Positions 1-64,000 of a DNA stretch of 64,000 nt are shown here, piece after piece. A program made the translations under genes and the position numbers. Under the pieces are notes generated by a model. That model worked only from the letters and a program-made list of their open reading frames with translations. It was not told the origin of the DNA and searched no databases. This stretch comes from Myxococcota bacterium (lineage in GTDB: Bacteria; Myxococcota_A; SURF-8): positions 2,080,001 to 2,144,000 of the forward strand of contig OZ223209.1 in assembly GCA_965140415.1 (NCBI GenBank), written 5' to 3'. How positions within the stretch are numbered: the stretch's first letter is position 1; the number at the start of each line of letters is the position of its first letter.

Positions 1-11
1 GGAGAAACAAG

Positions 12-2180
12 ATGAAACGAAAAAACGTCCATAACATCGGAATGTGGTTATTGCTGTTGTTGTTATTGGGACTTTCTGCCTGTTCCAGCGGAGGGGATGT
101 CGAGTTTACGGACGGCGACATTGATTCCAGTTCAGATGGCGACACGGAATCCATTACAGACGGCGATACGAATGAAAATGCTGAACTCGGCATCGTTTAC
201 TATGAATGCGGTAACGGTTCCAACGACGGCAACCCGAAAAAGATCGATATCGTCCTGCGTCTGGCGGACTTTGCTCCTTCCGAGCAAGCTGTTCAGTGGG
301 AACAGGTTTTAGTGACGCTTCATAAGGTGATTTTGCAGGATGTGGAACATTGTGGGACTCAGCAAGGAGAAAGCCTGGAACCCCAGCAGGGAGATGTACG
401 GCTGGACATGGCTACGGAAGAAAAAGAAGGACTACGCTTGTATCCCGATGGGACGCAGTATTGCAGCCTTCGACTGGATATGAAGGATTATTTCTCTTTT
501 GAAGCGCGGGGGAGAACGCCGGATGGGGCGGGAGTCTCGATCGTTGGGACTTTGCCCGATGTGGTGTTTCAACTACCCGATGCACAACTGTTCCAAACGG
601 ATCTCGAAAGCTGGTTGCTCCTGCTCGATTCCCGTTTCATCATGCCGCTCTCAGATTTGGAGGGTGCACATCAGGGAACAGACGGCTGGTACCGCTTCAA
701 TTCTGAATCGAACGTGGTGTGGATGGAGAAGGTGGTCGAGCGTATCGCCCAGGGCTTCATGCTGGTTCGCGATCTGGATGAGGATGGCGAGTTGGACGAA
801 GAAGAGAATACGGGAGAGAATATCCTTTATGATGGGCGCAATCAACAATGGATGCAGAGTCCCGAAATTCAGGTGCAAAGCGAAGTCAATTTCGGTGCAG
901 TGGACGTTGGTTTGATGGCATCGAGGGAACTTGAGATCATCAATGTCGGAGAAGGAATGTTAACAATTTACGGAATGGAAATATCGCCATCTGAAAGCGG
1001 CGAGTTTTACATTGCCTACGAATCGTCACAACCGCTGATTCCGAATATCCCACCAAACGAATATGAAATCGTTACGATTCATTTAATACCTGTGAGGCCC
1101 GGACATCATGAAGCCGATTTGGTGATCGCTAGCAACGATCCGAACCAGCCACTTACCCACGTGCGCTTGCATAATGAATGCAAGGGTTTGAGTGATGTCG
1201 TAGTGTCTCCCTCTTCGGTCGATTTTGGTTCGGTGGCAATTGGAAATGAAGTTTCTCGACGCATCGAGCTGATGAATTACAGCTCGGACATGTGCACCGA
1301 TCTTAGGATAGACGGCTTTTCCATCGAACCGGAAGGTGTGTTCGAGGTTGTGAATGCTGATGCCATCGGTATGACTCTAGAGCCCTTTGCTTCCACGTTC
1401 GCAGATATCCGTTATCGTCCAACTCAACTCGGAGAAGACAGCGCAGTGCTGACGATTTCCTATTACAGTGACGGTCAGACCCGTCAGGAAACGGTCCCAC
1501 TTTCCGGCCAAGGGGGGCAGGGATGCTTGGCAATGGCTCCTGCCTTTCTCGAATTCGGTCATGTCGCGATTCGAGACACGAAAAATCTACAGCTTGAGTT
1601 GTCGAATCCATGCGCTGAAGCATTGACTTTCTGCGGATTCAGCGTGGGTGATCTGACTCCTGGGATGGGTGTCATTGACATCCAGGACTCCAATGGTCTG
1701 GCAAATTCGGTGTTGCAGCCTGCCGAAAGCGGAGTGATCCAGGTGAGTTGTACACCCTACATTTCAGAAGAAATCCAGACCGACATCTCGATTTGCATCG
1801 AGAACGATGCGAATTCCCCCTACAAGGTTCCGGTAACCTGCAATGGTGTCAGCGGACTCGTAACAACACCAGACTCGCTTGATTTCGGCACAGTGTCGAT
1901 AGCTGCGACAAAAACGATGGCTTTTACAATTCGAAATGTGGGTGATGGTAATGTTACGATCCACAGTATTGCTTTGGAAGAGCAGCTTCAGACGTCTTCT
2001 TTCAGCATTCAATTTTCCTCTGAACTGCCGTTCGTGCTCGCTAGCGGTGAATCTGAAACAGTAGAGGTTAGGTTCGCTCCTGTGGATGGACTCTTGCATG
2101 AAAACCAGGTGGTCATCTTGTCTAACGATTCGGAGCATCCCATCCTTCGAGTGCCGGTGAAAGCCCAGGGTGGTAACTAA
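12..2180 (+). CDS. Lipoprotein with acidic DGD linker and multiple Ig-like choice-of-anchor D/ASH-type repeats
   Basis: Lipobox LSAC; DGD-rich segment; four repeats of the type vdFGxVxig...xNxGxgxLxI...SND in the C-terminal half; GGAG RBS upstream. Confidence 0.7.
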   Translation: MKRKNVHNIGMWLLLLLLLGLSACSSGGDVEFTDGDIDSSSDGDTESITDGDTNENAELGIVYYECGNGSNDGNPKKIDIVLRLADFAPSEQAVQWEQVLVTLHKVILQDVEHCGTQQGESLEPQQGDVRLDMATEEKEGLRLYPDGTQYCSLRLDMKDYFSFEARGRTPDGAGVSIVGTLPDVVFQLPDAQLFQTDLESWLLLLDSRFIMPLSDLEGAHQGTDGWYRFNSESNVVWMEKVVERIAQGFMLVRDLDEDGELDEEENTGENILYDGRNQQWMQSPEIQVQSEVNFGAVDVGLMASRELEIINVGEGMLTIYGMEISPSESGEFYIAYESSQPLIPNIPPNEYEIVTIHLIPVRPGHHEADLVIASNDPNQPLTHVRLHNECKGLSDVVVSPSSVDFGSVAIGNEVSRRIELMNYSSDMCTDLRIDGFSIEPEGVFEVVNADAIGMTLEPFASTFADIRYRPTQLGEDSAVLTISYYSDGQTRQETVPLSGQGGQGCLAMAPAFLEFGHVAIRDTKNLQLELSNPCAEALTFCGFSVGDLTPGMGVIDIQDSNGLANSVLQPAESGVIQVSCTPYISEEIQTDISICIENDANSPYKVPVTCNGVSGLVTTPDSLDFGTVSIAATKTMAFTIRNVGDGNVTIHSIALEEQLQTSSFSIQFSSELPFVLASGESETVEVRFAPVDGLLHENQVVILSNDSEHPILRVPVKAQGGN

Positions 2181-2230
2181 ACATTCAACTAAAACCTCTG
2201 TTCTTTTCCAACTTATAATGCCGATTCCTC

Positions 2231-2259
2231 TTGACGCCGGGCCGAACTCTGTTTACGTT
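2231..2259 (+). promoter_or_regulatory. Putative sigma70 promoter
   Basis: TTGACG-17 nt-TACGTT upstream of the metallophosphoesterase gene. Confidence 0.35.
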
Positions 2260-2316
2260 TTGTTAGGATTCTGTTAGGAAACGATGAGCTTGCCCTGGTT
2301 GTATGGAGGTATTGGG

Positions 2317-4020
2317 ATGGAAATTTGGATAAAGTCGTGTGTTTTCTGTGCGTTAGTAATCCTGCTCGGATTCGGAGTGGTAGCCTGTTCCGACGATGAG
2401 CAGGATTTTTTTGGTGACATGGAATACGAAGACGGTGATGGCGATATCGATGGCGACAGTGATATGGAGACCGTGCCGCAATTGGTAGCTGTGACGACAG
2501 TCAGCAGAACGCTGGTGCCTGTTGAAGAGCTGGAAGATGGTTTGTGCGCGGAACCGGAAGACAAGCTTTATTGCGAAAATCCGGCGGTATCCCTGCAAGA
2601 TCTGACACCATATGAAAATGTGGGCATGGGCGAATGGGAGGAAGCAGAAGGTCTTCCATTCACGTTATACGAGGATCTGGTAGACACCTCTGCCGACGAC
2701 AGATCTCCTCGTTCTCTGCTCGTCTGGGCACAACTTTCCGATGTTCACATCACCGATGAAGAGTCTCCGATTCGCATCGGTCTCTTCGACAATCAATCCG
2801 CACCGGGTGGTTTGCGCACGCAAGATCCTTACTCCCTGCATCTATTGGATGCCGCAGTCAATACGATCAATGCATTTAACGAAATCCATCCCATCGATCT
2901 CGTCATGGTGACCGGCGATATCAGTGACAGCATGCAGAAAAATGAAATCGAGAACGCAATCGCAGTGCTTACGGGAGGTCCGGTCGATCCCGACAGCGGC
3001 GCGGATGACGATCCAGTTGCGGGAGAGGGAAACGATCCGCAAGATCCGTTTACGGCTGTCGGTTTGGGTGAAATTCCCTTGTTGACGGTGCTGGGAAATC
3101 ATGACGAGGCGATTATCGGTACCACGGCGCTTTCCGATGGCGCCATCGAAGATGCGATGGGCGACAACGCCAAAGGCGGCACGCGAAATGGCCAGAGCTA
3201 TGAATTGGTTACGGGCGAGGTCGTGGCGGATGCCGAGCGCAAGCCGTTACTGCATAATGAACTCATTCAGGCTTTCTATAACGCGCCCGGATTGCCGCAA
3301 GGACATGGTTTTTCGGACCAACATGCCGACGACGACCAAGGCTACTTCGTCTATGATCCCAGCGAGGATGTCCCGCTACGCATTATCGCGTTGGACACTG
3401 GTTATCGTCCGCAGCCTTGGGGGCCGGAAGGTCAACTTAGCTATGCGGAAGGAGTGCTGGATCGCGTGCAGATCGATGATTTCCTGATTCCGGAATTGGA
3501 TCGTGCACAAGAAGAAAAGAAACTGGTTTTCGTCGTTGCACATCATCCGTTAGGCGATATCGGCGACGATGGTTTCCCTGAGCGCTATGCCAAGGGCGAT
3601 GAAGTGGAAAATATCCTGTTCGAATATCCGAACGTTGTGTTGTATCTGGCAGGACATCGACACGAGAACGATATGATCGTGCACGCCAATCCGGACGGCG
3701 GCGGATTTTTCGAAGTGCATACGGCTTCGTTGATCGATTGGCCGCAGCAGTTCCGGATGTTCGAACTGGCTGATAATGGTGACGGAACGCTGTCTGTGTT
3801 CTCGGCGGCAGTCGATCACCAGGAAGAGGTTGGGTCATTCGCAGAAACGGCGCGCCGCCTGTCGCTGATCGACATTCAGTCGGGTTGGGGAGAAGGTGAC
3901 GCCGGTATGCCGGAAGTGGGCAACGTCGAACTCGTCTGGCCGATTCCAGCCGCACTACAAGACAGCATCGCGCAGTGTCCTGCCGCATCGGACACCATGA
4001 TGTCTCAGCAGGTTTGGTAG
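2317..4020 (+). CDS. Lipoprotein, calcineurin-like metallophosphoesterase
   Basis: Lipobox VVAC; motifs SDVH, TGD, GNHD, HH, AGHRH; start chosen at the ATG after GGAGG (ORF track starts at 2284). Confidence 0.8.
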   Translation: MEIWIKSCVFCALVILLGFGVVACSDDEQDFFGDMEYEDGDGDIDGDSDMETVPQLVAVTTVSRTLVPVEELEDGLCAEPEDKLYCENPAVSLQDLTPYENVGMGEWEEAEGLPFTLYEDLVDTSADDRSPRSLLVWAQLSDVHITDEESPIRIGLFDNQSAPGGLRTQDPYSLHLLDAAVNTINAFNEIHPIDLVMVTGDISDSMQKNEIENAIAVLTGGPVDPDSGADDDPVAGEGNDPQDPFTAVGLGEIPLLTVLGNHDEAIIGTTALSDGAIEDAMGDNAKGGTRNGQSYELVTGEVVADAERKPLLHNELIQAFYNAPGLPQGHGFSDQHADDDQGYFVYDPSEDVPLRIIALDTGYRPQPWGPEGQLSYAEGVLDRVQIDDFLIPELDRAQEEKKLVFVVAHHPLGDIGDDGFPERYAKGDEVENILFEYPNVVLYLAGHRHENDMIVHANPDGGGFFEVHTASLIDWPQQFRMFELADNGDGTLSVFSAAVDHQEEVGSFAETARRLSLIDIQSGWGEGDAGMPEVGNVELVWPIPAALQDSIAQCPAASDTMMSQQVW

Positions 4021-4054
4021 AGTTTTACGAAACTGAAACGGAAAGCGGCGCTGC

Positions 4055-6476
<2,422 letters not shown>

Positions 6477-6480
<4 letters not shown>

Positions 6481-7673
6481 AGCGATTCTGGTTCCTCGGG
6501 GATTTTTTGTCTGCGAGGGAAGAAGTCCAGGTAATAGTTGATCAGCCGACGCGCCAGCTTTTCCGCCGAATACAATTCGCTGACCCGACGGGCTTCCGCG
6601 CTGGCCTTTTCCAGATCCAGTTCCAGTGCTTTGCTCAGCGCCTTCTTCAGTTCGCTGCTTCCCGCCTGCTGGAACAAAACCGAGCAGCCCGGCGACAGCA
6701 CTTCCGGAATCGCTCCCACCGCAGGAGCGACCAGAGGTTTGCCAAAGCTCAACGCCAGCATCATCGAACCGGAGTTGAGCACGTCTTTAAAGGGCATCAC
6801 GAAAATATCTGCTGCCTGGAGGTAATATTGCAAATCGTCGCGGGAGACGTAGCGCAGGAACGTGTGAACGTTGTCGTACTGGGCGCATAACCCTTCGATA
6901 GTTGCAGCATAGTGCTTGTTGGACGGGTTGCCCGCAACGATCAGTGTATGTTCCTTCAACGGATGTTTTCCGAATAGGGGGATTACGTCGGTCAGTCCTT
7001 TGTATGGGTGAATTCCGCCGAAGCAGATAAAAACTTTCCCCTTTGGACGGATACCCAGGTAGTCCCAGGCTTGCCGTTTGGAAACCTGTTTCGGGAAATA
7101 CCCCTGGAAATTGTGATGCGGCAGGTGCACCACTTTCCAGTCCGGCAGTGTGGGATAGCGTTCCAACAGCAGGTTACGGGTTGTGTTGGACGGGCAGAGG
7201 ATTTTATCTGCCTGATGGAACATCATCTTGCGTCCCAACCGCTCCAGTCGCTGGCTGCTGAAGTTTCCTTTCGGCTCATTGTAGAGTGTCCAGAAAAGCT
7301 TCATCCCCATTTTTTTGGCAACGGTCAGATTGAAGAAGCGTTTGGCGAAGTGTTCGGCCTGGTGCAGCATCTCCGGCGATGCAAAGGGGCTGGTATATTC
7401 CTCGATGTTGAAGATATGCAGAATATCGTGTTTGGGTGCCAGTCGCAGCAGTTCGCCACTGTCCAGGCTGTGCAGCATCGTGACTTTGCCGCCCAGGTTT
7501 TCGATCTGATCGCGAGTTACAACAAGGAATGGATTCTGCTCGGCAGCCGGGTACATCAGTACGCGCACTACGGGACGCTGACTGCGCAGTACAGCCACCT
7601 TTTCTCGAAACCAGTTGTTGACTTTGATCAAACTTTGAACGGTTTCGGTTTTGCTTTTCCGATGGTTTGTCAT
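6477..7673 (-). CDS. Glycosyltransferase family 4
   Basis: FGGIHPYKG, AADIFVMPF, SGSMMLALSFGKP; 4-nt overlap with the next GT gene. Confidence 0.8.
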
Positions 7674-7693
7674 CGTCCACTTCCAGTCACAGG

Positions 7694-9685
7694 CTATAGT
7701 TCACGGCAGAGGTGGTACCCCTGCTGGATGGCATTAAAGGCATCTCGTACGGATACCGCATCACCAACCGTGATGGTGGTTCCACTGAAATCTTTCGCGA
7801 AATCCTCCAAAGGATTATAGGACGACATGCCTGCCGCCAGCACCACGGTGTCTGCTTTGAGCCGCTGTTCTCCATTCTGGGTTTCCAGAATCAGTTCGTT
7901 ATTTTCATAACCGATTGCCTTGGCATCGGTAATCGTTTCAACGCCGGTCTCACCGATTTCTTTAATGGCTACCCATTTGGTTGATTTTCCAATGCCGTTT
8001 CCGACCTTGGAGAGCATCTCGACGATGGTGACCTTTTTCGTTCCGTGCCAGAGCATGTCTCGAATGATCGCCGGATCTTCGGCGTTATGCTTCAACAAGA
8101 AGGCGGCGGTATCCGATGAGATGGTGCCCATGTGCGCCACCATCAACGCCGTTTCAACTCCGATAGGACCACCGCCGATGATCGCGACCTGATCTCCCAG
8201 TGAAGCGCGATTTTCCAGTACGTCGATGGCTGAAACCACGCGATCCTCGGGTAATCCGGGAATCGTCAAGTGAATCGGTTTCGCGCCTGTAGCGATGATC
8301 AGCACATCCGGTGAAAACGCTTCGATTTCCGCCGGGGTGGCTTCTTTGTTAAGAAGAATCTTCACTCCCATGCTTTCCGCCTGGTGTGCCAGGCCAGGAA
8401 TCATTCCTGCCCATTCTTCTTTGTCGGGAATCGTCAGGCAGGCCAGAATCTGGCCACCCAACTGTTCGCGTTTCTCCATCAGCGTGACCTGATGACCGCG
8501 TTCGGCGGCGGTGATCGCCGCAGACAATCCACCGGGACCACCACCCACGACCAGCACTTTCTTGGCAGTGGCAGCAGGGGTTACCGGGTTGGCTTCGTGA
8601 CCGGCACGGGGATTGACCATGCAGGATACCTGCTTCAATTCGAATACTTTATCCAGGCAGCCCTGGTTGCAGGCGATGCAGTGAATGATGGCGTCGCTTT
8701 CGCCGCGTTCGGCTTTTTGCGGCCAGTAAGGATCGGAAATAAGCGAGCGGCCCAGGCTGATCATGTCGCACCAGCCTTCGGAAATCAGTCGTTCGGCCAA
8801 TTCAGGGGTCGTAATGCGATTCGCTGCGGCGACCGGCGTTTTGACCTGGCGCTTGATGTTCCGTGCCAGATAGGCATAGCCTGCGTTTGGCAGCGCACCC
8901 GTAATCTGCGGAATACGCGACTCGTGCCAGCCGCCGGTGACGTTGTACATGGCCACGCCGATTTCGCTCAGCATAGCGGCAAAGCGAGCATTTTCCTTAT
9001 TGGTATTGCTGTCAGGAACGAAATCATTTCCGGCCAGGCGCACGCCCACCGGGAAATCGGGACCGACTTCCTTCATGACCGCCTGCACGACTTCCAGACC
9101 GAAGCGCGCCCGGTTTTCGAAGGAGCCGCCGTATTCGTCGGTGCGTTGATTGGTCAGCGGCGAAAGGAACTGGTTGACCAGATATCCGGCGGAGCAGATC
9201 ACCTCGACGATGTCGAAACCGGCTTCTTTGGCGCGACGGGCGGCGTCTGCGAAATGCTGGACGGTCTGCTTGATTTCATCGATCGTCATCTCCCGCGACA
9301 TTTCTCGGGTAAGGGGACTCATCGTGGCCGAGGCGGATGGTGCTGGTTTGCCGCCGGTGAAGAAACTGTAAGTGTAGCGCCCGGCGTGATACAATTGCGT
9401 ACCGCAGTAGGCTCCCTCTTCGTGAATGGCGGCGGTCAGTTTTTTTAAGCCGTCGATAAATTTATCGTGATTCAGACCGATCATGAATTCGGCTCCGGCT
9501 TCCGGATCGATGGGGCAGCCGCCAACGATAATCAGTCCTACACCGCCTTTGGCGCGTAAACGGTAGAATTCAACCAGTGTGTCGTTAGCGAAGCCGTCCG
9601 GGGTGAAATTCATGTGCATGGCGGGCATCACGATGCGATTGCGCAGAGTCAGCGGACCAACATTTATCGGCGAAAACAGTTTCAT
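7694..9685 (-). CDS. NADH:flavin oxidoreductase, 2,4-dienoyl-CoA reductase (FadH)-like
   Basis: OYE barrel (RNRIVMPAM, QLYHAGR, NQRTDEYGGS), Fe-S motif CIACNQGC..C, two Rossmann GGGP motifs. Confidence 0.88.
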   Translation of the reverse strand: MKLFSPINVGPLTLRNRIVMPAMHMNFTPDGFANDTLVEFYRLRAKGGVGLIIVGGCPIDPEAGAEFMIGLNHDKFIDGLKKLTAAIHEEGAYCGTQLYHAGRYTYSFFTGGKPAPSASATMSPLTREMSREMTIDEIKQTVQHFADAARRAKEAGFDIVEVICSAGYLVNQFLSPLTNQRTDEYGGSFENRARFGLEVVQAVMKEVGPDFPVGVRLAGNDFVPDSNTNKENARFAAMLSEIGVAMYNVTGGWHESRIPQITGALPNAGYAYLARNIKRQVKTPVAAANRITTPELAERLISEGWCDMISLGRSLISDPYWPQKAERGESDAIIHCIACNQGCLDKVFELKQVSCMVNPRAGHEANPVTPAATAKKVLVVGGGPGGLSAAITAAERGHQVTLMEKREQLGGQILACLTIPDKEEWAGMIPGLAHQAESMGVKILLNKEATPAEIEAFSPDVLIIATGAKPIHLTIPGLPEDRVVSAIDVLENRASLGDQVAIIGGGPIGVETALMVAHMGTISSDTAAFLLKHNAEDPAIIRDMLWHGTKKVTIVEMLSKVGNGIGKSTKWVAIKEIGETGVETITDAKAIGYENNELILETQNGEQRLKADTVVLAAGMSSYNPLEDFAKDFSGTTITVGDAVSVRDAFNAIQQGYHLCREL

Positions 9686-10023
9686 ATAACGTCATCCTTC
9701 GAAGCAGGGGTTAGACATAATTACTTCACGAAACCTACCATAGCCGAAGTGGAAAGTAAAGATTGCGACTGCACCTTCCAGGGCCATGTTTCCCTTCCTT
9801 TCGAGGTGATTATTGACTGTTTCAAGCTCGACTTGCAAGGTCTTTATGGCAGTTCGAAAGACAAGTTCACAGCGGAAAGGTTTTTGAGGTTTCAAATCGG
9901 TGCGCGTGGTTTGCTTTCCTTTTAGGCTTTGGCTATAGTTCACACGAAGGAGACCTGTTTCGAATGAGAGTCTGGTGATTCGAGACGATCCGAGAGACTT
10001 GGAGTTCAACTGGGAAGGAGCGA

Positions 10024-10749
10024 TTGGTGAAACTTTATTTGAAAGTGGATCACGTAGCGGGTATGCGATCCGCCGGTGGCGGACGAGAGCCGGAGCCTGC
10101 CGTGGCGGCGGCATTGGCCGAATTGGAAGGGATCGAGGGCGTCACCATTCATCTGCATTCCGATCGGGCTTACGTTAAACTGCGTGATATCCAAGTGCTC
10201 AAAGAAACGCTTTCGGTTCCCCTGAACCTTGAATTGGCTGCCAGCAATAAAAACCGCGAGCATGCCTTCGATTTGCGTCCGCAGTCCGTGACCTTGGTGC
10301 AGGAACCGAAAGACGTTAAATCCGATCGCTGGCCGCTGGATGGCAAGGAACGGGAACCGGTTGGGGCCTTTGTTTCCGCACTTAAAGAAGCGGATATCCT
10401 CCCCGGTTTGTTGGTAAAACCTTCCATCGATGCCGTTCGTTGGGCGCATAAAGTCGGGGCGGCGGTGGCGGTTATCGATACGGTTCCGTTTACACAGGCG
10501 AAAACCAGAAAAGAACAGGAAGACCAGTACCGGCGACTTTCGGACTGCGTCCGCTTGTGCACTAAATTGGGAATGGAGCCGCATGCCGGAGGCGGCATCG
10601 ACTATCGGAATATCCAGTATGTTGCCAAGTTGCCGTTTGTCGCGCTGCACGTCGGGCACGCCATTGTGGCCCGCTCGTTATTGGTCGGCATCCGCGAAGC
10701 GGTGTCGGATATGCTTTCGTTAATGGAACGTGCGAGGATTCGGTCATGA
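10024..10749 (+). CDS. pdxJ: Pyridoxine 5'-phosphate synthase-like protein with degenerate active site
   Basis: Collinear with PdxJ (VDHVA, GVTIHL, LNLE, VGHAIVAR) and upstream of nnr, but several conserved residues are changed. Confidence 0.7.
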   Translation: MVKLYLKVDHVAGMRSAGGGREPEPAVAAALAELEGIEGVTIHLHSDRAYVKLRDIQVLKETLSVPLNLELAASNKNREHAFDLRPQSVTLVQEPKDVKSDRWPLDGKEREPVGAFVSALKEADILPGLLVKPSIDAVRWAHKVGAAVAVIDTVPFTQAKTRKEQEDQYRRLSDCVRLCTKLGMEPHAGGGIDYRNIQYVAKLPFVALHVGHAIVARSLLVGIREAVSDMLSLMERARIRS

Positions 10750-12449
10750 CAATTAGGTTGGCCACCGCAGCGCAGATGCGCGAAATGGACCGGGTAACCA
10801 TCGAAGAACGCGGTATTGCCGGTGTAGATTTGATGGAAGCCGCCGGGGAAGGCACTTTCCTTGGAATGCAGCAAATCGGGATTCCCGAAGGGGAGATCGC
10901 GATTTTGTGCGGCAGCGGCAATAACGGCGGAGACGGTTTCGTGGTGGCCCGTCACTTGAAGCAGGCTTGGTACAATCCGGTTGTGTATTTGCTGACTGAT
11001 CCCAAAAAGCTAAAGGGCGATGCCCTTACGAATTTCAAGCGCCTGCCCAAAGATGTCGAAACCCTAAAAGTTACAGCAAAAACATTCCCTAAACTCTCCC
11101 GTCGCATACAGCAGTCAACCTGTATTGTAGACGGACTATTGGGTACCGGCTTGCAGCGCGAAGTACAAGGCTTGTATGCGGATGTGATCCGAGTGGCAAA
11201 CGCAGCGGGCGCGTTGCGTATCGCCATCGATATTCCCTCCGGGTTGAATTCCGATACCGGACAGATTATGGGCGTGGTTTTCGATGCGCATCATACGTTT
11301 ACCTACGGCCTGATGAAATTGGGAATGGCGCTTCAACCCGGCGCGAGTCTGTGTGGCGGGCGACATGTGGTGGATATCGGAATTCCGGCGGATGTCGTCA
11401 GGCAGGTCGGAATCTGCGGGGAAGAAATGGAGGAATCCGACTGTATCCGGTGGCTGCGACATCGGGCCTATCTCGCGCACAAACAGTATGTAGATGGTAT
11501 CTGCGTACCGGTGGATACGACGATTCCTGAGGAGCTTTACGAAGAAGAAAACTTGTCCGGAATATTTGATTATGTCGATCGAATGACGCTCCGGGTGGTC
11601 GATTCTCACAAAGGAACGTACGGCCACCTTATGCTAATGGCGGGATCGCCGGGAAAAAGCGGAGCGGCGATTCTAGCGGCGGGTGCCGGGTTGCGCTCCG
11701 GCGTGGGGTTGCTTACTTGCGTAACGGATGCCCAGACGCAGGCAGGCTTGCTTTGCGTGTACCCGGAAGCCATGAGCGAGCTTCACCCCTCATTCCTAAA
11801 AAAAGATCACCTTACAATCTACCGGAAGCTGCGAGAAGGAAAAACGGCACTGGCTGTAGGGCCGGGATTCGGCATTTCCATCAGCAATCATGATGGGTTG
11901 GAGTTCCTGCTAGAAGAATGGTCCGATTTGCCTGCGGTGGTGGATGCCGATGCGCTGACCATGCTGAATGGAAACAGTTTGAATGTGTATCGGGATCGAG
12001 CAAAAAAGGGTGGGGTGACGGTGTTGACGCCGCATCCTGGCGAGGCGGCGTATTTACTGGAAACGACTGCCGCCGACATTCAGGCGGATCGACCGCGCGC
12101 CGCTGCTGAACTGGCGGAGCGTACCCAGGCGATTGTCGTTCTGAAAGGAGCGGGAACGCTGATCACGACGCCGGACGGTTATCACACGATTTGTCCTTTC
12201 GGCAATCCCGGAATGGCGACGGGCGGCATGGGCGATGTGCTGACCGGTTTATTGGGTGGCTTGATCGCAGGTGGCGGCGATGTGTTGCAAAATGTGAAAT
12301 TCGGTGTGTGTCTGCACGCTTGCGCCGGGGATCTGGCTGCGCAAGCCTATGGCCAGCATGGACTGATCGCCGGGGATGTCGTTCAGGGAATCGGAACGGT
12401 TTGGCAGATGTGGGAGTCGGGAGAATATGTTTCGAATTCGGACGAATAG
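10746..12449 (+). CDS. nnr: Bifunctional NAD(P)HX epimerase/dehydratase
   Basis: GSGNNGGDG, DGLLGTG, DIPSG, SHKGTYG, VDADAL, LTPHPGEA, GGMGDVL. Confidence 0.93.
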   Translation: MTIRLATAAQMREMDRVTIEERGIAGVDLMEAAGEGTFLGMQQIGIPEGEIAILCGSGNNGGDGFVVARHLKQAWYNPVVYLLTDPKKLKGDALTNFKRLPKDVETLKVTAKTFPKLSRRIQQSTCIVDGLLGTGLQREVQGLYADVIRVANAAGALRIAIDIPSGLNSDTGQIMGVVFDAHHTFTYGLMKLGMALQPGASLCGGRHVVDIGIPADVVRQVGICGEEMEESDCIRWLRHRAYLAHKQYVDGICVPVDTTIPEELYEEENLSGIFDYVDRMTLRVVDSHKGTYGHLMLMAGSPGKSGAAILAAGAGLRSGVGLLTCVTDAQTQAGLLCVYPEAMSELHPSFLKKDHLTIYRKLREGKTALAVGPGFGISISNHDGLEFLLEEWSDLPAVVDADALTMLNGNSLNVYRDRAKKGGVTVLTPHPGEAAYLLETTAADIQADRPRAAAELAERTQAIVVLKGAGTLITTPDGYHTICPFGNPGMATGGMGDVLTGLLGGLIAGGGDVLQNVKFGVCLHACAGDLAAQAYGQHGLIAGDVVQGIGTVWQMWESGEYVSNSDE

Positions 12450-12903
12450 TGCAGAAGAAACGCAGCGCATGGGCCGGGAATTGGCCGCACTGCTGCGAGC
12501 CGGAGATGTGCTGGGCCTGATCGGCAGTCTGGGTGCCGGCAAAACGACGCTGGTGCAGGGCATTGCACGAGGGTTGTCATTGCCGGATGGCATTTATGTC
12601 AACTCGCCGACCTTTACCATTGTGAACGACTATCCAACCACACCGCCTCTGATTCACTTCGATTTTTACCGCATCAGCGACCCGGAGGAATTGTACGAAA
12701 TCGGCTTTGACGATGCTTCCCGCTCCGAAGCGATCTGCGTGGTGGAATGGCTGGACAGCGTACCCGATGCCGGATTGGATACGTACCTGCGGATTGAAAT
12801 CGATGGCGACGACGAAACGCGCGAGTTCCGCCTGATTCCCATCGGCGAGGACTGGCAGGGACGCCTGGATGGATGGAGCATGGCGCAGCGTGAGGCATCG
12901 TGA
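12427..12903 (+). CDS. tsaE: tRNA threonylcarbamoyladenosine biosynthesis ATPase
   Basis: GSLGAGKTT, VNSPTF, HFDFYR, VEW; overlaps the nnr end. Confidence 0.93.
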   Translation: MFRIRTNSAEETQRMGRELAALLRAGDVLGLIGSLGAGKTTLVQGIARGLSLPDGIYVNSPTFTIVNDYPTTPPLIHFDFYRISDPEELYEIGFDDASRSEAICVVEWLDSVPDAGLDTYLRIEIDGDDETREFRLIPIGEDWQGRLDGWSMAQREAS

Positions 12904-13328
12904 GGGAGCGCACCTGGATTGCATTGCTGATTCTGGCTGCGCTTCTAGGGTATTTCATCGGGTATGAACAAGGGAGCAAGCGACTGCCGCCGGTTGCCGT
13001 CGAGAAAGAGGCAACACAGAAAATCGAGCCGCCTTTGCCTGCTGCCGAACCGATATCACAGCGGTTATCCGATTCTTCCAAGCCTGCCACTGAGCGGCAC
13101 GATTCGAAAACGACATCCAAATTGGAAGTAAAGGTCAATCCCAATACCGCCACGATAGGACAACTCACCGATTTGCCCGGTATCGGACCGGTGCTGGCTG
13201 GTCGCATCGTTGCGTCTCGCGAAAAGCTGGGAGCATTTAAAAATCTCTCCGATTTGCAGCGCGTGCAAGGCATCGGACCCAAGCTACTGGAAAAGATCAC
13301 ACCCTTTGTGGTGGTAGGGGAAGAGTAG
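12900..13328 (+). CDS. ComEA-family helix-hairpin-helix DNA-binding protein
   Basis: N-terminal TM segment; VNPNTAT..LPGIGP...F..LSDL.RVQGIG. Confidence 0.85.
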   Translation: MRERTWIALLILAALLGYFIGYEQGSKRLPPVAVEKEATQKIEPPLPAAEPISQRLSDSSKPATERHDSKTTSKLEVKVNPNTATIGQLTDLPGIGPVLAGRIVASREKLGAFKNLSDLQRVQGIGPKLLEKITPFVVVGEE

Positions 13329-13342
13329 CGCTACTCCCCCGA

Positions 13343-15169
13343 CTACCTCTCATGCGTAATCACGCCGAGATAAACATCCGGGTCCGAGGTGGAGATGGTG
13401 ATTTTCAGGCTGCCGGTCAGACCGGTTAAATCCAAAAATTTCGCGCTGGTGGAACGGATGACATCCTCGAAGGGATTGATCTGGTATAGTGACACCGCCG
13501 GACCGGAATAGGGAATTTTTTCCGAAATGGACGGGTGGCTGCGCTCGCCGTGAGTCAGAATGCCCACTTCTCCACCGGTCAGGGGATCGATGCGAATGGG
13601 TTCGTAGTTGTAGCGCGAATCGTTGCTTAACTCGGTGCCGTCTGCGATCAGCGTTACCAGCCAGTCGAAGAAGAATTCTTCAAACGGTCGCCCGGTCGCT
13701 TCTTCCAAACTGTCGATGCCGTCTTTTTCCGAAAAGATGAGCTGCTGCAAAAAGTCCGCGCCGCCACCGTCGATCAGACTACCGTCGTCATCCCAGTCAA
13801 AGCCTCCCGCCTGTTCCATCAGATACACCATCAGCATCATTCCCATGCCGCGCTGCGCGATGGAATCGTCGCCACCGGTCAACGAGGTCTGATCGATATC
13901 CTGCAAGAACAACGCCGCAAGGGCGCTGTTGTCCACGCCGTAGCCGCCGATTTCCTCCGAGGCGTGCGCCAGGGCTTCATCTAACCACACGGGGCTGTTG
14001 GTTGCATTCGGATTCGAACCGGTCAGATAGGGCGCCCAGGTATGATTGGTGAAATTCAAGACGTGCTCGTACTCGTGGATGATCGTGGCTTCGATGGAGG
14101 TGATTTCTTCCGGCGATTGCGGCAGGGCCACGTAAATCATGTCGCGTTCGTTACTGGGATAACTGGCGTCGTCGTCGGGAAAGAAGTCGGCGCTGTTAAA
14201 GAAGCCCCAGACTTCCTCGCGGTTGACGTTGTAGCTCAGCAGAACGTGCAGCAGACCGTCGCCGTTGGGATCGGAGAAATCGACTTCTTCACCGTTGTAC
14301 CAGAAAAGCGGACTGCCGAAGAAAAAGCGGTCGCGCGGAACGATTACGTTCTCACAGGCGTTGAGCAATTCATCCAGATCTTCCTCGGAAACGTCGCCGA
14401 CATCCTGCTTGTCGACAAGAATGGCGCAGCGCGTACCACGACGAAGAACGTAGGCGGTCAATTCGCTATGAATGGACCAGCCGTCGAAATACAGATTGGC
14501 TCTATCCGTGCAGATGCCGTTCTCGCAGATTTCCAAGCTGCCACATTCCGTGCTCAACGTGCAACCGCCCGCTTTGAAACGAGGGGTGGAACGTCGCGCG
14601 CGTGATTTGCCGTCGCTCCATAGTGCCTTTTGGCGCACTCTTTGGTACCGGTCGAAGTCGAACTGCCGGGGACGATCCTGCAAGCGGGGCGACTGAAACA
14701 CCTTGTCCGTTTTTGAGAAAGTGGTTGGACTGGCAGTCGCGGGAATCGAACCGGTGAAGGTTGACGTCGCTCCCGATCCGGAACCGCTTCCCTTTAAGAG
14801 ACTGGGATCGAAGTCGCCCTGTACCTTGATTTCATAGGCGATATCCTGATTACTTGGCGAGGTTTGAAAGGGAACCAGATACAGCGTGTTCTTGCCGACA
14901 TCGAGGTAAAAGGAACTGCGCTCTTGTGCATTGTGAAACAGAAACGACAGGGTAGAGGAACTACAGCCGCCATCCAGGCAGATTTCGTTGCTTTCCGAGC
15001 AGTTGTCCTGGCTGTAGAATACGCCGTCGGAGCAGATTGCCGCTGATCCGTCGTAGCAACCGGCTTCTCCTTCATCCGAGCAACTGAAAGGACTGTAAGT
15101 GTCTTCTTCACAGGCGATTTGTAGCAATCCGATCAGCAACACGATGAAAAGGATCTGAATTTGTCGCAT
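13343..15169 (-). CDS. Lipoprotein, putative zinc metallopeptidase with Cys-rich segments
   Basis: Lipobox QIAC; HEYEH followed by WLDEALA (gluzincin-like third ligand); GFFNSAD...SNERDMIY. Confidence 0.7.
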   Translation of the reverse strand: MRQIQILFIVLLIGLLQIACEEDTYSPFSCSDEGEAGCYDGSAAICSDGVFYSQDNCSESNEICLDGGCSSSTLSFLFHNAQERSSFYLDVGKNTLYLVPFQTSPSNQDIAYEIKVQGDFDPSLLKGSGSGSGATSTFTGSIPATASPTTFSKTDKVFQSPRLQDRPRQFDFDRYQRVRQKALWSDGKSRARRSTPRFKAGGCTLSTECGSLEICENGICTDRANLYFDGWSIHSELTAYVLRRGTRCAILVDKQDVGDVSEEDLDELLNACENVIVPRDRFFFGSPLFWYNGEEVDFSDPNGDGLLHVLLSYNVNREEVWGFFNSADFFPDDDASYPSNERDMIYVALPQSPEEITSIEATIIHEYEHVLNFTNHTWAPYLTGSNPNATNSPVWLDEALAHASEEIGGYGVDNSALAALFLQDIDQTSLTGGDDSIAQRGMGMMLMVYLMEQAGGFDWDDDGSLIDGGGADFLQQLIFSEKDGIDSLEEATGRPFEEFFFDWLVTLIADGTELSNDSRYNYEPIRIDPLTGGEVGILTHGERSHPSISEKIPYSGPAVSLYQINPFEDVIRSTSAKFLDLTGLTGSLKITISTSDPDVYLGVITHER

Positions 15170-15303
15170 GATTGAACTCTCGTTAAAGAAAAAGTGTTAT
15201 GTGGTCGAAGGTTGTAAGTCTGACATATTCATAACGATATAGGAAAGAGAGGTTTCTGTACAATCTTATTGCGATTGTTTTTCACTGAAACTAAAGTACG
15301 ACT

Positions 15304-16488
15304 ATGAAAACCGGTGAGATTGCAAATAACTGGCGATGTGGGGTCTACATTCACTGGCCGTATTGCGAGCGCAAGTGCCCCTACTGCGACTTTCACTCCG
15401 TCGTGTCTGGAAATAAAAGTGATTCCAGTATGATAGAAGCGATGTTGTCCGAGCTTCGTTTGCGCTCGCCAGCCTTTACACAATATCCATTGGAATCGGT
15501 TTACATCGGCGGTGGGACGCCATCGTTGATGCGCCCGGAGGATATCCGGCAATTGTTACAGGCTATCGAAGATTGCTGGTCGGCCAAGGCTCAGGAAGTA
15601 ACGGTGGAAGTCAATCCGCATTCTGCAATAGACGGCTTTTTGCAACAAATACGAGAGGTTGGTGTAAATCGACTTTCCATCGGCGTGCAAAGCTTCAATG
15701 ATGCTGTTCTCCGGTTTCTGGGGCGCTTGCATGACGCTAGGCAGGCTCGTCAAGCCATTGAAAGTGCCCGTGCCGCTGGTTTCGATAACTTGAGTCTGGA
15801 TCTGATTCTGGCCAGCCATGTTTCCAGCCCCATGACTTTGGAAAACGACCTTGAGTCGATAGCCGAGTATGCCCCAGAGCACGTTTCGGCGTATTTATTA
15901 ACGATAGAGGAAAACACGCCTTTCGGTCGAAGCCAGGCGAAAGGAAAGAAACTCGTACTGGAGGAAGACGAAGCCATCGGGCAATGGCTGCGCTGTCGGG
16001 ATCGCCTGGCGGAATTGGGATATTCTCAGTACGAAGTGTCAAACTATGCCAGACCGGGATTTCGTTCCCGGCACAACCAGCTTTATTGGTCCGGGGATGC
16101 CTACTTGGGACTAGGACCGGGGGCGCATAGCTATCATCCAATAAGCTCACAACATCCGGCCACGCGAACGGAAAACTTGAAAGATCATGATAAGTATATC
16201 CAAAGCTGGAATCTTCCAGAACCGGCGTTTGAGTATGAAGAGCAGCTACTCAAAGAAGATTTGCAGCGTGAAACCATATTGACTGGGTTACGGCGTCTTG
16301 AAGGTATCGGAGAGCAGGAGTTCTATTTTCGAACAGGTACGGAGTTACTTGAAAGTTACGGAGAGGCAATCGAGCGGCTTTGCCAACGCGGGTTGCTTTA
16401 CTGGGATGGAGCGGCAAAAGAGAGGCGGATTTGTCCCACATCTCAAGGGGTACTTTTACTCAATGATGTGCTTGTAGAGTTTTTTTAA
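15304..16488 (+). CDS. hemW: Radical SAM heme chaperone
   Basis: YIHWPYCERKCPYCDF, GGGTPS, HVSAYLLTIE (HxSxYxL), YEVSNY, HNQLYW; upstream of grpE-dnaK. Confidence 0.88.
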   Translation: MKTGEIANNWRCGVYIHWPYCERKCPYCDFHSVVSGNKSDSSMIEAMLSELRLRSPAFTQYPLESVYIGGGTPSLMRPEDIRQLLQAIEDCWSAKAQEVTVEVNPHSAIDGFLQQIREVGVNRLSIGVQSFNDAVLRFLGRLHDARQARQAIESARAAGFDNLSLDLILASHVSSPMTLENDLESIAEYAPEHVSAYLLTIEENTPFGRSQAKGKKLVLEEDEAIGQWLRCRDRLAELGYSQYEVSNYARPGFRSRHNQLYWSGDAYLGLGPGAHSYHPISSQHPATRTENLKDHDKYIQSWNLPEPAFEYEEQLLKEDLQRETILTGLRRLEGIGEQEFYFRTGTELLESYGEAIERLCQRGLLYWDGAAKERRICPTSQGVLLLNDVLVEFF

Positions 16489-16497
16489 GTGCATTTC

Positions 16498-16526
16498 TTG
16501 ACATGCGTAATTTCATTGAATAATCT
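16498..16526 (+). promoter_or_regulatory. Putative sigma70 promoter of grpE-dnaK-dnaJ
   Basis: TTGACA-17 nt-TAATCT. Confidence 0.55.
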
Positions 16527-16593
16527 CTCTGGATGGTAGTAGCCGGCGAAGCTCTGTCTTTCGCTCGGAAATTAGTCGTTCAATTCGTGTAGA

Positions 16594-17742
16594 GTGAGGA
16601 ATCAGTTGACGAACAAGAAGCGTGCTCCAAAATCAACGGAAATCAATCTGGAAGACATGGACGAGCATTTCCAGGATCTGGATTCGCTGGCAAGTGCTCT
16701 GAACAACGCTTTACAGGATGCTGACAAGGTCTTGAGCAAAGGGCGGACTAGCGAGGAAGGAACTCCTGAAACTGCGCCTGCTCAAACCGATCCATCAGAC
16801 AACGAAACGCAGATCCTGTCCGGCGAAGAAACGATTCCGATAGAGATCGACGAGAGTATCGATGTCATGGAAAAGCTGGGCGAAGAAATGGTCGCTGAAA
16901 ATACCGGTGATAGCGAAGTAATCGAGATCGAAGAAGCGGAAATAGAAGTTGCACCGGAAGTTGAAGAGGTTGTTGTGGAAGAACCCGAATCTGAAGTGGT
17001 TCAAGAGGCGAAACCGGTAGAAGAAGAGCCGAAAAAAGAAAGCCCGGCCCCGATGGGATTGGCGGATCTTCCCGATGAAGAGCAGGAAGAAGACGACCCG
17101 CAAGAAGACTCGAAATCGGGCAGCGCACGCGAGGAAGAGTTGTACGAACGCCTGTTGCGCAACATGGCGGATTTCGAGAACTATAAAAAGCGCGTCAACC
17201 GGGACAAAGAAGACCTGCGGCGTTTCGCCAATGAAGATATCATCATGCAATTGCTGCCGGTGATGGACAACTTTGAACGCGCCATCACTCATGTGAAAGA
17301 ATCGAAGGATATTCGGGCCTTGCTGGAAGGCGTCAATATGATATTCCGGCAAATTCGGGAAATCCTTAAGAAATACGGTGTTCGAAGTTTCGAAAGCATT
17401 GGCAAGCCCTTCGATCCTACCAAACATCAGGCGGTATCGCTTCGTGAAACCGCAGAAACGCTGCCAAACACTATTCTGGAAGAATTCCAGCGCGGATACT
17501 TTCTACATGATCGTCTGATCCGTCCGGCGATGGTTGTGGTATCATCTGCGGCGGAAGGCGAAAGTGGTAAAAAAGAATCCGAATCGGCGCAAGCCGAGGA
17601 GGTGGTTGAGGAACTGGAAGAATTGTCACCGCTGGAAGCTGAGGACGAGGCTGATGGGGCAGATACGGAAGCCGTCGACTCCCAGCAGGAGGATGACTCC
17701 GATCAAGAAGGCGAACTTGAGGAATTGGAACCAATTTCATAG
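16594..17742 (+). CDS. grpE: Nucleotide exchange factor GrpE with long acidic N- and C-terminal extensions
   Basis: ADFENYKKR, LLPVMDNFERA, FDPTKHQAV, GYFLHDRLIRPAMVVV; start codon uncertain. Confidence 0.9.
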   Translation: MRNQLTNKKRAPKSTEINLEDMDEHFQDLDSLASALNNALQDADKVLSKGRTSEEGTPETAPAQTDPSDNETQILSGEETIPIEIDESIDVMEKLGEEMVAENTGDSEVIEIEEAEIEVAPEVEEVVVEEPESEVVQEAKPVEEEPKKESPAPMGLADLPDEEQEEDDPQEDSKSGSAREEELYERLLRNMADFENYKKRVNRDKEDLRRFANEDIIMQLLPVMDNFERAITHVKESKDIRALLEGVNMIFRQIREILKKYGVRSFESIGKPFDPTKHQAVSLRETAETLPNTILEEFQRGYFLHDRLIRPAMVVVSSAAEGESGKKESESAQAEEVVEELEELSPLEAEDEADGADTEAVDSQQEDDSDQEGELEELEPIS

Positions 17743-17831
17743 TAGATATCAAAGTTTAAAGTAGCAGAAGAGCTGATGACTCCAGGAACTGCCGATTCCG
17801 GGAGCCTTTTTTGACACGGCAAGGAGACACC

Positions 17832-19709
17832 ATGAGCAAAATTATCGGGATTGATTTGGGGACAACCAACTCGTGCGTAGCAGTGATGGAATCGCAAGAT
17901 CCGGTTGTAATAGCAAATTCCGAAGGTTCTCGCACCACCCCGTCTATGGTTGCCATTACCGAGCAGGGGGAGCGGCTGGTCGGTCAGATCGCCAAGCGGC
18001 AATCGATTACGAATCCCGAAAATACCATATTCTCGATCAAGCGACTGGTCGGGCGTCATTTCGATTCACCGGAAGTGCAAAAAGCCACCAAGATGGTTTC
18101 CTACAATATCACCAAGGCGGAGAATGGGGATGCCTGGGTGAAGATTCTGGACAAGCAGTTCAGTCCGCCTGAAATTTCCGCCATGGTTTTGCAGAAAATG
18201 AAGCAGACGGCGGAAGACTACCTTGGCGAGCCGGTCACCGATGCCGTGATTACGGTTCCTGCATACTTCAATGACAGTCAACGGCAGGCGACCAAGGACG
18301 CGGGTAAAATCGCGGGTCTGAACGTTATGCGTATCATCAACGAGCCCACGGCTGCTGCATTGGCTTATGGCTTGGATAAAGAAGAAAAAGAGCGAATTGC
18401 GGTATACGATCTCGGCGGCGGCACCTTCGATATTTCCATTCTTGAGTTAAGTGATGGCGTGTTCGAGGTGTTGGCTACCAATGGCGATACCTTCTTGGGT
18501 GGCGAGGATTTCGACCAGCGCATCATCGATTGGATGTCGGACGAGTTCAAGCGCCAATATGGCATCGATCTGCGTAGCGATCGCATGGCCTTGCAGCGCC
18601 TCAAAGAGGCGGCTGAATCCGCCAAGCACGAGTTGTCCACCTCGCAGGAGACGGAAATCAACTTGCCGTTTATTACGGCGGACGCTTCCGGTCCCAAGCA
18701 TCTGCATTTGCAGTTGACTCGCGCCAAAATGGAAACTTTGGTGGAGGATCTGGTGGAACGTACCATCGATCCTTGCAAATTGGCTCTAAAAGACGCCGGG
18801 ATTACAACAGAGTCGATCACCCAGGTTATCCTGGTTGGTGGTATGACTCGTATGCCGAAAGTGCAGCAACGGGTCTCCGAGTTCTTCAAGAAGCAGCCGT
18901 ATAAGGGCGTCAATCCGGATGAAGTGGTGGCCATCGGCGCATCGATTCAGGGCGGCGTTTTGAAGGGTGATGTCAAAGATGTGCTGCTGCTGGATGTGAC
19001 CCCGTTGTCCTTGGGTATTGAAACACTGGGTGGCGTTTTCACCAAGCTGATCGAACGCAACACAACCATCCCGACGACCAAGAGTCAGGTGTTTTCAACC
19101 GCTTCGGACAATCAGCCGGCGGTTAGTGTGCATGTCTTGCAGGGTGAGCGCGAAATGGCCGTCGATAATAAAACGCTGGCCAGATTCGAATTGGTGGGTA
19201 TTCCGCCTGCACCTCGCGGAGTGCCTCAGATCGAAGTTACGTTCAACATCGACGCCAACGGCATTTTGAATGTCTCCGCCAAGGATTTGGGAACCGGCAA
19301 AGAGCAGGCGATTCGCATTACCGCCTCCTCCGGCCTGTCCGAAGACGAAATCAATCGGATGGTATCGGATGCCGAATTGCAGAAAGATGCCGATCAGCGC
19401 AAGCTGCAACTGGCGGAATTGCGCAATGACGCAGATACGCTCATGTATACCACCGAGCGCGCCTTGAAAGATTACGCCGACCAGATCGATGCGGAAGATC
19501 GGGTGGATATCGAACTGGGCTTGAAAGAACTGCGAGTGGCCTTGGATACCAATGATGGGAATACCATCCAGATGGCCATTGCTAAACTGTCCGATTCCTC
19601 TCATAAAATTGCGGATATGATGTACGCGGAAGCTTCGCGTGTGGCGGAGGAAGCCAGTTTCGCCAGCAGTGCGGATATGCCGGAAGATGAGAACGGCGGA
19701 AAAGAGTAA
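17832..19709 (+). CDS. dnaK: Chaperone DnaK (Hsp70)
   Basis: [34 protein letters not shown]. Confidence 0.98.
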
Positions 19710-19833
19710 AAACAATTTTCCGCTTGTTACTTGCCAGGCTCAGAAGATCTTTGCTGACGCTGGCGATGGCGACAGCCGGGAGGCTGTCGCGGTAAAAATT
19801 GTATCGATGAGAATTTGTTGTTTCTTGGGGGTT

Positions 19834-19870
19834 AGCCGGATGCTATAAGCATCCCGGCTGTTTTTGTTTT
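19834..19870 (+). terminator. Putative intrinsic terminator/attenuator between dnaK and dnaJ
   Basis: Hairpin AGCCGGATGCT/AGCATCCCGGCT followed by GTTTTTGTTTT. Confidence 0.5.
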
Positions 19871-19902
19871 CGACCCCGAGAAAGATACTAGAGGTTAAAG
19901 AA

Positions 19903-21048
19903 GTGGCACCTGAGAAGCGAGACTATTACGAAGTATTGGGCGTTGGGCGGGATGCAAGTGCAGAGGAGATCAAGAAGGCATTCCGTAAAATGGCGGTCAA
20001 GTACCATCCCGACCGTAACAAGGAAGAGGGCGCGGAAGAAAAGTTCAAGGAAGTTGCAGAAGCTTACGATGTGCTGTCCAATGCCAGTAAGCGCCAAACC
20101 TACGATCGTTTCGGTCATGCCGGAAAAAGCCGTGGTTTCGGTGGGTTCGATTTCGATTTCAATTCGTTCACCCAAAGCAGCGCGTTTTCGGACATCTTCG
20201 GCGATATCTTTGGCGATATCTTTGGTGGTGGCGGTTTCGGAGGCAGGCGCAGTTCCGCGCGTCGCGGACACGATCTGCGCTACGATCTGGAATTGGACAT
20301 GCTTGAAGCGGCGCAAGGTTGCGACAAGGAAATCGAAGTTCCCAGAATGGAAACCTGCAATACCTGTAGCGGTTCCGGTGCGCGCCCAGGATCGTCTCCT
20401 ACGACCTGCTCACGCTGCGGCGGTTCGGGACAGATTCGCATGCAGCAGGGCTTCTTTTCCGTTGTGCGTACGTGCAGTGAATGCGGCGGCGCCGGGCGTG
20501 TAATCAAAGATCCCTGCGCGGATTGTCATGGTCGAGGGCAGGTAGAAGTAACCCGTAAACTGAGTGTAACACTTCCTGCGGGCATCGATCATGGACAGCG
20601 GCTGAAGTTGCAGGGAGAAGGCGAAGCCGGAATCGGTGGAGGTCCGCGCGGTAGCTTGTATGTGGTGGTCAGTATTCGCCCGCACGAGTTTTTCAAGCGC
20701 GCCGACGATGATATTTACATCGAAGTTCCCATCAGTTTCGGTCAGGCCGCTTTGGGAGCCAAGATCGACGTACCCACGCTTGAGGGCAAACACTCTCTGA
20801 AAATCCCAGCCGGAACGCAGCCGGGAGCGCAATTCACCTTAAAGGGGAAGGGCGTTCAGCATTTAGGCGGTTTTGGAAAAGGGGATCAGCATGTGCACGT
20901 ACAGGTGGAAGTTCCCGTTCATTTGAGCAAGGAACAGAAGGAATTGATTGAAAAATTCGATCAATCCTGTTGCGAAAGCAGTGACAAGGCCCATCCGCAG
21001 CAGACCAGCTTTTTCGAGAAGGTAAAGCAGTTTTTTAGCGTGGAATAG
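19903..21048 (+). CDS. dnaJ: Chaperone DnaJ
   Basis: [14 protein letters not shown]-rich region, four CxxCxGxG repeats; GTG start after GAGG. Confidence 0.97.
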
Positions 21049-21111
21049 GCTTCGGGATTTCGTCATTTCGAGAATGACAAAGTGATTTTAGCCGCTCCGG
21101 ATTGGATGCGG

Positions 21112-21930
21112 CTATTTTTCTGCCTGCTTGGCCTTTTGCCAAAGAGCCTCCAATTGATCGACGCTCGCTTCATCCAGGGGGATTTCCGCTTTCGCCAGTT
21201 CTTTTTCGATGGATCCGAAACGCCGCCGGAATTTGCTCATCGTGCGCGTCAAGGCATCGTGTGAACGAATGCCCAGCTTGCGGCCCACGTTCACCAGCGT
21301 GAACAGGGTGTCGCCCAACTCATCTTCCAATCGTTCCTGCGATTCTCCCAGCATAATCGCTTCTTTCAATTCCGCGACTTCCTCATCCAGCTTGTCCAGC
21401 ACGTCTTCCGGTTTTTCCCATTCAAAGCCGACGGCCACTGCTCGTTCGGAGATGCGCAGCGCCTGTAGCAAGGGCGGCAGGCTGCGCGGGACGCCTTCCA
21501 GGATGGATTCTGCCGGTTTTTCTCCGCCGTTCTTTTCTTTCTTCTCTTCCGCTTTCAACTTTGCCCAGCGTCCAGGAACTTCCTCCGCCTCGTGGACGAT
21601 CTCATCGCCGAATACGTGTGGATGACGACGGATCAGCTTATCGTGAATCGAACGGATCGAGTCGTATACGGAAAACCATCCGGCTTCTTGTGCAATGCGG
21701 GCGAGGAAACAGACTTCAAACAGCACGTCTCCAAGCTCTTCCTTGATCGCCTCCGGGTCGCGCTCGTCGATGGCTTGCAGCGCCTCATGCACCTCTTCCA
21801 GGAAATAGTCCTTGATCGACATCATGTTTTGCTTGCGATCCCAGGGACAGCCATTCTCGCCGCGCAGGCGGGCCATGATCTCTACCAGATCGTCGAAACC
21901 GATCGTTTCTTTTGTTTCACTTCCAGACAT
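21112..21930 (-). CDS. mazG: Nucleoside triphosphate pyrophosphohydrolase
   Basis: GCPWDRKQ, EELGD, KLIRRHPHVFG, second ELGD, KFRRRF; GGAGG RBS. Confidence 0.95.
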   Translation of the reverse strand: MSGSETKETIGFDDLVEIMARLRGENGCPWDRKQNMMSIKDYFLEEVHEALQAIDERDPEAIKEELGDVLFEVCFLARIAQEAGWFSVYDSIRSIHDKLIRRHPHVFGDEIVHEAEEVPGRWAKLKAEEKKEKNGGEKPAESILEGVPRSLPPLLQALRISERAVAVGFEWEKPEDVLDKLDEEVAELKEAIMLGESQERLEDELGDTLFTLVNVGRKLGIRSHDALTRTMSKFRRRFGSIEKELAKAEIPLDEASVDQLEALWQKAKQAEK

Positions 21931-22070
21931 TGTTACCTCCAGCAGTGGCCCTACCACAGTAAAGGGGGAAAGGCAAGGTTAGTGATCGATAACGGTTGCG
22001 GCAGATTGCCGATTATGGCATGGTCGAATCATCTCGGTATGAACATGAGTTTTAGTAAGGAGAGGCTTGC

Positions 22071-24251
22071 ATGCAATGGATGGCATTCGTTCGACTTGTG
22101 GCTGTTTGCCTGTGCATATCCGTTTTTCCGGTGCTGAGCTTGTCGTGTTCGGAGAACCCAAACGATCCGGTGACGGACGGAGATTTGGAAGCAGAGCAAC
22201 GCGAGGCAGAGGATTCCGAGCGGACGGGGGACGAATATGCAGCGCTGGAACTGAGCGAATCCTTAAACGCCACGTTTGACGATCCGATCCTGTTGACGAT
22301 GGCGGCGGAGAAAAGTCGCAGCCACTATTTCGTGGATGAAGGCTATACGTTAACGCGCGATGAAAGCGGGATCGTATCTTTTGTTACCGATACCGCTGGG
22401 GATTTCGGCTTGGCGCTAATGGTGGATGGCGTTCCGATTCTGTCCGATTCCGAGATGTTTTCGCCGGTTTCCATTCAAGCGGTGACAAGCGATGCCGTGG
22501 TGTTGACCTATCAGCCGGTGGAAGATCTTGTTGTGGAACTGCGTTTTGCGGTGCTGAGTTCGCGGGTTGCAGCGATGGAAGTCTGGCTGCGAAATCAGGG
22601 AAACGTCGCATATTCCGTTGTCGTGCAACCCTGGTTGCGTCGCTGTGAGTTAGGGTATTCCAAGGTAGCAAATCACTCCACGGGGCTCTCTTTGAACCAC
22701 CACGTCGAGATCGGGGTAGAGGAAAAGATGTTTGGTGCCGGAACTTTCGTAGAGGATCTGGCGGGACGCCTGGTGATCGATCAGGATGAGTTCTCGGTTA
22801 AGGTTGTGGAGAGTTGCGGAGACAGTCTTCTGAGCGATCTGACATCTACAAATAGCAAGCAGAGCTATCCCGGACAAGCGGCATTTGTGGCATTGACTTC
22901 GCACCTCGATCTACCGGCAAAGTCGGATCGGGTCGTTCGTACATACCGGGCGGTTGTCGATTCGGAGAAGGCGGCAAGCCTGGAAGATGAATTGCAACTG
23001 GCGCGGCAGCTTTCAATCTCGGAAATTATCCTACAGGGAGATCAGCGCCTGCAAAGCATGCTACAGGCGGCACCATTAAGCTTGAACCGGGAAGATGCCC
23101 TGCTATACCGTTCCTGCTTTACTTTGCTGGATCAACTACGTCTACCTGCCGAGGGAAATCTTGCGCACGACTATTACCTCTTTTCCCGTGAGCCGACCTG
23201 GTGGTTCGGGCGGCTGGGGCAGCACATACACGAGAGCATGGCCATGATTCTGATGGCTCGGCTTAATGCGGACTTCGCCATGGAGTCGCAACGGGTGTTT
23301 ATCGACCGGGTGGAGGCAGATGGGTATCTGCCCTATAACATCGGGCCGGTGTTGGAACAGACGGCCATGCGTACCGCCAGCGCTCCACTATTCAACTTCG
23401 TTTCCTGGGAGATGGCACAGATTATAAATGACCGGCAGTTTTTACAGGATAGCTACGACGCCGGGGTGTTACTGCATGGTTTCTGGGTGCGTGAAAGGGA
23501 CAAGGATCAGGACGGATTGTGCGAGTGGGGCGGTTACGGTCTGACCGAATCGGTGCGCGATCTGGAAAACGTGATCTGGGAGCAGGTTGCTGCACCGGAA
23601 AATCTGGAGGCGATCGGCCTGAACACGATGCTGGTCAAGGAGGAGCAGTCCCTGGCGGCGATGGCGCAGGCATTGGGACTTACTGACGAAGCCACGCAAT
23701 GGCAGCAAGCCGCGCAGGCGCGAGCCGACTTGATCAACGCAACCATGTGGGATGAACAAACCGGCTTTTATTACCATGTTACGATGGTGGACAACGATTT
23801 TTCCTATGCTTCCGAAAACGATCTCAAACGCATGGAAATCGCCGGATTCTTGCCGTTATGGGCGGGAATCGTACCGGAGGATAGAAAGCCCGACTTATTG
23901 AATACGCTTACAGATACGGCGCGTTTCTGGCGTCCCAACGGCGTTGCTGGATTATCCGCCGAGGATACCTATTACGACCCGGCGGCGTCGCAGTGCTGCC
24001 GCTGGCGGGGACCGGTGTGGGTGCAGTGGCAATGGATGCTGTTTAGAGCCTTAGTGGATATGGGAGAGACGGAACGTGCCCGCGAATTGGCCGAGAAGGT
24101 GATTTCTGCGGTACGAGTGCAACTGGCAAAAGAACATCAGTTCCGTGAATTGTACGATGCCGACGATATCGACGCGGAGAACCACAGCATGTCGAACTAC
24201 ATCTGGACGGCTTTGACCGGACAGTTGATGTTGGAAGCCGACCAGCTTTAG
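22071..24251 (+). CDS. Exported glycoside hydrolase, (alpha/alpha)6 barrel, GH63/trehalase-like
   Basis: Signal/lipobox-like SLSC; MWDEQTGFYY, GFLPLWAG, WRGPVW, FRELYD. Confidence 0.7.
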   Translation: MQWMAFVRLVAVCLCISVFPVLSLSCSENPNDPVTDGDLEAEQREAEDSERTGDEYAALELSESLNATFDDPILLTMAAEKSRSHYFVDEGYTLTRDESGIVSFVTDTAGDFGLALMVDGVPILSDSEMFSPVSIQAVTSDAVVLTYQPVEDLVVELRFAVLSSRVAAMEVWLRNQGNVAYSVVVQPWLRRCELGYSKVANHSTGLSLNHHVEIGVEEKMFGAGTFVEDLAGRLVIDQDEFSVKVVESCGDSLLSDLTSTNSKQSYPGQAAFVALTSHLDLPAKSDRVVRTYRAVVDSEKAASLEDELQLARQLSISEIILQGDQRLQSMLQAAPLSLNREDALLYRSCFTLLDQLRLPAEGNLAHDYYLFSREPTWWFGRLGQHIHESMAMILMARLNADFAMESQRVFIDRVEADGYLPYNIGPVLEQTAMRTASAPLFNFVSWEMAQIINDRQFLQDSYDAGVLLHGFWVRERDKDQDGLCEWGGYGLTESVRDLENVIWEQVAAPENLEAIGLNTMLVKEEQSLAAMAQALGLTDEATQWQQAAQARADLINATMWDEQTGFYYHVTMVDNDFSYASENDLKRMEIAGFLPLWAGIVPEDRKPDLLNTLTDTARFWRPNGVAGLSAEDTYYDPAASQCCRWRGPVWVQWQWMLFRALVDMGETERARELAEKVISAVRVQLAKEHQFRELYDADDIDAENHSMSNYIWTALTGQLMLEADQL

Positions 24252-24270
24252 AGCAGGAAAACGAAAGCAA

Positions 24271-25287
24271 TTAGCAGACGAAGAGGTAATTTACACCTTC
24301 CTGCAAGCCCATTTCTGCAAGTTGTCCACGAACTTCCTGTCGCTTGTGGTTCGGTCCTTTCTGCCCGACCGCCGCCAGGACGAATTCCGCCCGTAGTTTG
24401 GGAAGATCATTGATGGCGTGAACGGGAATGCCATCAATCTTGCGACCGATGCGGCGCGTACTGACATCGAGCAGTGCGACCACTGGCAACTCGGTTTCCA
24501 GCAACAGTCGCAACCACATTTTCCCTTGATGTCCGGCACCTTGAATGACAATACGAGGTGCTTTGCTGAGATGCATCGCTGTCAAGTGTTGCAGTTTTAT
24601 TCGAGCGAAGATTTTGCTGTCGAAACGACTGTTGCGGCTTTTTCCCTGTGGATGAATGCGCCAGGATAAAAGAACGTCCGGGCATTTGCCGAAGCGCACC
24701 CCGGCTCGCAACATGCGCAGCCACAACTCGTAATCTTCCGGGCCCTGTTCCAGTCGGTAAGGATGTTGGCGGAAAAGTTCCGTTTTTGCAAACATGGTCG
24801 AATGCACGAAAGGTGAATCGATGAGAATTTCGCGTTCGATTTGTTCGTGTTCGAGCAGTTCGTTTGTCCAGTCGATATACGCCGCGTATCCGGGAAAAAG
24901 CTCGTTTGCGCCCAGCGCTTGAGCGCGGGTAGAAAGCATGTCGATGCGCGGATTTACGGTGAGATAATCCAACTGCCGTTGCAGACGCTGCGGGTGGCTG
25001 ATGTCGTCGGCATCCATGCGCGCGAGATAACGACCCTGCGCATGAGCGATGCCGAAATTGGAAGCATGAACCACGCCATGGCCATCACTTTGAAAAAGGC
25101 GCAGCCGGGGTTCCTGTTGCTGGAAATCATGTAGCAGGCGAGGGGTGTCGTCCGTTGAGCCATCGTCGATTACGATCAATTCCCAGTCCGTTACCGTTTG
25201 CTGTCTCATGCTGGTAATTGCTGCATCAAGATGCTCTGCGCCATTTCGCACGGGCATGACAACGGAAACCAGAGGCATAGAAGACAT
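24271..25287 (-). CDS. Glycosyltransferase family 2 with C-terminal Rossmann-like domain
   Basis: VSVVMPVRN, DDGSTD, ARMDADD, EDYELWLR; C-terminal QGAG..GK motif. Confidence 0.88.
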   Translation of the reverse strand: MSSMPLVSVVMPVRNGAEHLDAAITSMRQQTVTDWELIVIDDGSTDDTPRLLHDFQQQEPRLRLFQSDGHGVVHASNFGIAHAQGRYLARMDADDISHPQRLQRQLDYLTVNPRIDMLSTRAQALGANELFPGYAAYIDWTNELLEHEQIEREILIDSPFVHSTMFAKTELFRQHPYRLEQGPEDYELWLRMLRAGVRFGKCPDVLLSWRIHPQGKSRNSRFDSKIFARIKLQHLTAMHLSKAPRIVIQGAGHQGKMWLRLLLETELPVVALLDVSTRRIGRKIDGIPVHAINDLPKLRAEFVLAAVGQKGPNHKRQEVRGQLAEMGLQEGVNYLFVC

Positions 25288-25295
25288 GATGGAAC

Positions 25296-25688
25296 TTAAT
25301 TCTGGATGTCGGTAGGTTTATTCTGCGTGACTTCCACCAGCGACCACTCGTCGTTTTGTTTCAGCAGGCGCACGTAATGGTCAAATGGATATGTCCGGCC
25401 ACTGCGGTAAGTGTCGGATGGCAGAAACGAGCGCGCTCCCGCCTGGAAATAGTCGCTGCGCGTACAGTTGATATCACCCTTGACATGCGCCCAGTAGCCT
25501 TGAGCGCCCTTGTTGATGGCAATGACCGAAACGGACTGAGGATGAAAGGCGCTGTCCTGCTTGCCGACGGCGTTCTCTACCAAAGGGATGATGTCATCTT
25601 CGTCAGGGGCATCCGAGCACCCCCCGAAAATCAAGGGCAGGGCGAAAAGAAGGACGAGAATGACAAGATAAGCGGCCCGGCTCGTCAT
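25296..25688 (-). CDS. Hypothetical lipoprotein
   Basis: Hydrophobic signal ending in FGGC; overlaps the HD-GYP stop by 4 nt. Confidence 0.6.
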   Translation of the reverse strand: MTSRAAYLVILVLLFALPLIFGGCSDAPDEDDIIPLVENAVGKQDSAFHPQSVSVIAINKGAQGYWAHVKGDINCTRSDYFQAGARSFLPSDTYRSGRTYPFDHYVRLLKQNDEWSLVEVTQNKPTDIQN

Positions 25689-27634
25689 TGCCGATCCTCC
25701 TTGACGACGTTATACACCTTGTGGGTTTTAAACGCTTCCAACAGGTCTGGGTCCAGTTTGCCTGCTTCCATTTCCCAGGTCAGAATCTGTAATGCTTTCT
25801 CAAAGGAAACGGCGCGTTTGTACGGACGGTCACTGGCGGTCAGTGCATCGAAAATATCGCATATCGCCATCATGCGGGCGGGCATCGACAGATCTTTGGC
25901 GGTCCAACCGGATGGATAACCCTTGCCGTTCAGGCTTTCATGATGCTTGAAGGCGTAGTCGGCGACATGCCCCAGTTCTGGTGTCCAGGGAATCTGGCGC
26001 AGGAAGTTGTAGGTGTGCGTTACATGCGATTCGATTTCCAATCGTTCTTCCTGGGTCAGGCTGCCACGCGGAATACTGAGAATTTTCACTTCGTCTTCCG
26101 TTACAAGATGCAGCGGTTCCCCTTCGAAGTGAGTATAAACATGTTCCACCAATTCGGTCAGTCGGTCGAAATTTCCTTCCGCCAGGACGGTCGGCTCGTT
26201 GGAATCCAAGACCAATTGCAGGTCGTTTTCCAATTGCATGAGCTTTTCCAGCGTGTCTTTTTCCATCTGGACTTGTTCGAATTGCAAGCGGTCCATCCCG
26301 TTTTTCTTGGCCAGATCCAGCCGTTTTTTCAAGTCCATCATGCGAATCGCCGCCCGGATGAAGATCGCACGTATGCGGATCAACTCTTCCTGGCGTGGAT
26401 ACAGCTTTTTGGCTTTCACCAAGACATGTTCTCGAACGCCGACTTTACCGAAATCGTGCAGCAGCGAGGCATACCGGATTTCCCGCAGTTCCTCTTCGTT
26501 GTAGCGGTATTTGGCCAATGGACCGCGATCTTCACGGTTTACGGCTTCCGCCAGAGCGACCGTCAGTTTGGCGACTCGCTCGGAGTGACCGGAGGTGGTC
26601 GGATCACGAGATTCAATGGCTTTTACGCTGGCTTTCACGAATCCTTCGAACAGATCTTGAATGGCTTCGTACAGCATGTTCTTTTCAAGCGTGACCGCTG
26701 CAAGCGAAGCCAAACTCGTCACCATGTCTATGGAGTGCTGGTCGAAAGGCTGCACCATGACCATGGCGGTTACCGGATCGGTCAAGCGCACCCGGAAATC
26801 GCGCTTGCGATTGATCAGTTGCAAACCGCCTAAAACTTCTCCCTTGAGGTTTTTCAAGGGAACGACCAGGCTTGTGATGGTGCGGTAGTTGTTCAGTTTA
26901 TCGATCCAACGTGCATGACTGTAGGGCTTGTCCGGATCGATTTCATAGGCGTTATTGATGACCAACGGTTTTCCCGTAAGAATCGCATACCCGGCCAGAG
27001 ACTGGTAATTCAACGGCATACGGAATTCTTTTAGATTCAACGTGATGGAGTCGTTCTGCGCCATTTTGAAGATCAACGACTGTTCCCCGTTGACCTGATC
27101 TACCAGATAGAAAGAACCGGCATCGCAGTTGGTGATCTGACGGGTTTTGGTCAGGATCAGATCCAGCAGTTTGTCCGTATCTTTTTCCGAAGAGAGCAAT
27201 ACACCAATATGGGTGATTTCCTCCAGATCGTTTTGTGTGGCTTTCGATTTGTTCTGAAGAGTCAATAATTCGATGGCATTTCGGATAAATGCCGACAGGA
27301 TGCGCCATTCGTCGCGTTCATCCAGTAGCGGCAGTGTGCAGTGGATAAATTCCTTATCGAATCGCGGCATCGGGCTGCCCGGCATCGCTTCGGTCACGAT
27401 GACTCGCACTCCATTGTTTTTCAGCCGGTCGATATGTCGTGGATGGACTTCCGAGAGTTCCCTGGCCGGAGCGATGATCACCGCAGCGCGTGGTTTGTTG
27501 CGATGTTGTTCCAGATCCGATAGGTCATGCAATTCCACATTGCGCGGGAACCCTCGCCCGGTCAGTCGGATATTTTCGGAAGCGTAAAGGTCAACGCGCA
27601 TGCCTATCTCCACCGTGTACTCATAATAGTGCAA
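25685..27634 (-). CDS. GAF plus HD-GYP cyclic dinucleotide phosphodiesterase
   Basis: GAF (LQLINRK), SGHSERVA, LLHDFGKVG, HHESLNGKGYP, DIFDALTASDRPYK. Confidence 0.9.
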   Translation of the reverse strand: MHYYEYTVEIGMRVDLYASENIRLTGRGFPRNVELHDLSDLEQHRNKPRAAVIIAPARELSEVHPRHIDRLKNNGVRVIVTEAMPGSPMPRFDKEFIHCTLPLLDERDEWRILSAFIRNAIELLTLQNKSKATQNDLEEITHIGVLLSSEKDTDKLLDLILTKTRQITNCDAGSFYLVDQVNGEQSLIFKMAQNDSITLNLKEFRMPLNYQSLAGYAILTGKPLVINNAYEIDPDKPYSHARWIDKLNNYRTITSLVVPLKNLKGEVLGGLQLINRKRDFRVRLTDPVTAMVMVQPFDQHSIDMVTSLASLAAVTLEKNMLYEAIQDLFEGFVKASVKAIESRDPTTSGHSERVAKLTVALAEAVNREDRGPLAKYRYNEEELREIRYASLLHDFGKVGVREHVLVKAKKLYPRQEELIRIRAIFIRAAIRMMDLKKRLDLAKKNGMDRLQFEQVQMEKDTLEKLMQLENDLQLVLDSNEPTVLAEGNFDRLTELVEHVYTHFEGEPLHLVTEDEVKILSIPRGSLTQEERLEIESHVTHTYNFLRQIPWTPELGHVADYAFKHHESLNGKGYPSGWTAKDLSMPARMMAICDIFDALTASDRPYKRAVSFEKALQILTWEMEAGKLDPDLLEAFKTHKVYNVVKEDRQ

Positions 27635-27718
27635 TCACTCCAGCATAAGCAGAAGCAAATCATATCATGCTCTTGCGGCATTTCCAAATCACTTTTACCC
27701 TTCTTGAAGAAGTGTCGT

Positions 27719-30688
27719 TTACGGTTGAAGGGTAAAACCCGGTTGTAAAAAGACCGCTTCTCGCTCGCTGCCGTCGATCTTGAGTATCGTTGGTTCCGGC
27801 AAGTGCAGCAGTCTCAGAAAGGTCGTTTCCTGTTCGGCAGGTTGTTTCTCCAGCCAATCCCAGTTCACATGTCCCAGGTTTCGGGATGCGTCGATGGTCA
27901 GGTAACCGATGCCGAGTGAGGTGATGTTCTGGAAAAAATGGGTGCCGTTGGAAGGGTCTACGCGGAAGTCGGGTAAGGAAGTTTCGATCATGGCTTTGGC
28001 GCCGGAAATGTCCGCCCAGCCGACACCGACTCCCAGCCAGGGATCGGATGAACCCCAGCGACCGAAGCCCAGCAGGGCATACGGACGTTTTTCGGCGACC
28101 AATCGGGCGTTGATCTGGCCGATTTGTTCGATCATTTCCGCATTGCGGACTCGGTCGAAGCTGTCCGGTTTTAAATAAACGATATCCTGGATGGTATCGA
28201 TAATGCCATTACCCAGCGCCATTTTGGTCGAACACCACGCGTGCTGCCGTTCTTGTTCGTGAATGCTGACGCTTTCCCGTTCCGCCTTGGCAATTTGTGG
28301 CCGCAACTGGAGGATTTTCATTTCCGGTTTTTTAGGACGCGGATTCATGTTGACGGCAAACTCCATCTCAACGGGGCAGCCCATGGCATGAGAAAACAAC
28401 TCGAAGAGGTTGTTTAAAACATCACAAAGTGGAAATTCGTTATATTTCAGTATCCCAGAAAACGTTGCCACGCGCGGACCCGGAATGGATAACGTATCGC
28501 GGATCACCTGATTGTCTGCGGAGTACACCGAAGCGATCAGATCGAGTTCATGATCTTGTTCCGCCTGCTGAAGATCCAATAGTGCCAGGTTTTCTTCCGG
28601 ATCCATGCCGACGAAAGCCGCTCCCCGGTCCATACGCAGGGCGTAAAAACTTTTCTGGCTGTTTTGGAGCCAGTCCGCTGGCGATGAGAACTGGGGCAGC
28701 ACATGGGGATAGCGGGGCGAGAAACGCAGGGATTTTCCTCCATCGACGACTGTTTTTCCCAGACCCACAGCCACGTGAGCGACACCTTCCTCCGGTTCCA
28801 TGCTGCCGAAGGGATAGAAGTTGAACGATTGTCCCACACCGGAAAAGGTCGGATAAAAATACTTGCCGTGTTGCTTGCCGACCAACTGCTGTATGACAAC
28901 CGCCATGCGTTCTTCTTCGATGCGGTGTGATGTCGCTTTGAAATAAGACTTCGGATTGGGACCGAAGGTCGAAGCCCAAACCATTTTAATAGCTTGCAGC
29001 AGCCGCTCCAGGCGTGTGGCATCCGTGTTGGCGTTATTGGGAAGCATGTACGTGGCGTACAGCCCGGCGAAAGGTTGCAGGTGCGAATCTTCCAGCAGGC
29101 TTGAGGAGCGAACGGCAAGTGGTGTATTGACCAACGAGATGTATTGAGCCAATCCTTCGCGCAATTCGTTGCGAATGCGTCCCTTGGTGAAACGACGTGC
29201 TATACGGCTTAAATCCGTTTCCTCCAGTGCAAAGCGCCACAAATCGTTTTCATTTAAAAAGATTTCGAACTCTCCGGCTCCCACTACCAGCGTTTTCGGA
29301 ATACCCAGGTCGATATCCGGGAAATTGCCGGAGTAGTTGGCCCGATCCGCCAGATATTGCACGAAGGCCAGCCCGCGTCCTTTACCGCCCATCGATCCTT
29401 CACCGATATGAGTGACATCCGCTGCCTGCAAGGGTCGATTGGGTGAATAGGTTGCAACGATACCGCGTTGCTTATTGGCCAGCACTTCACCGATCGTATT
29501 TAAAATGTATTCTCGGACTTGCTCGTGGGTTTCGAAATCGCTGACTTTACGCGGGCGGAGTTGATCGGCCATCGTGATTTCGGTGCGTGCGACCAGCCAG
29601 TTTGAAAAGTGATTGTTCTCCGCGTGGAAAATCAGTGATTCGATTGGGATTGATCTTAATTTGTCTACGAATTCATAGACATCCATAGCGCGTCCGACTT
29701 CCGACATGTCGGGCATGCGGAATATGAAATCACCGAATCCCAAGCGTGTTTGCAGGTAGTGACGCAGATCCGAAAGCAGGGCAGGGGAGTTCTTATCCAG
29801 AAAATCCGCCCCGATCTGGTAGGCTCTCGGACGATTGACTTCCGGCTCGGCGGATTGCAGCAGGACCGGCAAGTCGAATACTTCCGATTTGACTTCTTTG
29901 ACGAAATCGAAACCGGCGTCCGGGTTCATCTCTCCGTTACGCCAGAAGCGGACATCTGAAATAACGCCCATGATGCTGCGCTGATATTTCCGGTACAGGG
30001 CCATGCCCTCTTCGTAATTGTCCGCCAGCAGAATTTTGGCACGGGAGCGCATACGCAACTGTTTGTGCAAGTCATTGAAACCGGCGTCTATCAGGTTGCG
30101 GGTCAAACCCATAATGACACGATACATGATCGGCAGAAAGGCGGAGTAGTAGATCGGGGAATCTTCCAGCACCAGAATCGCTCTGACCTGACCATACCTG
30201 ATATCGTGATCGGCATTCAAGCGGTCTTCCACTAGCTTGATGATCGCCAGCAGGATTTGAGGATCGTTGTTCCATACGAAAACCCGGTCGATGCCGGACA
30301 ACTCACTGGATTTGGGCAGGATTGCCAATTCTGCGGGATCGATGGCCAGCAGCATCACTGGAAGATCTTTATCGATGGCTTTGACTTCCTGGGCGAATTG
30401 AATCGGGTCGCCATCGCCCAATCGGGTCATCAGCAGAACCAGGTCTACTTTCTCGGTTTGAATGATCTGGCGGGCCTTGACGACGGTTGACACGCGCCGG
30501 ACGCTTGGTGGGGCGGAAAGTCGCATTCCCACGTACTGACCCCAGATCAACTCAGATAAACTGCCGTCTTCTTCCAGCACAAATGCATCGTAGAGGCTTG
30601 AAACCACTAGGATATTCTGAATTCGGCTGGGCATCAACGAGCGGTAACCGCTAAATCGGGGAGTATATTCGTCGTCCAAGTGTGTCAT
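27719..30688 (-). CDS. Receiver-like domains fused to a PEP/pyruvate-binding (PEP synthase N-terminal ATP-grasp) domain
   Basis: GGKGRGL, AVRSSSLLED..FAGLY.T, MAVVIQ, GLGKTVV, EMEFA, LQLRP; N-terminal CheY-like segments; no phospho-His domain recognised. Confidence 0.8.
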   Translation of the reverse strand: MTHLDDEYTPRFSGYRSLMPSRIQNILVVSSLYDAFVLEEDGSLSELIWGQYVGMRLSAPPSVRRVSTVVKARQIIQTEKVDLVLLMTRLGDGDPIQFAQEVKAIDKDLPVMLLAIDPAELAILPKSSELSGIDRVFVWNNDPQILLAIIKLVEDRLNADHDIRYGQVRAILVLEDSPIYYSAFLPIMYRVIMGLTRNLIDAGFNDLHKQLRMRSRAKILLADNYEEGMALYRKYQRSIMGVISDVRFWRNGEMNPDAGFDFVKEVKSEVFDLPVLLQSAEPEVNRPRAYQIGADFLDKNSPALLSDLRHYLQTRLGFGDFIFRMPDMSEVGRAMDVYEFVDKLRSIPIESLIFHAENNHFSNWLVARTEITMADQLRPRKVSDFETHEQVREYILNTIGEVLANKQRGIVATYSPNRPLQAADVTHIGEGSMGGKGRGLAFVQYLADRANYSGNFPDIDLGIPKTLVVGAGEFEIFLNENDLWRFALEETDLSRIARRFTKGRIRNELREGLAQYISLVNTPLAVRSSSLLEDSHLQPFAGLYATYMLPNNANTDATRLERLLQAIKMVWASTFGPNPKSYFKATSHRIEEERMAVVIQQLVGKQHGKYFYPTFSGVGQSFNFYPFGSMEPEEGVAHVAVGLGKTVVDGGKSLRFSPRYPHVLPQFSSPADWLQNSQKSFYALRMDRGAAFVGMDPEENLALLDLQQAEQDHELDLIASVYSADNQVIRDTLSIPGPRVATFSGILKYNEFPLCDVLNNLFELFSHAMGCPVEMEFAVNMNPRPKKPEMKILQLRPQIAKAERESVSIHEQERQHAWCSTKMALGNGIIDTIQDIVYLKPDSFDRVRNAEMIEQIGQINARLVAEKRPYALLGFGRWGSSDPWLGVGVGWADISGAKAMIETSLPDFRVDPSNGTHFFQNITSLGIGYLTIDASRNLGHVNWDWLEKQPAEQETTFLRLLHLPEPTILKIDGSEREAVFLQPGFTLQP

Positions 30689-30761
30689 TACGTCGTATCC
30701 ACTTTCCAATCGGCAAAAAGATGAAAATCCCATTATGGACGGAGCTTGCGTCTGGCACAAG

Positions 30762-30791
30762 AAAAAACCCCTGGCCAGAAGCCAGGGGTTT
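30762..30791 (-). terminator. Intrinsic terminator after gdhA
   Basis: Minus strand AAACCCCTGGC-TTCTG-GCCAGGGGTTT followed by a T run. Confidence 0.75.
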
Positions 30792-30815
30792 ACAAGCACT
30801 TATGTTGTTCAGGGA

Positions 30816-32336
<1,521 letters not shown>

Positions 32337-32451
32337 TCACAGGGAAGTCAACGGAATTTTTCGATGTTTTTTATAAATTTTTAGCAGAGGCGAAGTTTGG
32401 AAATTGCGGATAAATTCGGTGTTGGTTGAATTGACAGCGAAACGGTGACAA

Positions 32452-33195
32452 TCAGTCGCGTAAACTCTTCTGTCTGTAAGCTTCGGAAAGCACGACTCCC
32501 CCTGATACTGCCACGTTCAGAGATTCGATTCGACCGCAGCTCGGCATGGAAACCAGTAGGTCGCAAGCCTTCTTGACGAGGCGGCTCATGCCTTCTCCCT
32601 CGTTTCCCAACACAAAGGCGCAGGGGGCGGTTAAATCGGTCTTATACAGGCTGGCAGGAGCATCCACTGCCGTTCCGATAATCCAATAGCCGGATTGTTT
32701 TAGGGTGTCCAGGCAACGCACCAGGTTGGTTACTCGAATAACAGGCAATATTTCCGAAGCTCCGGCGGAGACGCGGGCCACGACTTCCGTGACCGATACC
32801 GAACGATCTTTGGGCAAGATCACTGCGCCGATACCAAAAACCTCCGCGCTTCTCAGTAACGAGCCGAGGTTATGCGGATCTTGAACGTGATCGAGAATCA
32901 GCAGGTCCGGCGCAGGCTTGTTCGCGTCGAGCTGCTTTAGCCACTGATCCAGATCCGCATATTTAAAATCGGTGACGCGAGCCAGCACACCTTGGTGATT
33001 GCCGCCCTCGCTTAGGCGCTCCAATTCGGCAACGTCGGCGAAACGGGCGGTAATTCCTGCTTTTCTGGCAAGGGAAAGAACCTGCTTGATGGCCTGGCTG
33101 GATTCTCCCTTTCGAACGAGCAGCTGTTCGATGCTTTTCGGATTGGACTGTAACAATTCCCGGACAGGATGCAGACCATAGGTAAGTCTGGACAT
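32452..33195 (-). CDS. rlmB: 23S rRNA (Gm2251) methyltransferase
   Basis: YGLHPV, NHQGV, DPHNLGSLLRSA, GNEGEG, ESLNVAVS. Confidence 0.92.
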   Translation of the reverse strand: MSRLTYGLHPVRELLQSNPKSIEQLLVRKGESSQAIKQVLSLARKAGITARFADVAELERLSEGGNHQGVLARVTDFKYADLDQWLKQLDANKPAPDLLILDHVQDPHNLGSLLRSAEVFGIGAVILPKDRSVSVTEVVARVSAGASEILPVIRVTNLVRCLDTLKQSGYWIIGTAVDAPASLYKTDLTAPCAFVLGNEGEGMSRLVKKACDLLVSMPSCGRIESLNVAVSGGVVLSEAYRQKSLRD

Positions 33196-33917
33196 CAGAT
33201 TTCTTCCATCTGACCTGCGATCTCGCGCGCGGCGGCGGCGGGATCTTCGGCAGCGATGATCGGTCTGCCTATTACTAGGTAGCTGGCTCCAGCTTTGCAA
33301 GCGTCCGCAGGGGTCATCACCCGTTTCTGATCGTCGTTTTGAACGCCACCCGCCGGACGCACGCCCGGTGTGACGATCAGAAAATCCGGGCCGGTGGCTT
33401 CGCGGATCAACTGGATTTCGCGCGGTGAGGCGACAACGCCATCCAGGCCGCAATCAAATGCCAGCTTTGCCAGCAAAGCGACTTGCTCGGACGGTTTGCG
33501 CTCGATGCCGATCGAGGCGAGTTGTTCCTCGTCGATGCTGGTCAACACCGTCACTGCAATCAGCTTGGGAGCCGGAATTCCCAGTTCAGCGGCAGTTTGT
33601 ATAACGGCTTCCCGCGCTCGTTTCATCATTACCGGTCCGCCTGCCGCGTGAACGTTGAGCATGGAGCAGCCCAGGCGCACCGCTTCACTACAGGCTTGCG
33701 CTACGGTGTTGGGAATGTCGTGGAATTTCAGATCCAGAAAAACCTTGTGCCCAAGTTCGCACATCTGCCGCACTGCTTCCGGTCCATGGCGCGTGAACAG
33801 GCGTTTGCCGATTTTCACCATTCCCACGTCACCGGCGAAGCTTCGTGCGACTTGTTGCAACTCCGTGAGGCTCCAGTCGCCGTCCATGCCGACGATCAGT
33901 CGTTCGTGAGCCTGCAT
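33195..33917 (-). CDS. pyrF: Orotidine-5'-phosphate decarboxylase
   Basis: FLDLKFHDIPNT, AVTVLTS, VTPGVRP, DDQKR, VIGRPI. Confidence 0.96.
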   Translation of the reverse strand: MQAHERLIVGMDGDWSLTELQQVARSFAGDVGMVKIGKRLFTRHGPEAVRQMCELGHKVFLDLKFHDIPNTVAQACSEAVRLGCSMLNVHAAGGPVMMKRAREAVIQTAAELGIPAPKLIAVTVLTSIDEEQLASIGIERKPSEQVALLAKLAFDCGLDGVVASPREIQLIREATGPDFLIVTPGVRPAGGVQNDDQKRVMTPADACKAGASYLVIGRPIIAAEDPAAAAREIAGQMEEI

Positions 33918-33918
33918 C

Positions 33919-35673
33919 TCACTCTCCATCCGGCTGACAGGCTTTGTACAGATCCCGCAGGGTATCTTTGACTTTGGCGACGACGTTATCGAAAGGCACC
34001 ATTTCGATGTCCTGGCTGCCGCGCAGTTTGAATTCCACCGCGCGTTGCTCCAAGCCCTTCTTGCCGATGGTGATGCGGATGGGCAGACCCAGCAAATCGG
34101 CGTCTTTGAATTTGACTCCGGCGCGTTCGTCGCGGTCGTCCAGCAGGACTTCCACTCCGCGAGAGACCAATTCTTTATAGATGTCGTTGGCGGTCTGTAC
34201 CAACTGTTCGTTTTTCATCATCACCGGTAACAGATGCACCTCGAAAGGCGCAAGCGGCGCGGGCCAGATGATGCCGTCATCGTCGTGATTCTGCTCGATG
34301 GCGGCGGCTACCGTGCGAGTGACGCCGATGCCGTAGCAGCCCATCGGACAGGCGACCGAGTCGCCGTTTTCGTCCAGCACGGTGGCTCCCATCGGTTCAC
34401 TGTACTTTTTGCCCAGATAAAACACCTGGCCGACTTCGATGCCGCGGCGGGCCTGATACACTCCCTTTGCACAACGGGGGCAGGTTTCGCCTTCTTGTGC
34501 AAGACGGATGTCTACAAAACGTTCGATTTCAACGTCTCGCTTGAGATTGACGTTGATCAGATGCGTATCGCCCTTATTTGCGCCGGTAACGAAGTTGCGC
34601 ATGCTTTCGACGGTTGTATCGGCAACTACCGGAATCTGTAGGCCGACCGGACCGGCAAAGCCGACCGGCGCGCCGGTGACACGGATGACGTCGGCATCTT
34701 CGGCCAGGAAGATGGCGGAGACGCCCAGTGCTCTACGAAGTTTCATTTCGTTCACGTCATGATCGCCACGAATGCAGACCGCGTAGAATTTTTCCTGATC
34801 GTCGTGATAGATCAGGGTTTTGCACAGATCCGCAGGGCTGACCTTCAAGAACTCCGAGACTTCTTCGATGCTGTGCTTGTCGGGGGTTGAAACCTCTTCC
34901 ATCGCTTGCATTTCCGAGCGAGCAGCTTGGTCCGTTTCCAGCGGTGTCACCGGACCGACGGTTTCGGCCATTTCAACATTGGCGGCATATCCGCAGGAAT
35001 CGCAGGATAGAATCAGGTCTTCGCCGGAGTTGGCCAGTACCTGGAACTCGTGAGAGCGCGAACCGCCGATTGAGCCGGTATCCGCTTCCACCGCACGGAA
35101 TTCCAACCCGCAGCGTTTGAAAATGCGCGTGTAGGTGTCGTACATCACCTTGTACTCACGCATGCAGTCTTCTTCGGTCAGGTGGAAGGAGTAAGCGTCT
35201 TTCATGATGAACTCGCGTCCTCGCATCAAGCCGAAACGGGGGCGGACTTCGTCGCGGAATTTATCCTGGATCTGGTACAGATTGATCGGCAGTTGTTTAT
35301 AGGAGGAAATCTCCTTGGCAAAGAGAGTCGTGATGACTTCTTCGTGTGTGGGTCCAAGACAGAATTCGGCGCCTTTGCGATCCTTGATGCGCAACAGTTC
35401 CGGCCCATACTTCTGCCAGCGACCGCTTTTTTCCCAGATTTCGGCAGGTTGTACCATCGGCATCAACAACTCGATGGCTCCTGAGCGGTTGAGTTCCTCG
35501 CGGACAATGGCTTCAACCTTTCGGATGGAGCGCAGCCCCAGCGGGAGATAAATATAAATGCCTGCGGCCAGTTTTCGTATCATACCCGCGCGCAGCATCA
35601 GGCGATGGCTGATAACCTGGGCGTCGGAAGGTTCTTCTTTCAAAGTCGGAATCATCATCTGCGAATATCGCAT
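33919..35673 (-). CDS. proS: Prolyl-tRNA synthetase with editing insertion
   Basis: LGPTHEE, FRDEVRPRFGLMRGREF, GIEVGQVF, MGCYGIG, GVKFKDADL. Confidence 0.97.
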   Translation of the reverse strand: MRYSQMMIPTLKEEPSDAQVISHRLMLRAGMIRKLAAGIYIYLPLGLRSIRKVEAIVREELNRSGAIELLMPMVQPAEIWEKSGRWQKYGPELLRIKDRKGAEFCLGPTHEEVITTLFAKEISSYKQLPINLYQIQDKFRDEVRPRFGLMRGREFIMKDAYSFHLTEEDCMREYKVMYDTYTRIFKRCGLEFRAVEADTGSIGGSRSHEFQVLANSGEDLILSCDSCGYAANVEMAETVGPVTPLETDQAARSEMQAMEEVSTPDKHSIEEVSEFLKVSPADLCKTLIYHDDQEKFYAVCIRGDHDVNEMKLRRALGVSAIFLAEDADVIRVTGAPVGFAGPVGLQIPVVADTTVESMRNFVTGANKGDTHLINVNLKRDVEIERFVDIRLAQEGETCPRCAKGVYQARRGIEVGQVFYLGKKYSEPMGATVLDENGDSVACPMGCYGIGVTRTVAAAIEQNHDDDGIIWPAPLAPFEVHLLPVMMKNEQLVQTANDIYKELVSRGVEVLLDDRDERAGVKFKDADLLGLPIRITIGKKGLEQRAVEFKLRGSQDIEMVPFDNVVAKVKDTLRDLYKACQPDGE

Positions 35674-35974
35674 CACAAACCTCCAAAATGGGAAATGCGT
35701 TCTCACCTTCAGGAAGGGCATGGTTATAGCTTACCGCAGACAAGCATGCAAGCAAAAGCTGCAATTCCGGTGAACTCCGAATTTGTAAGGAATCAATCGT
35801 TTCGTAATTATAAGAAAGATGAAAACACCGTGAATTTTACTCGTTTTCAAGTGAAGTAATTGAAAAATGCACCGATATCGTCATTGTAATCTTGTATGAA
35901 AACAGTGGGAATTCATTGCCGTTTCTGGTATACTTACACGTTGTTTGCATACGATTTCTCCCCCGCATGGAGGT

Positions 35975-37507
35975 ATGATGAGGGAACTACTTTTCGTCGG
36001 TCGATGGCTACCTGTCCTTGTGATTGGAGTGCTTTGCTGGTCGGTTGCCGGGTGTCATAATGAGTGTGAACTCGTTCCGATCGGCACGATGGTCGATGGC
36101 GATACCGGGCAGGGCGATCCGGACCAGAATACGACTACCGATGGCGATATTTTCATTCCCCCGGCAGATCAAGACGACGATTCGGATATGACGGATGCGG
36201 ATGTCGATGCGGATGATGTGGAATCCGATGGCGATTCGGATGCACAACCGGACGGCGACGTGGATGGCGACTGGGACTACGATTATGCCGATTTTCAACC
36301 GGACGGGGATCTGGATTGGGCCGATGGAGATGTTGTGGAGGATGATCGTCCCCCCGAAGAGAAGATTCTGCCTTTCGATGACAGGGAATTGCTGGAAGTA
36401 AGCCCGAATGGTTTTTGGGAATACACGATGGAAAACGGCAATGCGGTGGCCACGTTGCGAAAAAACTTGGAAGATGAGCAACCGCTGTTTACGAATGAAG
36501 GATTGGACTACACTTCGAATCCACCGATAGAACCTTCCATGATCCACATTTCCGATCGTCTGGCCTGGGCGGTCTATCGGCCTTTCAATGCCGATGGCCG
36601 GGTGCCGGAAGGCGATCAGGTCATTATTCGCAAGGAGCGACCGGGAGCGGAAATCGGGACGGCAACCATTACCTACCATACGGTTGAACTCCCGGCTACG
36701 GGAAAGGGGCGTTTGGTCCAGGTTGGAGTGCTGCCCACTCAGGAAATTTCCGATACCTCGCATGTGGAATTTTTAGCGGCGTATATCTGGGAAACCACAA
36801 GCAGCAGCGCGTTTCTCATGGTCTATAAATATCGTGCGAGGTTATTATCGCAAAGCGTATCTATTACTCAGGTCGGAACGGAAGATTACGTCCGCTTGCC
36901 TAGTGGCTATCGCGACCGCACGCGCATGCGTATTCTGTCCTCGGCAACCGGTATCTGGATCAATGCCGGCAACGGGGTACATAATTTCACCAATTCCGGA
37001 GTGTATGTAGCCAGTTATCCTTTGCAATACGGTGAAGGCGATTACGAGCGTTTCGATGTCGTCGATTTCGCGTTGTCGCCCGATGGAGATATGCTGTCGG
37101 TTATTGCCAGTATCAAGTTGCGTAATCAGGAAAGGGAAACCGTTTGGCTGATTCACGAAATCGACGATCTTGCGGTGGAAGATCCTGTGGTGCTGGTCAA
37201 AGAGTTCAGCTTTGAGTATGAATTCGATCTGTATCGGACGGTGATCAGTGCCGATGGAAAGTATGCCTTCTGCATCAACCCGGACCCGAACATATTTAAC
37301 GATTTCTACTACATGGATCTTGATAGCGTTCGAAAGCGAGTGATGGCCGTGCAGCAGAATAGCTGGGGACGTCCGGTTGCGCTGGATAACCCGTCGAGAT
37401 TGCTGCTGGCTTTGCCGGTAAGCACGGACGATTTTGTAACCATCCATAATCGCTTGACGATTCGTAACGTGAGCGAAATCGTTTCCGGTGGCCAGGGGGT
37501 CGAGTGA
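35975..37507 (+). CDS. Lipoprotein with long DGD-rich acidic linker and probable beta-propeller-like domain
   Basis: Lipobox VAGC; many DGD units; FALSPDG and ISADGKY blade-like motifs; GGAGG RBS. Confidence 0.6.
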   Translation: MMRELLFVGRWLPVLVIGVLCWSVAGCHNECELVPIGTMVDGDTGQGDPDQNTTTDGDIFIPPADQDDDSDMTDADVDADDVESDGDSDAQPDGDVDGDWDYDYADFQPDGDLDWADGDVVEDDRPPEEKILPFDDRELLEVSPNGFWEYTMENGNAVATLRKNLEDEQPLFTNEGLDYTSNPPIEPSMIHISDRLAWAVYRPFNADGRVPEGDQVIIRKERPGAEIGTATITYHTVELPATGKGRLVQVGVLPTQEISDTSHVEFLAAYIWETTSSSAFLMVYKYRARLLSQSVSITQVGTEDYVRLPSGYRDRTRMRILSSATGIWINAGNGVHNFTNSGVYVASYPLQYGEGDYERFDVVDFALSPDGDMLSVIASIKLRNQERETVWLIHEIDDLAVEDPVVLVKEFSFEYEFDLYRTVISADGKYAFCINPDPNIFNDFYYMDLDSVRKRVMAVQQNSWGRPVALDNPSRLLLALPVSTDDFVTIHNRLTIRNVSEIVSGGQGVE

Positions 37508-38283
37508 GCGATTCCCTGAAAACCGAGTCGGATATCGTTATCCGCTACGAGGGGGTGTGCAAGGCGTTCAACTCGAATGTCGTGCTCGATAACGTTTCCT
37601 GTGAAATTCATCGCAACAAGATCACGGTGATTGTCGGTCCTTCCGGCGTCGGAAAGAGCGTGTTCATCAAGCATCTGGTGGGATTGATGGAACCGGATGC
37701 CGGTGTGGTGACGGTCGATGGCGTGGATGTCACGAAACTTCGCGGCAGTGAACTTTTCAAGCTGCGGAAACGATTTGGAATGATGTTTCAGGATGGTGCG
37801 TTATTCGATTCGATGACGGTGGGAGAGAATGTCGGCTTTCCACTGGCGCGTCATACCGACTACAAACCGGATCGCATCGCTGAAATCGTGGCGGAAAAAC
37901 TGGCGGCAGTCGGTTTGCCGGGAATCGAGCACCTGTTTCCCTCCGAGCTTTCGGGAGGTATGAGAAAGCGGGTCGGGTTCGCGCGGGCCATCGTGATGGA
38001 ACCGGAGATCGTGTTATTCGACGAACCCAACAGTGGGCTCGATCCGGTTATGGCCGATGCCATCGACCGGCTGATTCTGCGTATGCAGCGCGAACTCGGG
38101 ATCACGTTCCTGGTCATTTCTCACGATATCGCAAGCACCGCCATGATTGCCGATTATGTCGGGATGCTATACGACGGGCGGCTGATTTCCTTTGGACCGC
38201 GTGAGGAGGTGATGCAGTCGGACAATCCCATACTGCAACAGTTTTTCTCCCGTTCCGCCGAAGGACCGATTCGCGTCGTGTGA
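37504..38283 (+). CDS. ABC transporter ATP-binding protein, MlaF/Mkl family
   Basis: GPSGVGKS, FQDGALFDSMTV, ELSGGMRKRV, DEPNSGLDP. Confidence 0.9.
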   Translation: MSDSLKTESDIVIRYEGVCKAFNSNVVLDNVSCEIHRNKITVIVGPSGVGKSVFIKHLVGLMEPDAGVVTVDGVDVTKLRGSELFKLRKRFGMMFQDGALFDSMTVGENVGFPLARHTDYKPDRIAEIVAEKLAAVGLPGIEHLFPSELSGGMRKRVGFARAIVMEPEIVLFDEPNSGLDPVMADAIDRLILRMQRELGITFLVISHDIASTAMIADYVGMLYDGRLISFGPREEVMQSDNPILQQFFSRSAEGPIRVV

Positions 38284-38409
38284 TTTTCAGGATGTTTCAC
38301 TGTTCTCAATCAAAATGAATTTCCGCTTGCCTTGCGTGCTTTTCCGCCGTAAGGTTGGAGCCGATTTCCGATTGATTGTCTTTCATACTGCCTTATGGGG
38401 TACCATTGG

Positions 38410-39417
38410 ATGTCAAGAAGCTTCCGAAATGAAGTCCTGCTCGGGATTTTCTTTGTTTTCGTCATCGCATTGCTGATTTACATGTTTCAGGTGGTTGGCG
38501 GAAAAACCATTGCCGATCAAATCGAAATTACCGCCGATTTCGATTCCGCTGCCGGTCTGGTGCCTGAAAACTTCGTGATGGTCGCCGGGGTTCCAGTGGG
38601 TTCGATCAAACGCATCGACGTCGATTTCAACCGCGCCCGAGTTCGTATGCTGATCAACCGGGCCGCGCACATCCGGCAGGACGTTCAGGCGCGTATTCGT
38701 GCAAAGAGCCTGTTGGGTGAAAAATACGTGGAGTTGGTTCCTCAAAGCCGGGACGCGCAGGAAATGGCCGATGGTGGTCATATTCAGGCCACGAGCGTAC
38801 CGGTGGAAGTGGATGAAGTCTTCACTGCGTTGCGTCCGTTTCTGGAAAAGCTCGATCCCATGGCGCCCAAGATCGAAGGTGTGTTAACGGAGTTGGAGAC
38901 GTTGCTTGGCCAGTTGAATGAGACCGGACGTGAGAAAAAGGAAACCGTCGCACGCATTATCGAGCAGACCGACGAATTACTCTCGCAGGCCAACCAATTG
39001 GTTCGCAATAACGAAGCCAAGCTGACACGCACGATGGATCAGATGGACCGTCTGACGAACACAGCGGTTCAGCGCACACCGGCATTATTGGCAAAGGCCG
39101 ATGAAACCCTGCAACGCATCGACCGTATCGCTCAGGCGGTGCCGGTGGAAACCTTGCAGCGTGTACCCGCCACCTATGACAAGTTGGATGATGCCATCGA
39201 ACAGGTGGCCGATCTGACGGGGCGGCTGAATCGCTCCGGCGATCGCATCGAGCGCATTCTCACCAATCTGGATATTCTGTTCGGGCGTTTGCTGGCGGTG
39301 GATGAATTGGCGATAAGAAAGTTCCTTCAGCAAGAGGGCGTCAATATCAATCTCACCCAAGACGAAGCCTCAAAGAAACGTATCCGGGAGTTGGAGCAGA
39401 GCCAGTCGAAACCTTGA
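38410..39417 (+). CDS. MlaD/MCE family protein with long helical C-terminus
   Basis: N-terminal TM, FDSAAGL...V.VAGVPVG...SLLGEKYVEL. Confidence 0.88.
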   Translation: MSRSFRNEVLLGIFFVFVIALLIYMFQVVGGKTIADQIEITADFDSAAGLVPENFVMVAGVPVGSIKRIDVDFNRARVRMLINRAAHIRQDVQARIRAKSLLGEKYVELVPQSRDAQEMADGGHIQATSVPVEVDEVFTALRPFLEKLDPMAPKIEGVLTELETLLGQLNETGREKKETVARIIEQTDELLSQANQLVRNNEAKLTRTMDQMDRLTNTAVQRTPALLAKADETLQRIDRIAQAVPVETLQRVPATYDKLDDAIEQVADLTGRLNRSGDRIERILTNLDILFGRLLAVDELAIRKFLQQEGVNINLTQDEASKKRIRELEQSQSKP

Positions 39418-39469
39418 AGAACCTCACGGTGCATCATCAAGCAACCTTGTGTTCGAAATTCATAAAACT

Positions 39470-39507
39470 AAAAAACCGGGAAGCCTATGACGCTTTCCCG
39501 GTTTTTT
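39470..39507. terminator. Bidirectional intrinsic terminator
   Basis: AAAAAACCGGGAAGC...GCTTTCCCGGTTTTTT between convergent genes. Confidence 0.75.
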
Positions 39508-39527
39508 GTTGAGGTAGAATGGTTTCG

Positions 39528-41321
39528 TTATTCGATGGTCATGGCCAGTTCGGACATGGTTTTAAGTAAATCCTGCACGGCCTGCCGCTGTTCGGTGCGG
39601 ATGGAGTCTAGATCGCCCGTAACCGGAGCGTACAGGCTGACGTAGAATTTGATTTTAGGTTCCGTGCCGCTGGGACGCACCGCTACCCAGCTTTTGTGAT
39701 CCTTTTCCAATCGGAAGATCAACAGATTGCTGGCCGGACCGTCAACCGAGTCGACAATCTTTCCTGACATATCCCGGATCTGACCGTTTTCACGGTCGAT
39801 GATGGCGAGGACTTCGTGGGGGCCGATGCTTTTTGGCGGATTCTCGCGCAGGGTCGCCATGATACGCGCCATGCGCTCGCTTCCTTTCGCCCCTTCCAGG
39901 TAGATCGCCGTACCGCCATCGGCAAAATAGCCGTATTTCCGGTAGGTCTCATCCATGAAGTCGAGAACGCTTTTGCCTTGCGCTTTTTGCGTTGCAGCCA
40001 GTTCTGCAAAGACCAGGGCGCCGATTGCGCCGTCTTTGTCGCGAGTCTGCGGGCCTTTCATGAATCCGATGGATTCTTCCGAACCGAAGAGGAAGTCGTT
40101 GGGATCCGCCTGTTTTTCGATCTGTTCTGCGATCCATTTAAAGCCGACCAGCAGACTGTTATTGACTTTGAGTCCATAGCTGCGGGCGATGGTGGGCATC
40201 AACGGTGACGAAACACAGGTGCTGTAGACCGTGTGGTTGTTCTTCAGCGTTCCAGCCGCCTGCATTTGCTGGCCGATGAATTCCATCATCAGCGCTGCGC
40301 ACTGGTTACCGGAAAGAATGGTGAATTCTCCCGCCGTCCGGGACGGCACCGCCACCGCCAATCGGTCGGCATCCGGATCGGAAGCCATAACGACATCGGC
40401 TCCGATGGCTTTGGCAAGGGCGATGGAAGCATCCAGACCGGTCAGAACTTCGGGATTGGGTTGATGCTTGGGAACGTTTTTAAAGCGGCCATCCGGGTCT
40501 TTCTGGCTTTCCACCAGGTGAACGTCTTTAAAGCCTGCTCGTTGCAGGATCGGATAGACCGAATTGATGCCGGTGCCATGCAAAGGCGAGAAAACGATTT
40601 TAAGTTTCCTGTTGGATGTCAGCGCCTGGGAAATCACGGCGTCCTGATACTGGCGGTCGTGTTCCGGTCCGAGACGATGAATCAAGCCTTTGCCGCAGGC
40701 TTGCTCGTAACTCAACTCGTTGATTTCGGTGGCGTTCATGACTTCCTGGATCAATTCGCCATCCAACGGTGGAACGACCTGTCCGCCATCGCTCCAATAG
40801 GCTTTAAAGCCGTTGTCCTGCGGCGGGTTATGGCTGGCGCTGATTACGATTCCGGCATCGCATTCCAATGCTTTGATGGTGAAAGAGAGTTGGGGCGTGG
40901 AGCGGGGACCGTCGAACAAGTAGACATCGATGTCATTGCCTGCCAGCACACAGGCGGTTTTCAGCGTGAATTCAGGAGAGGTCAGCCGAGTATCGTAGCC
41001 GATGACGACTTTTGGGCGCCGATCCGTGATTTTCTTGCGCAATTTATTGGCGACTCCCTGGGCGCTTTCGGCATACGCGATTTCGTTGAGCCGATTGGAA
41101 CCCAAGCCTACTTTACCGCGTCGGCCACCGGTGCCGAAGGGGATGATCTGGTAGAAAGCGTCGTTGATTTCATCCCACATCTCTTTTTCGATCATGGACG
41201 CCAGTTCGTCGCGATAGCTGGCGTATTTCGGTTCGGTAAGCCATAAATTTACGTTTTTTTCAGCAGATTCGGATAGATTGCCCTGCAAGACAGCTTGCCG
41301 GACTCGCTCGGCTAGCGGCAT
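39528..41321 (-). CDS. Phosphoglucomutase/phosphomannomutase family protein
   Basis: FGTGGRRG, ISASHNP, DPDADR, EESIG, RPSGTEPKIKFY. Confidence 0.93.
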   Translation of the reverse strand: MPLAERVRQAVLQGNLSESAEKNVNLWLTEPKYASYRDELASMIEKEMWDEINDAFYQIIPFGTGGRRGKVGLGSNRLNEIAYAESAQGVANKLRKKITDRRPKVVIGYDTRLTSPEFTLKTACVLAGNDIDVYLFDGPRSTPQLSFTIKALECDAGIVISASHNPPQDNGFKAYWSDGGQVVPPLDGELIQEVMNATEINELSYEQACGKGLIHRLGPEHDRQYQDAVISQALTSNRKLKIVFSPLHGTGINSVYPILQRAGFKDVHLVESQKDPDGRFKNVPKHQPNPEVLTGLDASIALAKAIGADVVMASDPDADRLAVAVPSRTAGEFTILSGNQCAALMMEFIGQQMQAAGTLKNNHTVYSTCVSSPLMPTIARSYGLKVNNSLLVGFKWIAEQIEKQADPNDFLFGSEESIGFMKGPQTRDKDGAIGALVFAELAATQKAQGKSVLDFMDETYRKYGYFADGGTAIYLEGAKGSERMARIMATLRENPPKSIGPHEVLAIIDRENGQIRDMSGKIVDSVDGPASNLLIFRLEKDHKSWVAVRPSGTEPKIKFYVSLYAPVTGDLDSIRTEQRQAVQDLLKTMSELAMTIE

Positions 41322-41492
41322 ATTCGATCTCCTTTGTTTACTCGATGCATATCGGTAATACTGCACTCTCCTCTGTTCAATTACCAGACTTTGGAGGGAT
41401 TGACAACCGAAATCATTCCGTCAATCTGTTTGTTATTTGTTTGAAATCATTGATACAATTATATCAAGCGACAAGCCGCCTGAAATTTTTAC

Positions 41493-41520
41493 TTGCATTT
41501 TTCGATTCCATACGTATGAT
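41493..41520 (+). promoter_or_regulatory. Putative sigma70 promoter of the dksA-like gene
   Basis: TTGCAT-16 nt-TATGAT. Confidence 0.35.
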
Positions 41521-41606
41521 TCCGCTCCTATGTTACGTTTGGCTGTCTCTGATTGTTGACTGATAGTTGGATCGGTCAATGAGTCATGGAAAGCGGTGAG
41601 GTTAGA

Positions 41607-41981
41607 ATGGCGTTCAAGAAAAAGGAATTGCAGCACTACAAAGAACTGTTGCACGAAAAGCGCGATGAAATCTTGAAGTCGATTCAAGAACGCAAAAAGC
41701 TATCATTCCAAAGTCAAGAGCAGATGGTCGAGGAAATCGACCAGGCGAGTCAGGCAAGCGAGCAGGCTCTGCATATGCGGCTTTTAGACAAGGACTTGAA
41801 ATTGCTGCGTGAGATCGACTTGGCGCTGGCGCGTTTCGAAGACGGTTCTTACGGCTACTGCATGGGCACCGGCGAAGAAATCGAGCGCAAGCGCTTGGAG
41901 CTTCGCCCCTGGACCCGTTATTCTTTGGAGCACAAGCAGGAACTGGAACGTAAGAAGAAGTTCCAGAAAATGCTGAAATAG
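41607..41981 (+). CDS. dksA: DksA/TraR family regulator, single-cysteine variant
   Basis: EEIDQAS coiled-coil tip, IDLALAR..DGSYGYCMGTGEEI..KRL..RPW. Confidence 0.85.
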   Translation: MAFKKKELQHYKELLHEKRDEILKSIQERKKLSFQSQEQMVEEIDQASQASEQALHMRLLDKDLKLLREIDLALARFEDGSYGYCMGTGEEIERKRLELRPWTRYSLEHKQELERKKKFQKMLK

Positions 41982-42412
41982 GTTAGACCCTTTCCCTTCC
42001 GTGAATGCATGGACGGGTCTGCTCTTTACTGCTGCTTCTATCGGTTTCTATTCCATTTTGGGGACCAGTGCGCGATCAAACGGCGCTTGTTCCCGCATTT
42101 CTGCAACAAAATCATGAGGGGTTAAGTGAATTTCACCGCTTCGGTTGGAATTTTTTCTTGGTTTTCCGTGTCAATGGCATATGTGCTGGTTGTTGGACGC
42201 ACGTCGCTTTGTCTTTTGTACAGTTAAAGTATGGGACCATTAACTCTTTACAAATTCAGCGCGAAATGGTTCAATTCGTTAGAGAAACGTATTTCGTCAG
42301 TCCCAGTTGCGGGAGGGGTCAGTTTATTTCTGAGTTTAGCTCGATTCAAGTCGATTGAAACCTTTGTTTGAACATGACAAAGATAGCAACCTAAATGAAA
42401 AGGAGATGGATC

Positions 42413-43873
42413 ATGAGATTCACCCAGTTAACGGATTTTCCTTTTATTCTCAAGGGAGTAGTCGAGCTTTCGACCGATGGTCTGAAAGTTTTGGACGAAA
42501 AGCGCTTTCGAGGAGAGATCGTCGATGAATTGATTCTTTCTGCGGTATTCGGATCTTCCGAAGACGTGCGCGATGCTGCTCGCTGGATTATATGGGAAGC
42601 CGCTCACGAATTGGGCGCATTTGCCGCTTCGATCAACGACCTGTACTTTGCGCGCGGCCAGGAAAAATACAAAGACGTTTGTGTACCGGCGATCAATATT
42701 CGTGGCTTGACCTACGATACCGCTCGTATGATTTTCCGTGCCGCCGAAGACATGAACGGTGGACCGTTCATTTTCGAAATCGCGAAAAGCGAGATCGGCT
42801 ATACCATGCAGCGTCCGGCAGAATACACCGCTTGTGTATTGGCTGCTGCCATTCGGGAAGGCTACAAGGGACCGGTCTTCATTCAAGGTGACCACTTCCA
42901 GGTCAATTTGAAGAAATATCAGGAGAACCCGGATAAGGAACTGAGCGGAGTCAAGTCCATGATCGATGAGGCTCTGGCTGCCGGATTCTATAACATCGAC
43001 ATCGATACTTCGACGTTGGTGGATCTGGACAAGAAGACAATCAAGGAACAGCAGGAGTTAAATTATACCCTGTCGGCTGAATTGACCGCTTACATTCGCA
43101 AAAACGAGCCGGAAGGCGTGTGTGTATCCGTCGGTGGTGAAATCGGCGAAGTCGGCGGGAAAAACTCGACAGTCGAAGAAATGGAAGCCTATATCGGCGG
43201 ATATCTGGAAACGTTGGCCAACCTCGCTCCTGGTTCGGTTGGGATCAGCAAAATTTCCGTGCAGACTGGTACTTCCCATGGTGGTGTCCCGCTGGCAGAC
43301 GGTTCCATCGCCGAAGTCGCATTGGATTTCAATGTTCTTGAGTCCTTGGCCAAGGTTGGTCGCGATAAATTCAAGATCGGCGGCACCGTGCAGCACGGCG
43401 CCAGCACCTTGCCTGATACCGCTTTCCACAAATTCAAAGAAACTCAGGCCTGCGAAGTTCATTTGGCGACCGGCTTCCAGAATCTGGTTATGGATCACGA
43501 GCAATTTCCGACGGAACTGCGTGAGCGCATCTATGCTTGGTTGACCGTTAACTGTGCAAAGGAACGCAAAGACGGGCAGACGGAAGAGCAGTTCCTGTAT
43601 AAGTCCAGAAAGAAAGGCTTCGGTCCTTATAAATGGGAAACCTGGACGATGCCTGAAGCATCATTGGCTGCGATTCTGGATTCGCTGAAGGAAAAATTCA
43701 CCTTCCTGTTCGACCAGCTTGGAATTCGCGACAGCAAGAAACTTGCGCAGGAGTTCATTAAACCGATACGTATCAGCGGACGGATTCCGCGCGCGTTCAA
43801 GCAGTTGATCGACGATCCGAACAAGTACGGGATGCAGAGCGGTGTGGAGGAAGATGCACCGGGAGCGGATTGA
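42413..43873 (+). CDS. Class II fructose-bisphosphate aldolase family protein
   Basis: VPAINIR, QGDH, DIDTS, GGEIGEVGG, GTSHGG, VQHGAS. Confidence 0.8.
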   Translation: MRFTQLTDFPFILKGVVELSTDGLKVLDEKRFRGEIVDELILSAVFGSSEDVRDAARWIIWEAAHELGAFAASINDLYFARGQEKYKDVCVPAINIRGLTYDTARMIFRAAEDMNGGPFIFEIAKSEIGYTMQRPAEYTACVLAAAIREGYKGPVFIQGDHFQVNLKKYQENPDKELSGVKSMIDEALAAGFYNIDIDTSTLVDLDKKTIKEQQELNYTLSAELTAYIRKNEPEGVCVSVGGEIGEVGGKNSTVEEMEAYIGGYLETLANLAPGSVGISKISVQTGTSHGGVPLADGSIAEVALDFNVLESLAKVGRDKFKIGGTVQHGASTLPDTAFHKFKETQACEVHLATGFQNLVMDHEQFPTELRERIYAWLTVNCAKERKDGQTEEQFLYKSRKKGFGPYKWETWTMPEASLAAILDSLKEKFTFLFDQLGIRDSKKLAQEFIKPIRISGRIPRAFKQLIDDPNKYGMQSGVEEDAPGAD

Positions 43874-43905
43874 TCTTTTAGCTTTGGTTCCAAGTTCGTT
43901 CTATT

Positions 43906-43938
43906 ACGGCCCGCCATTCGGTGGGCCGTTTGTGTTTA
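43906..43938 (+). terminator. Intrinsic terminator
   Basis: ACGGCCCGCC-ATTC-GGTGGGCCGT then TTGTGTTT. Confidence 0.6.
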
Positions 43939-44021
43939 TGGAAGTGCAACAACGAAAACGATCGCTCGTCAAAACGGGCGGTCGTGTGAAATTCTCCATT
44001 ATTTCAAAAAGATGGAGCCGG

Positions 44022-44744
44022 TTACTCCTCTTCCTCTTTTTCCGCTTTCTCTTTCGTGTCGTCGCCTTCTTCCACGGGAAGTTGTTCCGAAGAGCGCTGT
44101 AGATACTCGAGCAGTTGCTTCCTGCTTTCCGAAGAAAGATCGAGAAAATGCAGTCCGACTCCGCTGGGAAGACCGAGTTTCTGGGCGGACAGCGGTTGCA
44201 GCATGTGAATGACGCGAGCCTTGGCGATCAGGGGCTCTTCGCTATCCGGCAGGCGCATACTGATGGATACCATTTCTCCGCGATACGGGGGAGGTAGTTC
44301 CGGCATACGGACGAATGCACCGCCAATCGACACGTTTTCCGTGAGCAACGGTCCCGCCTCCGGGTTGGAGATCAGATCGATCGGCAGCCGTAGAGGAATG
44401 CGTTTCTGGTCTTTGCGACGATTACTGTCGTATTTGACCATTTCTACCAGGCGAGCGTGATCGGGGTCCACCGCCATGTGGCGCAGCCCGTAGCGATACA
44501 GTCCTTTGGCGAGCTTGCTGCCGATCGCCGGACGCCACCAGCGAACCTCGGAGAGGTAATGGAAAACCTCTTCTTCCGGGGTGATGATGCGAATGGAAAT
44601 TTCATCTCCCATATTGAGTCGATATTTCGCCCGGATTTCCATACCCTCGTTGGACAAGTTGGTCATGAAGCCATCGACCTTCTGTCCATCGCAGCGAATG
44701 ATCGCAGCGAAGCGCCGGTTCCATCGTTGTGCACGTTCTTTCAT
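44022..44744 (-). CDS. Tandem PilZ domain protein
   Basis: Two RxxxR plus (N/D)xSxxG pairs: ERAQR/NLSNEG and RRKDQKR/NVSIGG; AAGGAG RBS. Confidence 0.8.
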   Translation of the reverse strand: MKERAQRWNRRFAAIIRCDGQKVDGFMTNLSNEGMEIRAKYRLNMGDEISIRIITPEEEVFHYLSEVRWWRPAIGSKLAKGLYRYGLRHMAVDPDHARLVEMVKYDSNRRKDQKRIPLRLPIDLISNPEAGPLLTENVSIGGAFVRMPELPPPYRGEMVSISMRLPDSEEPLIAKARVIHMLQPLSAQKLGLPSGVGLHFLDLSSESRKQLLEYLQRSSEQLPVEEGDDTKEKAEKEEEE

Positions 44745-45030
44745 TGGATAACTCCTTGCGTTTATCTGAATAGTTATTCTAACAGAAGCGCACTTTCCAC
44801 CAAAAGTTTTTTTCTGTGTTGATAAAAAATCAAAGTGAAAACCTGCTAGGAAAAGGGGGGAAAGAAGAGAATACAATCCCTTTCAAGTTGACTTTATGGT
44901 CTCAGGATTGGGGCTCTTGAAGTGGAAATGAGCGCTGGATTTTTTCGATGGAAAAAACTTGCATCCGGCGTAGAGGTATGATAGCTATGCTATCCACGTT
45001 TTCGTGATGCACGAAGTGACAAGTTGAGTT

Positions 45031-45117
45031 GCCGAAGTGGCGGAATTGGTAGACGCGCTAGGTTCAGGGTCTAGTATTCGCAAGGATGTGGGGGTTCGAG
45101 TCCCCCCTTCGGCACCA
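45031..45117 (+). tRNA. tRNA-Leu (anticodon CAG)
   Basis: Acceptor stem GCCGAAG/CTTCGGC+ACCA, D-loop GGAATTGGTAGAC, anticodon arm CTAGG-TTCAGGG-TCTAG, long variable arm, GGTTCGAGTCC. Confidence 0.97.
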
Positions 45118-45128
45118 TTGATATCATT

Positions 45129-45156
45129 AGGCTTTCCGGCTTTCGGGAAGCCTTTT
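45129..45156 (+). terminator. Terminator downstream of tRNA-Leu
   Basis: AGGCTTTCCG/CGGGAAGCCT hairpin followed by TTT. Confidence 0.65.
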
Positions 45157-45178
45157 GTAGTTTATGAAATCAGCATCC

Positions 45179-45198
45179 TGTGGCAGATTGTGGCAGAT
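45179..45198. repeat. Tandem 10-bp direct repeat TGTGGCAGAT x2, candidate integrase arm-type sites
   Basis: Exact tandem repeat between the tRNA end and the integrase stop. Confidence 0.6.
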
Positions 45199-45217
45199 TT
45201 TCGAGCTTCAGTATTTT

Positions 45218-46423
45218 TCATGCGCAAACCTGTAGAGTTAGTAGGGCCAGTTCACGCACAGACGGGTCATCATGGTCAACGAGCTTTTGAGCGAGGTCGG
45301 TAGCCTTTGGGATTAGAGGGTGATGTAAGGGTTGCACCCGAGTTCGTGCATGAACCACAGCTTTAAGATCTGCATAGACATCGATGGTCATCTGAATAGA
45401 TGAATGACCGAGGGCGGCGGATGCAAAGGCCATCCCGTGATTGATTACCCAGTGGGTGCCGCAAATATGTCGGAGGTCATGCAAACCGATTACTGGTAAT
45501 TCTTCTCGTTTGCAGGTTCTTTTAATAGCCTGATGGATGTTCCTTTGGAATGCAGGATAGATGAATTCAGTAGGATCTTTCCTCTCAAACAACTCTTTCA
45601 TCATGTTTAGTGCATCCTCAGGGACATCGGGCATGATTGGAACGATTCGTATACTACCTGCTTTGGGTGGCCCTATGTGTTCCTCAATGCCGTTTGGTCC
45701 ATCGGATATAGATTTGGCCTTGTGAACATCGACTTGCATGACATCGGGGGACAAGTTGATATCCTTGTACTGGAGGGCCATGATTTCACCACGCCTGAGG
45801 CCACAGAATGCGGCTAATAGGGCCGCTGGACGGTTATTGAGGGGTAGGGCATGGATGAGTAGCATAAGCTCATTCTGGGTCAACGTTGGGACGTTTTTCT
45901 TTACTCTCTTGTTTCTGCTATATTTGAAAGGGGACTTTGCTAAAAGCCCTTTCTTCACCGCAGCGTTCAGAATGGTACGGATAAATACAGCAGTATGGTC
46001 CCGTTGAGAAGGGGCATCGATTTCATCCAGTTCGCTTTCAATATCCTCCTGGGTTAATTTGTTTAATGGCGTATTTCGGATGTCATCACTGAATTCCCCC
46101 CAGAAATATTTTTCAATATTCCATGTTGATTTAGCGAGTCTCTTTTTTCTTTCCGGTTTGAGGTGTTCGTACCATGCCTCTAAAGTAATGCTTCGGGTAC
46201 TTACCAATGGATCATTGCTAAGGTGCTTTTCCCTGAGTAGCAAAGCAACTTCGTACGAAAGCTCGATATCCGTGCCTAGGGTTTTCCTAATACGTTTACC
46301 CCGTTTTGACAGGGCAAACTGAAATCTTCCCGAATCAAGACGATACTCAATACGAGCTGGGTTTAAGCGGCGATTCATTTGTTCCAATCGCCGTTGCTTT
46401 GACTTGGGAAGTTCGGATGCCAT
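45218..46423 (-). CDS. Tyrosine recombinase (integrase)
   Basis: Catalytic set GLRRGEI, PKAG, LHDLRH, LGHS, VYA; adjacent to the tRNA. Confidence 0.93.
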   Translation of the reverse strand: MASELPKSKQRRLEQMNRRLNPARIEYRLDSGRFQFALSKRGKRIRKTLGTDIELSYEVALLLREKHLSNDPLVSTRSITLEAWYEHLKPERKKRLAKSTWNIEKYFWGEFSDDIRNTPLNKLTQEDIESELDEIDAPSQRDHTAVFIRTILNAAVKKGLLAKSPFKYSRNKRVKKNVPTLTQNELMLLIHALPLNNRPAALLAAFCGLRRGEIMALQYKDINLSPDVMQVDVHKAKSISDGPNGIEEHIGPPKAGSIRIVPIMPDVPEDALNMMKELFERKDPTEFIYPAFQRNIHQAIKRTCKREELPVIGLHDLRHICGTHWVINHGMAFASAALGHSSIQMTIDVYADLKAVVHARTRVQPLHHPLIPKATDLAQKLVDHDDPSVRELALLTLQVCA

Positions 46424-46435
46424 TACAAAATGTTC

Positions 46436-46675
46436 TTACAGGGGGCGTACTTGTTCACCGCAGAGGACATCAAGTAAGCTTTCGCGAGTTACAAATAGTC
46501 TCCCACCGATTCTTCGAATATCCAGCCCCAATTGACGTTTATAGGAACTGCCATGGTTGTATATATCTTGCCGTGAAATAACTTTACCGGATGCATTTTC
46601 GGCCTGTTTAGGGGTCAATAGCGGTGGGAACTCTTTTAGAATATCCAGCCAGTCAGATTTTAATTTGTCGATCAT
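46436..46675 (-). CDS. Small HTH protein, candidate excisionase/recombination directionality factor
   Basis: 79 aa; LLTPKQA...ISRQDIYN...RRIGGRLFVTRESL resembles MerR-type Xis; 12 nt upstream of the integrase. Confidence 0.65.
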   Translation of the reverse strand: MIDKLKSDWLDILKEFPPLLTPKQAENASGKVISRQDIYNHGSSYKRQLGLDIRRIGGRLFVTRESLLDVLCGEQVRPL

Positions 46676-46967
46676 CGTTTTGCCTTTGAGGAATGTGAAT
46701 AAATATAATTTGGAACAATCATGATAACGTTCCCTTACTTTTTACTTTACCCAGCGAAATCAAACTAAATTCGAAAAAAATGGAAAAACATTACAATCTC
46801 GCAAATTGTTTAACTCATTGAAATTGCTTTAAATTGTTTATACACCAGAGTTGAGGTAATTTAAAGTCATATGTTTTTGCTTTTTGAAAGATCACGCATT
46901 TTTACAGAAACCGGATGTGCCAATTAGATACCTATCATCCACATACAGTAGTAGGAGGTAACGTATT

Positions 46968-47312
46968 ATGCAGACTAATAAACTGGAACTGGAATACAAC
47001 TGCGCCGGTTTGAGCCTAGATAAGACAATGAATACCCTCATCCAGATCATCAAGCGGGACGATCCTAAGGGCAGATTGCATCTTATAGAGATGGTTATTG
47101 CGAAGGTAACAGCGGTTCAGAATCTGGATGTCATACTACTGCCAGAGGATATTCGAGAGCGGGTCCAGCATCTGTTTGACCATATTACGGAAGAGATAGA
47201 ATTCGGGGATTATACAAGATCCGAGGCCCATGAGCTACTCGGCATCGTCACTTCGGCGGTATCGAACCTCATGTCCATCATGGATGAACGGTTAAATGAT
47301 AATCACAGATAA
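46968..47312 (+). CDS. Hypothetical protein
   Basis: 114-aa ORF with a strong AGGAGG RBS. Confidence 0.6.
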   Translation: MQTNKLELEYNCAGLSLDKTMNTLIQIIKRDDPKGRLHLIEMVIAKVTAVQNLDVILLPEDIRERVQHLFDHITEEIEFGDYTRSEAHELLGIVTSAVSNLMSIMDERLNDNHR

Positions 47313-47974
47313 TCAGCATCGCTATCCAGATCATCCCCATCGCAAGCACCATCAATGCCACTGATACACGCGAATGTTCGTGCTGTAAGATGAGGTGTAG
47401 CCCCCATAATGGACTCTGGCCACGATTCCGAGAATACGTAATCCAATGAAATCAAACCGCATTTAACGAGCCTCTGCACCATGTCCCTACCATCGGACCA
47501 ACTCTCAAGGTTTTTAGGGGTCGTGATAATCGTCAGAATGTCCTCGACGCTCAGGGGCACCATATGCCCTAGGTCGGCCACGGCCCGATTCATCATCAAA
47601 GGTGAGATGCCAGCGATAGTCAACAGGGTTAATAGCATCCGTTCATTACCGGTGAGGGAGTGTATGGATTCTAATTGCTGGATACCCAAATGATGATCGC
47701 CGTAGGTGCTGCGGGTGATGGATAAGCGGCCATCGATGCTGTCCCGAATGTGTTGCTCGGTGGTGATGGCTTTGTCCAATAGCAATTGGAGGTTGTCTGT
47801 CTGGACCTTACGGGATTCTCCGACGATGGTTCGGTTCTCTGTTTGCGCTTCGGGTGAGGTCAGATCCCGAAGACGGATCTGGATATACAACCGGTTGCAG
47901 CGGGCGGTGAGATATTCGACCTCTGCTTGTAAATATTCGAGGTCGCTGTCGAAAGGAATTTTGTTGGTTTTCAT
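47303..47974 (-). CDS. Hypothetical protein resembling the helical/winged-helix N-terminal region of some AAA ATPases, without an ATPase domain
   Basis: GGAGAG RBS; F.SDLEYLQAE...L.QL...HSL...ER.LL.L pattern; no Walker A. Confidence 0.5.
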   Translation of the reverse strand: MKTNKIPFDSDLEYLQAEVEYLTARCNRLYIQIRLRDLTSPEAQTENRTIVGESRKVQTDNLQLLLDKAITTEQHIRDSIDGRLSITRSTYGDHHLGIQQLESIHSLTGNERMLLTLLTIAGISPLMMNRAVADLGHMVPLSVEDILTIITTPKNLESWSDGRDMVQRLVKCGLISLDYVFSESWPESIMGATPHLTARTFACISGIDGACDGDDLDSDADYL

Positions 47975-48082
47975 GGTAAACTCTCCATGTTTGATCAAGA
48001 AATAGTTGTTTAAATACGTGTACTTAGTGTTATTACACTGGAATCAGGAGAGTTAAAAGAAAAAGTGGCCGGAAAAATTCAT

Positions 48083-51000
48083 TCAACCATCCGTACCGGT
48101 GGTCTTAAGAATTTCAATAATGTTTATCTCGATGTTTTCCTCGTTCTCCACAATGACAGGTGGCGGGCTTTCAAGCGAATCAAAGTGGACCACTCTGTCA
48201 CCTCGTATGACTTTGTTCATTCGTTTACTCCACGTCATCATTTGTTCCCAATGCTCGATGTCCAGGTTGTAAATCATAGGGCGGGCGGTCTTACCATTCA
48301 CCGTGACAGATTTCTGTTCTGAATGAGTTTTTAATCCAAAAAATTGGAAACACTTCCCGAGTACCGCCACCGGGTTGGACTCTAGTTGTTTCATATTGAT
48401 GCCGGTCCCCTGCAAGGCATAAAGTGCATTCGGGACTTTCCCCATGACCCGGTTCACCCGCTCTATGCCGCCACCGGCAACCAGCGAGTGCTTATTCCAT
48501 TGGATTGTTAGGGATGGATGCAAAGGGGCCGGATCAAATATATATAGGATATTATCTCTTGGTACCGCCCCTTTGCAGTTGGGTAATGTATTGTTATCAT
48601 TAGATAATAAGGGTGCAAATAGGCTATCCGCAAATTCTTTACAAAGTAGGGTCTGTATGATCGCTTTTACCAACACCATCCTAAGTGTGTGAGCCTTGGA
48701 ATGCGCTCGATAGCCAGTCAGCATTGTCATCTGATCCTGATAGGTAGCTGCGTCACGTAATCGATCCATCATTAATCCGCATTGAATGATCCGCATGATC
48801 TTTTTGGAAAGATTCCGGTCTTTGTCCATCAGTACCAGATCGGCATCCACTTCTCCGAAAAATCCTAGGATCCTCGCCCGTTCCACTTCCAACTTTTCCT
48901 CCGGTGTTTTCTCTCGTTTGATTTTCAGTTTCCCATACTCATCCAAGGTCAATGGCTCAGCCATTGCAATCGATATGGCATATTCCTTGTCAGTTTGGTT
49001 TCTCAGATCCTGTATTTCTCTGCGGATCCATCGCCGGTTTGCATCCGAGGTAGGTGTTGCTTCGCTTTGTTTCGCCCCCTTTGATTCCCACCACCACTTC
49101 CAAACAGCGGGAACATTATGCCAACCCTTTCGTCTATAAAGTTCAGCCGATATGGAAAATCTGAAATGTGCGCTATCATCTACGTCATAGACAGGTTTCC
49201 CGCCCTTCATTAAAAACCGTCCTGCAAACCTGCTTGTATGATGATGGACGGACAATAATTGTTTTTCAACGTCCTTCAGGTTAAGAGGCTGATAATTACG
49301 AAATCCGGGGCTAATCCAATAGTGAATGGTTTTCATCTCACGGCAACGATGCCGCATCTGTAGCAGGGTACGGACATTCATCCCCGCCACCCTTTCGCCG
49401 ATAAAAAACAGGTGATCGAATCTGTCTGATGGATCCGATGGATCGTAGCTGATACCTGTATCCAACGTGGGTGTATACATCAATAGATCCACCTCTTTCC
49501 AGTGCTCTCCCACATTCGAAAGCATCTTTCGAGTGCTGTCATCCGTCTCTTTATGATAGGCAAGGATGGCTATGGGTCTGCTCTCACCCGAGGTTTTGTC
49601 GGTAATATCGAAAAACCATTTTCTGAAAAACCTCTCTAGACCTTTCAAGTACTCCTTTGAGGTGCAGGCAACGACACAGCGCTCACCGGCATTCAATTTC
49701 TGGATAACCTGATAGACGATATCCTCTTTCTTTTTATATTCGATGCTCTCATGGTCATCGAGGGGGATGCTATGTTGAATTACATCAATGTCCTGATCGG
49801 TAAGACCCGCCATGTCCCGAATCACATTTTCAGTGAAATCCGATGCGAAACCATCCGTAGCAATGATTCTTCCTCCACTCATCACCGAGGCTTTCAGTAA
49901 TAGACTCAAATGATCATATACTTCGCCAGTATTGGCTCTATACCCCCGTGCGCTCTTCGGGATTGTCCCACCGTCCATATGCAACATGACACTTTCAGAT
50001 TCTTCAATGATTACAAGATCAAATCCATTACCAACCCATTGATCATTCTCATATCGGATTGGAGGGATACGTGTGATTGAATCCAGACAGATCACAACAC
50101 GATCCTCGATAATGTCTCCCTCTTGCAAGTCCTGATAGCATACCAATCCAAATTCTTTTGAAAGGGATCGTGCCAGCGATACCCTGTGGACGATAGCGAG
50201 GATTCTTTTATGCTGTGGATTGTCTTGAATCAGCTTCTGCAATTGGTAGGTTTTACCGGTGCCGGTATCAGCGGCAATAATGGTAAACGCTTTCTGCAAA
50301 TTGATGGGGGGCAGATACCGAGAGCATGATGCCAGATGCGAGGACGGGGGAGCCTTGATGGAATATTGATCGGCATCGGATACAAACCAGAATTCTTCAC
50401 AGCTAAAACAATGAATAAAGGGAGAACCATTGGGAGTAAGCCCCAAAGATGCGGATGGCGTGTTCGTATTCATATGAAATGGGCAGAATACGGACAAGGT
50501 GCTCCCCCCCGCTGTCAGACTGGATGCAGCTTGTTCAACAGTGGTGGTTGTCCCATCTGCCAGTCTGACAGGTGTGGAACCGGGGATACTTTCTCCCTTT
50601 GTATTTATTGGGTTACTTCCGGTTTTCTCAGCCTTTACATGTGACGGACTCCTCCTGCTATCATCTAGCAGATCTGCAAGTTCGCGCTGTTCATCATTAA
50701 TAGTAAGGTTCTTCCGTAATGTCTTAGCCAAATCAAGACATTCCATCCCCCGCTCGGTCTCATTGGTTTTTGATGCAACCTTTTCCATTCTCTCCGCTTC
50801 GGATATCGCATCAAAGGCCAGATCAACATCCGTAACGCCCCGTGCGGCAAGGAGAGATTGTAATTTTTGCAGAAATACTTCTGGTGGGTAGGGATGATTT
50901 TGGGCATAAAGGGATGTCTGGATGCGGACTGGACCGGTTTCCTCATGATAGGAATTGTATCCAAGGACACCGGATGTTCTCATCAACCGATCCGGGTTGG

Positions 51001-51646
51001 TAATCCTAGAATCCGAACCGAACACAACCACTAAGTGGCGCTGTATATCATCAAACAGCTTTACGTCATCCTCAACCCCCATATCCAATAGCCGATCTGA
51101 TACAAAGAATCCATGTACGCTCTTTCCCGGTACCACCCGTTCCGGTTGAACCTGAGCCGCCTTTATGGATTCTTCTCGCCTGTCCCCCGAAAGAGTAAGC
51201 AGGGTTGGTAATAAACCCGTGGCAGCTACGAATTCATTGATGGATTGAATTTGGGACTCGATACTTGCATGATCCGCCTCAAAAGGAAAAGCGGACACAT
51301 ACCTTATATGAGACTTGGATAATCCTGCTCGATATTTAATTGCCGTATCACCGACCTCATTATATCGGCTTCTGACATCCAATGGATCGTAGAGGTTGCC
51401 GCAGAAATAGTGTCCGGTCAAACCGGGCAGATGACCGAACCAAAACAGGAGGTCTCCATTCTTGGATATCGCCGAGTTACCTTTTGGATCGGTCCCGAAA
51501 TATTTTATTTTATTCCTCAGATGCCGGTACAGTTCCGTGAATGCGGTCTCTGGTGAGATCGCCCCGAAAATGGGCAGGTTATCAGGATCAATAAGTTTCG
51601 ATTGAGTAATACTTTGGCTATTATTCTGGGTATTATAGATAGACAT
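48083..51646 (-). CDS. Replication protein: RepB/AEP-like primase, CHC2-like Zn finger and SF2 origin-binding-type helicase
   Basis: FEAD, GKSVHGFF, DSRITNPDRLMR; CPFH...CFSC; Walker A ADTGTGKT, HRVSLA, VICLDSI, LVIIEESE, YTPTLDTGIS, QMRHRCR. Confidence 0.8.
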   Translation of the reverse strand: MSIYNTQNNSQSITQSKLIDPDNLPIFGAISPETAFTELYRHLRNKIKYFGTDPKGNSAISKNGDLLFWFGHLPGLTGHYFCGNLYDPLDVRSRYNEVGDTAIKYRAGLSKSHIRYVSAFPFEADHASIESQIQSINEFVAATGLLPTLLTLSGDRREESIKAAQVQPERVVPGKSVHGFFVSDRLLDMGVEDDVKLFDDIQRHLVVVFGSDSRITNPDRLMRTSGVLGYNSYHEETGPVRIQTSLYAQNHPYPPEVFLQKLQSLLAARGVTDVDLAFDAISEAERMEKVASKTNETERGMECLDLAKTLRKNLTINDEQRELADLLDDSRRSPSHVKAEKTGSNPINTKGESIPGSTPVRLADGTTTTVEQAASSLTAGGSTLSVFCPFHMNTNTPSASLGLTPNGSPFIHCFSCEEFWFVSDADQYSIKAPPSSHLASCSRYLPPINLQKAFTIIAADTGTGKTYQLQKLIQDNPQHKRILAIVHRVSLARSLSKEFGLVCYQDLQEGDIIEDRVVICLDSITRIPPIRYENDQWVGNGFDLVIIEESESVMLHMDGGTIPKSARGYRANTGEVYDHLSLLLKASVMSGGRIIATDGFASDFTENVIRDMAGLTDQDIDVIQHSIPLDDHESIEYKKKEDIVYQVIQKLNAGERCVVACTSKEYLKGLERFFRKWFFDITDKTSGESRPIAILAYHKETDDSTRKMLSNVGEHWKEVDLLMYTPTLDTGISYDPSDPSDRFDHLFFIGERVAGMNVRTLLQMRHRCREMKTIHYWISPGFRNYQPLNLKDVEKQLLSVHHHTSRFAGRFLMKGGKPVYDVDDSAHFRFSISAELYRRKGWHNVPAVWKWWWESKGAKQSEATPTSDANRRWIRREIQDLRNQTDKEYAISIAMAEPLTLDEYGKLKIKREKTPEEKLEVERARILGFFGEVDADLVLMDKDRNLSKKIMRIIQCGLMMDRLRDAATYQDQMTMLTGYRAHSKAHTLRMVLVKAIIQTLLCKEFADSLFAPLLSNDNNTLPNCKGAVPRDNILYIFDPAPLHPSLTIQWNKHSLVAGGGIERVNRVMGKVPNALYALQGTGINMKQLESNPVAVLGKCFQFFGLKTHSEQKSVTVNGKTARPMIYNLDIEHWEQMMTWSKRMNKVIRGDRVVHFDSLESPPPVIVENEENIEINIIEILKTTGTDG

Positions 51647-51713
51647 TAGATTTAAGTTTCTCTCTGTAAAGCCCCTGCCTGATATGTGGACATCAGGTGG
51701 GGGCGAATTGCTT

Positions 51714-51947
51714 CTAGTTCATGTTTTTCAAAGCTTCAATAACTGCATCCACCTCGAATCGAATTGTTTTTACGCCGATTCGGATTACTGGAATTCGTCC
51801 CTCGGTGGCCATTTGTAGCACCGTCTTCCTGCTAATCTTTAGCAGTTGCCCCATTACTCTTGCATCCACAAGTTCACAGTGATCAATTCGATCCATCTCG
51901 TTTGCTTCCGTCATGTTCATCTTTGAAACCTCCATATAAAAGTTCAT
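51714..51947 (-). CDS. Excisionase/AlpA-like HTH DNA-binding protein
   Basis: LVDA..MGQLLKISRKTV..MA.EGRIP.IRIG..TIRF; directly upstream of the rep gene; start may be a downstream Met. Confidence 0.8.
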   Translation of the reverse strand: MNFYMEVSKMNMTEANEMDRIDHCELVDARVMGQLLKISRKTVLQMATEGRIPVIRIGVKTIRFEVDAVIEALKNMN

Positions 51948-52425
51948 AAATCATCCACCATCCATAGAGATGGCGCATACCGAATAGCGGGGATTGGTTA
52001 ATCCAACCCCGCCATTATTAATACCCATAAAATTTAATGAATAACCGAGGTGAGATGCTAAAAAACATCAATCCGGCGAAAAAAACGTGACCAAAAAAAA
52101 CCGAAGCGAAACCGTAAAACCAACCCTAGCACTTCCGCATAATCCGATATTCCATAATGATGACATATAGTTACTGATAGTCTATTAGGGGATGAATGCG
52201 GGCGCTTCGCATCGGTTAGGGATTGGTACCGATTCATAAAGTATTTTCAGAAATATTTTTCATGGGAGGAAAAAGGGTACCAATATAGGTTGCCTCTAGG
52301 GGACTTGCAGTTGGATACACGATCCCGGTGGCCAAGACTTCCCCTATATATATAATGATAGGCTGAAACCATGCAGTCCGATCCACAAACCCCTGTTAGC
52401 CATAGCAAGGGCTCTACCACTCTTT

Positions 52426-52457
52426 AAACCTCAGATTTTGTTTCAAATCTGAGGTTT
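52426..52457. repeat. Perfect 13-bp inverted repeat
   Basis: AAACCTCAGATTT-TGTTTC-AAATCTGAGGTTT. Confidence 0.8.
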
Positions 52458-52719
52458 TCTTTGCTAGAATTTATTCGTCCATAGCAGACCTGATTCCATC
52501 CCGCCCCGTGGGACTGACGGACTGACTACCCGTGATCGGATGAATCGGAGAGGTTGTGGACAGACAAACAGCCAAGCTCGACGCGCACCCATATGCGCTC
52601 GTGCTAGTCACACGTGCGCCTCTAGGGCGGGGCGCATGGAATGGGCTTGGCTGGTTCTGTGTTGCCCCGTTATTGTTTTATGGGGCACTTACCAATCCAT
52701 TGCTGCCTGGGGTGTCGTC

Positions 52720-55335
52720 ATGAAAAGTATTTTCTTCATTTCTCTTGCAATATTAGTTCTAAACGGATGCAGCTCATCATTATCAACATCCTCACATTAT
52801 TCAGATGGAGATGAATGTTCTACAGGCTCACTCGGTTGCCCCTGTTACGGTAACGGCACCTGTGATAATGACCTCTCCTGCGTGGACGACACTTGTGTAG
52901 ATCCGACAAACCTTGATGGTGATCTGGATTATGATCATGAATCCTATGCCGATGCTGAGAATGTATTAGACAGTGATACCGATAATCTACTGTGTGTGAG
53001 TGGAGAATGTTGTCAAGACGGCCTCCCTGTACCAACTGGTGAACCCTGTCTTACCGGGCAGGATTCATTAGATTGTACCGATGATGTTTGCAATGCCAAT
53101 CATGCCTGTGTTCACAACCTGCAAGAAGGAAAATGTCTGATTCAAAATATCTGTTATGACTCCAACGAGGATAATCCATCGAATTTCTGTCAATATTGTG
53201 ATCCGTTGGACAATCCCAACGAATGGCAGAATAAACAGGATTCTCTTTCCTGTGATGATGGGGATCATTGCTCAACAGCTAGCGTATGTCAGAACGGATT
53301 TTGTACCGCTACAGAATGGGTGGAGAATGATTGTTCTGTATATATGGAATGCGGTCTAAGCCCCTCCGGTTGTTATAACTGCGGAACTTGCGATGCGGAA
53401 ACACAGATTTGTTGGGAGTGTGATTCAACGATTCAATCGTGCTGGCCAGGAGAGGGAATCGATACACAGGTTTGTGCACCAGACAAAGGAGGATCGTGTG
53501 GGGATATGAGTGGCTTGCAGGAAGGGAGCCCTTGGCCGATGTGGACAGGAAGCCCAACCAACCAGTCCCGGTCTTTATTTGTTGGTCCACAAACCCCTGT
53601 TCTTAAATGGGTTCTTTCATCAGATCAATGTGATAATTGCTATCGAAGCACAGTTATTGGAAATGATGGAACTTTGTACTCAAACCTAAATGATTTATAT
53701 GCACTGAATCCCAACGGTACTGTAAAATGGGTTTATTCGTTTGATTCTATTTCCGCAACATGTCCAGCAATAGCTGCAAACGGGGATATTTTAGCGGCTC
53801 AACCGGGAGAGATAGTTTCCGTATCGAGATTTGGAAAATTAAATTGGTCGTTTTCTGCAGGAGGCGATCATGCTGCTGGGATATCTATTGGTGAGGATGG
53901 AACAGTTTATGCCTGTGGTGGTGGAGGCAGCTCAAATATTTATGCCATTTACCCTGATGGTTCAGAAAGATGGACATACAACACAGGTGGACATACATGG
54001 GGAGTTCCTGTACTTTCCCCTGATGGAACCATTTATACAACTACACAAAGCCACAATCGAATTATTGCATTGAATCTAGACGGAGAACGTATTTGGCAAA
54101 GGGACAACGATGGATATTCCCATCTCGTTTCGCTTGGGTATGATGGAACAATATACTCGCCTCAAGCTGGAGGTATATTAAGGGCTTTGGAACCCGGGAA
54201 TGGTGATACAAAATGGATTACTCGATTAGAAGAAAGTCCTGGTGGACTTGGAGCAATAGGAAATGATGGAACAATCTATTCGGCAACGAGAAACGGTGGG
54301 GGAATGTACGCCATTCATCCCGATGGACAAATTAAATGGAAAAATGAAGAGTTAAAGGATGCCTATTCCTCGATAAGTGTAGACTCTGATGGCAATTCCT
54401 ATGTAGGCACTCAAGAGGGAAAAATTTATGTTTTCGATGTTGCGGGTAATACCAAGTGGTCCTATCAGACAGAGGCCCCCATTCGAAGCATACCTTCTAT
54501 TGATATGGAAGGAACTCTCTATTTTTCAAACGATAGGGCTTTATATGCATTCCAAGACGGTTGCACTCCCAACGAATCATGGTGTGGTGCGGACAACCTC
54601 TATACCTGTAACGAAACCGGGGATGGCTTGGCTGGCGATCCGGTAGATTGTCCCGGTGGATGCAACTGGGGAAGTTGCATGGATAAAGGGTCTATGCTTT
54701 CAGAAATTCGATATCACGGAGCAAGCATTCCCGTTTCCGATTCCATTGGATTTGACAGTCTGAATTTGACGATAGAATTTTGGCTGAAAACCGGATACCC
54801 CAAAACAATTCTTTACAAGGGCGAATATTTCAGAGACTCAACCAATTACACGGTTCGATTGCTAGATTGTGCCGATGATGATTCTTGTAATCTATTCTTT
54901 GGGATGCGTTACGAAGGGGTTGACTATTCATGGAGGGCACCGGTAGAAAAAGACCAAACGGTCTGGAGACATTTTGCTGTTGTGGCTGACAATGAAAGTC
55001 AGAGTCTGAAAATGTTTATGAATGGTAGTGAGCTTACATTAACCGAGTTTCCTGAAAACTGGCCAGCAGGTATGCTTCGAACAAACGAGGCACTAAAGAT
55101 AAATATGCTGGAAGGAATTTACTATATCGACGAACTCCGTATTTCCGATGTCCCACGCTATTCAGAGAATTTCATTCCACCCCTACGTCATGTACCGGAT
55201 GGCAATACCCAATTGCTACTTCACTTTGATGAGGGCACGGGGGATGTAGTCCACGATTCTTCTCCCTATGAGAACCACGGAGAATTGACAGGCAGTGCTT
55301 CTTGGTCGGAGGATGTACCGGGTGGTACGAGATGA
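52720..55335 (+). CDS. Cys-rich lipoprotein with PQQ-like beta-propeller and LamG-like jellyroll domain
   Basis: Lipobox LNGC; Cys-rich repeats; repeated (I)G.DGT(I/L)Y...YA..PDG..KW blades; TIEFWLK...WRHFAVV...IDELRISD. Confidence 0.8.
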   Translation: MKSIFFISLAILVLNGCSSSLSTSSHYSDGDECSTGSLGCPCYGNGTCDNDLSCVDDTCVDPTNLDGDLDYDHESYADAENVLDSDTDNLLCVSGECCQDGLPVPTGEPCLTGQDSLDCTDDVCNANHACVHNLQEGKCLIQNICYDSNEDNPSNFCQYCDPLDNPNEWQNKQDSLSCDDGDHCSTASVCQNGFCTATEWVENDCSVYMECGLSPSGCYNCGTCDAETQICWECDSTIQSCWPGEGIDTQVCAPDKGGSCGDMSGLQEGSPWPMWTGSPTNQSRSLFVGPQTPVLKWVLSSDQCDNCYRSTVIGNDGTLYSNLNDLYALNPNGTVKWVYSFDSISATCPAIAANGDILAAQPGEIVSVSRFGKLNWSFSAGGDHAAGISIGEDGTVYACGGGGSSNIYAIYPDGSERWTYNTGGHTWGVPVLSPDGTIYTTTQSHNRIIALNLDGERIWQRDNDGYSHLVSLGYDGTIYSPQAGGILRALEPGNGDTKWITRLEESPGGLGAIGNDGTIYSATRNGGGMYAIHPDGQIKWKNEELKDAYSSISVDSDGNSYVGTQEGKIYVFDVAGNTKWSYQTEAPIRSIPSIDMEGTLYFSNDRALYAFQDGCTPNESWCGADNLYTCNETGDGLAGDPVDCPGGCNWGSCMDKGSMLSEIRYHGASIPVSDSIGFDSLNLTIEFWLKTGYPKTILYKGEYFRDSTNYTVRLLDCADDDSCNLFFGMRYEGVDYSWRAPVEKDQTVWRHFAVVADNESQSLKMFMNGSELTLTEFPENWPAGMLRTNEALKINMLEGIYYIDELRISDVPRYSENFIPPLRHVPDGNTQLLLHFDEGTGDVVHDSSPYENHGELTGSASWSEDVPGGTR

Positions 55336-55367
55336 AATCAGATGCCGCCCTGTTAAAAATCAAAATC

Positions 55368-55464
55368 CTGAGTTGCGTACAATCCTTGGAACCCGCAACT
55401 CAGCTACCAAGTATCAGATACTTACATCCCCAGATCATGCCCATAGGCGTAGGATGAGTTGCGT
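55368..55464. repeat. Repeat cluster next to the short recombinase (candidate recombination site)
   Basis: CTGAGTTGCG/CGCAACTCAG inverted pair with 16-nt spacer, AAGTATC-A-GATACTT palindrome, third TGAGTTGCGT copy. Confidence 0.6.
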
Positions 55465-55486
55465 CTTTCACATTCTTACTTGAAAT

Positions 55487-56104
55487 CTAACAGGTGATGG
55501 ACTGTACAGCAGTCAGAATGTCATCGGTCGTAGGATGCGTATAGATCGCCGTTGTCGAGGGAGAGGAATGTCGAACAGCGCTTTGTACGAGGCGTAGATC
55601 CCCGGTAGCTCTCCATAAGGCTGTGGCGTATGTGTGCCTAAGGGCATGAAAATTATGAATCCGGTCAAATCCAGATCTCTTCTGCCATCTATGAAACATA
55701 TGCTGGATAGTCCTGACACTGATACGTCCACCGGATTTCTTGCTAGCAGGACCGCCGCCTCTTGATAGAAACAGCGGAGCATTGGGTTCAAGACTCTCAC
55801 CGATGGCTCTCTTATAGGTAATGTACCTTGAAACTTTCCTTCTCAGGCGATCAGGCAGGGCAATCACACCGCCCTTGTTGCCTTTGGTAATCTCCGGTCT
55901 GAGGTTCCAGATACCCCGGACGCCCTTCCCGTTAAGCACATCCCCGATGTTGAGACCTACGATCTCACTCACCCGTAATCCACAGCCTAAAGCAATACTC
56001 AGGATTATATGGTCCCTTATATCAGCCTCAGCCCTTCCGGTTGCCTGCAAGAGAGCCTTTACCTCGGCATCCGTCAATGTGCTTGGTGTTTGGGTATGTC
56101 TCAT
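55487..56104 (-). CDS. Short tyrosine recombinase (catalytic domain only, FimB/FimE-sized)
   Basis: GLRVSE, TKG, FHALRHTYA, VRHSS, IYTH; 205 aa. Confidence 0.9.
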   Translation of the reverse strand: MRHTQTPSTLTDAEVKALLQATGRAEADIRDHIILSIALGCGLRVSEIVGLNIGDVLNGKGVRGIWNLRPEITKGNKGGVIALPDRLRRKVSRYITYKRAIGESLEPNAPLFLSRGGGPASKKSGGRISVRTIQHMFHRWQKRSGFDRIHNFHALRHTYATALWRATGDLRLVQSAVRHSSPSTTAIYTHPTTDDILTAVQSITC

Positions 56105-56340
56105 GTGCTGCCTTTCAGATGATCCCTCTATATATAGTTACACCAATATACTCACAATTTAAAGTATTATTTTAAAGCCATACACCAATAGCTCGTAACC
56201 GCAGGGTAAACCCAATGATCGGGGACCCGACCCCCAAAATCACCAATTTAGTCTCCACCCATTTTCTCTCTATCGATTTTGAAACGGTCCCCACCATCGG
56301 TATAGGCTTTATAGGAATGGTCTTGATAGGAGGTACTATT

Positions 56341-56658
56341 ATGTCAGAATACCGCAGCATAAAGAGTCAGGAAAAGTTGGACAGAATCCTGCATGACCTT
56401 TTTGATTTTATCCGCAATGAACCCGATAAGACCCGTCAATCATTTGTATCATGGCTAGTAAAGGAACTCGGATTCAGGTTCGATATGGATGTAAAAGTCA
56501 TGCCACCACAGGACATCAGCAAGCTGATAACATACCAGCGAAACACACTCTGGACTTTCAAATCCCTGTTGGAGAACCCGGCCATGCGGGGACAAGCATA
56601 CGAGCAAATCCATGAGCTTCTGCATGATTTGCTAAACTACATGCAGAGGAATCGGTAA
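56341..56658 (+). CDS. Hypothetical protein
   Basis: ATG after AGGAGG; 105 aa. Confidence 0.55.
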   Translation: MSEYRSIKSQEKLDRILHDLFDFIRNEPDKTRQSFVSWLVKELGFRFDMDVKVMPPQDISKLITYQRNTLWTFKSLLENPAMRGQAYEQIHELLHDLLNYMQRNR

Positions 56659-56869
56659 AACGAACTCTCTCCACTCTTGACAGAGCTTTCCTGTGAACTT
56701 AGAAACAATACAATCTGCTTATAATATCCCCCTCGGAAAACACTTGAAACATTAAGGTCTTATCCGACAAGGATGGCTTTTTACTCAATATTGTGCTATC
56801 TTGACCCTAGATGATCTGAGACATTTTTGCTGTAATTCAATCAATTTAATCGGGGTGGAGACGGTTGAT

Positions 56870-58510
56870 ATGCCTAAAACTTCGAAATCCAATGCGAAAG
56901 TAAAGTCAACGGGAACCAAGCAAGACAAGATCGTAACTCCCAAATCTCGTACAAGCGCTTGTATCAACTTTCCAAGTCCCGATAGATACGCAGCAAAAGC
57001 AGCGAGAGTAATCATCCGCATAGAAGAGATTGCTGAAAAAAGCAGCATGTCAAAAGCACTGGAAATCGGTCGTTTTCTATTGGACGAATATTTTGGGGGA
57101 TCGGTCCAAAAATACAAGCAACGGGTGAAAAAAGCGGATTCCGCAAGCAATATTCAGTTTGATTATCTACTGTCCCTACCGAAACTCCAGGCGATTGGCT
57201 TGTCTCCTGTAACGTTGCGAAACTACATCAAAGTCGCTGGATATTATCCTGATTATCCGAAAGGAATTCGAGAGAACCTCCCCCTCGGAATTCAACAGGA
57301 ACTGGCGAGGATTACAAACAAACAAAAGCGCTTGGCTCTTGCAAAACGTGCGGTTGAAGAGAACTGGACATTTAGAAAAGCCAAACAAATTATAAGTGGT
57401 GAAAACGAAAACCATCGAGGCGGGGAAACAACCAATAGGGAATTCGATTTGGATTCCATCGACAAAATGATGCTCCGAATATGGGATAAATTGATATCTA
57501 CACAGAATGAACAATTACTCTCCGAAGCGCTTGGCAGAATAACCTTGCTCAATAAGCAGTTGCAGGGGGGACAACAGGTTTTATTGCATTCCTCTCCAAT
57601 CATTTTGAAATCCCAACCTCCAAAGAACAAACTTCCCATACCGTTCAGCTATTTCGGGGGAAAAAGCAAGGTCTGTAATTACTTGATTGATTGTATTAAA
57701 AGCTACTACGAGAAAACAGGAAAGGATTGGAAACTTTGTGAGGTCTTCGCTGGTGGTTTCTCTGTCTCTCAAGCAGCATTGGCTGATGGCTTTGTTGATA
57801 AGGTCTGGCTTAATGACCGAGATCCCCTCAATCAAGCATTTGTGAATTCCATTTACTATGACCATGAAAGATTGATCGAGGCTGTGTTGGCGGTCGAGGT
57901 GACCCACGAAACGCTCAGAGATAAAAGACTAGCCTTGAAAACAGGACTCTATGACAGCTGGTATTACGACGAATCACATGTTTACGACGAAGTGGTTTCA
58001 AGACTCATCATGTGGGAATGCAATATTATGAGCAAACCCGAAGGAATAACCTGGCAGGAGGGAGATCCTTCCAGATGGAATCCTGAACGAGTAGCAAATA
58101 GCATCGAGAAATTGCATTATATGCTACAGGGGCATATCGATGGAAGAGAGATTTCAGGTAGGGATTTTCGAGATATCCTTTTAGGAGACGCAATGAAAGG
58201 GAACCAAGATCTTTTTTTGTATCTTGATCCTCCATATATCCGATCCAAGTACCGACAGTATAAACACAATCTAACGGATGAGGACCATAAAACACTGGCG
58301 AGTATTCTCAATAAGGTCAAAGCCCCTTGGTTGATGACCATAGACGACCATCCAATGGTCGCCTATCTGTACCATCTCAATCACCGCGTGGAATGGATAA
58401 AAAACCGGGGAGAATATTGGATATGCTCTGGTTTGCATGAAAGCATTCTGGATCCAATTCTGAAATATGCTCAAATAAGTGAGGAGTCACCAGAATCGGG
58501 AGTGGCGTAA
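56870..58510 (+). CDS. Dam/D12-class N6-adenine DNA methyltransferase with a long N-terminal helical extension
   Basis: PFSYFGGKSK, EVFAGGFSV, LND, YLDPPY. Confidence 0.85.
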   Translation: MPKTSKSNAKVKSTGTKQDKIVTPKSRTSACINFPSPDRYAAKAARVIIRIEEIAEKSSMSKALEIGRFLLDEYFGGSVQKYKQRVKKADSASNIQFDYLLSLPKLQAIGLSPVTLRNYIKVAGYYPDYPKGIRENLPLGIQQELARITNKQKRLALAKRAVEENWTFRKAKQIISGENENHRGGETTNREFDLDSIDKMMLRIWDKLISTQNEQLLSEALGRITLLNKQLQGGQQVLLHSSPIILKSQPPKNKLPIPFSYFGGKSKVCNYLIDCIKSYYEKTGKDWKLCEVFAGGFSVSQAALADGFVDKVWLNDRDPLNQAFVNSIYYDHERLIEAVLAVEVTHETLRDKRLALKTGLYDSWYYDESHVYDEVVSRLIMWECNIMSKPEGITWQEGDPSRWNPERVANSIEKLHYMLQGHIDGREISGRDFRDILLGDAMKGNQDLFLYLDPPYIRSKYRQYKHNLTDEDHKTLASILNKVKAPWLMTIDDHPMVAYLYHLNHRVEWIKNRGEYWICSGLHESILDPILKYAQISEESPESGVA

Positions 58511-58512
58511 TG

Positions 58513-59334
58513 CTAAATACATAATTCCCATTCACATTCTTGACTATCCAGTATATTCGCTGCAAGTTGAAAACGGATTAGCCAGTCAATGTGTTCTTGA
58601 TTTAGAAATTGAAATTCCTCCTTAAAAGTAAATCTCTGATCTAAAACCGAAGATATTTCTCGTGAAGACGTTACAATTTGAAGTTCAAATAGCCCAAGGT
58701 TGTCTATATTAATTACGAAATGAACAGCTCGATAGGGATCCTGATGATAACGAGATCTTGGATTGAAATAATAGTTTCGACACCGTGAAATGTAATCAAT
58801 ATCGTGCATCCAGATAGAAACGCTCAAATCCAATAAAGCTTGAAGAGATGGAACAACAATTCGATATCGTACTAAATCCCAGAACGGAATCACAAATTCT
58901 CGTATCTGATCGGGAATCCGGTTACCTTTAAATTTCTTTGCTACTGATTCTGCGGATTTTAAACCACCATACCAGCAAACTATTGCTTCTCTAGGAACAT
59001 ATCCAATGTATGATTCAACCCGCTGATGAGCGGCTCTATCAACCTCACGGCGATGGTCCATATCGTACAACATATTCAACCATATTCTCGAATATGAGCA
59101 TAGAGGCTTCATTCCCACTTCTTGGACTCGTACAAACTGTCGTCTAACTCTATCCGTTTCATGAGCATGGATTGAATTAAGGATTTCCGTATTTTGTTCT
59201 GCTGTTTTGTCAATCATCAAAGCACGATGAAAGAATTCTTCGCGCCTTATTGGCGATCTTCCTTCCAATAACTCGCTGAAATTGTAATCTTTTGTTTCCA
59301 GGAGTTTCAAATGATTTCGTAAGTAGCTTTTCAT
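58513..59334 (-). CDS. RelA/SpoT-like small alarmone synthetase domain protein (divergent)
   Basis: LKSAESVAKK, DLVRYRIVV, NYYFNP...YRAVH, ELQIVT, LDQRFTFK occur in synthetase motif order. Confidence 0.72.
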   Translation of the reverse strand: MKSYLRNHLKLLETKDYNFSELLEGRSPIRREEFFHRALMIDKTAEQNTEILNSIHAHETDRVRRQFVRVQEVGMKPLCSYSRIWLNMLYDMDHRREVDRAAHQRVESYIGYVPREAIVCWYGGLKSAESVAKKFKGNRIPDQIREFVIPFWDLVRYRIVVPSLQALLDLSVSIWMHDIDYISRCRNYYFNPRSRYHQDPYRAVHFVINIDNLGLFELQIVTSSREISSVLDQRFTFKEEFQFLNQEHIDWLIRFQLAANILDSQECEWELCI

Positions 59335-59346
59335 GAGTTTTAATAT

Positions 59347-60252
59347 TTACGATAATTTCCCTTTTAATTTAAGTACATGCTCAACTCTAGGAACCAAACT
59401 TATTAGCGTAATTCTCTCTCCCATCACACGCATACGTAAAAAACCTTGATACATTAGCGTTTTCGCTCGGTAATACAGTTCATCTGCAATCATTTCAGTT
59501 ACGGGGCCTTGATTAATCATTCCTATAGATAGGTTTATTCGCTCAAGCAGGTCATCAACCGAAATCTCATCTCCTTCTGCTTGGCTATTGATGAGCTTTA
59601 TAATTTGTCTTTGGGTTCCAGTCATATCGCTCCATAGTTCGAGAATAATTCTTTCGTATTGCGGGTCATCAACTTTTGGAATTCTGAGAGTGGAATAGGA
59701 ATCGTGATAATTCGGTTCCGGCACCTCGGGAACTTTGACAGTGGAGACCAAGTGCCAAATCGATTTGGCGAAAGTTTCGAGTTTATCACGTCCATCTATT
59801 CCTGTATTTGTTCTTCCCCTCATTTGGTGCCAATCCAGGTATAATCTTGAAAGTAGATCTTCCTTCCATGTCTTAACATCATCACCACAAAATCCTTCAG
59901 TATTATTCACATCTATATAAAGTATGGGTAATATCAAATCGGATCTTCCTATTAATCTCTCTTGTTCTCTAAACCACAAGTATTCCTTATGACACCAATC
60001 ACTTTGAAAGTAGGTTGGAGAAAGAATTGGTACCATGCAACAACTTGTACTGATAAGGTGATGGATCCTAGTTTCTAGGTTTTGACCGTGTCTAACATTG
60101 AGACTGTCAATCATTAGATTTATTCTAGAACCGTGCAGCACTTCGATTGCTTTATGCAATCGATTCCTTAGGCTAGTTATCTCATTCTTATCATAGTCAT
60201 CAGCTGTCCTAGAATAACTCCAAAAAACCGAACCGAATTTTGGGGTATCCAT
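59347..60252 (-). CDS. TIR domain protein with a C-terminal winged-helix-like domain
   Basis: VFWSYSR, ILSPTYFQSDWCHKE (catalytic Glu position), ILPILY; GAGGAGG RBS. Confidence 0.85.
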   Translation of the reverse strand: MDTPKFGSVFWSYSRTADDYDKNEITSLRNRLHKAIEVLHGSRINLMIDSLNVRHGQNLETRIHHLISTSCCMVPILSPTYFQSDWCHKEYLWFREQERLIGRSDLILPILYIDVNNTEGFCGDDVKTWKEDLLSRLYLDWHQMRGRTNTGIDGRDKLETFAKSIWHLVSTVKVPEVPEPNYHDSYSTLRIPKVDDPQYERIILELWSDMTGTQRQIIKLINSQAEGDEISVDDLLERINLSIGMINQGPVTEMIADELYYRAKTLMYQGFLRMRVMGERITLISLVPRVEHVLKLKGKLS

Positions 60253-60265
60253 CAGCGCCCTCCTC

Positions 60266-61189
60266 TTAACATTTCGCAGCATATTTTAAAGTATGAATAA
60301 ACAGTTTGTGCTGAACTAACTTAAGATCTCTCAGTAATGATGGATAAGGCATGTCACAATCATTAGGCCTAATTGACGAATGGATTGTGCAATTTCTATT
60401 TGCGACCTGTGCTATCACCTCTGTTTTGTCGATAACAGCACGCAGAGCAACGGCAGTCTTCTCTAGATGTTTCACATAGTTGATTTTTAATGGAGAATTC
60501 CACAATCTAGCTCGTAACCATCTGTAGATCGTCCTTACTAACTCAAATTGAACAGAACCACCAGGGCCATGCTTTGGATCTGAAAAGGACTGGTCAGATA
60601 AAGCCCACCAACCATGTAAATACCTATCTAACTCTAATAGTTTGTTAAGATGCATAGGAACGGTATTCAGCATGGCTTTGTCAACTATCCTACAAAACTG
60701 ACTATATAATAAAGTATCCCCATCTGCAAGTTTACTGTTGGCGACGATCTGCCAAATTCTTCCATCAAGACAATCCTTTTCTAAACTCTTGACATCATAA
60801 AACAATACTGAAACTTTGCGATCTAATAAGTTGCTTAATTGTATCTTAATTTTGTTTCGCAATTCATCAGAATACAGTGGAGGAATCATATGAACGCCAA
60901 CTAAATCGATATCAGAATAATGTGATGGTGTCCCACGGGAGTATGAACCTGACAACAAAATAGTAATACTGTAGTTAACACATAAGCGTTTTATCTCAAG
61001 TGAAATTGCTTGTTGGGCTGATGCCAACAATGGTGCTACGATTCCATTGAAAAGAATAATGGCTTCTTTATAATAGCTATAATCGACAATTCTTTGTATT
61101 GTGGCTTGTACATGTGTAGAATTGAAAGAATTTTCTGAAAGGATCTGTGAAACATCTTGTTTTAAAGTGAGTTGGCAATTTTCGCCCAT
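60266..61189 (-). CDS. Pol-beta superfamily nucleotidyltransferase, GlnD/GlnE-like
   Basis: LSGSYSRG...SDIDL and downstream DPKHGPGG..QFE, similar to the GlnD/GlnE K.G.GG.RD.E motif. Confidence 0.75.
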   Translation of the reverse strand: MGENCQLTLKQDVSQILSENSFNSTHVQATIQRIVDYSYYKEAIILFNGIVAPLLASAQQAISLEIKRLCVNYSITILLSGSYSRGTPSHYSDIDLVGVHMIPPLYSDELRNKIKIQLSNLLDRKVSVLFYDVKSLEKDCLDGRIWQIVANSKLADGDTLLYSQFCRIVDKAMLNTVPMHLNKLLELDRYLHGWWALSDQSFSDPKHGPGGSVQFELVRTIYRWLRARLWNSPLKINYVKHLEKTAVALRAVIDKTEVIAQVANRNCTIHSSIRPNDCDMPYPSLLRDLKLVQHKLFIHTLKYAAKC

Positions 61190-61294
61190 GTTAATATCCT
61201 AAAACACTCGGAAGATCTGTTTAATACCAGAAACAGGCAATTCAACTAGTGGTCAAAAAGAATGCTCATCACCAATATCAATTAGTTAGCTAAT

Positions 61295-64000
61295 TCATAT
61301 AGAAACATCCAATACGAATGATTTTATCGTGTATGGTGGCTTGGAAAGATTTTTTGCTTCAGCTTCAAAATGCTTTATTGTCTGCTCCAAATCGTCATCG
61401 TGTTTGTGCTTCCCCATTTTTTTACGGTGTTTAGGGCAATCTTCATCCCAATCCTCACAGCAATACCAGCCAATAAGGTAAATTCCACTGGTGCAGGCGT
61501 ATTCATTGAGATACTGACCCAACAATTGATTTTCCATTGCTGTTTGCAAGTCTTTATTCCAGCATCCTTTGCACTCAATAATTACTGTTAATGGGTTTGA
61601 TTCATTTACACAAGGTACTTCTATTTTTATATCAGTTTTATCCTCTACATTTATAAGCGGTTCTCGATTGACAATAATATTTGATTGTTTTAGGTCATCT
61701 CGCAAATCGTTGGCGATGATTCTTGAAAATTCAAGTTCACCTTTGGATCTGTACGGCTTGTTGGTCCAAAAATCGAGATTGTGCCTTATCTGATTGTTTG
61801 ATATCTTTGCCTGTATTCTTGTAAGAGATTCTAGTACTATCGCTTGCAGGTCTTTTTCGGTGTTTACGATTCGCTTTTTGGGGTCTGAAAATAGAGCAAA
61901 CAATTCTCTCATTGTTGGGGGATTCCATGAATTCGCGATTAGGTTTTGTTTGGCAACTGGCACTCTCCATTTTAGCCAGTTTATTTCAGGAAACTCTTCT
62001 GAAAGTGTTTCGAGAATATTCACTCCAGCTTGAGTGTTTTTATTGTATATTTCCTCAAATATCATTTCACGAATTCTAGTTATATGCTGTCTGCTTGAAA
62101 CGATGCCATTTGGGGGAGGGGGATCTTCATTGTAAGGAAATATCTTGGTAAGGGAAATAAAGATTTTACCCAATATCTCTTCATCTGCATTTTCGAAGAA
62201 ATATTGGAAATATGAGCCGTGATTGTTTGCCAGTGACATGAAGAATTCTTTTCCAAACTCATCATTCCTGTTAATTGCATCAAGGATTTTTGTTACTGAT
62301 ACTATAGGGCGAAAGCGAAATAACGCCTTTGCGGCATATACAGCTATTCTCTGTAATGGATCATCGTTACTTGGAACTCGTTCGATAATGTCCAAAGCAT
62401 AATCCATCACTTCGGTACCGGATCCGTTTTCAAGTATTGTTTCTAAGATGTCAAAAAAGCATTCTGGACGTAGAGAATTTTCATATGCTTTTAAAGTTAA
62501 GGCTTTTTCGAAATCAGGATTCCATACCAGCTTGACCCGTTTAGGAACGGTTCTTGTCAAATCATTCCCATTACTATTCCCATCAATTATCGATATGAGG
62601 TAATCAGTCATTTTGGTTTTTGATATTGAGATAGCTTTTGTCAATAAGGGGGCAATTGCAACTTCATCGTCCCTGTTTCTTACTAACGGCATTTTCCACA
62701 GGACAGAGTTCCATTTTCTTAAAATATAGCCATCATTCGAATCCAGTATTTCTGGAGACACATCTGCAATTAGTTTTAGTGCAGCATATCCATAAGCCAT
62801 TTCGTTTGTAATATCTCTTGTTCTTATCCATTGGTCTGTTAGAGGATCTTGCTTTTCAAGATATTCAACTGCTATTTTTATATAACAGTCTCTCTCAACG
62901 CTATTAGCCGTGACCCAACCTGGTGATTGTGACAAATTCTTCAGTTTCTGAATGGATGGAGATGGAGAGGAGGATTTCGATTCTCGTGTTAACTCTGATG
63001 CGATGTTATTCCATAATTCGGTTTTCCCTTTGCTCTTAATATGTTTTAAGCAACGCTCAATTTTCTCTTTAGGATCAAGCCATTCCGATGTCATTTGAGG
63101 AATATGTGATATTTCTTTTTCAGATTCACGTTTTCGTGATTTAATTTCTTTCCCCGAAAAACAGCTAAAAATAGATGCAAGAGTATTGTCATCTTGAAAT
63201 GTACTGTACAATTCTTGTTTTTGCTCATCCTTGAAGTGACGGAAAATGTCCCTTAGTATAATTCCCCATTTCTCCCTTTCATTATGGGTATGTATTGAGC
63301 TTAGCTTTTCAATGGCCCAGCCAGAGTCTTCCGTTAATAAAACAAAATGATAGGTGTGATAGTTTTGCTCTGGAGAATATTCTGTTCTTTGCACCAATTC
63401 AGAAAACAGAATTCGTCTCGCTTTGCTATCTTCTTTTAGTATATCAGCGACTACATCATTATTTATGAACCTCCACTGATTAACAATTGTTTCTCCTTTC
63501 AATAATGTTTCAGCTAGTTTCCCTGCGACCTGCTCGTTTTCGATAAACTTCAATGACTTTTCGAAAATCTGTTCTGGTAGTCTTGCATAGTCGGAGTTGT
63601 CCCATTTATCAATTAATTGAGTCCAGAGAAGTGCATATATGAAATCCTCCTCTTTTAATTTTTCAGGTAGTTCATAGAGGAAGCTACGGTAGCTACCGCT
63701 GAATCTATTGTTTTTTATTGGAGTTATTAAGGTGAATAATTCTAAGGTTGAAAGTGTGTTAGGCCACAGTCGATTAAATACATTGCCCTTTAAAGTATCA
63801 TTAAGATCGGAGTCTGAATCTTCTTCAATGAGGGGTTTAAGGTTTAGTAAACTATCTTCACTGCCTATCTTGCAGATCGTTTCTGAAGCAACACAGCGAA
63901 TTTCATAGACCTCATCTTTATTGAGGGCGACCTCCAAGATATCATTCTGTATATCTAAGCAGTTACACTGCTTTGCAAATTCAATAGCAAAATACCTTGT
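61295..64000 (-). CDS. Large helical-repeat protein with a C-terminal PD-(D/E)xK-like nuclease domain; 5' end outside the window
   Basis: Frame is open to the window edge; C-terminal NRE...TDIKIE...IIECKGCWN...QL...YL...GIYLIGWY. Confidence 0.65.
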   Translation of the reverse strand, partial: TRYFAIEFAKQCNCLDIQNDILEVALNKDEVYEIRCVASETICKIGSEDSLLNLKPLIEEDSDSDLNDTLKGNVFNRLWPNTLSTLELFTLITPIKNNRFSGSYRSFLYELPEKLKEEDFIYALLWTQLIDKWDNSDYARLPEQIFEKSLKFIENEQVAGKLAETLLKGETIVNQWRFINNDVVADILKEDSKARRILFSELVQRTEYSPEQNYHTYHFVLLTEDSGWAIEKLSSIHTHNEREKWGIILRDIFRHFKDEQKQELYSTFQDDNTLASIFSCFSGKEIKSRKRESEKEISHIPQMTSEWLDPKEKIERCLKHIKSKGKTELWNNIASELTRESKSSSPSPSIQKLKNLSQSPGWVTANSVERDCYIKIAVEYLEKQDPLTDQWIRTRDITNEMAYGYAALKLIADVSPEILDSNDGYILRKWNSVLWKMPLVRNRDDEVAIAPLLTKAISISKTKMTDYLISIIDGNSNGNDLTRTVPKRVKLVWNPDFEKALTLKAYENSLRPECFFDILETILENGSGTEVMDYALDIIERVPSNDDPLQRIAVYAAKALFRFRPIVSVTKILDAINRNDEFGKEFFMSLANNHGSYFQYFFENADEEILGKIFISLTKIFPYNEDPPPPNGIVSSRQHITRIREMIFEEIYNKNTQAGVNILETLSEEFPEINWLKWRVPVAKQNLIANSWNPPTMRELFALFSDPKKRIVNTEKDLQAIVLESLTRIQAKISNNQIRHNLDFWTNKPYRSKGELEFSRIIANDLRDDLKQSNIIVNREPLINVEDKTDIKIEVPCVNESNPLTVIIECKGCWNKDLQTAMENQLLGQYLNEYACTSGIYLIGWYCCEDWDEDCPKHRKKMGKHKHDDDLEQTIKHFEAEAKNLSKPPYTIKSFVLDVSI

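What the first reader, a model, noticed from the sequence alone, without database searches (positions are those of the whole stretch)
58513..61189. Candidate new defence/toxin system: nucleotidyltransferase + TIR-wHTH + RelA/SpoT-like synthetase operon
Seen: three co-oriented genes separated by only 13 and 12 nt, in the most AT-rich part of a tRNA-integrated island. They encode a GlnD/GlnE-like NTase (GSYSRG..SDID), a TIR domain with its catalytic Glu, and an alarmone-synthetase-fold protein. Established: TIR domains (Thoeris, CBASS and Pycsar effectors), pol-beta NTases (CBASS, MNT-HEPN, AbiE) and toxic small alarmone synthetases (toxSAS, CapRel) each act in anti-phage or toxin-antitoxin systems. 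I do not know a described system combining all three. Inference: one model is a nucleotide-signalling abortive-infection module in which the NTase nucleotidylates and restrains the SAS or TIR until phage infection. Another is that one enzyme makes a messenger that activates the TIR NADase.
Basis: partly seen in the sequence, partly recalled or inferred. Interest (0 to 1): 0.88.

Follow-up and report, generated by a model that had tools for sequence, protein, structure and literature searches.

The report
Three-gene TIR, nucleotidyltransferase, alarmone-synthetase cassette
A rare, horizontally moving three-gene cassette joins a cell-killing module (an NAD-cleaving TIR domain, or in relatives a membrane-spanning domain) to two nucleotide-handling enzymes, and it looks like an undescribed and untested anti-phage or toxin system.

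Summary
Three co-oriented minus-strand genes, 13 and 12 nt apart, lie in the AT-rich part of a ~30-kb island bounded by a 59-bp repeat of tRNA-Leu. They encode a GlnD-type nucleotidyltransferase (NTase), a TIR-winged-helix (wHTH) protein with the catalytic Glu, and a divergent RelA/SpoT-fold small alarmone synthetase (SAS).

The SAS has no Pfam hit itself. A profile of its family matches solved SAS enzymes (E 5e-10), and its AlphaFold model (pLDDT 92.9) matches SAS1/SAS2 and CapRel.

The triplet recurs in the same order in 16 of 26 loci retrieved with the SAS (14 of 24 distinct). These come from several phyla, always tightly packed, and lower in GC than their flanks in 13 of 13 loci.

New here: in 4 distinct loci the TIR domain is replaced by two transmembrane helices while the wHTH tail is kept. 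This marks the middle protein as the swappable killing effector.

None of the three proteins is a member of a PADLOC 2023 or NCBIfam 2026 family, and nine literature searches found no description.

The most likely reading is an abortive-infection-type system in which nucleotide chemistry from the SAS and NTase controls the effector through its wHTH domain. The mechanism and the defence phenotype are untested.

The parts
60266..61189 (-). GlnD-type Pol-beta nucleotidyltransferase, 307 aa. Catalytic motif G81 S82 ... S92 D93 x D95 (D93 = 60911..60913, D95 = 60905..60907), followed by a helical domain with the K206-x-G208-GG motif.
   Evidence: invariant columns in 14 orthologues; profile matches to ANT(4')-II, MntA and DrrA; hhalign to E. 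coli GlnD, probability 90.9%.
60258..60265 (-). Shine-Dalgarno-like GAGGAGGG five bases upstream of the ATG at 60252 of the middle gene.
   Evidence: Read directly from the sequence.
59347..60252 (-). TIR-wHTH effector gene, 301 aa from the ATG at 60252. The longest ORF starts at 60282 and would overlap the NTase gene by 17 nt.
59737..60228 (-). TIR domain (about residues 9-172), with the conserved catalytic-type Glu E90 at 59983..59985.
   Evidence: Pfam TIR E 1e-10 and TIR_2 E 2.5e-10. Glu present in 12 of 12 TIR-type proteins.
59350..59658 (-). Winged-helix (wHTH) C-terminal domain (about residues 199-301). Residues T213, Q214, E258, R262 and L266 are invariant in 17 sequences.
   Evidence: AF2 pLDDT 86.9; Cdc6/Orc1 WH Z 11.5; RosR, TubR, MarR, ArsR, Csa3 wHTH.
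58513..59334 (-). Divergent small alarmone synthetase-like pyrophosphokinase, 273 aa. It has a family-specific N-terminal helical part (about residues 1-110) and a RelA/SpoT synthetase core. K126, D153 (58876..58878), N187, Y201, E217 (58684..58686) and Q219 are invariant in 73 relatives.
45031..45117 (+). Context: tRNA-Leu(CAG), the integration site of the ~30-kb island that carries the cassette. The matching 59-bp repeat lies at window coordinate 75051..75109, outside the window.

Best explanation
The three genes form one conserved, horizontally mobile cassette that most likely acts as an abortive-infection-type anti-phage or conflict system.

The middle protein is the killing effector. Its N-terminal module is either a TIR NADase (as here) or a pair of transmembrane helices (in relatives). 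Its constant C-terminal winged-helix domain is the control or receiver domain.

The two flanking enzymes supply the control. The RelA/SpoT-fold enzyme transfers pyrophosphate from ATP to the 3'-OH of a nucleotide, making an alarmone-like messenger such as a (p)ppApp/(p)ppGpp-type molecule. The wHTH domain senses this messenger and switches the effector on. The GlnD-type NTase sets the threshold by covalently nucleotidylating the synthetase or the effector, as GlnD, GlnE and MntA do with their protein targets.

Shown: the gene structure, the folds, conserved catalytic residues in all three enzymes, conservation of the triplet, the TIR/2TM exchange, mobility and rarity. Inferred: the defence role, which enzyme makes the signal, the signal's identity, that the wHTH is its receptor, and the NTase's target.
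For: (1) Conserved unit. NTase, then [TIR or 2TM]-wHTH, then SAS occur in the same order and orientation in 16 of 26 loci fetched with the SAS (14 of 24 distinct). Neighbouring genes within each cassette are at most 30 nt apart or overlapping (in L004 a second middle-gene copy lies between the NTase gene and the copy that was measured). One further locus (L015) has middle gene plus SAS at a contig end.

(2) The three proteins diverge together. Mantel r is 0.30-0.39, and 15-39 of 2000 permutations reach it.

(3) Effector swapping. 5 of 16 middle genes, in 4 loci, replace the TIR with two hydrophobic helices but keep the wHTH. This is the pattern of CBASS, Pycsar and Pucsar effectors (known from the literature; the Pucsar abstract appears in the listing).

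(4) All catalytic motifs are kept. SAS: K126, D153, Y201, E217 and Q219 are invariant in 73 sequences. NTase: GS..SDxD is invariant in 14. TIR: the Glu is present in 12 of 12.

(5) Five wHTH residues, three of them on the putative recognition helix, are invariant across phyla. The domain is near neutral in charge, net -3 to +5. Both fit a conserved ligand or partner better than a species-specific operator.

(6) The NTase is GlnD-type, a family that nucleotidylates proteins (established knowledge).

(7) Context and mobility. The cassette sits in a tRNA-integrated island beside an EruA/HyoA-like NACHT gene (NCBIfam E 8e-70) and an RHS toxin gene. Cassette GC is below flank GC in 13 of 13 loci. 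The SAS was found in 0 of 40 relatives, and the wHTH in 0 of 400 other genomes of one phylum sample.
Against: No phenotype, product or binding has been measured.

Neighbours of the related cassettes are mostly housekeeping genes, IS elements or integrases. Scattered PADLOC matches (dGTPase, DrmD, ThsB, PbeA, DndH, HerA, pVip) each occur in 1 of 55 ORFs, and no enrichment test was possible.

No winged-helix domain is established as a receptor of an immune nucleotide signal; the fold is generic and usually binds DNA.

Two nucleotide-transferring enzymes are more than a simple signal-effector scheme needs, so the assignment of roles between them is a guess.

The SAS family lacks the Arg of the usual R-x-K motif and the Arg of E-x-Q-x-R-T. 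Its substrate may therefore differ from that of known alarmone synthetases, and toxSAS enzymes are themselves toxins.

Four distinct, more distant SAS relatives, and the closest one (L010, with an IS fragment upstream), occur without the other two genes.
Confidence: 0.5

Rival explanations
1. Three-component toxin-antitoxin module of the toxSAS kind. The SAS is the toxin, acting by tRNA CCA-end pyrophosphorylation or (pp)pApp synthesis. The GlnD-type NTase is a type-VII-like antitoxin that neutralises it by nucleotidylation. The wHTH protein is an autoregulator or a second, coupled toxin.
For: The SAS fold also matches CapRel, a tRNA pyrophosphokinase (rank 22). Tight two- and three-gene operons are the hallmark of toxSAS TA systems (PMC7229694, passages seen). 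The NTase profile matches MntA antitoxin structures (E 1e-4; NCBIfam MntA 20 bits).
Against: A pure regulator does not explain why the middle protein carries a TIR with its catalytic Glu, or two TM helices, in every case. The MntA score is far below the family cut-off of 60. There is no HEPN, Panacea or SAH partner. SAS pI ranges from 5.4 to 10.3 (6.8 in the window), so the protein is not uniformly basic as an RNA-binding toxin would suggest (weak evidence).
Confidence: 0.2
2. Inverted 'guard' signalling, as in Panoptes. The SAS makes its nucleotide constitutively, and the bound nucleotide keeps the TIR or 2TM effector off. Phage alarmone hydrolases or nucleotide sponges deplete it and release the effector.
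For: 2TM-type effectors and a small stand-alone nucleotide-making enzyme are also the parts of Panoptes (abstracts of PMC12657218 and PMC13712596 in the listings). Phage-encoded alarmone hydrolases that counter toxSAS are reported in PMC7229694 (passage). No obvious phage-sensor domain is present in the cassette.
Against: There is no direct evidence. The SAS carries a conserved N-terminal extension of about 110 residues that could itself be a sensor. This model leaves the NTase without a role.
Confidence: 0.12
3. Thoeris-like system. The TIR protein senses infection and makes an ADPR-derived signal, which activates the SAS as the toxic effector.
For: TIR proteins are signal producers in Thoeris. 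There are weak matches to ThsB-type models (PADLOC ThsB1 E 6e-4; NCBIfam ThcB4 E 4e-4).
Against: In 4 distinct loci the TIR is replaced by two TM helices with the rest of the cassette unchanged, and a membrane anchor cannot make an ADPR signal. The scores lie far below the family cut-offs. The systematic survey of TIR systems does not mention RelA/SpoT, alarmone or nucleotidyltransferase partners in its main text.
Confidence: 0.05
4. Not a conflict system. The cassette is a niche stress or metabolic regulatory module, in which local alarmone signalling is controlled by a GlnD-like switch and happens to be carried on mobile DNA.
For: GlnD and RelA/SpoT enzymes are classic physiological regulators. 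Many neighbours of the related cassettes are housekeeping genes.
Against: The distribution is sporadic across phyla, with 0 of 40 relatives carrying it. GC is lower than the flanks in 13 of 13 loci. The cassette carries a TIR with catalytic Glu, or a 2TM module. In the window it lies in an island beside NACHT and RHS genes.
Confidence: 0.08

Closest known systems
toxSAS toxin-antitoxin systems (CapRel, FaRel, FaRel2, PhRel, PhRel2)
   Same: A small, stand-alone RelA/SpoT-fold synthetase in a tight mobile operon, implicated in abortive infection. The fold match includes CapRel.
   Different: There is no Panacea, SAH or fused antitoxin. The partners here are a GlnD-type NTase and a TIR/2TM-wHTH protein, neither of which is mentioned in the main text of PMC7229694. 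The sequence is too divergent for Pfam RelA_SpoT. It has an extra N-terminal helical part and lacks the usual R-x-K and Q-x-R-T arginines.
Pycsar / Pucsar / CBASS nucleotide-signalling systems
   Same: A nucleotide-making enzyme is paired with an effector whose killing module alternates between TIR and transmembrane helices while a constant receiver domain is kept.
   Different: The candidate signal maker is a pyrophosphokinase of the RelA/SpoT fold, not a cyclase or CD-NTase. The receiver is a winged helix, not a cNMP-binding, SAVED or STING domain. A second enzyme, the GlnD-type NTase, is always present. No PADLOC CBASS or Pycsar model matches.
MntA-HepT (type VII TA) and GlnD/GlnE/DrrA protein nucleotidyltransferases
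   Same: A Pol-beta NTase with GS..SDxD. The profile matches MntA and DrrA structures and aligns with GlnD residues 68-232, including the K-x-G-GG motif.
   Different: It has no HEPN partner and no HD or ACT domains of GlnD. It scores 20 bits against the MntA cut-off of 60. The match to GlnE covers only a 34-column motif (probability 20.6%).
Thoeris (ThsB TIR proteins)
   Same: A bacterial TIR domain with the catalytic Glu in a small defence-island operon.
   Different: No known Thoeris effector is present. The TIR is exchangeable for 2TM, so it acts as effector and not as signal maker. The family scores are far below the cut-offs.
Panoptes (mCpol + 2TM effector)
   Same: A small nucleotide-making enzyme with a 2TM-type effector, and possibly inverted logic.
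   Different: The enzyme fold is different, the receiver is a wHTH, and there is an extra NTase. The comparison rests on abstracts seen in search listings only.

Membership tests
RelA/SpoT homologue (RSH) synthetase superfamily | Synthetase fold | tested here: met
   AF2 pLDDT 92.9. Foldseek top hits are B. subtilis SAS2/SAS1 and S. aureus RelP, E 1.4e-5 to 4e-5. Family profile against RelQ/RelP/YjbM chains, E 5e-10 to 7e-8.
RelA/SpoT homologue (RSH) synthetase superfamily | Catalytic motif residues: Lys of the K-x-x-S-x-x-x-K region, Asp of D-x-x-x-x-R, Tyr-x-x-x-His, and Glu-x-Gln | tested here: met
   K126, D153, Y201, E217 and Q219 are invariant, and R158 and H205 are at least 90% conserved, in 73 sequences. 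They align to the same motifs of RelQ and RelP. The assignment of each residue's role is recalled from the RSH literature.
RelA/SpoT homologue (RSH) synthetase superfamily | Pfam PF04607 at its gathering score | tested here: not met
   The window's protein has no Pfam hit at E <= 0.01. 57 of 73 relatives hit PF04607 at E <= 0.01, best 9.8e-11.
toxSAS toxin-antitoxin systems | Toxicity of the SAS neutralised by an adjacent antitoxin | not testable with these tools
   This needs co-expression assays.
toxSAS toxin-antitoxin systems | A known antitoxin type (Panacea/DUF4065, SAH, fused pseudo-ZFD) beside or within the SAS | tested here: not met
   No such family appears in the Pfam, NCBIfam or PADLOC scans of the three genes.
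TIR domain NADases | Pfam TIR above the gathering score, and the conserved catalytic Glu | tested here: met
   PF01582 scores 42.2 bits against 21.3, and PF13676 scores 41.4 against 28. E90 is present in 12 of 12. NADase activity itself was not tested.
Thoeris | ThsB-family TIR with a known Thoeris effector (ThsA etc.) in the operon | tested here: not met
   PADLOC ThsB1 E 6.4e-4 only. NCBIfam ThcB4 scores 19.5 bits against a cut-off of 220. No ThsA-type gene is present. The TIR is exchangeable for 2TM.
Pol-beta nucleotidyltransferase (NTP_transf_2) | Pfam PF01909 at its gathering score, and the G-S ... [DE]-x-[DE] motif | tested here: met
   22.1 bits against 21. 13 of 14 orthologues match. 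G81, S82, S92, D93 and D95 are invariant.
GlnD/GlnE-type protein nucleotidyltransferases | NTase core followed by a helical domain with the K-x-G-x-GG motif | tested here: met
   hhalign of A3 against E. coli GlnD: probability 90.9%, E 1.2e-6, 153 columns. PF08335 matches 2 of 14 members, and DUF294 matches 1 of 14.
GlnD/GlnE-type protein nucleotidyltransferases | The full GlnD (HD + ACT) or GlnE (two NTase halves) architecture | tested here: not met
   The protein is 307 aa and has no HD or ACT hit. The match to GlnE covers only 34 columns, probability 20.6%.
MntA antitoxin (type VII TA) | NCBIfam NF047752 at its cut-off, and a HEPN partner | tested here: not met
   20 bits against 60. There is no HEPN gene.
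CBASS / Pycsar | A CD-NTase or a pyrimidine/purine cyclase as the signal maker | tested here: not met
   No PADLOC model of these systems matches any of the three proteins at E <= 0.01.
Winged helix-turn-helix fold | H1-b1-H2-H3-b2-b3 topology and fold matches | tested here: met
   DSSP of the model. VIA Z 11.5 to Cdc6/Orc1 WH and 10.4 to RosR. The Foldseek top rows (CodY-C, MarR, ArsR, Fur) have E 2e-3 to 2e-2.

The most novel reading that the evidence does not exclude
This would be a new class of bacterial immune signalling. The second messenger is made by a RelA/SpoT-type pyrophosphokinase instead of a cyclase or oligonucleotide synthase. It is read by a winged-helix receiver domain that drives interchangeable TIR or membrane effectors. 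It is gated by GlnD-style covalent nucleotidylation. This would make an alarmone-like 3'-pyrophosphorylated nucleotide a dedicated antiviral messenger, either activating or, as in Panoptes, inhibitory.
Probability: 0.3. Interest if true: 0.85.

Novelty: new variant of a known kind. Interest (0 to 1): 0.72.

Why it matters
If the cassette protects against phage, it would add a new enzyme class (RelA/SpoT fold) and a new receiver domain (winged helix) to the nucleotide-signalling immune systems. It would also link stringent-response chemistry, TIR NADases and GlnD-type protein nucleotidylation in one module.

The TIR/2TM exchange gives a clear effector assignment. The invariant residues in all three proteins give ready-made mutants. 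The hypothesis can therefore be tested directly with standard cloning, plaque assays and nucleotide mass spectrometry.

Even in the more conservative toxin-antitoxin reading, it would be the first toxSAS controlled by a nucleotidyltransferase.

Tried and rejected
**Complex prediction** (NTase + SAS + wHTH as partner). The verdict was 'no answer', score 0.00. This is not evidence for or against binding.

**Expression.** The sequencing-run search listed no RNA holder, so nothing was laid and nothing can be said about expression.

**Homologue searches that added little.**
- The word-indexed search with the wHTH region found only the query itself.
- The same search with the wHTH alignment among longer proteins found only two TIR-wHTH relatives.
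- The Atlas search with the wHTH gave a best score of 0.76, which is uninformative.
- The Atlas search with the NTase gave only unnamed NTP_transf_2 clusters.

**Mobile-element collections.** There were no SAS relatives in viral contigs, plasmids or phage records.

**Promoter and terminator scan of 58300..61500.** The counts did not exceed the shuffled controls, and there was no minus-strand promoter call upstream of the NTase gene.

**Neighbours as possible fourth components.** The EruA-like NACHT gene, the Dam-like methyltransferase and ORF 56215..56658 were considered. None has a BLASTP hit (E <= 1e-3) among the ORFs of the 26 related loci, so they were rejected.

**Origin of the TIR/2TM exchange.** The SAS tree could not show whether the exchange happened once or several times; 1 to 3 changes are compatible and deep forks are unresolved.

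**Charge and pI** of the wHTH and the SAS were computed as hints to nucleic-acid binding. The results are inconclusive.

**Literature.**
- Burroughs et al. 2015 (NAR), which might describe related nucleotide-centric systems, is not held. I could not check it.
- Supplementary tables of the papers read were not available. Table S1 of the TIR survey (10.64898/2025.12.03.692087) could list this configuration.
- The search for 'EruA' and 'HyoA' found no antiphage paper.
Full report
**1. The observation**

- NTase: 60266..61189, minus strand, 307 aa.
- Middle gene: 59347..60282 as the longest ORF. The ATG at 60252 is preceded by GAGGAGGG at 60258..60265. That start gives a 301-aa protein and the reported 13-nt gap.
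- SAS-like gene: 58513..59334, 273 aa, 12 nt after the middle gene's stop.

GC is 0.37-0.40 here, against 0.524 for the 5.98-Mb genome.

A tRNA-Leu(CAG) lies at 45031..45117, with an integrase next to it. A 59-bp exact repeat of the tRNA's 3' part lies at window coordinate 75051..75109, in the genome beyond the window.

**2. What the three proteins are**

*NTase*
- It passes Pfam NTP_transf_2 (22.1 bits against a cut-off of 21).
- In an alignment of 14 orthologues, G81, S82, S92, D93 and D95 are invariant, and K206 and G208 are at least 90% conserved.
- The profile matches solved ANT(4')-II, MntA and DrrA.
- It aligns with E. coli GlnD residues 68-232 at 90.9% probability (E 1.2e-6). The alignment lines up the GS..SDxD core, the 'R-l-l-G-d' segment and the 'K-x-x-P-GG' motif.
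- Against GlnE, only the K-x-G-GG motif aligns (probability 20.6%).
- So 'GlnD/GlnE-like' is right at the level of architecture. The protein is not a GlnD or MntA orthologue: it has no HD or ACT domains, and MntA scores 20 bits against a cut-off of 60.

*Middle protein*
- The TIR domain is clear (PF01582, E 1e-10). The Glu of C-x-x-E-[YF] (E90) is present in all 12 TIR-type sequences.
- The C-terminal ~100 residues fold, in an AF2 model (pLDDT 86.9, 17-row alignment), as H1-b-H2-H3-b-b.
- The best structural matches are all winged-helix domains. They include Cdc6/Orc1 WH (Z 11.5), RosR, TubR, MarR, ArsR and the Csa3 wHTH. Foldseek gives CodY-C, MarR and Fur at E 2e-3 to 2e-2.
- Five residues (T213, Q214, E258, R262, L266) are invariant in the 17 sequences.

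*SAS-like protein*
- It has no hit in Pfam, NCBIfam, PADLOC or, as a single sequence, the PDB.
- An exhaustive search found 141 representatives at E <= 1e-3.
- A profile of 73 of them matches RelQ, RelP and YjbM at E 5e-10 to 7e-8. 57 of the 73 hit PF04607.
- The AF2 model (pLDDT 92.9) has SAS2/SAS1 as its best Foldseek matches and CapRel at rank 22.
- K126, D153, N187, Y201, E217 and Q219 are invariant. They align with the catalytic motifs of RelQ and RelP.
- The family differs from classical SAS enzymes in three ways. It has a conserved N-terminal helical part of about 110 residues. It has 'Y-G-G-x-K' in place of 'G-R-x-K'. It lacks the Arg of 'E-x-Q-x-R-T'.

**3. Is the triplet a unit?**

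Scans with the SAS alignment returned 8 loci from species genomes and 18 from metagenomes. Two pairs of loci are identical (L005 = L013, L011 = L012), which leaves 24 distinct loci.

HMMs built from the first hits sort the 26 loci as follows.
- 16 loci (14 distinct) have the NTase, the wHTH protein and the SAS in the same order and orientation.
- One more (L015) has the middle gene and the SAS, with the contig ending before the place of the NTase.
- Four (L009, L016, L023, L027) are fragments that cannot be judged.
- Five (L010, L022, L025, L024, L026) have enough upstream DNA but no partner genes.

Of those five, L010 is the closest relative (42% identity) and has an IS-type transposase fragment directly upstream. 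The other four are the most distant SAS sequences and sit in other contexts. On the SAS tree they form a separate group (support 87/97).

Further support for a single unit:
- Neighbouring genes within each cassette are at most 30 nt apart or overlapping. In L004 a second copy of the middle gene lies between the NTase gene and the copy that was measured, hence the 590-nt figure.
- Pairwise distances of the three proteins correlate (Mantel r 0.30-0.39; 15-39 of 2000 permutations reach it).
- By their record titles, the hosts include Acidobacteriota, Pseudomonadota (Methylomagnum), Verrucomicrobiota, Bacteroidota and a MAG labelled Nanoarchaeia.
- Cassette GC is below flank GC in 13 of 13 loci with flanks.
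- The SAS was found in none of 40 relatives of the window's genome.
- The wHTH was found in none of 400 other genomes of the phylum of L005.
- There are no relatives in the phage, plasmid or viral-contig collections.

The window's neighbours (NACHT, methyltransferase, ORF 56215..56658) have no counterpart in the 26 loci. The unit is therefore the three genes.

**4. The new anatomical point**

In 5 of the 16 middle genes from related loci (L004, which has two tandem copies, and L006, L008, L019) the TIR domain is absent. It is replaced by about 75 residues with two hydrophobic segments. The wHTH tail, the NTase and the SAS are unchanged.

This alternation between a TIR and a transmembrane module on a constant receiver domain is the pattern of the effectors of Pycsar, Pucsar and CBASS. 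It identifies the middle protein as the killing effector and the wHTH as its control domain. It argues strongly against a Thoeris-like reading, in which the TIR would make a signal.

**5. Mechanism**

All three enzymatic motifs are under conservation, so both flanking proteins are active enzymes and not pseudo-enzymes.

The most economical scheme has three steps.
- The RelA/SpoT-fold enzyme makes a 3'-pyrophosphorylated nucleotide.
- The wHTH domain binds it and switches on the TIR NADase or the membrane module.
- The GlnD-type NTase, whose family nucleotidylates proteins, tunes the synthetase or the effector.

The invariant wHTH residues across phyla, and the near-neutral charge of the domain (net -3 to +5), fit a conserved ligand or partner better than a host-specific operator. 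This is weak evidence.

I give this scheme about even odds as a whole. I give about 0.3 to its specific form, an alarmone-like messenger read by a wHTH. The rivals are listed below.
- A toxSAS-type toxin-antitoxin module with the NTase as a type-VII-like antitoxin (0.2).
- Inverted, Panoptes-like signalling (0.12).
- A Thoeris-like system (0.05).
- A non-conflict regulatory module (0.08).

None of these is excluded by computation.

**6. Defence context**

In the window the cassette lies 105 nt downstream of a 1391-aa gene (61295..65470). That gene matches the NACHT antiphage families EruA and HyoA (E 8e-70 and 9e-62, both far below their cut-offs). Beyond it lies a 2066-aa RHS-repeat protein.

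The convergent gene 56801..58510 is a D12-class adenine methyltransferase. It also matches PADLOC PD-Lambda-5_B (E 2e-27).

Around the related cassettes, 55 neighbouring ORFs gave scattered PADLOC matches (dGTPase, DrmD, ThsB, PbeA, DndH, HerA, pVip and others), each in 1 of 55. They also include integrases, IS proteins and many housekeeping families. This is compatible with defence islands, but it is not an enrichment test.

**7. Known or new?**

No PADLOC-DB 2.0 (2023) or NCBIfam 20 (June 2026) family is reached by any of the three proteins.

Nine full-text searches found no paper that describes this combination.
- In the toxSAS paper PMC7229694, the main text holds no 'TIR' or 'nucleotidyltransferase' (term search and passages).
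- In the systematic TIR survey 10.64898/2025.12.03.692087, the main text holds no RelA/SpoT, alarmone, ppGpp, nucleotidyltransferase or wHTH (term search, outline and section 5 read).
- Supplementary tables were closed, and Burroughs et al. 2015 is not held. A mention there cannot be excluded.

It is an unchecked AI note and not independent evidence, but my own searches reach the same conclusion and add the 2TM variants.

**8. Verdict**

The 'candidate new system' reading is supported as far as computation can go: the triplet is conserved, it is not named, its effector is swappable, and it is mobile. The phenotype and the mechanism remain untested.

I rate it a new variant of a known kind (nucleotide-based abortive-infection or toxSAS systems), with interest 0.72.

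Noticed in passing
window 61295..64000, continuing to window coordinate 65470 (L001:3295-7470, minus strand): A 1391-aa protein directly upstream of the cassette matches the NACHT antiphage families EruA (E 8e-70, 236 bits against a cut-off of 1000) and HyoA. Its C-terminal ~250 residues match the C-terminal end of those families. It is a relative, not a member, and has no counterpart beside the related cassettes.
   Followed up: partly
window 56801..58510 (+): A 569-aa D12-class adenine methyltransferase with an N-terminal extension of about 280 residues. It matches PADLOC PD-Lambda-5_B (E 2e-27), with weak PDC-S02 and LmbU-like hits in the extension. It converges on the SAS gene, with only 2 nt between the two stop codons.
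   Followed up: partly
L001:7771-13971 (+), window coordinates 65771..71971, outside the window: A 2066-aa RHS/YD-repeat protein with an RHS-associated core domain, followed by two co-oriented ORFs of 332 and 469 aa. It is probably a polymorphic toxin locus inside the same island.
   Followed up: partly
window 45031..45117 and window coordinate 75051..75109: A 59-bp exact direct repeat of the 3' part of tRNA-Leu(CAG) bounds a ~30-kb island. GC falls in two steps, to about 0.45 from 46 kb and to about 0.37 from 58 kb. A second, short integrase-family ORF lies at 55487..56104 (205 aa), which suggests two accreted elements.
   Followed up: partly
window 48083..51646 (-): An 1187-aa ORF inside the island, beside the integrase. 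It was not scanned against any family library. From its sequence alone it looks like a primase/helicase-type island replication protein; this is my impression, not a result.
   Followed up: no
window 52540..55335 (+): A 931-aa protein with a Cys-rich N-terminal part and PQQ-like beta-propeller repeats (PF13360, E 6e-19), inside the island.
   Followed up: no
L004:4766-5983: One related cassette carries two tandem 2TM-wHTH genes (181 and 206 aa) between the NTase and the SAS, a duplication of the effector.
   Followed up: partly
L024:6810-8150: Near a distant SAS relative that lacks the cassette lies a 446-aa ORF whose N-terminus looks TIR-like or nucleoside-deoxyribosyltransferase-like to my eye (not tested). 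Several response-regulator-like ORFs lie nearby.
   Followed up: no
G000:C1:372967-373344 (L029): The only other match to the SAS profile in the window's genome is a 732-aa open frame (E 9e-7). It is presumably the housekeeping long RelA/SpoT homologue.
   Followed up: no
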